Source of the DNA: Thermoplasmata archaeon
Lineage (GTDB): Archaea; Thermoplasmatota; Thermoplasmata; UBA10834
Direction of reading: 5' to 3'
NCBI GenBank assembly: GCA_050178275.1
Contig: JBFXGF010000001.1
Location: 1 to 24,211 of the forward strand
Length of the DNA: 24,211 bases
Positions 1-24,211 of this stretch are shown piece after piece; positions within the stretch are counted from its first letter, which is position 1; each line of letters begins with the position of its first letter. The notes under the pieces are model-generated. The model saw only the letters and a list, made by a program, of their open reading frames with translations. It was not told the DNA's origin and did not search any database. Both the position numbers and the translations under genes were made by a program.

Positions 1-787
1 CACGGGGTTCATGAGGAAGGGCGAGACGGCGAACGTCGACAGGATGCTCTCGCGCCTCGGGGTCAACCACAGGGTCGTGGACGCCAGCGACGAGTACTTC
101 GACGCCCTCAAGGGCGTCACGGACCCGGAGACCAAGAGGAAGATCATCGGGACGAAGTTCATACGCGTGTTCGAGCGCGAGGCGAAGACGTTCGGCGCTG
201 AGTCCCTCGTCCAGGGCACGATAGCCCCGGACTGGATAGAGAGCGGGGGCGGACTCAGGGACACCATCAAGTCGCATCACAACGTGGGCGGCCTGCCGGC
301 GGACATGAACCTGAAGCTGGTCGAGCCCCTCAGGGACCTGTACAAGGACGAGGTGCGTAAGGTCGCGCGCGCGCTCAGGATAGAGGTCGCTGAGAGACAG
401 CCCTTCCCGGGGCCGGCGCTCGCGATAAGGGTCATGGGCGAGCCGACCAGGGAGTCCGTCGCCATCGTGCGCGAGGCGTGCGCCATCACCGAGGAGGAGA
501 TCGAGAGGGCCGCCGCGGAGGGCAAGATGAAGCTCCCGTGGCAGTACTTCGCCGTCCTGCTCCCCGTCAGGAGCGTGGGCGTCCAGGGGGACATAAGGGC
601 TTACGGGTTCACGATAGCGGTCAGGGCGGTCGACTCGGTCGACGCGATGTCAGCCGTGTACACGAAGATACCGCACGAGGTCCTCGAGAGGATATCTGCG
701 AGGATAACGAACACGATGAAGGAGAAGGTCAACAGGGTCGTGTACGACATCACGGACAAGCCCCCGGCGACGATCGAGTGGGAATGA
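1..787 (+). CDS. guaAB: GMP synthase subunit B (ATP pyrophosphatase subunit), 5'-truncated by the window edge
   Basis: The frame is open from base 2 (TGFMRKGE), so the gene starts upstream of the window. GMP synthase motifs: [71 protein letters not shown]. Confidence 0.96.
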
Positions 788-915
788 CTGCCCCCTCCTT
801 ATATAGTGCCGCGCGGCCCCAGGGCGTGTCTGGCCTGCCCCCCAAAACCGTTCTCGCGACAGGGTTCCCAACACAATCAGCAGAGGCTAAATATTGACCC
901 GGTGTTCCCTGGAGC

Positions 916-1491
916 ATGCGCGTCTTGGTCATAGACAATGGCGGTCAATGGACTCATAGGGAGTGGAGGGTCCTGAGGGACCTAGGGGCGGAGTCGGAGA
1001 TAGTCCCCAACACCATGCCCGTCGCGGACATCAAGGCGGACGGGCTCGTCCTTTCGGGCGGTTCCCCCAGGGTCGGGCTGAACGCCGAGGCCATGGGCAG
1101 GTGCGGGGAGTACATAGACAAGGCCGGCGTGCCCATCATGGGTATATGCGCGGGGCACCAGTTCATGGCCACTCATCTGGGGGGCAAGGCTGGGCCGTCC
1201 AAGGTGCCTGAGTTCGGCAAGACCCTGGTCAACATAGACGATGAGGACGAACTGTTCAAAGGCCTCCCGCCCACGATCGTCGCCTGGGAATCGCACAATG
1301 ACGAGGTGACCGAGCTCCCGCCGGACTTCGTCTCACTAGCCCATTCGGACAACTGTCCGGTGCAGGCCATGAGGCACAAGACGAGGCCGTTGTTCGGGCT
1401 GCAGTTCCACCCGGAGGTGGAGCACACGGACAACGGCTACGAGATGTTCCAGGCTTTCATAGACGTGTGCCAGGCTCATAAGAAGGAATGA
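916..1491 (+). CDS. guaAA: GMP synthase subunit A (class I glutamine amidotransferase)
   Basis: IDNGGQWTHR, LSGGSP, catalytic triad GICAGHQ...QFHPEV. Adjacent to subunit B. TATA-like TAAATATT at 888-895. Confidence 0.95.
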   Translation: MRVLVIDNGGQWTHREWRVLRDLGAESEIVPNTMPVADIKADGLVLSGGSPRVGLNAEAMGRCGEYIDKAGVPIMGICAGHQFMATHLGGKAGPSKVPEFGKTLVNIDDEDELFKGLPPTIVAWESHNDEVTELPPDFVSLAHSDNCPVQAMRHKTRPLFGLQFHPEVEHTDNGYEMFQAFIDVCQAHKKE

Positions 1492-1494
1492 GCG

Positions 1495-1707
1495 ATGGAC
1501 CAGGAGACGGTGTCGATCGTCAAGGAGGCGGTCCGCACGAGGCTGCGGGACGAGACCGTCGAACGCGCCGTCGGCCGCACGGTCAGGAGGCGCGGCATGG
1601 ATTATTCGCGTTACATACAGGTGATGAGCGACCTCAGGGAACTCGCGAAGGAGCGTAAGGTCGCGATCGAAGAGGCCGCGGAAGGCCTAGAGTGCGAGAA
1701 AGGCTAG
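1495..1707 (+). CDS. Small hypothetical protein (70 aa, predicted helical)
   Basis: ATG 3 nt after the guaAA stop, host-like codon usage, charged amphipathic sequence. No family recognised. Confidence 0.7.
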   Translation: MDQETVSIVKEAVRTRLRDETVERAVGRTVRRRGMDYSRYIQVMSDLRELAKERKVAIEEAAEGLECEKG

Positions 1708-2103
1708 AAGGATCAGGGCGACGATCGCGAGCACTATCCCGAGCACGAGCATCGCGAGCGCGATGGGCTTGTCGGACCCAAAGGCTATGGGCACTGGCCC
1801 GAGGAGGACGACCCCGCCGTATCTCGGCTTGCTCACCCTGTCATCGGCCGTGGCCACCCCCTCCTTGCCGAGCGCGCCCGCGAGTTCCAGCTGCCCCATC
1901 ATGAGGAACATGAACCCTGTGATGAAGCTGAAGACGATGCACGCGACCCCCAGCAGGAACAGTCCGCTCGACCCGCTGAAGACGGGGAATATCAGGAACA
2001 GTGAGACGTCCGCCTCGCCCGAGAGCACCGACGCGGCGATGCACGCGACCCCCGCGACGAACAGCGCCACCGGGACGACCGCCCTGTACCTCACATCAAT
2101 CAC
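1687..2103 (-). CDS. TIGR00304/DUF131 family membrane protein
   Basis: Signature YGGVVLLGPVPIAFGSDK followed by a C-terminal TM helix; two N-terminal hydrophobic segments with PVF motif. GTG start. Confidence 0.85.
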   Translation of the reverse strand: MIDVRYRAVVPVALFVAGVACIAASVLSGEADVSLFLIFPVFSGSSGLFLLGVACIVFSFITGFMFLMMGQLELAGALGKEGVATADDRVSKPRYGGVVLLGPVPIAFGSDKPIALAMLVLGIVLAIVALILLAFLAL

Positions 2104-2230
2104 CGCCAGACAGCCGCGTATCGACTGCCCCGGACGGATAACGGCGCCGGGAGCGTAATTAACTTTGCAGGGGCCAGCTCCTTGAGAAGCCTTTTATCGG
2201 GACTCCGCATTACACGGTCCAGGGGAGAGA

Positions 2231-3178
2231 TTGAACACCCTCAAGGACCACCTCGCGGAGATACTTCGTTCACGGGACTTCGAGGTCGCCGACAAGAACG
2301 GCTACCTGTATGGTTCCAGGGAGGACGTCTCCGTCGTCGTACTCGTCGCCAGTGACATGCTCACGGATGACGTGCAGGACTTCATCAGGAACGTCTCCGA
2401 CTTCCAGGGCCGCAAGATAGTCGCGTCCATCGGCAAGCTGGACGAGGGCGTGCAATCGATCCTGCAGAAACAAGGGATATACTACTGGGACAGGGAGGAC
2501 GTCGAGCACGAGATCGGCAGCCTGCAGCTACGCGCGCTCGGGAGCGAGGCCGTGAAGAGCCTGCTCGACGAGGTCATCTCGGACGAGATGCCCCAGAGGC
2601 CGGCAGAGCCTCCGGAGCAGTCGATACCGGTCATCGTCGAGAGCACGGTGGAGAGGTCAGAGAGGATAGTCAAGCCTAACTTCTCCCTTGAGGACGTGAA
2701 GTCCCTGGCCAGGCACGACATCCAGGGCTACAGGTACGCCCTGGAGCTAGTCCCCCACTACCTGTTCCACTATGTGCTCAACCTCGAGGACGGCAAGCAG
2801 AGGGCCGGGATCGTCGCCGTGAACGCGCTCACGGAACATATAGAGACCTGGCGCTGGGGGTTCGAGCTCGTGGACACGATCGACATTGAGCACACCCGCC
2901 GGGAACCGAAGATCGACCAGGAGAAGGCCAGTGAGCTCGCCCGAGAGGAGATCACGAAGGAGTACCGGTCGTTCACGGAGCAGGTCAAGGACTTCGGCCA
3001 CTCGGAGATAATCGAGCGGAAGAAGCCCCGCAAGGACCCCATGGTCGTCGAGCCCAAGGGCCTGGTCTATCTGCCAGTCTGGTCGGTCGAGGGCAAGGGT
3101 GGCGCGATGATCGTGAACTCATCCAGCGGCAAGATCATCAGCGAACACCTGCACGGGCTCGAGGCTAGGCGAGGTTGA
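2231..3178 (+). CDS. Hypothetical protein: N-terminal restriction-endonuclease-like (Mrr-like) domain, apparently lacking catalytic residues, plus a C-terminal domain of unknown function
   Basis: 315-aa ORF, TTG start after GGGGAGA, host-like codon usage. The N-terminal ~110 aa pattern (LRSRDFEV...VVVLV...DVQDF...KIVAS...GIYYWDREDV) resembles the Mrr_cat alpha/beta pattern. The CDS is secure; the fold call is tentative. Confidence 0.6.
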   Translation: MNTLKDHLAEILRSRDFEVADKNGYLYGSREDVSVVVLVASDMLTDDVQDFIRNVSDFQGRKIVASIGKLDEGVQSILQKQGIYYWDREDVEHEIGSLQLRALGSEAVKSLLDEVISDEMPQRPAEPPEQSIPVIVESTVERSERIVKPNFSLEDVKSLARHDIQGYRYALELVPHYLFHYVLNLEDGKQRAGIVAVNALTEHIETWRWGFELVDTIDIEHTRREPKIDQEKASELAREEITKEYRSFTEQVKDFGHSEIIERKKPRKDPMVVEPKGLVYLPVWSVEGKGGAMIVNSSSGKIISEHLHGLEARRG

Positions 3179-3629
3179 GCTTCTTCAGGCGCTCCATTAT
3201 GCCGAGCCAGTGCGAGCCGCGCCAGTAGACCTTCCCACAGCCGGCGCACTTCCAGAACTTCTCGTTCGCCACGAACGCGCCCTCGGGGACAGACTCCTTG
3301 GCCTGCTCCTTGGGCAGCTCGAGCAGCTCGCCGTTGCATGCGGTGCACCTTATCGCCGACTCGTCGAACATCAGGCCGAACTTCGCCTTCACCGAGGCGA
3401 GCTGCTTGTCCAGGTCGTCGTCCTCGACGAAAAGGGATCCAGGCTCCTTCGCCAGCTCCTTGTCCCTCGTCAGGACGAACCTGCTCTCCGCCCTGGCCGA
3501 GGCTGCGATGGCCTTGTCGTCCAGGTTCTTGTCGTAGATGGTGTCATAGCCGATCATCCTCAGCCACTTGGCTAGCGAGCCCAGCATGTGGTCGGCCACG
3601 AACCTCGGCTTTGTCTGCGCATCGGTCAC
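3165..3629 (-). CDS. Mut7-C RNase domain protein (PIN fold plus Zn ribbon, DUF82)
   Basis: RFVADHMLGSLAKWLRMIGYDT, LTRD, RCTACNG and CAGCGKVYWRGSHW. The GTG start overlaps the upstream TGA (GTGA). Confidence 0.93.
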   Translation of the reverse strand: MTDAQTKPRFVADHMLGSLAKWLRMIGYDTIYDKNLDDKAIAASARAESRFVLTRDKELAKEPGSLFVEDDDLDKQLASVKAKFGLMFDESAIRCTACNGELLELPKEQAKESVPEGAFVANEKFWKCAGCGKVYWRGSHWLGIMERLKKLNLA

Positions 3630-4258
3630 TTATCCACCTCATATCTTACGAGGACGCCGCTGCCAAGGACCTCGGCGTCCCTGAGCCTCAAGTGGACGAT
3701 GCCGTCCTCGTCCTCGGCGCCCGGACCTCCAGCTGGCGTGGGCGCGCTCTCGCCCCCTATCACCATGCTGCCTATGAATATGTAGACCTCGTCCGCGATA
3801 CGGGTCTTCAGGAACGACCATATCACTCTCGAGCCCCCCTCCACCAGCATCTTCCGGACGCCCCTCCTCTCGAGTTCAGGGACCAGCCTCTCGATGTCGA
3901 CATCATCCTTGCCGCACCTGATGACCTCGGCGTTCGGGAAAGTCTTGTCACAACGCTCGTTCGTCACGATGATGGTCCTGGCGAACCCGTTGAGCACGAG
4001 TGCGTCCGCGGGTGTCCGTCCGTCGGAGTCGAGCACGACCCTTGTCGGGTGTTTGGCGTTTTTGACGTACTTGACGTTCACGGTGAGCTTGGGGTTGTCC
4101 GATATGACGGTGTCTACCCCGACCAAGATGGCGTCCACCGAGTTCCTCAGTTCGTGGACGCGCCTCTTGTCCTCCTCGTCGGATATTCTCGTCTGTCTCC
4201 TCGACTTGAGGGCGATCTTCCCGTCTGCGGACATCGCGCAGTTGACTATCGTCTTCAA
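3626..4258 (-). CDS. arfC: 2,5-diamino-6-(ribosylamino)-4(3H)-pyrimidinone 5'-phosphate reductase (archaeal Rib7/ArfC, RibD C-terminal family)
   Basis: NCAMSADGKIA, HELRNSVDAILVGVDTVISDNPKL, RVVLDSDGRTP, LVEGGSRVIWSF. The TTG start position is uncertain. Confidence 0.9.
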   Translation of the reverse strand: MKTIVNCAMSADGKIALKSRRQTRISDEEDKRRVHELRNSVDAILVGVDTVISDNPKLTVNVKYVKNAKHPTRVVLDSDGRTPADALVLNGFARTIIVTNERCDKTFPNAEVIRCGKDDVDIERLVPELERRGVRKMLVEGGSRVIWSFLKTRIADEVYIFIGSMVIGGESAPTPAGGPGAEDEDGIVHLRLRDAEVLGSGVLVRYEVDK

Positions 4259-4457
4259 GTGCTTCCCACTGAACGAATGGTCGACCGAGTAATAACCCTT
4301 CGCACTTCGTTGCCGAAATGAGGAAGAAAAGCAGAGGCGAGGACGACCGGCCCGTGTCAGTGGCCTCCATGCGCGCCTGGCACCCGTCGGGCGGCACCAT
4401 CGCCGCGTCGGAATTCATTCCCAAGGTTTATGAGCGCTCGGCCTTATTCCCAGGCCA

Positions 4458-5228
4458 ATGGACGGCAACGACATCCGGATCTTCGAGCTGAAGAAGAAGG
4501 ACCTCCGAGGGGCGACCATCATCGACGGGTTCCCGAGCGTAGGTCTTGTCAGCTCCATATCGGCCAACTATCTCATCAAGGTCCTGAAGATGGAGCACAT
4601 AGGCATCATGGACTCCTCACAGTTCCCGACGGTCTCACTGATCAGGGATTCCACTCCCCTGAGCCCGGTCAGGATATACGCGAGTGACAAGGGCCAGCGC
4701 GGGGACCAGCTCGTCGCGTTCATCTCGGAGTTCCAGGCGCCAGCCAACCTGATCCGCCCCATATCGCGCGTTCTCGTCGACTGGGCGGTCGAGCAGAGGT
4801 GCAGGATGATAGTGTCGCCCGAGGGACTCGTCCTCGACCCTGAGATCAGGGACAGCGCGGACATATCCGATGTCGTCTTCGGAATAGCGAGCACCCCGAG
4901 GGCCAGGGAGCTGCTGAAGGAGCACGGCATACGTCAGTTCGAGGAAGGCGTGATATCCGGGATCGCAGGAGTCCTTCTGAACGAGGGCAGGAAACGGGAT
5001 TTCGATGTCGTCACACTCCTTGCCGAGGCGCACCCGGACTTCCCGGACGCCAACGCGGCGGCGCTCGTCCTCGAGGCGATAGACGACATCCTCTTGGGGA
5101 TAGAGTTCGACGCGAAACCGCTCTTCGAGGAGGCGAAACGCATCGAGGAGCACATAAGGGAGATTCAGAAGCAGGCGGTCGTGAAGAAGCCGGACAAACC
5201 ACCGGCAAGGCCTGAGATGTACGGCTAG
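4458..5228 (+). CDS. PAC2 family proteasome assembly chaperone
   Basis: IIDGFPSVGLVSSISANYL, PVRIY, EGVISGIAGVLL, LLAEAHPDFPDANAAA. TATA-like GTTTATGA about 25 nt upstream. Confidence 0.92.
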   Translation: MDGNDIRIFELKKKDLRGATIIDGFPSVGLVSSISANYLIKVLKMEHIGIMDSSQFPTVSLIRDSTPLSPVRIYASDKGQRGDQLVAFISEFQAPANLIRPISRVLVDWAVEQRCRMIVSPEGLVLDPEIRDSADISDVVFGIASTPRARELLKEHGIRQFEEGVISGIAGVLLNEGRKRDFDVVTLLAEAHPDFPDANAAALVLEAIDDILLGIEFDAKPLFEEAKRIEEHIREIQKQAVVKKPDKPPARPEMYG

Positions 5229-6241
5229 GCCGCGCGCAACTCTGTCAGGTGGTCTTTCTTCTCAGTTGCGAACCTTTGGCCGAGGAACCTATCGACGACC
5301 CATATGTTCGTCTCCGCGTGGCCCGTCAATTCCTCCGCGAGGACCGTGGACTCGCCCTCGGCGAGCGCCATGTACGGTACGATCTGGTCGAGCATGTGCT
5401 CGTCGACCGTGGCCCCTGAGCGCATCGTCTCCGCGAGGTCGGCCGCGCAGTTCTCCCCGAGAGTCTCCGCCCTGACGCCTCTCTGACCCAAAGCCGAGGC
5501 CCCGAGGATAGCCCCCTCGTACTCGGCCGCCAGCACGATCCCGGCTCCGGTGCTCGAGCCGGAGCGCAGGTCGGAGTCTACCTTGACGCGTCCGTGGTCC
5601 ACCAGGGTTTTCAGCGCCGCGTGTTTCATCCTCGAAACCACGTGCTCGGGCAGGTTCTGCGCGTAAGTCACTCCTGATATCCTCACGAGCTCCCCTCGCT
5701 GCGCGAGGTCGACCCCTCTGACTACGGGGCACGGGTCTACGCGCGCCACGACCTCCCCGCCGCCTTCGGGGTAGAAGCCACGGCGGACGACATCGATGTC
5801 GCAGGAAGCCCCTATCCGCCTGATGATGGGGATGTGGACAAGCCTCATGAAGTCGATCGGAGGAGACCACTTGGTGTCCGTCCCTCCCCTGAGCGCCAGT
5901 GTGACCGGGGCCTTAGAGAAGGTCGCTGGCAACAGGCAGGCCTGCAGGACCAGGGAAGTGCTGCCCGCGGTCCCGATATCCAGCTCGAAATCACCCCCGG
6001 CGAGGGTCCCGGGGAGGAACGTCATTTCCCTCGATCCAACATGCACCCCCTCGACCTCGGCGTCGCAGAGTTCCGCGACGGCTCCTATGGCCGCGACGTG
6101 CTGCGCGGCCAGGCCAGGGTTCGGTCTCTTGGCCCTTATGTCCGTCACGCGCACTGGTTCCTGGAGCACGGCCGAGAGTGAGACCGCGGTCCTGAGGACC
6201 TGTCCGCCGCCTTCTCCGTGAGCCCCGTCTATCTCGATCAT
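5225..6241 (-). CDS. rtcA: RNA 3'-terminal phosphate cyclase
   Basis: Start trimmed to MIEIDGAHGEGGGQVLRTAVSLS; the ATG at 6241 overlaps the upstream TGA as ATGA. Motifs RAKRPNPGLAAQH, GTAGS, GGTD, RRGFYPEGGG, DEHMLDQ. Confidence 0.96.
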   Translation of the reverse strand: MIEIDGAHGEGGGQVLRTAVSLSAVLQEPVRVTDIRAKRPNPGLAAQHVAAIGAVAELCDAEVEGVHVGSREMTFLPGTLAGGDFELDIGTAGSTSLVLQACLLPATFSKAPVTLALRGGTDTKWSPPIDFMRLVHIPIIRRIGASCDIDVVRRGFYPEGGGEVVARVDPCPVVRGVDLAQRGELVRISGVTYAQNLPEHVVSRMKHAALKTLVDHGRVKVDSDLRSGSSTGAGIVLAAEYEGAILGASALGQRGVRAETLGENCAADLAETMRSGATVDEHMLDQIVPYMALAEGESTVLAEELTGHAETNIWVVDRFLGQRFATEKKDHLTELRAA

Positions 6242-7548
6242 CTCTGCACGTTCCGTCTCGCGGCGAGCTTCTTGGCAATCACGTTCGCGAGGAAGAACCA
6301 GATCATCATGATGACCGCTAGGATTATCAGGGCGGCGGCGAGGTATAGCAACCACATGGGCGCCATCTCATCCTCGCTCGTGGCGCCACTGAGCAGTATG
6401 ATGCCGAGCCCTAGCCCCTCCGCGATGAACGCGCCGAACCCGAGCGCGAACGAGTACAGCCCCATGGTGGAGCCGTAGCAATCCTCGTCGGACGAGTCGG
6501 CCATCATCGCGAGCGCCGCGGGCACGAAAGCCCCCGCGCCCAGGCCGAGGACGCCCAGGGGTATCATGCCAAGGAGTTTGAACTCGATACCCTCGTCCGT
6601 AATCTCGAACGCGTACTCCGAGAAGAACAGCACCATCAGCACTATCCCGAATATGCTGAACACGCCGTACGCCATCACAGGCACCCTGCCGACGATGTCA
6701 GAGACCTTCCCCCAGAATGGCTGGAGGAGCCCGAGCGCGACCCCGGCCGCAGCGAACATGATGCCTATTGTGGATCCCGATATGTCCTCGCTCAGCATGA
6801 TTCTGGGGAGGTAGGTGATCGCGAGTCCCAGGATTGTCGCTATGATCAGCCAGATGGGGAACATCAGCCTGATCTCCTTGACCTTGAACACCTTCTTCAG
6901 TGCCTGGAAACCCTCTAAGGACGAGGCTTTCACGACAGGTTTCTCCTTCTTCACCATGAGCTGTAACATCATGGCGGAGGCCCCTAGGAGCACGGCGACG
7001 ATGACGAACCCGGCCGTCGCGCCTGTGTAGTCTATCATGAACCCGCCGACCACCGCGCCCAGGATATACCCCAGGAAAGTCGAGTAGTCGAACCATCCCA
7101 TCTGCCTGCCCCGGTCGTGCTTCTCCGCGTGGTCCGCGATCATCGCGATGGCAGGCGCCACCGTGGCGGCCGCGCCGATGCCGTGAATCCCGTGCATGGT
7201 CGCGAGGTACCAGACATTGTTCGAGAGGGTGTAGAGCGCGACCACGACCGCCGCCAGTGTCGTCCCCGCGACTATGATGACCTTCCTCCCGGTCCTGTCG
7301 CTCAGGAGACCGAAGTAGTTGGCCGTGACCATCTCCGCCAGCGGGTAGGGGACAGCGATGATCGCCACGTTCAACAGCGCCTCGTAGTTCGTATCATATG
7401 GCACATAGCTGGCTATGAGCAGGAGCAGCGCCCCGAAGGCGGTTCTGAGAAGGAACGTGGAGAGGTACAGGACTCTCAAGTGCCAGGGGGTCTTGGCGCG
7501 CCTGGCCTTCAGGGAACTGAACATCAGCTTGCTGTCAACTCGTGTCAT
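6238..7548 (-). CDS. MFS transporter (about 12 TM)
   Basis: MFS motif A GLLSDRTGRK and its repeat GKVSDIVGRV, DRGRQMGWF, many hydrophobic segments. An alternative leaderless start at ATG 7524 fits the minus-strand TATA-like GTTAAGTA at 7556-7549. Confidence 0.93.
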   Translation of the reverse strand: MTRVDSKLMFSSLKARRAKTPWHLRVLYLSTFLLRTAFGALLLLIASYVPYDTNYEALLNVAIIAVPYPLAEMVTANYFGLLSDRTGRKVIIVAGTTLAAVVVALYTLSNNVWYLATMHGIHGIGAAATVAPAIAMIADHAEKHDRGRQMGWFDYSTFLGYILGAVVGGFMIDYTGATAGFVIVAVLLGASAMMLQLMVKKEKPVVKASSLEGFQALKKVFKVKEIRLMFPIWLIIATILGLAITYLPRIMLSEDISGSTIGIMFAAAGVALGLLQPFWGKVSDIVGRVPVMAYGVFSIFGIVLMVLFFSEYAFEITDEGIEFKLLGMIPLGVLGLGAGAFVPAALAMMADSSDEDCYGSTMGLYSFALGFGAFIAEGLGLGIILLSGATSEDEMAPMWLLYLAAALIILAVIMMIWFFLANVIAKKLAARRNVQR

Positions 7549-7579
7549 TACTTAACACTTATGGGTTCCCGTCCGGCGG

Positions 7580-7595
7580 AGGGGAATCATCCCCT
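7580..7595. repeat. Palindrome AGGGGA-ATCA-TCCCCT between divergent MFS and CaCA promoters
   Basis: Perfect 6-bp inverted repeat with 4-nt spacer, read directly. Function unknown. Confidence 0.4.
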
Positions 7596-7655
7596 GAGGA
7601 TGTCCATCAGAATGGTTTAAGTATCCTGTGGTTATAGTCCGGGCCAGGTGCCCCA

Positions 7656-8711
7656 TTGGCAGTCGACATATTAGGTGTCGGGATCCTCATCGCAGCCCTG
7701 TTAGTCATCCTTGTGAGCTGCGAGGTTTTCGTCAATGGAATCGAATTGCTGGGCTGCAGGCTGGGCCTCGCCGAGACCGCCACGGGTAGCATCCTCGCCG
7801 CTGTCGGGACGGCAATGCCCGAGACTATCATCCCGCTCATCGCGATATTCCTCGGCAGCGCCGAGGAGGGTGAGGAGATCGGAGAGGGCGCGATACTCGG
7901 AGCCCCCTTCATGCTGGGCACCCTTGCCATGTTCGTCGGAGGCGTCTCGATATGGTACGCCTGCCGAAAGGGCAAGCGGAAGAGCTGCCTTATCCTCAAG
8001 GCCGGGCACGCTGAGCGCGACCTGAAGTTCTTCATGGGCATGTACTTGATCGCGCTTGTCTGCGGGCTCATGGGCATGCAGGAGTCATTCGACACATCGT
8101 ACGTCAACTATGGCGCGGCGGTCTTCTTGGTGACCATGTACGTGCTATACATACGTCAGCTCCTGAAGGAGGAGTCTGACATGAGTGAGGGGGCGTGCCC
8201 CGCGCTGTACCTTGGCAGGCTCCTAAGGTTCTCGCCCGGAAAGAACGCCCTCGGAATGGGAGTGATACTCCTCCAGGTGGCGGCAGCGCTCATCGGCATC
8301 ATAATCGGCGCGAAGTTCTTCGTCGAAGAGGTGGAGATGGTCGCCGCCGCCGTCGGCATCGCGCCGATGATACTCGCGTTCCTAATCGCGCCTATCGCGA
8401 CCGAGCTCCCGGAGAAGTTCAACAGCGTCATCTGGTACATGAGGGGCAAGGACACCCTCGCCCTGGGGAACATAACCGGTGCCATGGTGTTCCAGAGCAG
8501 CTTCCCCGTGAGCATCGGCCTCGTCCTGACGAGCTGGACATTGGCCCCGATAAACATCGCGAGCATGGTCATAGCCCTCGTCGCGGCTTTCTGGATCTAC
8601 TACTCGGTGAAGGTGAAGAAGCGCGTGGAGTACAAGACGCTCTTGGCCTCGGGCTCCCTTTACATCCTCTACATCGTACTGCTGATCGTCATGCCCGGAG
8701 CGACCACCTAG
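7656..8711 (+). CDS. Sodium:calcium antiporter family (CaCA, COG0530) protein
   Basis: Alpha-repeats GTAMPET and ATELPEK, LGAPFML and LGNITGAMVFQS, about 10 TM. TTG start; TATA-like TTTAAGTA at 7616-7623. Confidence 0.9.
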   Translation: MAVDILGVGILIAALLVILVSCEVFVNGIELLGCRLGLAETATGSILAAVGTAMPETIIPLIAIFLGSAEEGEEIGEGAILGAPFMLGTLAMFVGGVSIWYACRKGKRKSCLILKAGHAERDLKFFMGMYLIALVCGLMGMQESFDTSYVNYGAAVFLVTMYVLYIRQLLKEESDMSEGACPALYLGRLLRFSPGKNALGMGVILLQVAAALIGIIIGAKFFVEEVEMVAAAVGIAPMILAFLIAPIATELPEKFNSVIWYMRGKDTLALGNITGAMVFQSSFPVSIGLVLTSWTLAPINIASMVIALVAAFWIYYSVKVKKRVEYKTLLASGSLYILYIVLLIVMPGATT

Positions 8712-8726
8712 TAGCGGAGCTACTAG
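8708..8726 (+). terminator. 8-bp perfect hairpin CTAGTAGC-GGA-GCTACTAG over the CaCA stop codon (possible terminator or processing stem)
   Basis: Inverted repeat read directly. No U-tract follows, so the terminator function is uncertain. Confidence 0.35.
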
Positions 8727-8872
8727 ATGTTCGTATGACTGGCTCGCGCGCGCTCCGGACAAATTATAAGTACGCGCCAGCGCAATGTCCGCCCGGATGG
8801 GATGCAGGCCGATTCTTCGTGAATTAGGTCACATCCTCTTAGCGTGAGCTGCGAGAAGGACGTGCAACCCCG

Positions 8873-10663
8873 ATGGACACCGAGGCACAGCTGCTCTTTC
8901 AGATGGGCGCCATCATGCTCCTCGCATTCATAGCCGCGACTATGGCGAGGAAGGCCAACCAGTCGGTCATGATCGGCTACATAGCGATCGGGATCCTCAT
9001 AGGGCCGAAGATCAGTGTCAACATCCTCGGCCACCAGTACAACGGGCTTGTGACCGACACCACCCTCATCGAGGTCCTCTCCTTCGTCGGCCTCGTGATG
9101 CTCATGTTCTTCGTAGGGCTCGAGTTCTCGTTCTCGAAGCTCAAGAGGACCAAGACCCCGGCGATAATCCTCGCGGTGATAGACACGAGCGTCGGCCTGT
9201 TCGTCGGCTTCGTTTTCGCATCCTTCTTCGGCTGGCCCCTGATAGACTCGATATTCCTCGCCGGCGTCGTCGCGATGAGCAGCACAAGCATCGCGATGAA
9301 GGTCCTGTTCGACCTGAAGCGCATGTCCAGCCCCGAGGTCGAGTTTCTCATCGGCCTGGTCGTCGTGGAGACGTTCATAGCGATGCTCATACTGACGGTC
9401 GCGAGCGGAATGGTGGTCCGGCCAGAGGCGGACCCGTCCGAATACGGCCAGCTCCTCCTAGGCATGGCGGCGTTCTACGCGTTCTTCGTCTGGGTGGCGA
9501 TGTTCGCTGTCCCGAAGGTCGTTTCATTCTTCAATAGCATCGAGAACGATGAGATGTTCATATTGTTCGCCCTGGGGATGGTGTTCCTGACATCGGGGTT
9601 CGCCGCGGTCATGAACGTCCCGCCGATCATCGGGGCGTTCTTCATCGGGATGATACTGGCCGAGACCAACGTTTCGGTCAGGATCAGGTCTAAGCTGGAG
9701 TCGTTCAAAGACGCTTTCGTCGCTATATTCTTCACGTCTTTCGGCATGATGATCGACCCGGCGATGTTCCCTGACGTGATGTGGATGGTCATCCTCGCAA
9801 TACCCATGGTGCTGATCTACGAGGTGTTCGTGATGTCGGCCGTCACGCATTTCCTCGGCTTCTCCCCGAAAGCCGCGATGACAGTGGGGACGAGCGCCTC
9901 GGGCAGAGGCGTCGAGTCCATACTCTACGCCAGCGTCGGGAGCAGCGTGAGAGGGGCAACTATGGGCAGCCTTCTCAATCCATTCGCGGGGGCGTTCTGC
10001 TTCGCCATGAGTGCGATATCACCGGTCCTGGTGAAGCACTCGGCAGCTCTGGCGGACGCGATTGGCAAGATGGTCCCGAAGCCGATCAAGTTCTCGTCGG
10101 CGGTCATATCCCGCACACTCGGGAAGGCCATACTCCCGTCGTCCTTGAAGATATTCAAGGGTGCTAGGATGACCGGCGTCCTTCTCCTGTTGTTCGTCGC
10201 GCTCTCGACGGCGATACTCCTGGTAGATTCGTCACTGCACCCCATCCTCGTCGCGGGGGGCCTAGCGATGGCCTTGGCGGTGTACTTCGTAGTTCGGTAC
10301 GAGGTCGCTGAGATTGTGAAGCACGTCAACTACTCGAACCTCGGCGTGCGACCCGAATCGAGGAAGACGATTGTCGGGCTCGTCTCATGGGTCGTGTCAG
10401 GCGCGTCCCTGTCCGTGCTCGTGATAGTGTCGATATGGATGTACCTCTGGGAACTCTCGCTCTTGGTCGCCGTCGCGTACGTCGCGTCTCTTGTAGTTGT
10501 CATGGTCAGGACCCATTCCAAGATACACGTGAATCTGCCGGAGATGCCCCAGAAGATCCACAACTTCCCCAAGCCAGTCGTCGACCAGGAAGACGGCGAG
10601 AAGAGGCCCCCGAAGCCAGTCTACGGGGTGGTGAGGTCCGTTCCCAGGAACGCCCAGCTCTGA
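8873..10663 (+). CDS. Cation:proton antiporter, CPA2 (Kef-type) family, with extra C-terminal TM segments and no RCK domain
   Basis: GYIAIGILIGP, GLVMLMFFVGLEFS, SSTSIAMKVL, IGAFFIGMILAE, AFVAIFFTSFGMMIDP. TATA AATTATAAG at 8762-8770. Confidence 0.9.
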   Translation: MDTEAQLLFQMGAIMLLAFIAATMARKANQSVMIGYIAIGILIGPKISVNILGHQYNGLVTDTTLIEVLSFVGLVMLMFFVGLEFSFSKLKRTKTPAIILAVIDTSVGLFVGFVFASFFGWPLIDSIFLAGVVAMSSTSIAMKVLFDLKRMSSPEVEFLIGLVVVETFIAMLILTVASGMVVRPEADPSEYGQLLLGMAAFYAFFVWVAMFAVPKVVSFFNSIENDEMFILFALGMVFLTSGFAAVMNVPPIIGAFFIGMILAETNVSVRIRSKLESFKDAFVAIFFTSFGMMIDPAMFPDVMWMVILAIPMVLIYEVFVMSAVTHFLGFSPKAAMTVGTSASGRGVESILYASVGSSVRGATMGSLLNPFAGAFCFAMSAISPVLVKHSAALADAIGKMVPKPIKFSSAVISRTLGKAILPSSLKIFKGARMTGVLLLLFVALSTAILLVDSSLHPILVAGGLAMALAVYFVVRYEVAEIVKHVNYSNLGVRPESRKTIVGLVSWVVSGASLSVLVIVSIWMYLWELSLLVAVAYVASLVVVMVRTHSKIHVNLPEMPQKIHNFPKPVVDQEDGEKRPPKPVYGVVRSVPRNAQL

Positions 10664-10739
10664 CATGTCACAACCCCGCGTCGACGGCGTGTCGTGTCCG
10701 GTAGTACGATTATAGGGTCGCGCGCACATACTCGCGCTT

Positions 10740-11327
10740 GTGAAATTCGTTGGCAGGTCCTACGCGGTCGGCGCGGTCTTCGGCCTTCTCGCTGTCGTCT
10801 CTTTCTCAGTGCTTTATACCGTTGCCGCCTCGAACGACCCTAGTTACACATTCCTGGAGAACTACCTGAGCGACCTAGGGGTGGGTCCGTGGGCCTGGGC
10901 GTTCAACTCGGCCCTCATGCTGTCGGGGACGCTGATAGCGTTGTTCTCGCTCCTCGGGCTGTATCCTCTCCTAGGGCGCTCCCTGCCCTCGAGGGCAGGG
11001 ACCGGTCTGCTCACCGTCTCGGGCGTCCTGCTCGTGAACGTCGGGATATTCACAGAGGACGCGGGGGACACGCACTTCGTGTTCTCCATCGCGTTCTTCC
11101 TCACGCTACTGGCGGCCCTATGCGCGCTCACGTTTGCCCTGCATGTCACAGACGCCCTCGGCCGAGCGGGCACGGCCATCTCCGCCTCCGTGTTCGTGTT
11201 CGGCCTGATTCTGCTGTCAATCGGGCTGGGCCCGTTCTCGGAGACGTTGGCGGTCCTCGCCGCGCTGGCTTGGGGTGCCGTCATAGCGGCTCTGATGCTG
11301 GCCAAGGCCCGCCCCGTGCGCACATAG
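10740..11327 (+). CDS. DUF998 family membrane protein
   Basis: YTFLENYLSDLG, WAFNSALM, VGIFTED...HFVFSIAFF. About 5-6 TM, GTG start, TATA-like ATTATAG at 10709-10715. Confidence 0.8.
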   Translation: MKFVGRSYAVGAVFGLLAVVSFSVLYTVAASNDPSYTFLENYLSDLGVGPWAWAFNSALMLSGTLIALFSLLGLYPLLGRSLPSRAGTGLLTVSGVLLVNVGIFTEDAGDTHFVFSIAFFLTLLAALCALTFALHVTDALGRAGTAISASVFVFGLILLSIGLGPFSETLAVLAALAWGAVIAALMLAKARPVRT

Positions 11328-11358
11328 ACTTCCCTCGCCCGACCTACTTTGTACAGTG

Positions 11359-11381
11359 TGTCTTAGAATCTTTTTAAGACA
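11359..11381 (+). promoter_or_regulatory. Candidate operator: palindrome TGTCTTAGAA-TCT-TTTTAAGACA overlapping the rocD TATA box
   Basis: 9 of 10 positions are complementary across the centre. The right arm contains TTTTTAAG, about 60 nt upstream of the rocD ATG. Confidence 0.55.
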
Positions 11382-11441
11382 AGGACGCAATCAGCGGCCA
11401 ACGAGAAGCGCCCCTGAAGGGGCGCGCGTGAGGGCGACATC

Positions 11442-12647
11442 ATGAACGCTAAGGACTACATCGAGCTCGAAGGGAGATACGGGGCCCACAACTACCACCC
11501 GTTGCCGGTCGTCATATCGAAAGCGAAAGGTGTCTGGGTCTGGGACGTCGAGGGCAAGAAGTACATGGACATGCTCAGCTCATACTCGGCGATCAACCAG
11601 GGCCACCTGCACCCGAAGATAGTGAAGGCAGCGGTAGACCAGATGGGCAGGCTCTCGCTCACCTCGAGGGCGTTCTCGAACGACAGGATGGGCCCGTTCC
11701 TCAAGAAGCTGTGCGAGCTCGCGGGGCTCGAAATGGCCCTCCCGATGAACACCGGAGCGGAGGCGGTGGAGACCTCTATCAAGCTCGCCAGGAGATGGGG
11801 CCACATGAAGAAGGGCATCCCGGAGGACAGGGGCGAGATCATCGTGTGCGAGAACAACTTCCACGGCCGTACGACCACCATTATCAGCTTCTCGTCGGAC
11901 CCTGACTCGAAGAAGGGGTTCGGGCCGTTCACGCCTGGCTTCGTAACCATACCCTACAACGACGTCAAAGCCTTCGAGAACGCCATCAACAAGGACACGA
12001 TTGGCATCCTGGTCGAGCCGATCCAGGGTGAGGCGGGCATTAACGTGCCATCTCCTGGATACCTCAAGGAATTGAGGAGGATATGCGACGAGAAGGGCAT
12101 CCTGCTGATAATCGACGAGATACAGACAGGCTTCGCTCGGACTGGAAAGATGTTCGCCTTCCAGCACGAAGGCATCAAGCCGGACATCCTGTGCGTCGGA
12201 AAGGCGCTCGGCGGGGGCCTCTACCCCGTGTCCGCCGCGGTGTCGACGAGGGAGCTCATGAGCGTGTTCAATCCAGGCTCTCATGGCAGCACCTTCGGCG
12301 GGAACCCGCTCGCGTGCGCGATTGCCGAGGCCGCTCTAGACGTGCTCGTGGAGGAGAAGCTGGACGCGAAGTCGAAGGAGATGGGCGATTACTTCGTCAA
12401 GAAGATAGAGGAGATGAGGATCAAGGACATCAAGGCCATAAGGCACAAAGGCCTCCTCATCGGCGTCGAGTTCAAGCTGGGTCCGGGCGAGACCGTGAGG
12501 CCCATCTGCGAGAAGCTGATGGCGGAGGGCGTCCTCGCGAAGGACACGCACGAGAAGACCATCAGGTTCGCGCCGCCCTTGGTAATAACCAAGGCCGAGA
12601 TCGACTGGGCGATGGAACGGGTCAAGAAGGTCTTCGAGGCCTGCTGA
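11442..12647 (+). CDS. rocD: Ornithine--oxo-acid transaminase (class III PLP aminotransferase)
   Basis: GAHNYHPLPVV, YMDMLSSYSAINQGH, LTSRAF, PMNTGAEAVET, NFHGRT, EPIQGEAG, DEIQTG, PLP-lysine GKALGGG, HGSTFGGNPLA, IRFAPPL. Confidence 0.96.
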   Translation: MNAKDYIELEGRYGAHNYHPLPVVISKAKGVWVWDVEGKKYMDMLSSYSAINQGHLHPKIVKAAVDQMGRLSLTSRAFSNDRMGPFLKKLCELAGLEMALPMNTGAEAVETSIKLARRWGHMKKGIPEDRGEIIVCENNFHGRTTTIISFSSDPDSKKGFGPFTPGFVTIPYNDVKAFENAINKDTIGILVEPIQGEAGINVPSPGYLKELRRICDEKGILLIIDEIQTGFARTGKMFAFQHEGIKPDILCVGKALGGGLYPVSAAVSTRELMSVFNPGSHGSTFGGNPLACAIAEAALDVLVEEKLDAKSKEMGDYFVKKIEEMRIKDIKAIRHKGLLIGVEFKLGPGETVRPICEKLMAEGVLAKDTHEKTIRFAPPLVITKAEIDWAMERVKKVFEAC

Positions 12648-12675
12648 CGGGCCGTTCCAGAAGGGCGCCGCGCGC

Positions 12676-12701
12676 CCCCTCCGCTCGCAGCCGCGGAGGG
12701 G
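12676..12701 (+). terminator. 9-bp GC hairpin CCCCTCCGC-N8-GCGGAGGGG downstream of rocD
   Basis: Perfect inverted repeat 29 nt after the stop codon. No U-tract. Confidence 0.35.
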
Positions 12702-12758
12702 TCGTATGTTGCGCAACTACTTCGAGTCGGATGCGCATACCGTGTCGAGGTCGCGCAG

Positions 12759-13175
12759 ATGCAGCAGTCGAGGAGCGGTCAAGTCCACGTCATCCGGCTA
12801 GACGACGGCGAGGACATAATCGAGTCGATACTGAAGTCGGCCAGGGATTCGAGGTCCACCATGCTCATATGCACCGGCCTTGGCATGATCACCGACTTCG
12901 AGCTCGGGTACTTCGAAAATGGGGAATACATCAGCAAATCGTTCCCCGAGCCGCATGAACTCCTGTCGGTCCAGGGCGTCATATCCGGCTACGGCGAGCA
13001 CAGGGTCCACATACACGTCTCGGTCGCGGACAAGGAACACAGGGCGTTCGGCGGGCATCTCCTGAGGGGGAAGGTCTGGATGTCTAACGAGATAGGGATA
13101 TTGAGGTTGGACGGCGTCCGGTCGACCCGCGAGTTGAATCTGGAGAAGAAAGTGGCGGTCCTGAACCTACAATGA
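12759..13175 (+). CDS. PPC/DUF296 domain protein (AF0104/ALDC-like)
   Basis: RLDDGEDI, GLGMI, ELLSVQG, HIHVSVAD...FGGHL (HxH...H metal site). Confidence 0.9.
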   Translation: MQQSRSGQVHVIRLDDGEDIIESILKSARDSRSTMLICTGLGMITDFELGYFENGEYISKSFPEPHELLSVQGVISGYGEHRVHIHVSVADKEHRAFGGHLLRGKVWMSNEIGILRLDGVRSTRELNLEKKVAVLNLQ

Positions 13176-13199
13176 GCCGGCCGATGGCGAGGGCCGAGC

Positions 13200-13221
13200 G
13201 CGGCTACCATGGCTCGAACCC
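13200..13221 (-). repeat. Degenerate direct repeat of the tRNA-Gly 3' end (att-like remnant), also part of a hairpin at 13202-13231
   Basis: Minus strand GGGTTCGAGCCATGGTAGCCGC versus tRNA 3' end GGGTTCGAATCCCGGCAGCCGC: 17/22 identical, same orientation. Confidence 0.5.
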
Positions 13222-15959
13222 CATGGCGGCCAAACCCCCCTCTCCCGGTTCAATCAGGGTGGTGCTGGCATATCGGCCTAGAACTCTGGTCGCCCACCGG
13301 TGGTGTAATCCTTCCTGACCCGAAGTCCCCGCATGGCCGCTGTCGAATCAGTCTTTCCCTTTCCGCCAGCGGTAGACTCCGAGGACGGTTCCTGCGGCCA
13401 CGATTGTCCCCGCCACCAGGATCAGGACCCAAAGCGCGATGCCCGAGGACTCACGATAGTTGAAATCGACCGTGGTCGATGCTTCGTTTCCAGCAGCATC
13501 GGTCGCCCGGACCTCGAAGGTGTGGGCGCCATCCGTCAGGCCTGTGCCCTCCCATTGCTGCGCGGATCCCACATCCGTCCACGCGCCAGAATCGAGTCTC
13601 ACTTCGAATCTGGCGATTCCTGAGACGGTGTCTGAGGCGGCCCATTCGAAAATGACATCTTCGTCGACGGAAGACCCGTTCGGAGGGGAGTTGATTGAGA
13701 GGCTCGGGGCAGTCACATCTATCTTGACCGTTGCCGACCTGATTGGCTCGACGTTGCCCGCCAGGTCCGTCGATCGAAATGACAGGATGTTGGCGCCCTC
13801 GTTCGAAAGGCGGAAATCAGACTTGTATGTCGTCCAGGTGCTGTTGTCGAGACTATACTCGGTCCTCGATACTCTGGAATTGTCGGAGGCAGAGAGTGAC
13901 ACATCGACGCCCGAGACATACCAGTAGTCCTGCCCGACGGTGCCATTGAGCTCGGCCCTCGTCGTTGGAGGGATGGAATCAGACATCCGGAAGACCGCGT
14001 CGGAACAGTCCTCTCCGGTGTTGAACCCATCAGAGGCCATCACCCTGATTCTGCACTTCTCCGTCGGGGCGACCCCGGTCGTGTTCCAGATGTACGAGGA
14101 TGCCGTGAGGTTGTTCGCGACAGGTATCCATGTGCGCCCGTCGTCCGGGGTGTACGAGACGAGATATGACAGGTCGTCCCCGTCGAGGTCATCGGCCGTC
14201 CAGGATATCTCAGGGCTCTGGCCGATGTCGATGTCCTCCGCGCCGTTCGGGGATAGGATGTCCACGGTGGGGACCGATGTCGTGACGATGCGCTCCGCGA
14301 GCACCGCCTCCAGAGGATCGAGTATCTGGACATACCGCGTGTCAGGCAGGTTCGGGGCGTTCACCACGAAGTCGACACTATCGATTTCTTCAAGGAGGTA
14401 CGATTCGTTCTCTCCGTCATCGTGTGTCAACCGAGTGAAGGATACGTTGAAGTATGTGTTGCCGAGGATGTTCCTCGACGAATCCAGCATCCTCACCAAA
14501 TAGCTGCCGACCGGTCCCTGCTGAGGGATGATCTGCTCTTCAGGCACACCCAGGGGAGTAGTGAACCAAGGGCGGGTGATGATGGCCGCCCCGCTCCTCA
14601 GTATTGAGCCGTCGATGACCACGATGGGGCCGAGGGTCGGAGGAGCGTAGACCAACTGGCTGAACAGGTTCCATTCCCAAGTCCCGTTAGGACCGCTGGA
14701 GAGTATCGTGCTCAGGTCGATGTACGACCGCTCGTGGTCCTGGTACCTCTCGTTGTCAATCCAACGAGGAGTCACTGGGACACCCGACGGTAGCCGTCCC
14801 GGGTTGCTCATCCATGTGTTGGCGCTCACACCGTACGCTCTCTCGGAAACGGACCACTTCGTCGCATCGTACACGCTAATGCCAATGTCGTGTGGGTGCC
14901 ACAGGTAGTATGTATGGCCAAGTTCGTGAGCTAGGAGTGCCTCTCTCACGTCTATCCCATTCGCTGTTATGAATAGGGGAACGGGGTCTCGAGGCTCATC
15001 CAAGCAGCCGACCGCTGACCCATATGTCTCGCGTCCCCACGTGTCTCTGATCTTCTCAAATACAGCGACGACGCGATCATAGCCCAAGACCCTCGCCTCA
15101 GCTGACAGCCTCTTTGTGATGATGGCGCAGTCGGTCCACAACCTTGAATCGTAGCGTTCGTCTCTTGGAGGCGCCTCGACAATCTCCACGCCATCGTCAG
15201 CCAACGGGAAAGTGTCCAGGACTTCCCGTAGCTCCTCGTCGAGTGAGAACTCTGGGGGTTCACGGTCCCACAACGCACTAGAGGAACAGTAGATCGGGAC
15301 CACAAGGATGCGCAGGTCGTGCGAAACCCACGCGTCGATGGGCGAATCCGTGGTCATCTGATTGTTCGTCTCGTCAGTCTCGACCACCGAGTTATCGGGG
15401 TCGACCCAGGCAATCACGCTGGAGTCAAGGCCTGGCTCTGTCCACATGAATGTCGCGGGCTCCGAAGTCCAAGGCAGGGGGTGGGATGTGCAGTTTCCAC
15501 CAGGCACATACACCGTGTTGACGCCCGGGGCCAGGGGGATCCCGCGCCTATCCGGCCCGGTCTCGACATACGATGAGGATCCGTGGTTATAGGTCACGCT
15601 GATGTTCGCGTATACCTCCTCGTCGAACGCGTTGATGACCGTCACGCAGAGTGCCGCGGACTTGTTCACCACCACGCCCCTCGGTTCCGGGACGACCTGG
15701 ACGACGACCACGGAGGTGACGTAGAGATCCTCGGTGGAGGCGGCGTTTACGGGTGATAGCGCGGTGGGGATTAGAAGGGCAATCACAATCGCAGGGACGA
15801 CGAACCTCGAACCGAGCCTCATGCATATCCTGCCCATGATTGGCCTGTAGCCCTATAACCCATACGGGGAGGGGGCGAGTGGGTATGCGGCGGTCGAATC
15901 CGTGCTCCAAGTGGCCTTCGACTCAAAGCGAGGGACACCCAGCTAGCTACGCATGAGAG
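13222..15959. mobile_element. Putative decayed tRNA-integrated genomic islet with a single cargo gene and no integrase
   Basis: Bounded by the tRNA-Gly 3' end and its degenerate copy. Spot counts of 60-nt lines give about 57-62% GC versus about 68% in a flanking gene line, with more A/T-ending codons. Confidence 0.45.
13348..15837 (-). CDS. Secreted, C-terminally membrane-anchored multidomain protein: CARDB-like domain, metzincin-like Zn metallopeptidase, and three or more Ig/FN3-like repeats
   Basis: Signal peptide (RFVVPAIVIALLIPTALSPVNA), CARDB motif VDPDNSVVETDETNN, HELGHTYYLWH followed by WMS, Ig-type repeats (IRVMASDG, FRSTDLAGN, VRATDAAGN), TM helix plus RWRKGKD tail. The start may be ATG 15822 given the TATA-like GGTTATAG at 15860-15853. 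Confidence 0.85.
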   Translation of the reverse strand: MGRICMRLGSRFVVPAIVIALLIPTALSPVNAASTEDLYVTSVVVVQVVPEPRGVVVNKSAALCVTVINAFDEEVYANISVTYNHGSSSYVETGPDRRGIPLAPGVNTVYVPGGNCTSHPLPWTSEPATFMWTEPGLDSSVIAWVDPDNSVVETDETNNQMTTDSPIDAWVSHDLRILVVPIYCSSSALWDREPPEFSLDEELREVLDTFPLADDGVEIVEAPPRDERYDSRLWTDCAIITKRLSAEARVLGYDRVVAVFEKIRDTWGRETYGSAVGCLDEPRDPVPLFITANGIDVREALLAHELGHTYYLWHPHDIGISVYDATKWSVSERAYGVSANTWMSNPGRLPSGVPVTPRWIDNERYQDHERSYIDLSTILSSGPNGTWEWNLFSQLVYAPPTLGPIVVIDGSILRSGAAIITRPWFTTPLGVPEEQIIPQQGPVGSYLVRMLDSSRNILGNTYFNVSFTRLTHDDGENESYLLEEIDSVDFVVNAPNLPDTRYVQILDPLEAVLAERIVTTSVPTVDILSPNGAEDIDIGQSPEISWTADDLDGDDLSYLVSYTPDDGRTWIPVANNLTASSYIWNTTGVAPTEKCRIRVMASDGFNTGEDCSDAVFRMSDSIPPTTRAELNGTVGQDYWYVSGVDVSLSASDNSRVSRTEYSLDNSTWTTYKSDFRLSNEGANILSFRSTDLAGNVEPIRSATVKIDVTAPSLSINSPPNGSSVDEDVIFEWAASDTVSGIARFEVRLDSGAWTDVGSAQQWEGTGLTDGAHTFEVRATDAAGNEASTTVDFNYRESSGIALWVLILVAGTIVAAGTVLGVYRWRKGKD

Positions 15960-16031
15960 TGCGGCTGCCGGGATTCGAACCCGGGCTTGAAGCTTGGGAA
16001 GCTTCAGTCCTAACCACTAGACTACAGCCGC
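15960..16031 (-). tRNA. tRNA-Gly (anticodon CCC), intronless, CCA not encoded
   Basis: Folds as GCGGCTG TA GTCT AGTGGTTA GGAC T GAAGC TTCCCAA GCTTC AAGC CCGGG TTCGAAT CCCGG CAGCCGC A. Confidence 0.97.
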
Positions 16032-16038
16032 TCTGAGC

Positions 16039-16293
16039 TCACTTGACCGTTTCGAGCTGGCTGATTATGTTCCAGATGAGCGTCCGCCCGTGCAGCGGTA
16101 TGTTCGGGTCGTTGGCCAGCTCGTCGAGTATCATGATCGCACTGGCGCTCCTGATGTCGAGCGCCTCCTGCTTCTGGGAGAGGCGCTCCTTGGCCTGGGT
16201 CGCGCCGCGCCTGATGTTCCTCGGAACGGAGTTGTCGTCCGCCAGCTGGTCCAGAACCTCCATTATCTGCCTTAGCCTTGTTTCCATGTCCAT
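16039..16293 (-). CDS. UPF0147 family protein
   Basis: DNSVPRNIRR and LDELANDPNIPLHGRTLIWNIISQLE. Start placed at ATG 16293, 7 nt after the GAGGTG SD (the ORF track start 16314 is probably too long). Confidence 0.93.
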   Translation of the reverse strand: MDMETRLRQIMEVLDQLADDNSVPRNIRRGATQAKERLSQKQEALDIRSASAIMILDELANDPNIPLHGRTLIWNIISQLETVK

Positions 16294-16341
16294 CAGAGAC
16301 CACCTCGCCGACACATCGTTCGAATCATGACCGGGAGAGGC

Positions 16342-16683
16342 TCACTCCTTGGTCTCCTCTTCCGGCTCCCTGATCTTCCCGCGCTCCTTGAATGTCGTCA
16401 CGACCATGAAGGTCTTCGTCTCCTTCACGCCCTCGATGCTCGCGACGTCGTCGACTATGAACTTCTTCAGGGACGCGTAGTTCGGGAACCTGGTCTTGGC
16501 GATGATGTCCGTGTCGCCGGTGACGAGGAACACATCCTCCACGTAATCGAACCCCGCGATCTTCTGCGCCACCACGTCCGAGCCTTTCGTGTCTATCTTG
16601 AAGCTCACCAACGCGGCGACCTGGTCCTCGCCGTAGTACGATGATATGATCTCCTCGTACTCCTTCTTGTCCTTCTCTTCCAT
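16342..16683 (-). CDS. Lrp/AsnC ligand-binding (RAM) domain protein without HTH (demi-FFRP)
   Basis: VFLVTGDTDII motif, IEGVKETKTFMV, ACT-like beta-alpha-beta pattern. No N-terminal HTH in 113 aa. Confidence 0.88.
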   Translation of the reverse strand: MEEKDKKEYEEIISSYYGEDQVAALVSFKIDTKGSDVVAQKIAGFDYVEDVFLVTGDTDIIAKTRFPNYASLKKFIVDDVASIEGVKETKTFMVVTTFKERGKIREPEEETKE

Positions 16684-16795
16684 TCAAGCGCCCCCTATCG
16701 GTCCACCTCGGCCTGTGGTGCCCGCGCCCGGCGCTCCGGGGTCGAACTCGGCTCTGGCGAACCGGCTACTCCCTACAGTGCCCTTGCGTAGAATG

Positions 16796-16966
16796 TCACA
16801 GGCGCGCGCCCTCGAACTCCTCTTGGAGGTCTATGATGACCTGCTCCAATATCTCTTCCAAGGAGGCGCTCCTGTACTCTCTCATGCCGCCCAGGTCGCT
16901 CTGCACTCTGGCCACGTACGCGGCGTTGCTCTTCAGAAACTCAACGTTGCACAAGGGCTCTTCCAT
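16796..16966 (-). CDS. Small conserved-looking protein (56 aa), possible HicB/UPF0150-like fold; not in the ORF track
   Basis: Manual translation MEEPLCNVEFLKSNAAYVARVQSDLGGMREYRSASLEEILEQVIIDLQEEFEGARL*. SD GGGGTGA about 7 nt upstream of the ATG; BRE/TATA at 17057-17040. Confidence 0.75.
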   Translation of the reverse strand: MEEPLCNVEFLKSNAAYVARVQSDLGGMREYRSASLEEILEQVIIDLQEEFEGARL

Positions 16967-17039
16967 CCGTGTTCACCCCATCTGGCCCTGGGCACCACCC
17001 GAGGCCATGGATTGCACGCTGGCGCGCTATACGTGCACT

Positions 17040-17057
17040 ATTATTTAGTACTTTCTT
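17040..17057 (-). promoter_or_regulatory. BRE plus TATA promoter for the minus-strand small-ORF/Lrp/UPF0147/tRNA cluster
   Basis: Minus strand AAGAAAG-TAC-TAAATAAT, AT-rich in a GC-rich context. Confidence 0.55.
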
Positions 17058-17178
17058 ATGCGACTTCGAGCCCCAGGGGCAGGCCAGCTACCTAGGTCCA
17101 TGGTATGACAAAACTAGTCACGGGATTGCCCCGTCCCACTGGGTCGATGCCCAATAGCGTCCATCGCGTCCGACTAGG

Positions 17179-17188
17179 TTTTATATAT
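17179..17188. promoter_or_regulatory. TATA box TTTTATATAT (readable on both strands) in the divergent intergenic region upstream of the IleRS-like gene
   Basis: Strong TATA consensus about 120 nt upstream of ATG 17311. Confidence 0.55.
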
Positions 17189-17310
17189 CGTCCCCGCCGT
17201 TCCAAACAATCCGATGAACTCGGCTGGCCAGCTCCTGATTATCATTATAGGCTGATTCATGCCACCATTGCCGAGTTTGTGATAGAACCCTTTTGGAGGA
17301 GTCTGTTGCG

Positions 17311-20300
17311 ATGAGGAGGTACTACCGAGAACCCGCCGGGGAGACCCCGCCTCGGATCGAGGCGGAGGTCTTGGCGCTCTGGGGAGAGGAGGGCATCCTC
17401 TCCAAGGTCAAGGAGCGTATGCGGGGCGGGGCCCCCCTCGTCTTCTGCGAGGGCCCCCCGACGGCGAACCGCCCGCCACACATGGGCGACGCCCTCACGC
17501 GCGCGGTCAAGGACGCGTTCCTCAGGTATCATATCATGAACGGCCGGATGATCGTCCCCTACATCGCCGGCTGGGACTGCCACGGGCTGCCGGTCGAGCT
17601 CGAGGCCGAGAGGAGCCTCGGGATCGACAGCAAGGCTGAGATAGAGTCCTACGGCGTGGACAGGTTCAACGCGTTGTGCCGCGAGCGGGTCGTGCGCTAC
17701 AAGGCCGATTGGGAGGAGATGAGCCGTCGTGTGGGCTACGGGATCGACTACGAGGACGCCTACCTGACGATGTCGAACGAGTACGTCGAGAGCGTCTGGT
17801 GGTCCCTGAAGCAGTTGCACTCGAAGGGGTTGCTGTCAAGGTCATCACAAGTCGTGCCTTACTGCCCGAGGTGCGGCACATCCCTCAGCACGCACGAGGT
17901 CGCCCTAGGTTTCAAGGAGTCCGAGGTCAGATGGACCCTGGTCAGGTTCAGGATCCCCTCCATCGACGCGTCCGCCCTCGTATACACGGAGTCCCCGTGG
18001 ACGTTGGCCGCGAACGCGCTGTTGGCTGTCGACCCGTCGAAGCGGTACTCGGTGTTCGAGTCGTCGGGCGAGAAGTTCCTGGTGGCCGATGAGAAGGCCG
18101 AGCTCTTGGGTCCGGCCAGGAAACCCCTGAGGACGATGCCTGGTTCGGAGCTCGTGGGCCTGTCCTACGAGCCGCCGCTCAAGTATCACGAATTCAACGG
18201 TCACGCCTTCAGGATCGTCTCGTCCACGGAGGTCACCAAGGAGGAAGGCACGGGTATCATGCACGTGTCCCCGCCGTACGCGTCCGCGGACCACGGCATA
18301 GGTGTGGTCGAGGGCGTCGGCCTGTTCGACCCGGTGGATGACACTGGCAGGTTCACGGACGCCGTTCCGGACCTCGCGGGCAAGTTCGTGCACGACGCCT
18401 CGTCGGACGTGGTGCGGATGCTGGAGGCGAACGGCCTGCTCTTCAAGTGGGGCCTGACGAAGCGCTCGAGCCCATTCTGCTGGCGGTGCCGCACGCCCCT
18501 GTTGTACAGGCTCACGGACGCGTGGTCCGTGCACGTGTCGGCCGCGAAGGCGCGCATGTCCCAGCTCAACTCAGGCGTCAGGTGGGTCCCGGAGGACTAC
18601 AGGGACGGCAGATTCGGCGACTTCCTCGAGGACGCGAAGGACTGGTCGGTCAGCAGGAGCAGGTACTGGGGAACGCCGCTGCCAGTCTGGCGGTGCGGTT
18701 CCGGGCACGAGGTCTGCGTCGGCAGTCTCGAGGAGATGTCGAGGATGTCTACCGCCCCCCTCCCGGCGTCGCTCGACCTCCACAGGCCACATATCGACGC
18801 CGTCAGGCTGCGCTGCCCTGAGTGCGGGGGCGAAATGACCAGGGAGCCCTACGTCCTGGATTGCTGGTACGACTCCGGTTGCGCCCCGTTCGCCCAATAT
18901 CACTATCCTTTCGAGAACATGGCGGAGTTCGAGACCCACAGGTCCGTGGACTTCATCACGGAGTCGGCGGACCAGACCAGGGGCTGGTTCTACACGCAGC
19001 ACGTGGTCAGCACCCTCCTGTTCGACGCCCCCGCGTTCAAGTCCGTGCTCGTGCTAGGGGACCTCCTTGACGAGAAGGGCCAGGTCATTAGGTCTTCGGC
19101 CGGGAACACGGTCCCGCCGGGCGAGGTGTTCTCGTCGGTGGGCGCTGACGCGGCGAGGTTGTACTTGCTGGGCTCCGAGGTGTGGCAGCCCGTCAGGTTC
19201 TCCATGGACGACGTGAGGAAGGCCATGTTCGGCACGTTCACCACCGTCCTGAACCTTTACGCCTTCTACTCGTCGAACGCGAACGCATACGGCTACACCG
19301 GCCAGAAGGCCAAAGGGCGGACCCACGACCTCGACCGGTGGATCATATCGAGGCTCAACTCCACGGTGAGGGATGTCAGGGCGGGTTTCGACGCGCTCGA
19401 GGTCCAGTCCGCCGTGCACGCGGTCATCCGGTTCATCGACGACCTCAGCGGCTGGTACGTGCGCAGGTCCAGGAGGCGGTTCTGGGTCGAGAGCGACCCG
19501 GAGGACAGGTTCTCCGCCCACGCGACGCTCAACGAGTGCCTCACGACCCTGTCGCTGCTGATGGCCCCGGCCGCGCCGTTCTTCTCGGACTGGTTATACA
19601 GGTGCCTCAAGGGTCCGAAAGAGTCCGTGCACCTCGAGGATTTCCCAGCCGCCGACGAGTCCCAGATAGACCCGTCCCTCGAGTCGCAGATGGCGCTGGT
19701 CAGGCAGGCCGTCGAGGCCGGGAGGACCGCGAGGCAGGGAGCCAACATCAAGCTCAGGCAGCCGCTCGACAAGGCGGTCATCGCGGCCGGCAGGGACGGC
19801 GTCTGGGTCCTCCGGAGGTATGAGAAGATGCTCTCCGAGGAGCTCAATGTCAAGCAGGTCGAGTGCATCGAGTCGAGGGAGAGCATGATGGAGTTCACCG
19901 TCTCCCCGAACCTCAGGACGATCGGGCCGAAGTACAAGGAGACCGCGGCGGAGGTGTCGCGCATGCTGGGTCAGGTAGACGGGAACGAGCTCGTGAGACA
20001 CCTCAGGTCGGTCGGACGGGTGAGGCTCGGCGGGTTCGACCTGTACGAGGAGGACGTGGTCGTGTCCGAGCGGCAGAAGGGCGGATATGCCCACGCGAGC
20101 GCCGGCGATGTCCATGTTTACATGTCGCTCGCGGTCGATAAGAAGCTCAGGATCGAGGGTCTCGCGAGAGAGGTCATCAGACGCATCCAGCATATGCGCA
20201 AGGAGCAGGGGCTGCAGTTCGAGGACGAGATAGAGGTCGGTTACGACGCGCACCCGGACATCGAGGCGGCCATCGCGTCGTACAGGCCTCACATAGCCAA

Positions 20301-20409
20301 CGAGACGCATGCCCGCTCGGTGGAGAAGGCGCCCAGCGAGGAGGGCGCCAAGAGCTGGACCGTGGACAAGATGCCGCTCGAGCTGACGGTCAGGAAGGCC
20401 GGACGCTGA
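17311..20409 (+). CDS. ileS: Isoleucyl-tRNA synthetase-like protein (type 2/archaeal IleRS architecture) with degenerate HIGH and KMSKS motifs; possibly a catalytically inactive paralogue
   Basis: EGPPTAN, GWDCHGLPVE, YCPRCGTSLS, DWSVSRSRYWGTPLPVW, VLDCWYDSG, DQTRGWFY, LSGWYVRRSRRRFW, KLRQPL, EGLAREVIRRIQHMRK. HIGH reads HMGD (17479-17490) and KMSKS reads VIRSS (19084-19098). ATG 17311 follows GGAGGA. The family call is secure; synthetase activity is doubtful. Confidence 0.9.
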   Translation: MRRYYREPAGETPPRIEAEVLALWGEEGILSKVKERMRGGAPLVFCEGPPTANRPPHMGDALTRAVKDAFLRYHIMNGRMIVPYIAGWDCHGLPVELEAERSLGIDSKAEIESYGVDRFNALCRERVVRYKADWEEMSRRVGYGIDYEDAYLTMSNEYVESVWWSLKQLHSKGLLSRSSQVVPYCPRCGTSLSTHEVALGFKESEVRWTLVRFRIPSIDASALVYTESPWTLAANALLAVDPSKRYSVFESSGEKFLVADEKAELLGPARKPLRTMPGSELVGLSYEPPLKYHEFNGHAFRIVSSTEVTKEEGTGIMHVSPPYASADHGIGVVEGVGLFDPVDDTGRFTDAVPDLAGKFVHDASSDVVRMLEANGLLFKWGLTKRSSPFCWRCRTPLLYRLTDAWSVHVSAAKARMSQLNSGVRWVPEDYRDGRFGDFLEDAKDWSVSRSRYWGTPLPVWRCGSGHEVCVGSLEEMSRMSTAPLPASLDLHRPHIDAVRLRCPECGGEMTREPYVLDCWYDSGCAPFAQYHYPFENMAEFETHRSVDFITESADQTRGWFYTQHVVSTLLFDAPAFKSVLVLGDLLDEKGQVIRSSAGNTVPPGEVFSSVGADAARLYLLGSEVWQPVRFSMDDVRKAMFGTFTTVLNLYAFYSSNANAYGYTGQKAKGRTHDLDRWIISRLNSTVRDVRAGFDALEVQSAVHAVIRFIDDLSGWYVRRSRRRFWVESDPEDRFSAHATLNECLTTLSLLMAPAAPFFSDWLYRCLKGPKESVHLEDFPAADESQIDPSLESQMALVRQAVEAGRTARQGANIKLRQPLDKAVIAAGRDGVWVLRRYEKMLSEELNVKQVECIESRESMMEFTVSPNLRTIGPKYKETAAEVSRMLGQVDGNELVRHLRSVGRVRLGGFDLYEEDVVVSERQKGGYAHASAGDVHVYMSLAVDKKLRIEGLAREVIRRIQHMRKEQGLQFEDEIEVGYDAHPDIEAAIASYRPHIANETHARSVEKAPSEEGAKSWTVDKMPLELTVRKAGR

Positions 20410-20881
20410 CCTTGCGCCTCTTCGACGGCAGGACCTTCTCCATCACATACGCGTGCCTGCCGGCGCCGTAGTAGTCCCTCATGACCACCCTCAGGGTGTA
20501 GCCCTGCTTGAGGTACAGCGCTATAGCGGGCTCGTTGCTGACATCCACCTCGAGCCCGAAGGTCCTCGCGCCCATGCCCTCCAAGGACTTCTCAGCCTCG
20601 CGCAGCATCGACGTGCCCACGCCCTCTCTCCTCCGGCCCTCGAGGACCGCCATCGACGCTATCCTTCCTTCGGCTCTGCTCTTCGAGCAGAGGCACAGGA
20701 CCGCCCCTATCACGCGCCCACCGTCGTCGGCGACCAGGGCGAACGCGTCGTCCCTCAGCAGGAAGGCCTTCATGGTGTCCTCTGAGAACTTCTCGGCCCC
20801 GAAGCATTCCTGCTCGAGCCGCATCAGGCCCTCGAGGTCATCCATGGCGCCTTCCCTGACATCCACGGCACGTGGTACCAT
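20390..20881 (-). CDS. GNAT family N-acetyltransferase (RimI-like)
   Basis: LEQECF, RIASMAVLEGRRREGVG (motif A), LEVDVSNEPAIALYLKQGY. The ORF track extension to 21349 is antisense to asnS and was trimmed. Start is ATG 20881 or GTG 20866. Confidence 0.9.
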   Translation of the reverse strand: MVPRAVDVREGAMDDLEGLMRLEQECFGAEKFSEDTMKAFLLRDDAFALVADDGGRVIGAVLCLCSKSRAEGRIASMAVLEGRRREGVGTSMLREAEKSLEGMGARTFGLEVDVSNEPAIALYLKQGYTLRVVMRDYYGAGRHAYVMEKVLPSKRRKVSVRPS

Positions 20882-20920
20882 CCAGCCACGATAAGTCCAT
20901 TGCGGCCCGCGTCCGAAGGG

Positions 20921-20928
20921 CTTATATT
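20921..20928 (+). promoter_or_regulatory. TATA box CTTATATT of a leaderless asnS transcript
   Basis: Ends about 24 nt before ATG 20952. Confidence 0.55.
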
Positions 20929-20951
20929 CGGATTGGGGCTTCAGCATCTGG

Positions 20952-22241
20952 ATGGTCGTGATAAAGGACGCCCTCTCGAAGGACATGGTCGGAAAGCCCG
21001 TCCAGTTGAGGGGCTGGATATACCGGACCCGGAGCAGCGGGGGCATCGTGTTCGCCGTGCTCAGGGACTCGACTGGCATAGTCCAGGTCACTGTGAAGAA
21101 GGGCTCGGTGCCCGAACCGGACTTCATCGCCGCCACGAACTCAGGCATCGAGTCATCCGTCATCATAGATGGCACGGTCGCGGAGGACGCCCGCGCCCCC
21201 GGGGGGTACGAGGTGCGCGCGACCAAGTTCACGGTCGTCGGCCCCACGGAACCGTTCCCCATCACGGAGTACCAGAGCACCGAGCTCCTGCTCGACCTGC
21301 GGCACCTGTGGATACGGTCCAGGGAGCAGACCGCGGCGATGCGGATCAAGGACGCCCTGCTGCGGGGGGCGAGGCAGTGGTTCCACGAGAACGACTACGT
21401 CGAGGTGACCCCACCCATCATCACGGGCGTCGCCGCCGAGGACAGCACCCAGCTCTTCCAGATCAAGTACTTCGACAGGATCGCATACCTGTCCCAGAGC
21501 GCCCAGTTCTACCTCGAGTCGCTCATCTACTCCTGCGACAAGGTGTTCTCCCTCACGCCCTCGTTCAGGGCCGAGAAGTCGAGGACGCCCAGGCACCTGG
21601 CCGAGTTCTGGCACCTCGAGATGGAGGCCGCCTGGGTCGACAACCTCGGTAACATGAAGGTCCAGGAGGAGCTCGTGACCGCGATGCTGCACAAGGCCGC
21701 GGCCGACTGTCGGGCCGAGCTCGAGCTGTTCAAGCGGGACCCGGAGACGCTGAGGAGCATCGCGCCGCCGTTCGACAGGGTCCAATACGGCGAGGCCATC
21801 GACCGGCTCCAGGCGAAGGGGTTGGATGTCAGCTGGGGAGCCGACTTCGGAGCAGTCGAGGAGCGCGAGCTGACCAAGGACAGCGGGATGCCGATGTTCG
21901 TGGTCAACTACCCGAAGGAGCTCAAGCCGTTCTACATGAAGGAGAACCCGGACGACCCCAGGACGTACAAGAACACCGACCTCCTGGCGCCAGAGGGCTT
22001 CGGCGAGATTATCGGCGGGAGCGAGAGGGAGACGGACAACGCCCTCATAATCGAGCGGATCAAGGAGAAGGGCGAGGACCTGGACAAGTACTCGTGGTAT
22101 CTCGACCTGAGGAGGTACGGCTCGGTGCCTCACTCCGGGTTCGGCCTGGGCGTCGAGAGGTTCGTGACATGGGTCTGCAAGATGGACCACATAAGGGACG
22201 CGATACCGTACCCGAGGACCGTGTCCCGCGTGTTCCCCTAG
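20952..22241 (+). CDS. asnS: Asparagine--tRNA ligase (class IIb)
   Basis: OB-fold LRGWIYRTRSSGGIVFAVLRDSTG, LRHLWIRS, LSQSAQFYLE, motif 2 FRAEKSRTPRHLAEFW, EIIGGSERE, motif 3 HSGFGLGVER. Confidence 0.95.
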   Translation: MVVIKDALSKDMVGKPVQLRGWIYRTRSSGGIVFAVLRDSTGIVQVTVKKGSVPEPDFIAATNSGIESSVIIDGTVAEDARAPGGYEVRATKFTVVGPTEPFPITEYQSTELLLDLRHLWIRSREQTAAMRIKDALLRGARQWFHENDYVEVTPPIITGVAAEDSTQLFQIKYFDRIAYLSQSAQFYLESLIYSCDKVFSLTPSFRAEKSRTPRHLAEFWHLEMEAAWVDNLGNMKVQEELVTAMLHKAAADCRAELELFKRDPETLRSIAPPFDRVQYGEAIDRLQAKGLDVSWGADFGAVEERELTKDSGMPMFVVNYPKELKPFYMKENPDDPRTYKNTDLLAPEGFGEIIGGSERETDNALIIERIKEKGEDLDKYSWYLDLRRYGSVPHSGFGLGVERFVTWVCKMDHIRDAIPYPRTVSRVFP

Positions 22242-23299
22242 GCGCCAGACATCCGCGAGCAGTACTCGGCGTATATCTCGGCCGCCTTCGCGACGTCCGC
22301 CACGCGTATCTGCTCGTCCGGTATGTGGCACCCCGCTGAGTCCCCGGGGCCGCACACCATCAGCTTCTTGTTGACTCCCTTGAACATGACCATCTCGGTC
22401 GCGTAGGGCACCGACACGACCTTCGCCCCGGGGCCGACGACATCCAGCATGACCTTGACCGCCTCTATGTCCGGCTCCGTCCCGACCGGGTCAAGCTCGT
22501 GCAGGACCTTCACCTCGTAGCCCTTGCCGCCCGCCTTCTCCCTGACGAGCTCGAGCACCGCCTGCGCGCTCATGTGCGGCGGGTATCGGACATCGACCTC
22601 GGCGACGCACTCGTCGGGGATGACGTTCATCGCCGTCCCGCCATGGATGGTGTCCACGCACAGGGTCATCTGCTCCATGGGGTCCTCGGGCGGCCGGTAC
22701 ACGTCCTCCAGCTTCGATAGCACCGAGACCATCTTCGCGATGGCGTTCTCGCCCGTGTGGGGCATGCTCGCGTGCGCGGCCTTGCCCTTGGTCGTGATGG
22801 AGAACTGCACCAGCCCCTTCTCCCTCACGACTATGTCGAACTCGGTCGCCTCCGTGACCACCACGGCCGGCGCGCTCAGGAACGCGGGGTCCTTGGACGC
22901 CGAGGCGGCGCCGGCCATCGAGGTCTCCTCGTCCGTCGTGAGGCACAGGGCGACCGGTACGCCGGCCGCGACCAGCTTCTCGGCCGCGAGCAGCATGGCT
23001 GCGCACCCGCCCTTCATGTCGTTCGTGCCCCGCCCGTACATGACGCCGTCGACGATCTCCCCCTGCCCCCGGGTCCAGCCAGTGCCTATGGGCACGGTGT
23101 CCAGGTGCCCCGAGAGAATGACCCCGCCCTTGCCGTACTCGCCTACGAACGCGGGGTAGTCTTTGGAGCCGTACCTGCGCACGTCCATGCCCAGTCCCTC
23201 CATGAACCTGCAGACGTAGTCGGTTATTGGCCCCATAGGGTCCGTGTCCTGCGATCTCATGAGCACGAGCTCTGTCAGCACGGTCTTCGCGTCGGACAT
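22238..23299 (-). CDS. M20 family metallohydrolase (ArgE/DapE-like)
   Basis: SGHLDTVP, GRGTNDMKGG, DEE, EAT, GKAAHAS, CHIPDE. Start trimmed to MSDAK at 23299, with SD GGTGA in the upstream stop. Confidence 0.92.
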   Translation of the reverse strand: MSDAKTVLTELVLMRSQDTDPMGPITDYVCRFMEGLGMDVRRYGSKDYPAFVGEYGKGGVILSGHLDTVPIGTGWTRGQGEIVDGVMYGRGTNDMKGGCAAMLLAAEKLVAAGVPVALCLTTDEETSMAGAASASKDPAFLSAPAVVVTEATEFDIVVREKGLVQFSITTKGKAAHASMPHTGENAIAKMVSVLSKLEDVYRPPEDPMEQMTLCVDTIHGGTAMNVIPDECVAEVDVRYPPHMSAQAVLELVREKAGGKGYEVKVLHELDPVGTEPDIEAVKVMLDVVGPGAKVVSVPYATEMVMFKGVNKKLMVCGPGDSAGCHIPDEQIRVADVAKAAEIYAEYCSRMSGA

Positions 23300-23304
23300 C
23301 GTGG

Positions 23305-24211
23305 TCACCGCGCCTTTGAGTCCCTGGCCAGCCTCTCGGATATCAGCACGACGAGCTTGGACAGGTTCGCGAGGTCCTTCATGCTGGCGCACTCGGTCGG
23401 CGAGTGGGTATACCTCATCGGGATGCCCAGGGGCATCATGAGCGCCCCGAAGTCCTGCATCGCGGCGCCGTCCGTCGAGCCGCCCCCGGTCCCGTACTGG
23501 AGTGGCAGCTTCCCCGCCTTCGCCACGCCCTCGATGAGCTTCCTCAGCTTGGGCGACGCGACCGCCCCGTGGTCGAACATGCGCAGCGCGGGCCCCGAGC
23601 CGAGCATGACCTTCTCGTAGGTCTCCCCCTGGCCGGGCCCGTCCGTCGTGGTCATCGTGTCTATCGCGAAAACGTAGTCCGGGGTCATCCTGAAGCCGAT
23701 GACCCTCGCGCCCTTCAGGCCGATCTCCTCCTGCACGCTCCAGACGAACACCAGCCGCAGCGGGAGCTTCTTCTTCCTCAGCCGGTCGAGCGCGTCCAGG
23801 AGGACCGCGCAGCCCGCCCTGTTGTCCACGCCCCTGGCGCATACGATGTCCCCCATGAACGTGACATCCTTCTTGAATACCATCGGGTCGAGCACTCGCA
23901 CGCCCAGCCTCTCCGTCTCGGCCCTGGACCTGGTGCCGACGTCGACCCTGACCTCCTCCCATCCGACGACCTTCTTCCGGTCGTCGCTCTCGGTCATCAG
24001 GTGCGGCGGCTTCAGGCCCAGCACGCCGGTCACCTTCCCCTTGGAGGTCTTTATCTCCACGACCCGGCCCACGAGCGTCCGGTCGTCTATGCCGCCGACC
24101 TTGCGTATCCTGAGGGAGCCGTCCTGCTCCATCTTGCTCACTATCAGGCCCAGCTCGTCCATGTGGGCTATCAACACCACCTTCGGGCCCTTGTCCCCGA
24201 CGGTCACGCTG
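23305..24211 (-). CDS. M42 family metallopeptidase (TET-type aminopeptidase), 5'-truncated by the window edge
   Basis: AHMDE, KVGGID, DNRAG, QEEIG, GGSTDG, RYTHS. The frame is open to the window end. Confidence 0.93.
   Translation of the reverse strand, partial: SVTVGDKGPKVVLIAHMDELGLIVSKMEQDGSLRIRKVGGIDDRTLVGRVVEIKTSKGKVTGVLGLKPPHLMTESDDRKKVVGWEEVRVDVGTRSRAETERLGVRVLDPMVFKKDVTFMGDIVCARGVDNRAGCAVLLDALDRLRKKKLPLRLVFVWSVQEEIGLKGARVIGFRMTPDYVFAIDTMTTTDGPGQGETYEKVMLGSGPALRMFDHGAVASPKLRKLIEGVAKAGKLPLQYGTGGGSTDGAAMQDFGALMMPLGIPMRYTHSPTECASMKDLANLSKLVVLISERLARDSKAR

Follow-up and report, generated by a model that had tools for sequence, protein, structure and literature searches.

Within the window, i.e. 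the whole 24,211-nucleotide stretch of DNA from a Thermoplasmata archaeon that was analysed, positions 17311-20409 of the plus strand form an unbroken frame of 1032 codons, encoding an IleRS2-type protein (P0001) hereafter referred to as type A. Its features are as follows.

17311..20409, plus strand: type A, full-length IleRS2-type paralogue (open reading frame, family profiles, AF2 model, TM-score)
17479..17490, plus strand: remnant of HIGH, H57-M-G-D60, G54 of the preceding 'ANG' being replaced by R (motif comparison)
17569..17592, plus strand: GWDCHGLP, residues 87-94, including the amino-group-binding Asp89 of the isoleucine pocket (invariant in 109 sequences)
17983..18003, plus strand: Thr-rich editing motif, degenerate, YTESPWT for canonical WTTTPWT (alignment, family conservation)
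18247..18291, plus strand: second editing motif, GTGIMHVSPPYASAD for canonical GSGxVHxAPxxGxDD (alignment, family conservation)
18970..18987, plus strand: DQTRGW, residues 554-559, with the ribose/isoleucine-pocket residues D554, Q555 and W559 (invariant or nearly so)
19084..19098, plus strand: remnant of the KMSKS loop, V592-I-R-S-S596 (motif comparison)
19252..19473, plus strand: anticodon-recognition residues of ARD1, N648, F652, S713 and R721, equivalent to PmIleRS2 N647, F651, S713 and R721 (HMMER alignment to 8C8V)
20188..20214, plus strand: wobble-base (G34) pocket of ARD3, Q960, R963, K964 and L968, equivalent to PmIleRS2 Q961, R964, K965 and L969 (HMMER alignment to 8C8V)

The start was placed at ATG 17311 rather than at TTG 17293, because the resulting N-terminus, MRRYYREP, fits the family consensus MxKYYREP. 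The protein contains the Pfam domains tRNA-synt_1, Anticodon_1 and DUF5915, and scores 740.7 bits against NCBIfam TIGR00392 ileS (cut-off 621.4). Its best sequence matches among structures are 1ILE and 8C8V, the latter being the IleRS2 of P. megaterium (phmmer E-value 2e-232; Foldseek 37% identity). The IleRS2 clade is characterised by a HUP-2 synthetic domain and a type-2 C-terminus (PMC13752280). As for the C-terminus, type A has that of this clade, namely DUF5915 (ARD2/3) with an ARD3 devoid of the zinc-binding tail. The full-length, uninterrupted IleRS paralogue described in the initial annotation is thus supported by both the frame and the family profiles; the AF2 model (pLDDT 90, pTM 0.83; TM-score 0.93 to 8C8V) predicts, with confidence, a complete IleRS2 fold.

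The gene appears to be monocistronic, since the genes upstream of it, which code for a 91-aa protein, a demi-Lrp and a 56-aa protein, run on the minus strand and the GNAT gene downstream is convergent; its neighbours are AspRS, GNAT, demi-Lrp and tRNA-Gly. Plus-strand open reading frames upstream were considered as operon partners and rejected as antisense shadows, and no co-transcribed partner hinting at a function is present at the locus. As to an extra or unusual tRNA-Ile, the 28 of 42 ARAGORN tRNA hits that were named in a closed family genome, G018, include only one tRNA-Ile(GAU) and two tRNA-CAU; none of the 26 tRNAs in the assembly of the source archaeon is a tRNA-Ile. Evidence of expression is weak: metatranscriptome contigs match type A in two short stretches at ~99% identity, possibly owing to DNA carry-over.

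Both signatures of the ATP site are degenerate, and the motifs read exactly as first annotated (HMGD preceded by ANR, and VIRSS). HIGH was accepted as functional when reading HxGH, HxG[TNS] or GxHH, and KMSKS when its second lysine was in place; type A departs from both. Aspartate instead of histidine at the fourth position of HIGH characterises the genus of the source archaeon and occurs in none of the 149 other IleRS cluster representatives, among which the second KMSKS lysine is nearly universal. Across the 110 sequences of the type-A family, G54 drops to 1% (91% in canonical sequences), histidine at position 60 to 70% (91%), and the second KMSKS lysine to 13% (99%). K[MIL]SK is found in none of them; there are instead 86 distinct pentamers, which differ even among close relatives, and dN/dS is 0.28 in the loop vs 0.10-0.17 elsewhere in the protein. 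HxGH is still present in 59% of the family, having been lost independently at least 15 times, with its first His, its Gly and its last His each lost repeatedly. Family-wide, the loss of KMSKS came first and affected all members, and the decay of HIGH followed, in repeated events; the degenerate HIGH region is itself constrained within genera (dN/dS 0.011 over residues 48-66). About half of the family carry K or R at the position of the second lysine, and nine members pair HxGH with a KxxK loop (e.g. KITKD); judging from these motifs, some of them could retain weak activity. Two further substitutions pointed out initially are real but carry no weight: LGH to LGD affects position 584, which varies in canonical IleRS (L/H/I/F), and EGxDQ to ESADQ leaves E551, D554 and Q555 in place, the aligned canonical IleRSs reading A or G at the changed position.

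The type-A family keeps 140 of the 167 positions at which 152 canonical IleRS2-type sequences are conserved; most of the 27 that are weakened belong to the ATP/transition-state site (G54, H60, K592-K595, N599, P603) or to the editing site, and a few lie elsewhere. The residues of the isoleucine pocket and of the ribose-binding ExxDQ motif (P49/P50, D89, W519, Q555, W559, E551, D554) are invariant or nearly so; D89 presumably corresponds to Asp85 of T. thermophilus, going by the published numbering and the motif register. Likewise, the zinc cysteines (C185, C188, C390, C393, C462, C502, C505) and the motif WYVRRSRRRFW are invariant across 109 relatives, and the retention of GWDCHGLP, DQTRGW, the Zn knuckles and WYVRRSRRRFW noted at first sight therefore extends to the family. 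In addition, all eight residues whose role in anticodon recognition is known from mutagenesis of PmIleRS2 (PMC13752280) are conserved in type A: those of ARD1 are invariant or at least 90% conserved in the family, and in ARD3 Q960, R963 and K964 are invariant, with L968 conserved in 90% of the sequences or more. Three residues are fixed in the type-A family specifically, namely S545 (canonical P), Q563 (canonical L) and F201 (canonical Y).

The post-transfer editing site has also deteriorated, type A reading YTESPWT, IMHVSP..ASAD, R385 and S387. W225, T227, T228 and T231 are each kept in less than 50% of the family, as against 97-99% of canonical sequences; retention amounts to 8% for T227, 16% for H318, 47% for T228, 44% for T231 and ~70% for H385 and Y387, so that, of all canonically conserved positions, those of the editing site rank among the most poorly retained. 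V317, H318, A320 and G324 are weakened across the family, D327 is kept, and H318 is present in the type A of the source archaeon. The initial claim of a loss focused on the ATP site holds in that decay centres on catalysis with the rest preserved, but it must be amended, for the editing site is relaxed too.

Housekeeping charging of isoleucine is covered by a second copy with intact motifs, type B, a long archaeal IleRS with HIGT, MSKS, an intact editing site and a C-terminal HhH+DUF835. In the source genome, a fragmented MAG (219 contigs, ~70% complete), this canonical ileS, which the initial annotation had suggested looking for, is split over two contig ends, the N-terminal 420 aa, in which HIGT and the editing motifs are intact, lying on C125 and the C-terminus on C152; its identity with the nearest relative's orthologue is 89%. 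Type A and type B coexist in 24/24 genomes of the same archaeal family, including G004, in which type B seemed to be missing until its C-terminus, truncated by the end of a contig, was located by a targeted search. In well-completed genomes of most sister families type B is the only IleRS, and it keeps HxGT, xMSKS, WTTTPWT and VHIAP..ED. A split of the editing function, with type A supplying what type B would lack, was discarded, the editing site of type B being intact. A second, reciprocal family of dead IleRS, made of degenerate type B copies, exists in sister lineages.

The gene evolves under constraint, with a dN/dS of 0.08-0.20 overall and of 0.10-0.17 in every domain, and it co-diverges with type B (r = 0.977 over 36 genome pairs). 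The family with degenerate motifs, collected and placed in a tree as the initial annotation had recommended, forms a monophyletic group (support 100) with a long stem (0.55 substitutions per site); it is nested among canonical IleRS2-type sequences and, in this tree not rooted with ValRS, sister to canonical copies from other Thermoplasmata.

Here, I propose that type A is probably a paralogue that binds isoleucine as well as tRNA-Ile but does not aminoacylate. Because the isoleucine pocket and the tRNA-reading residues are under strong selection, the protein most likely works by binding tRNA rather than by charging it. Type A would have ceased to activate isoleucine and to charge tRNA when one family of Thermoplasmata arose; purifying selection would have maintained it ever since, for a function relying on both the isoleucine pocket and the anticodon-recognition surface for tRNA-Ile. 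Going by residue conservation, tRNA-Ile may be bound via ARD1 and ARD3, and the preserved pocket may hold isoleucine or the isoleucyl-A76 end without catalysis, so that type A would serve to bind, sense or escort tRNA-Ile. The presence of type B, the low dN/dS and the focused decay all speak in favour of the non-aminoacylating role that was first inferred from the loss at the ATP site. Points against this proposal are the HxGH, the basic residue at the second-lysine position and the KxxK loop kept in part of the family, the weak evidence of expression and the apparently split copy in G019. In addition, ribose-binding D554/E551 and G583 are kept, so that type A may bind nucleotides.

A narrower version, which is possible but unlikely, is that type A might be a stand-alone archaeal sensor of isoleucine supply, its anticodon pocket and its Ile/A76 pocket together reading the charging state of tRNA-Ile for regulation. 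Archaea are not known to have a tRNA-based starvation sensor of this kind. The HisRS-like domain of GCN2 and HisZ are synthetase-derived proteins that have lost catalysis and serve as sensors or regulators through ligand or tRNA binding; type A, as a sensor, would be functionally comparable to the former. Unlike type A, both have a class II origin; they are domains or subunits of larger systems with known partners, and HisZ is listed in PMC9437257. Were the sensor reading true, the reciprocal dead type B would imply that spare copies of IleRS have repeatedly become binding proteins in Thermoplasmata.

Compared with IleRS2 (8C8V; T. thermophilus IleRS 1ILE), type A has the same Rossmann/HUP fold, CP1 editing domain, zinc knuckles and ARD1-3, with identical isoleucine-pocket and anticodon-recognition residues; it differs by the absence of KMSKS, by HMGD, by the loss of 'ANG', by the relaxed editing Thr/His/Tyr, and by the separate canonical IleRS that coexists with it in every family genome. 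A parallel among archaea is LeuRS-I of Sulfolobaceae (Weitzel et al. 2020), another full-length class Ia synthetase paralogue standing beside a working enzyme. As summarised in PMC9437257, and in agreement with the precedent cited in the initial annotation, LeuRS-I binds tRNA without aminoacylating it and has a disrupted editing domain, but it still forms leucyl-adenylate, and its cellular role is not known. Two traits of a paralogue of this kind are found in type A, i.e. coexistence with the canonical enzyme (24/24) and maintenance by selection (dN/dS 0.08-0.20); in type A, however, the adenylation signatures themselves are gone. Moreover, LeuRS-I derives from a leucine synthetase in a different phylum, whereas the type-A family derives from an isoleucine synthetase and has a conventional C-terminal domain. 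A search of the full-text literature found no IleRS counterpart of such dead synthetase paralogues, in line with the initial statement that no described equivalent was known.

New chemistry on the old scaffold is rather improbable, one example being an isoleucyl transferase that depends on Ile-tRNA-Ile charged by type B. A precedent exists in SbzA of Streptomyces, an IleRS-like aa-tRNA-dependent transferase of SB-203207 biosynthesis that uses Ile-tRNA-Ile made by the canonical enzyme (PMC9437257; PMC12945691) and which, as type A probably does, serves mainly for something other than tRNA charging. The retention of the isoleucine pocket and of tRNA-Ile recognition without the ATP-handling residues, the newly fixed S545, Q563 and F201, and the tight constraint on the altered HIGH region within genera would all suit such an enzyme. 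SbzA, however, keeps 61-HYGH-64 and Lys608, has weak aminoacylation activity and belongs to a natural-product gene cluster (PMC12945691), whereas type A has neither HYGH, nor the KMSKS lysine, nor such a cluster, its apparently monocistronic gene sitting among housekeeping genes (AspRS, GNAT, demi-Lrp, tRNA-Gly). In addition, the HIGH and KMSKS positions vary among genera and are thus unlikely to carry new catalytic residues, and no acceptor substrate can be proposed.

It is improbable, too, that type A still charges tRNA, as a slow backup or an inhibitor-resistant second IleRS in the manner of bacterial IleRS2/MupA. Its score above the TIGR00392 cut-off, the intact isoleucine pocket, ribose-binding residues and tRNA determinants, and the persistence of HxGH in 59% of the family and of KxxK in nine members could be read in this way. 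Along the same line, a rearranged HIGH is naturally tolerated in the IleRS2 lineage, yet in the mupirocin hyper-resistant GxHH enzymes, which are active, both histidines are still there, though swapped, and KMSKS is canonical (PMC13752280); this bears out, together with the cluster representatives, the initial remark that these variants alter HIGH and keep KMSKS, and it sets them apart from type A, which has Asp in place of the last His and no KMSKS. The diversity and high dN/dS of the loop, the repeated loss of each key residue of HIGH, ending in Asp in the source genus, and the relaxed editing site, which is unexpected in a working IleRS, argue against charging. In some ArgRS a basic residue of the HIGH loop can compensate. 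Lys or Arg two residues before the first His was considered as such and is found in 78/110 family members and 50/152 canonical sequences; being common in canonical IleRS as well, it gives no sign of compensation in type A.

Far less probable is a free-standing, full-length trans-editing deacylase clearing mischarged tRNA-Ile. In its favour, tRNA recognition is intact and His318, Asp327 and Thr226/Thr231 survive in the source genus. Across the family, however, the editing site ranks with one other region as the most relaxed, its residues being under no stronger constraint than the rest, and a separate deacylase would serve no obvious purpose, type B having an intact editing site of its own.

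The fragmentation of the MAG, and a copy that appears split in the relative G019, might suggest a gene in decay or an error of assembly or binning. Both can be rejected with near certainty, for the motif states recur in independent assemblies (HMGD in G001, G002, G003, G008, G009 and G011), the frames are open, the gene being full-length in most family genomes with conserved synteny, and dN/dS is far from the value near 1 that the initial annotation had set as the mark of a pseudogene, in addition to the co-divergence with type B. The assembly errors feared there are thus unfounded; the gene is also found at 100% identity in a landfill metagenome. If the split in G019 is real, type A is dispensable in that organism.

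A few synthetase specificities are known to have catalytically dead paralogues (LeuRS-I, HisZ, the HisRS-like domain of GCN2). Type A is an unusually clean instance, in that architecture, amino-acid pocket and anticodon-reading residues have stayed fixed, decay is confined almost entirely to the two catalytic centres, and the gene is kept family-wide beside a working enzyme. If it binds as proposed, type A may be regarded as a natural separation-of-function variant for those roles of the IleRS scaffold that go besides charging, and as a candidate tRNA- or amino-acid-sensing factor in archaea. Automatic annotation names the type A genes 'isoleucine--tRNA ligase'; as they also pass the NCBIfam equivalog threshold, inferences on pathways and genome completeness can be misled.

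The frame at 17311-20409 (+) is uninterrupted over 1032 codons, and Pfam assigns its product a class-I synthetase core, an anticodon-binding domain and DUF5915; against the NCBIfam ileS equivalog the protein scores 740.7 bits (cut-off 621.4). Among solved structures it is closest to Priestia megaterium IleRS2 (8C8V, E = 2e-232) and T. thermophilus IleRS; in the alignment to them, HIGH is replaced by H57-M-G-D60, ANG by ANR, and KMSKS by V592-I-R-S-S596. The AlphaFold2 model is confident (pLDDT 90.1, pTM 0.83) and superposes on 8C8V with a TM-score of 0.93. Frame, domain profiles and structure alignment all agree with the initial annotation, which had read here a full-length IleRS paralogue with both HIGH and KMSKS destroyed. 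The motifs it listed as kept are likewise present, namely GWDCHGLP, DQTRGW, SRSRYWG, WYVRRSRRRFW, the Zn knuckles (seven zinc cysteines) and the C-terminal domain. Two further signs of decay that it proposed can be set aside: position 584, where LGH has become LGD, varies among canonical enzymes, and the change from EGxDQ to ESADQ leaves E551, D554 and Q555 all in place.

Homologues of this protein are labelled as Thermoplasmata or Thermoplasmatota archaeon, and DNA near-identical to the window occurs in landfill and sediment metagenomes. The genome of origin is fragmented, with 1.36 Mb spread over 219 contigs and a completeness of about 70%. The canonical ileS sought elsewhere in it was found, broken by contig ends into two pieces: the N-terminal 420 aa on contig C125, with HIGT, GYDMHGLP, WTTTPWT and VHIAPGHGPED, and a C-terminal part with a long extension on C152. 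Among 40 relatives surveyed, all 24 genomes of the archaeal family to which the window belongs hold both a short IleRS2-type copy (type A, about 1030 aa, 58-88% identical to the window protein) and a long archaeal IleRS (type B, 1340-1400 aa, about 35% identical to it). The one seeming exception to this pairing, G004, has its type B cut by a contig end. Type B displays HxGT and [AP]MSKS, has its editing motifs intact and bears a C-terminal extension of HhH and DUF835. Most other families of the class, among them genomes 93-99% complete, yielded no IleRS but type B, which must therefore, on sequence grounds, be the working IleRS of these archaea. The type-B fragment of the window's genome is 89% identical to its orthologue in the related genome G009, matching the 88% of type A for the same pair, which argues against a binning artefact.

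The degeneration of type A extends to the whole family. Across 110 family sequences (representatives of 90%-identity clusters), K[MIL]SK is never found: the site is filled by 86 distinct pentamers, and 14 sequences keep the second Lys. HxGH persists in 65 of the 110, with at least 15 separate losses that hit the first His and the Gly too. In the 149 next-closest IleRS clusters (50% identity), the second Lys is essentially universal and HIGH reads HxGH, HxG[TNS] or the known GxHH variant. Out of 167 positions conserved at 85% or more in 152 canonical sequences, 140 are kept at the same threshold in the type-A family, the remaining 27 being weakened or lost.

Canonical positions weakened or lost in the type-A family.
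ATP/transition-state site (8 of 27): G54, H60, K592, M593, S594, K595, N599, P603
Post-transfer editing site (11 of 27): W225, T227, T228, T231, V308, V317, H318, A320, G324, H385, Y387
New family-specific fixations (3 of 27): P545S, L563Q, Y201F
Other positions, outside the ATP and editing sites (5 of 27): 81, 144, 174, 433, 760

The isoleucine pocket (P49/50, D89, W519, Q555, W559) and the residues that contact ribose, E551 and D554, vary hardly or not at all; these pocket residues I take to correspond to P46, D85, W518, Q554 and W558 of T. thermophilus, from the published structure and the motif register. Each of the eight residues N648, F652, S713, R721, Q960, R963, K964 and L968 is either invariant in the family or conserved at 90% or more. 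In the HMMER alignment they match N647, F651, S713, R721, Q961, R964, K965 and L969 of PmIleRS2, for which mutagenesis has shown a part in recognising the tRNA-Ile anticodon (PMC13752280).

In a tree of 143 IleRS sequences, the degenerate type A is a single clade (support 100) that branches from within the canonical IleRS2-type sequences, its stem being long (0.55 substitutions per site). The closest neighbours of this clade are type-A copies of other Thermoplasmata families with normal HIGH and KMSKS, and in two genomes from these families, 99-100% complete, canonical type A is the only IleRS. Type B falls in its own deep archaeal clade tracking species groupings. When genomes of the family are compared in pairs, the identities of the two copies are correlated (r = 0.977); therefore, both have been vertically inherited since its origin. 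The non-synonymous rate of type A is, at depth, about 1.4-1.7 times that of type B. Its dN/dS (Nei-Gojobori) is 0.08-0.20 over 28 closer pairs, similar to that of type B over the same genome pairs, and 0.15 between the window protein and its nearest relative; by domain it is 0.10-0.17, with 0.28 at the KMSKS loop and 0.011 around the altered HIGH. Purifying selection acts on the whole gene, and the value near 1 that would mark a pseudogene is not observed. In G019 (C1:584601-587689), type A is split near residue 690 into two overlapping frames, the second with an in-frame TGA, either by a sequencing frameshift or by real loss in that lineage.

The genes flanking the window's type A are as follows.
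15959-16031, minus strand: tRNA-Gly(CCC), about 1.3 kb upstream
16039-16314, minus strand: helical 91-aa protein, upstream
16342-16683, minus strand: demi-Lrp, an Lrp/AsnC ligand-binding domain without DNA-binding domain (PF01037, E = 7e-15)
16796-16966, minus strand: 56-aa ORF, upstream
20390-21349, minus strand: 319-aa GNAT ORF, downstream and convergent
20952-22241, plus strand: AspRS/AsnRS-type class II synthetase, after the GNAT gene

The three small genes at 16039-16966 are divergent from type A and keep their position across the family; plus-strand ORFs in this interval are apparently their antisense shadows. The layout is kept family-wide and is absent beside canonical type-A genes elsewhere, and the flanking genes offer no co-transcribed partner. 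In the closed genome G018 a tRNA-Gly(CCC) is found at the corresponding place, so the neighbourhood is old. The GNAT ORF overlaps the 5' end of the synthetase gene by about 400 nt, and in distant relatives its N-terminal part appears more conserved than the domain itself (about 20497-20827), as expected of an antisense shadow; the real protein probably has about 170 aa.

KMSKS is entirely gone and its site hypervariable, HIGH has been lost repeatedly, the editing site is relaxed and an intact IleRS is co-resident; all this fits a scenario in which type A would have lost isoleucine activation and editing at the origin of the family. Because dN/dS is about 0.1-0.2, retention is universal, and the isoleucine and anticodon pockets are frozen, it was probably kept for a non-catalytic function, through predicted binding of tRNA-Ile together with either isoleucine or the isoleucyl-A76 end; downstream, it may act in sensing, sequestration or escort. 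Functionally, its nearest analogue is LeuRS-I from Sulfolobaceae, which binds tRNA without charging it and still makes adenylate (PMC9437257); in the window protein the adenylation signatures are lost. A new tRNA-dependent chemistry resembling that of SbzA, an IleRS scaffold able to use Ile-tRNA-Ile with its motifs retained (PMC12945691), would explain why the Ile and tRNA sites are preserved and why new residues have become fixed; it is unlikely, for type A stands in a housekeeping, monocistronic context, and SbzA itself retains HYGH and K608 whereas the window protein has lost HIGH and KMSKS. That type A is still an active, non-canonical IleRS is quite unlikely: the isoleucine pocket is kept and some members combine HIGH with KITKD, but the motifs are hypervariable and no compensating feature was seen. 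The GxHH variants of IleRS2, which are active (PMC13752280), retain KMSKS, which type A does not. A trans-editing deacylase is very improbable, as the editing residues belong to those least retained and type B does its own editing, and a pseudogene or artefact can practically be dismissed given the purifying selection. A 2026 survey defined clades IleRS-A, IleRS1 and IleRS2 among about 98,000 IleRS sequences, and no mention of inactive forms, paralogues, KMSKS or Thermoplasmata was found in it (PMC13752280); no description of the degenerate type-A family was found in the literature.

The C-terminal fusion of type B (e.g. L052:642-4661 (-); also loci L036-L055, C125 and C152) consists of HhH_5, a low-complexity linker and DUF835, adds about 300-400 residues and occurs across many families of the class; no description of it was found. 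In G004, DUF835 is strongly multiplied, at least 12 separate loci matching the type-B tail (E 1e-9 to 1e-28).

A mirror image is found in three genomes of other families of the class, G034 (L051), G035 (L049) and G037 (L050), where type A is canonical and HIGH and KMSKS are missing from type B; it thus seems, from these sequences, that Thermoplasmata with two IleRS genes regularly retain one of them in non-catalytic form. The degenerate type B (proteins P0270-P0280) still has its anticodon domain, DUF5915 and HhH/DUF835 tail; the G035 and G037 forms lack, in addition, the Asp-containing motifs GxDMHGLP and DQTRGW. At least 11 clusters, 54-100% identical, make up the conserved family of the G035 form, which has fixed replacement motifs of its own, such as WFSEPWR and VPAHS.

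What the first reader, a model, noticed from the sequence alone, without database searches (positions are those of the whole stretch)
17983..18291. Editing-site His/Asp survive in the ATP-dead IleRS: possible full-length trans-editing deacylase
Seen: the CP1 Thr-rich motif reads YTESPWT (canonical WTTTPWT), and the second motif reads GTGIMHVSPPYASAD (canonical GTGxVHxAPxxGxDD). Established: in E. coli IleRS the His and the Asp nine residues later (H333, D342), with T243/T246, form the post-transfer editing site. Here H318, D327, Ser at the T243 position and Thr at the T246 position are present. Inference: the protein may hydrolyse mischarged Val- or norvaline-tRNA-Ile in trans, or deacylate cognate Ile-tRNA given the altered pocket. 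Known trans-editors (AlaX, YbaK/ProX, ThrRS-ed) derive from class II systems.
Basis: partly seen in the sequence, partly recalled or inferred. Interest (0 to 1): 0.6.

Follow-up and report, generated by a model that had tools for sequence, protein, structure and literature searches.

The report
ATP-dead IleRS copy, editing pocket half-kept
An uncultured Thermoplasmata archaeon keeps, beside its working isoleucine-tRNA-charging enzyme, a full-length second copy that has lost the ATP-handling residues but keeps the isoleucine pocket, the tRNA-binding domains and the substrate-anchoring half of the proofreading pocket, so it may be a tRNA-binding factor and possibly a free-standing proofreader, which would be new for this enzyme class.

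Summary
YTESPWT and GTGIMHVSPPYASAD lie at 17983-18003 and 18247-18291 of a 1032-aa IleRS2-type ORF (17311-20409). HIGH reads HMGD and KMSKS reads VIRSS. The same genome holds an archaeal-type IleRS with intact motifs.

The ORF belongs to a monophyletic family of about 112 sequence clusters from uncultured Thermoplasmata. The family is under purifying selection (dN/dS 0.12-0.22).

- His is kept in only 18/112 and Thr246 in 49/112. In E. coli IleRS these two are published negative determinants that exclude cognate Ile. They are not catalytic residues.
- In the window's own subclade the altered pocket (Y-T-E-S/T-P-W-T, His, Asp) is nearly invariant.

Evidence against editing as the family's core function:
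- CP1 is the least constrained domain.
- About 10% of members have a wrecked Thr loop.
- Independently degenerate IleRS copies in other families also keep this Asp.
- The working IleRS keeps its own editing site.

The isoleucine pocket is 112/112 conserved. A conserved Ile-codon mini-ORF precedes the gene.

Best reading: a non-charging tRNA-Ile-binding factor. Trans-deacylation is possible (about 0.2). This scan has found the family before on other DNA. I found no paper that describes it.

The parts
17311..20409 (+). Full-length IleRS2-lineage paralogue (1032 aa from the ATG; the stop codon is included)
   Evidence: TIGR00392 scores 740.7 bits against a cut-off of 621.4. Pfam finds tRNA-synt_1, Anticodon_1 and DUF5915. 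The AF2 model has pLDDT 88.8 and TM 0.92 to P. megaterium IleRS2 8c8v. dN/dS is 0.12-0.22.
17479..17490 (+). Degenerate HIGH motif, reading H-M-G-D
   Evidence: The fourth position is His in 63/63 intact IleRS2 and Asp here. The preceding ANG Gly (63/63) is Arg here.
17983..18003 (+). CP1 Thr-rich editing motif, reading YTESPWT (canonical WTTTPWT)
   Evidence: In the window's subclade Y, T, E/D, S/T, P, W and T are kept in 16-17 of 17 sequences.
18247..18291 (+). Second editing motif, GTGIMHVSPPYASAD. His is at 18262-18264 (EcH333) and Asp at 18289-18291 (EcD342)
   Evidence: Asp is kept in 110/112 family members and His in 18/112. The position before the Asp is kept in 7/112.
18970..18987 (+). 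DQTRGW, part of the isoleucine pocket of the synthetic site
   Evidence: Q, R, G and W are kept in 112/112 paralogues and D in 106/112. D95, H97, W525, D527 and E557 are also 112/112.
19084..19098 (+). Remnant of the KMSKS loop, reading V-I-R-S-S
   Evidence: Both Lys are 63/63 in intact IleRS2. In the family the fourth position is K 15, R 44 and other residues 53 of 112, with at least 23 changes on the tree.
17214..17255 (+). Upstream mini-ORF MNSAGQLLIIIIG* with four consecutive Ile codons (ATT ATC ATT ATA), 55 nt before the gene
   Evidence: The mini-ORF sits at the same distance before the gene in all 19 related loci checked. Ile codons are swapped synonymously between relatives, and at least one ATA is always present.
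17180..17188 (+). TATA-like box (TTTATATAT) about 25 nt before the mini-ORF ATG
   Evidence: The box is conserved in the alignment of 16 leaders. Its promoter function is inferred.
17217..17277 (+). Leader hairpin: AACTCGGC (17217-17224) pairs with GCCGAGTT (17270-17277) and encloses the Ile codons and the stop codon
   Evidence: RNAalifold predicts 10 pairs, two of them with compensatory changes. The MFE fold of the window shows the same hairpin, plus a second one holding the GGAGG at 17296-17300 (z = -1.5, not significant).
20390..20899 (-). Convergent RimI-like GNAT acetyltransferase whose 3' end overlaps the paralogue by 20 nt
   Evidence: Pfam Acetyltransf_1. TIGR01575 rimI scores 70.9 bits, below its cut-off. 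The same arrangement occurs in 4 distant loci.
16342..16683 (-). Lrp/AsnC ligand-binding domain protein without an HTH, in the divergent upstream cluster
   Evidence: PF01037 at 6.7e-15. The gene is conserved upstream.
16799..16969 (-). 56-aa ORF, first gene of the divergent cluster
   Evidence: tblastn gives 93% identity to the 56-aa gene product of L007, whose IleRS paralogue is only 62% identical.

Best explanation
The ORF is a selected, full-length descendant of the Thermoplasmata IleRS2-type synthetase that no longer activates isoleucine with ATP. This genome's charging is done by a separate archaeal-type IleRS (IleRS-A).

The parts kept across the whole family are the isoleucine pocket of the synthetic site, the zinc knuckles, the anticodon-binding domain and the C-terminal tRNA domain. 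The most likely core activity is therefore binding of tRNA-Ile, probably together with isoleucine or the isoleucyl-A76 end, without charging. Expression is tied to Ile-tRNA-Ile supply through a conserved leader mini-ORF with 3-4 Ile codons.

The CP1 editing pocket is half kept. The residues that anchor and position any aminoacyl-A76 (Asp, Thr241, Ser/Thr243, Asn250) stay. The residues that exclude cognate Ile (His333, Thr246) drift in most members. In the window's own subclade the pocket is frozen in an altered form (Y-T-E-S/T-P-W-T, His, Asp), so that subclade may well bind an aminoacyl end there and could hydrolyse it. Hydrolysis is not the function that holds the whole family together.

Shown: motif states, conservation, selection, fold, phylogeny, the second IleRS, and the leader ORF. 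Inferred: loss of aminoacylation, tRNA binding, Ile binding, and regulation by the leader.
For: Motifs and the dead ATP site.

A second, intact IleRS-A lies in the same genome (partial, at a contig end). Thirteen of 15 genomes of the same GTDB family have both types, and the motifs of three relatives' IleRS-A are intact.

The family is monophyletic (support 100) on a long stem (0.61) and groups with intact Thermoplasmata and Heimdallarchaeota IleRS2-type enzymes.

Purifying selection acts on all domains (dN/dS 0.12-0.22). dN is about 1.5-2 times that of IleRS-A in the same genome pairs.

Ile-pocket residues are 112/112. Canonical-invariant sites are kept at 0.92 in the N-terminal Rossmann half, 0.89 in the C-terminal half, 0.86 in the anticodon domain and 0.92 in the C-terminal domain, against 0.725 in CP1.

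The fold is a complete IleRS2.

The leader mini-ORF is conserved in 20/20 loci with synonymous Ile-codon swaps. Its hairpin has 2 compensatory pairs.

Precedents are LeuRS-I of Sulfolobaceae and LeuRS2 of Halobacteria, archaeal class Ia duplicates that bind tRNA but charge poorly or not at all (PMC9437257).
Against: - No biochemical datum exists for any member.
- Forty-eight of 112 members still have HxGH plus basic residues at both Lys positions of the KMSKS loop. Some relatives may therefore retain weak activation, and 'dead' is safest for the window's subclade.
- A pure binder needs no conserved Asp/Asn/Thr in CP1, yet these are conserved.
- No output domain or partner is identified.
- The direction of leader control (induction or repression on Ile-tRNA shortage) is not determined.
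- The own-genome IleRS-A is seen only to residue 420, because the contig ends there.
Confidence: 0.52

Rival explanations
1. Trans-editing deacylase. The protein binds aminoacylated tRNA-Ile through its anticodon and C-terminal domains, places the 3' end in CP1 and hydrolyses it. With His and Thr246 present, as in the window's subclade, it would clear Val-, Nva- and other non-cognate aa-tRNA-Ile. In most other members the two negative determinants are gone, so those would also discharge cognate Ile-tRNA-Ile.
For: Asp is kept in 110/112 while its neighbour is free. T241 is T/S in 103, position 243 is S/T in 98, N250 is kept in 109, and TG and P are conserved. The pocket is nearly invariant in the 17-member subclade.

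In E. coli IleRS, H333A, H333G and T246A/H333A leave Val-tRNA-Ile editing within 2-fold. They raise Ile-tRNA-Ile hydrolysis 20- to 260-fold and act in trans, and D342 is the positive anchor of the alpha-amino group. The commonest family states are natural A/S (29) and A/G (9) combinations with Asp.

An Ile-codon leader would fit a factor needed when the Val:Ile ratio rises.
Against: - CP1 is the least constrained domain.
- The T242 position is Glu here and variable in the family.
- About 10% of members have VTEPWR or EPSPWR loops, and two lack the Asp.
- The same Asp survives in 11/14 independently degenerate IleRS-A copies, including ones with wrecked pockets.
- IleRS-A in the same genomes keeps WTTTPWT, His and Asp, so no editing gap is evident.
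- A cognate deacylase impaired growth in E. coli.
Confidence: 0.22
2. Ile-tRNA-Ile-dependent isoleucyl transferase. The conserved Ile pocket receives the isoleucyl-A76 end of tRNA charged by IleRS-A and passes Ile to another acceptor. SbzA, an IleRS homologue, does this in altemicidin/SB-203207 biosynthesis, and cyclodipeptide synthases (class I-like folds without ATP motifs) do the same with their substrates.
For: The Ile pocket and tRNA domains are strictly kept while the ATP residues are lost. The SbzA and CDPS precedents come from the review PMC9437257.
Against: The neighbours are housekeeping genes (AsnRS, a RimI-like GNAT, peptidases, GCV_T, Cdc6). There is no biosynthetic cluster and no candidate acceptor. 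I did not compare the protein with an SbzA sequence, because none was on hand.
Confidence: 0.08
3. Still a working, slow IleRS with unorthodox motifs, for instance a stress or antibiotic-resistant isozyme.
For: Archaeal IleRS-A works with H-I-G-T and xMSKS, so the signatures tolerate some change. Many family members keep HxGH and K/R at both loop positions. The leader resembles those of real synthetase genes, and Ile-run mini-ORFs precede three intact IleRS2-type genes.
Against: In the window's protein both Lys, the fourth His, the LGH His and the ANG Gly are all replaced. The catalytic Lys position changes state at least 23 times on the family tree, which shows no constraint on it.
Confidence: 0.05
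4. A decaying gene with no function, or a passive sponge for IleRS inhibitors.
For: The paralogue evolves faster than IleRS-A. The catalytic motifs are lost.
Against: The ORF is intact in more than 110 clusters, dN/dS is 0.12-0.22 in every domain, and the pocket residues are 112/112. Nothing supports a sponge role.
Confidence: 0.04

Closest known systems
IleRS2 (type-2 / HUP-2 isoleucyl-tRNA synthetase; P. megaterium IleRS2, PDB 8c8v; clade scheme of PMC13752280)
   Same: Homologous over the full length (phmmer E 2e-232, 37% identity, TM 0.92). It has the same domain order, including the type-2 C-terminal tRNA domain. It sits inside the IleRS2 lineage on the tree.
   Different: HIGH reads HMGD, KMSKS reads VIRSS, the ANG Gly is lost, and the editing motifs are altered. 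It coexists with an intact IleRS-A that presumably does the charging.
LeuRS-I of Sulfolobaceae and LeuRS2 of Halobacteria (archaeal class Ia duplicates with little or no aminoacylation; PMC9437257)
   Same: A second full-length class Ia synthetase copy in an archaeon, conserved by selection, keeping its tRNA-binding parts but apparently not charging tRNA.
   Different: It derives from a different synthetase. LeuRS-I still makes the adenylate and has a disrupted CP1. Here the ATP site is the degenerate part, and CP1 is folded with a partly conserved pocket.
Free-standing trans-editing factors (AlaX, YbaK/ProXp, ThrRS-ed, DTD)
   Same: If active, it would hydrolyse mischarged tRNA in trans using a synthetase-derived editing fold.
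   Different: The known factors are small single domains related to class II editing modules. This protein is a whole class I synthetase body, its cognate synthetase keeps its own editing site, and no activity has been shown.
E. coli IleRS T246A/H333A and H333G 'misediting' mutants (bioRxiv 10.1101/2021.10.18.464777)
   Same: Most family members naturally carry Ala at the T246 position and Ser, Gly, Asn or Gln at the H333 position, with the Asp kept. This is the mutant pattern that hydrolyses cognate Ile-tRNA-Ile in trans.
   Different: The window's own protein keeps both His and Thr. The mutants are still active synthetases. The T242 position also differs (Glu or Ala).
SbzA (IleRS homologue that transfers Ile from Ile-tRNA-Ile to a metabolite; PMC9437257)
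   Same: An IleRS paralogue whose job is not charging tRNA-Ile for translation.
   Different: SbzA sits in a biosynthetic cluster of Streptomyces. There is no such cluster here, and the sequence relation was not tested.
Leader-peptide control of amino-acid and synthetase operons in bacteria (for example the ilv and pheST leaders; from my own knowledge)
   Same: A short upstream ORF with a run of cognate codons, followed by conserved RNA pairing ahead of the regulated gene.
   Different: The host is archaeal and the transcript is probably leaderless. No terminator was identified, the mechanism and its direction are unknown, and the regulated gene is a non-charging paralogue.

Membership tests
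Isoleucine--tRNA ligase (functional IleRS, TIGR00392) | Sequence matches the family model above its curated cut-off | tested here: met
   740.7 bits against a cut-off of 621.4.
Isoleucine--tRNA ligase (functional IleRS, TIGR00392) | HIGH signature with the ATP-binding His residues | tested here: not met
   It reads H-M-G-D. The fourth position is His in 63/63 intact IleRS2. IleRS-A enzymes work with H-I-G-T, so this feature alone is not decisive.
Isoleucine--tRNA ligase (functional IleRS, TIGR00392) | KMSKS loop with both lysines | tested here: not met
   It reads V-I-R-S-S. Both Lys are 63/63 in intact IleRS2.
Isoleucine--tRNA ligase (functional IleRS, TIGR00392) | Isoleucine-binding pocket residues | tested here: met
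   D95, H97, W525, D527, E557, Q561, R563, G564 and W565 are present and 112/112 in the family. Their assignment to the pocket rests on my knowledge of T. thermophilus IleRS.
Isoleucine--tRNA ligase (functional IleRS, TIGR00392) | Aminoacylation of tRNA-Ile | not testable with these tools
   This needs ATP-PPi exchange and charging assays.
[quoted passage not shown] | Phylogenetic position and full-length fold | tested here: met
   The protein groups with intact Thermoplasmata and Heimdallarchaeota IleRS2-type enzymes, apart from IleRS-A. TM is 0.92 to 8c8v, and DUF5915 is present.
Trans-editing aa-tRNA deacylases | Editing-domain fold present and aminoacylation function absent | tested here: met
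   CP1 is modelled with block pLDDT 84-96. The ATP motifs are lost. Absence of charging is inferred.
Trans-editing aa-tRNA deacylases | Catalytic and substrate-anchoring residues conserved across the family | tested here: inconclusive
   Asp is 110/112, N250 is 109, T241 is T/S in 103 and position 243 is S/T in 98. The T242 position is variable, and about 10% of members have a destroyed Thr loop. The same Asp also survives in other dead IleRS lineages.
Trans-editing aa-tRNA deacylases | Fills an editing gap of the cognate synthetase | tested here: not met
   IleRS-A of this genome and of three relatives has WTTTPWT, His and Asp intact.
Trans-editing aa-tRNA deacylases | Hydrolysis of mischarged tRNA in trans | not testable with these tools
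   This needs deacylation assays with the wild type and D327A.
Non-charging archaeal class Ia duplicates (LeuRS-I / LeuRS2 kind) | A second, selected, full-length copy beside an intact synthetase of the same specificity | tested here: met
Non-charging archaeal class Ia duplicates (LeuRS-I / LeuRS2 kind) | tRNA binding retained without productive aminoacylation | not testable with these tools
   Only sequence-level retention of the anticodon and C-terminal domains is shown (0.86 and 0.92 of invariant sites kept).
Leader-peptide (cognate-codon) regulation | A conserved short upstream ORF with a run of cognate codons, kept at the codon level rather than the nucleotide level | tested here: met
   Found in 20/20 loci, with 3-4 Ile codons, synonymous swaps between relatives, and a fixed spacing of 49-56 nt.
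Leader-peptide (cognate-codon) regulation | Alternative RNA structures that couple ribosome stalling to expression | tested here: inconclusive
   One hairpin has 2 compensatory pairs. A second predicted hairpin holds the SD, but the fold z-score is -1.5. No alternative pairing was identified.

The most novel reading that the evidence does not exclude
The family is the first natural class I trans-acting aminoacyl-tRNA deacylase, built from a whole synthetase body. In the window's subclade, where His and Thr246 are kept, it would clear non-cognate aa-tRNA-Ile. In most other members the two negative determinants are naturally removed, so those would discharge cognate Ile-tRNA-Ile. That would make an Ile-codon-gauged switch on the charged tRNA-Ile pool in archaea, which lack a RelA-type stringent response.
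Probability: 0.2. Interest if true: 0.85.

Novelty: new variant of a known kind. Interest (0 to 1): 0.6.

Why it matters
Non-charging synthetase copies are known, but few are understood, and I know of none from the IleRS line that has been described in archaea. This family gives a sharp, cheap test. The published E. coli work defines which editing residues drive hydrolysis (Asp342) and which only exclude the cognate amino acid (His333, Thr246). Nature has kept the first and removed the second in most members, while freezing an altered pocket in this subclade.

If deacylation is found, it would be the first natural class I trans-editor, or a regulated discharger of tRNA-Ile. If it is not found, the strictly conserved isoleucine pocket and tRNA domains, together with the Ile-codon leader, point to an amino-acid/tRNA sensing device in archaea.

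Other Thermoplasmata families show the reciprocal decay: the IleRS-A copy degenerates while the IleRS2 copy stays intact. Retaining a 'dead' IleRS is therefore a recurrent, selected outcome in this class.

Tried and rejected
- Literature. Six full-text searches and four papers read turned up no description of this paralogue family or of an archaeal Ile-codon leader. The 2026 IleRS phylogeny paper (PMC13752280) does not mention Thermoplasmata or paralogues.
- Rfam. An E-value scan of 15800-17500 found only the tRNA-Gly.
- Synteny as a functional clue. The neighbourhood is conserved in 4 distant family loci but not around intact IleRS2-type genes of other families. I treat it as family-level inheritance, not as proof of linkage.
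- Pocket geometry.
- Leader mechanism. I looked for an anti-anti-SD pairing by eye and with single-sequence folding and found nothing convincing. The direction of control is left open.
- dS is saturated for the deeper pairs, so only pairs within the subclade are used for dN/dS.
- Not run: complex prediction, because no binding claim is made; and the tRNA-Ile gene inventory of relatives, which was too costly with the tools on hand.
- Pseudogene reading: rejected on selection and ORF integrity.
- Recent transfer from bacteria: rejected, because the nearest intact relatives are Thermoplasmata and Heimdallarchaeota enzymes.
Full report
**What is there.**
The window encodes one open frame, 17293-20409 on the + strand. 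Relatives share the ATG at 17311 and a GGAGG 10 nt before it, so the product has 1032 residues.

The protein is a full-length isoleucyl-tRNA synthetase homologue:
- TIGR00392 scores 740.7 bits, above the 621.4 cut-off. Pfam finds tRNA-synt_1, Anticodon_1 and DUF5915.
- The best solved relatives are Priestia megaterium IleRS2 and T. thermophilus IleRS.
- An AlphaFold model built on 71 sequences has mean pLDDT 88.8 and superposes on 8c8v with TM 0.92 over the whole length.

**The observation.**
YTESPWT occupies nt 17983-18003 and GTGIMHVSPPYASAD occupies 18247-18291. The His codon is 18262-18264 and the Asp codon is 18289-18291.

In 63 intact IleRS2-type enzymes gathered here, W-T-T-T-P-W-T, the His and the second Asp are all 63/63. 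Aligned to them, the window's protein has T, E, S and T at the E. coli T241, T242, T243 and T246 positions. It has His at H333, Ala at D341 and Asp at D342.

HIGH reads HMGD and KMSKS reads VIRSS. The invariant Gly of ANG is Arg.

**A second, intact IleRS.**
The window's assembly is a 1.36-Mb MAG, 70% complete. It holds a second IleRS on contig 125, cut by the contig end after 420 residues. This copy is of the deep archaeal type, called IleRS-A in PMC13752280. It has H-I-G-T, WTTTPWT and GIVHIAPGHGPEDF.

In a sample of the class, 13 of 15 genomes of the window's GTDB family have both genes. That tally of 121 genomes includes one unpublished genome, G084, but no specific claim rests on it. The full-length IleRS-A of three relatives have intact HIGH-type, MSKS and editing motifs.

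**The family.**
A search of the large protein collection gave about 114 clusters at 58-88% identity. All that carry a name come from uncultured Thermoplasmata or 'Methanomassiliicoccus' MAGs. There is then a gap to 46% identity, where intact enzymes begin.

On a FastTree tree the paralogues form one clade (support 100) on a long stem (0.61). The clade groups with intact IleRS2-type enzymes of other Thermoplasmata families and a Heimdallarchaeote, apart from bacterial IleRS2 and from IleRS-A. It is therefore an old resident of the class and not a recent import.

The gene is under purifying selection:
- dN/dS is 0.12-0.22 for the whole gene within the subclade.
- By domain it is 0.08-0.20 for the Rossmann and anticodon domains and 0.17-0.26 for CP1.
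- dN is 1.5-2 times that of IleRS-A between the same genome pairs.

**What is and is not conserved.**
I took the sites that are at least 95% invariant in the 63 intact enzymes and asked what fraction of the 112 paralogues keep the residue.

| Domain | Fraction kept |
|---|---|
| N-terminal Rossmann half | 0.92 |
| C-terminal Rossmann half | 0.89 |
| Anticodon domain | 0.86 |
| C-terminal domain | 0.92 |
| CP1 | 0.725 |

Nine of the 22 strongly lost sites lie in CP1. Eight of those nine sit in the two editing motifs.

The isoleucine-pocket residues (D95, H97, W525, D527, E557, Q561, R563, G564, W565 in the TTG numbering) are 112/112.

The ATP residues are not constrained:
- The ANG Gly is kept in 1/112.
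- The fourth KMSKS position is K 15, R 44 and other residues 53, with at least 23 changes on the tree.
- The two HIGH His are kept in 95 and 78 of 112.

Forty-eight members still have HxGH plus basic residues at both loop positions. 'Dead' is therefore safest for the window's subclade, where every ATP signature is gone.

**The editing pocket in detail.**

| E. coli position | State in the 112 paralogues |
|---|---|
| Asp342 | D 110 |
| Asp341 | D 7 |
| Asn250 | N 109 |
| Thr241 | T 96, S 7 |
| Thr243 | T 53, S 45 |
| Thr242 | A 46, S 19, E 18, V 13, T 9 |
| Thr246 | T 49, A 45, R 7 |
| His333 | S 48, H 18, Q 17, G 15, N 10 |

Pro and Trp of the motif, and the TG before the His, are all at least 96% conserved.

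The His is not a family feature.

The published kinetics of E. coli IleRS bear directly on this (bioRxiv 10.1101/2021.10.18.464777):
- D342 anchors the alpha-amino group and promotes hydrolysis of any substrate.
- H333, helped by T246, only excludes cognate Ile.
- H333A raises hydrolysis of Ile-tRNA-Ile 20-fold. H333G raises it a further 4-fold. T246A/H333A raises it 260-fold.
- The mutants act in trans, and editing of Val-tRNA-Ile changes only 2-fold.

The commonest natural states in the family are Ala/Ser/Asp (29) and Ala/Gly/Asp (9). That is the mutant pattern.

The window's subclade is different. In its 17 sequences Y, T, E/D, S/T, P, W, T, N, M-H and D are invariant or nearly so, while the position before the Asp varies freely. 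This subclade combines the most degenerate ATP site with the best conserved, though altered, editing pocket.

**Why I do not make editing the best explanation.**
1. CP1 is the fastest-evolving domain and lost the most canonical-invariant sites.
2. About a tenth of the family has a Thr loop rewritten to VTEPWR or EPSPWR, with Arg at the T246 position. Two of these members also lack the Asp. The gene is nevertheless kept, so the shared function cannot depend on the pocket.
3. Other Thermoplasmata families show the reciprocal arrangement: an intact IleRS2-type enzyme and a degenerate IleRS-A copy. In 14 such copies from five families the same Asp is kept in 11. That includes the family whose loop reads WFSEPWR and whose His is Pro, Gly or Ala. 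The Asp may therefore have a structural role.
4. The working IleRS-A keeps its own complete editing site, so no gap needs filling.

**Regulatory context.**
Two earlier notes of this scan, on other genomes, mentioned an 'isoleucine-codon gauge gene'. I tested this lead here.

At 17214-17255 lies ATG AAC TCG GCT GGC CAG CTC CTG ATT ATC ATT ATA GGC TGA, which encodes MNSAGQLLIIIIG. It sits 55 nt before the gene and about 25 nt after a TATA-like TTTATATAT.

The same mini-ORF stands 49-56 nt before the gene in all 19 related loci examined:
- It begins M-[NSYT]-S-A, most often MNSA, and ends in a run of Ile codons followed by Ser or Gly and the stop.
- It has 3-4 Ile codons in 18 of the 19 loci and two in one locus (L015).
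- At least one ATA is always present.
- Ile codons are exchanged synonymously between relatives.

A hairpin pairs codons 2-4 with a conserved GCCGAGTT after the stop codon. It has two compensatory changes. A second predicted hairpin holds the Shine-Dalgarno sequence, but the single-sequence fold is not significant (z = -1.5). No Rfam family matches.

Ile-run mini-ORFs also precede three IleRS2-lineage genes of other families, two with fully canonical motifs and one a divergent form with a GVHH motif. None precedes an IleRS-A gene. The leader is therefore probably inherited from the time when the gene was a real synthetase, and it has been kept. This ties expression to the supply of charged tRNA-Ile. 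The direction of the response is not known.

**Neighbours.**
Four distant family loci share the same order:
- a divergent cluster of a 56-aa ORF, an HTH-less Lrp/AsnC ligand-domain protein and a UPF0147/'stationary phase-response' protein;
- the paralogue;
- a convergent RimI-like GNAT whose 3' end overlaps it by about 20 nt;
- AsnRS;
- M20 and M42 peptidases, GCV_T, DUF835 and Cdc6.

Intact IleRS2-type genes of other families lie in unrelated contexts.

**Verdict.**
The most likely reading (0.52) is a non-charging IleRS2-derived protein. It still binds tRNA-Ile and isoleucine or the isoleucyl end, and it is made under Ile-codon leader control. Its closest functional analogues are the archaeal LeuRS-I and LeuRS2 duplicates (PMC9437257).

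The rivals are:
It is more plausible for this subclade than for the family.
- An SbzA-like isoleucyl transferase, at 0.08.
- A residual synthetase, at 0.05.
- A functionless relic or inhibitor sponge, at 0.04.

I found no publication that describes the family. This scan has met it several times on other DNA.

Noticed in passing
window 17214-17255 (+), with 17180-17188 and 17217-17277: A conserved 13-codon mini-ORF (MNSAGQLLIIIIG*) has four consecutive Ile codons. It follows a TATA-like box and is enclosed by a hairpin with two compensatory pairs. It is present before the paralogue in all 20 loci examined. It looks like an archaeal leader-peptide gauge of Ile-tRNA-Ile.
   Followed up: partly
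L098, L102, L104, L106, L112-L121 (other Thermoplasmata families): Reciprocal decay. In families f7, f8, f22 and f26 (and probably f14, whose intact copy was seen in another genome of that family) the IleRS2-type gene is intact. The archaeal-type IleRS-A copy (about 1130-1190 aa open frame) has lost HIGH and KMSKS and, in four of these five families, the editing His. The editing Asp is kept in 11 of 14. In f20 both copies look intact.
   Followed up: partly
window 16799-16969 (-): The 56-aa ORF (MEEPLCNVEFLKSNAAYVARVQSDLGGMREYRSASLEEILEQVIIDLQEEFEGARL) has no Pfam family. It is 93% identical to its counterpart in a genome whose IleRS paralogue is only 62% identical, so it is far better conserved than its neighbours.
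   Followed up: no
window 16039-16314 (-) and 16342-16683 (-): A UPF0147 protein that matches NCBIfam 'stationary phase-response protein' (NF053638, 107 bits) lies next to an Lrp/AsnC ligand-binding domain protein without a DNA-binding HTH. The pair is conserved upstream of the paralogue in the family.
   Followed up: no
window 20390-20899 (-) and 20952-22241 (+): A RimI-like GNAT acetyltransferase converges on the paralogue with a 20-nt 3' overlap, an arrangement conserved in relatives. It is followed by an asparagine--tRNA ligase (NF003037, 478 bits). NCBIfam also holds a model for IleRS fused to a GNAT domain (NF040702), so an IleRS-GNAT link exists elsewhere.
   Followed up: no
L090, L092, L094 (IleRS-A of family relatives): The working IleRS-A of this family is 1165-1178 aa, about 120 aa longer than usual archaeal IleRS. 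Earlier scan notes describe HhH and DUF835/KaiC-like tails on such enzymes. I did not examine the tail.
   Followed up: no
L096 (G117, family f19): A third kind of IleRS-like gene (982 aa) has PMGVHH in place of HIGH, AMHRSKGN in place of KMSKS and an intact WTTTPWT. It is preceded by a mini-ORF MSSCTIIIIIGR with five Ile codons.
   Followed up: no
window 13348-15837 (-) and 15959-16031 (-): An 829-aa surface protein with CARDB and Ig-like domains lies next to tRNA-Gly(CCC).
   Followed up: no
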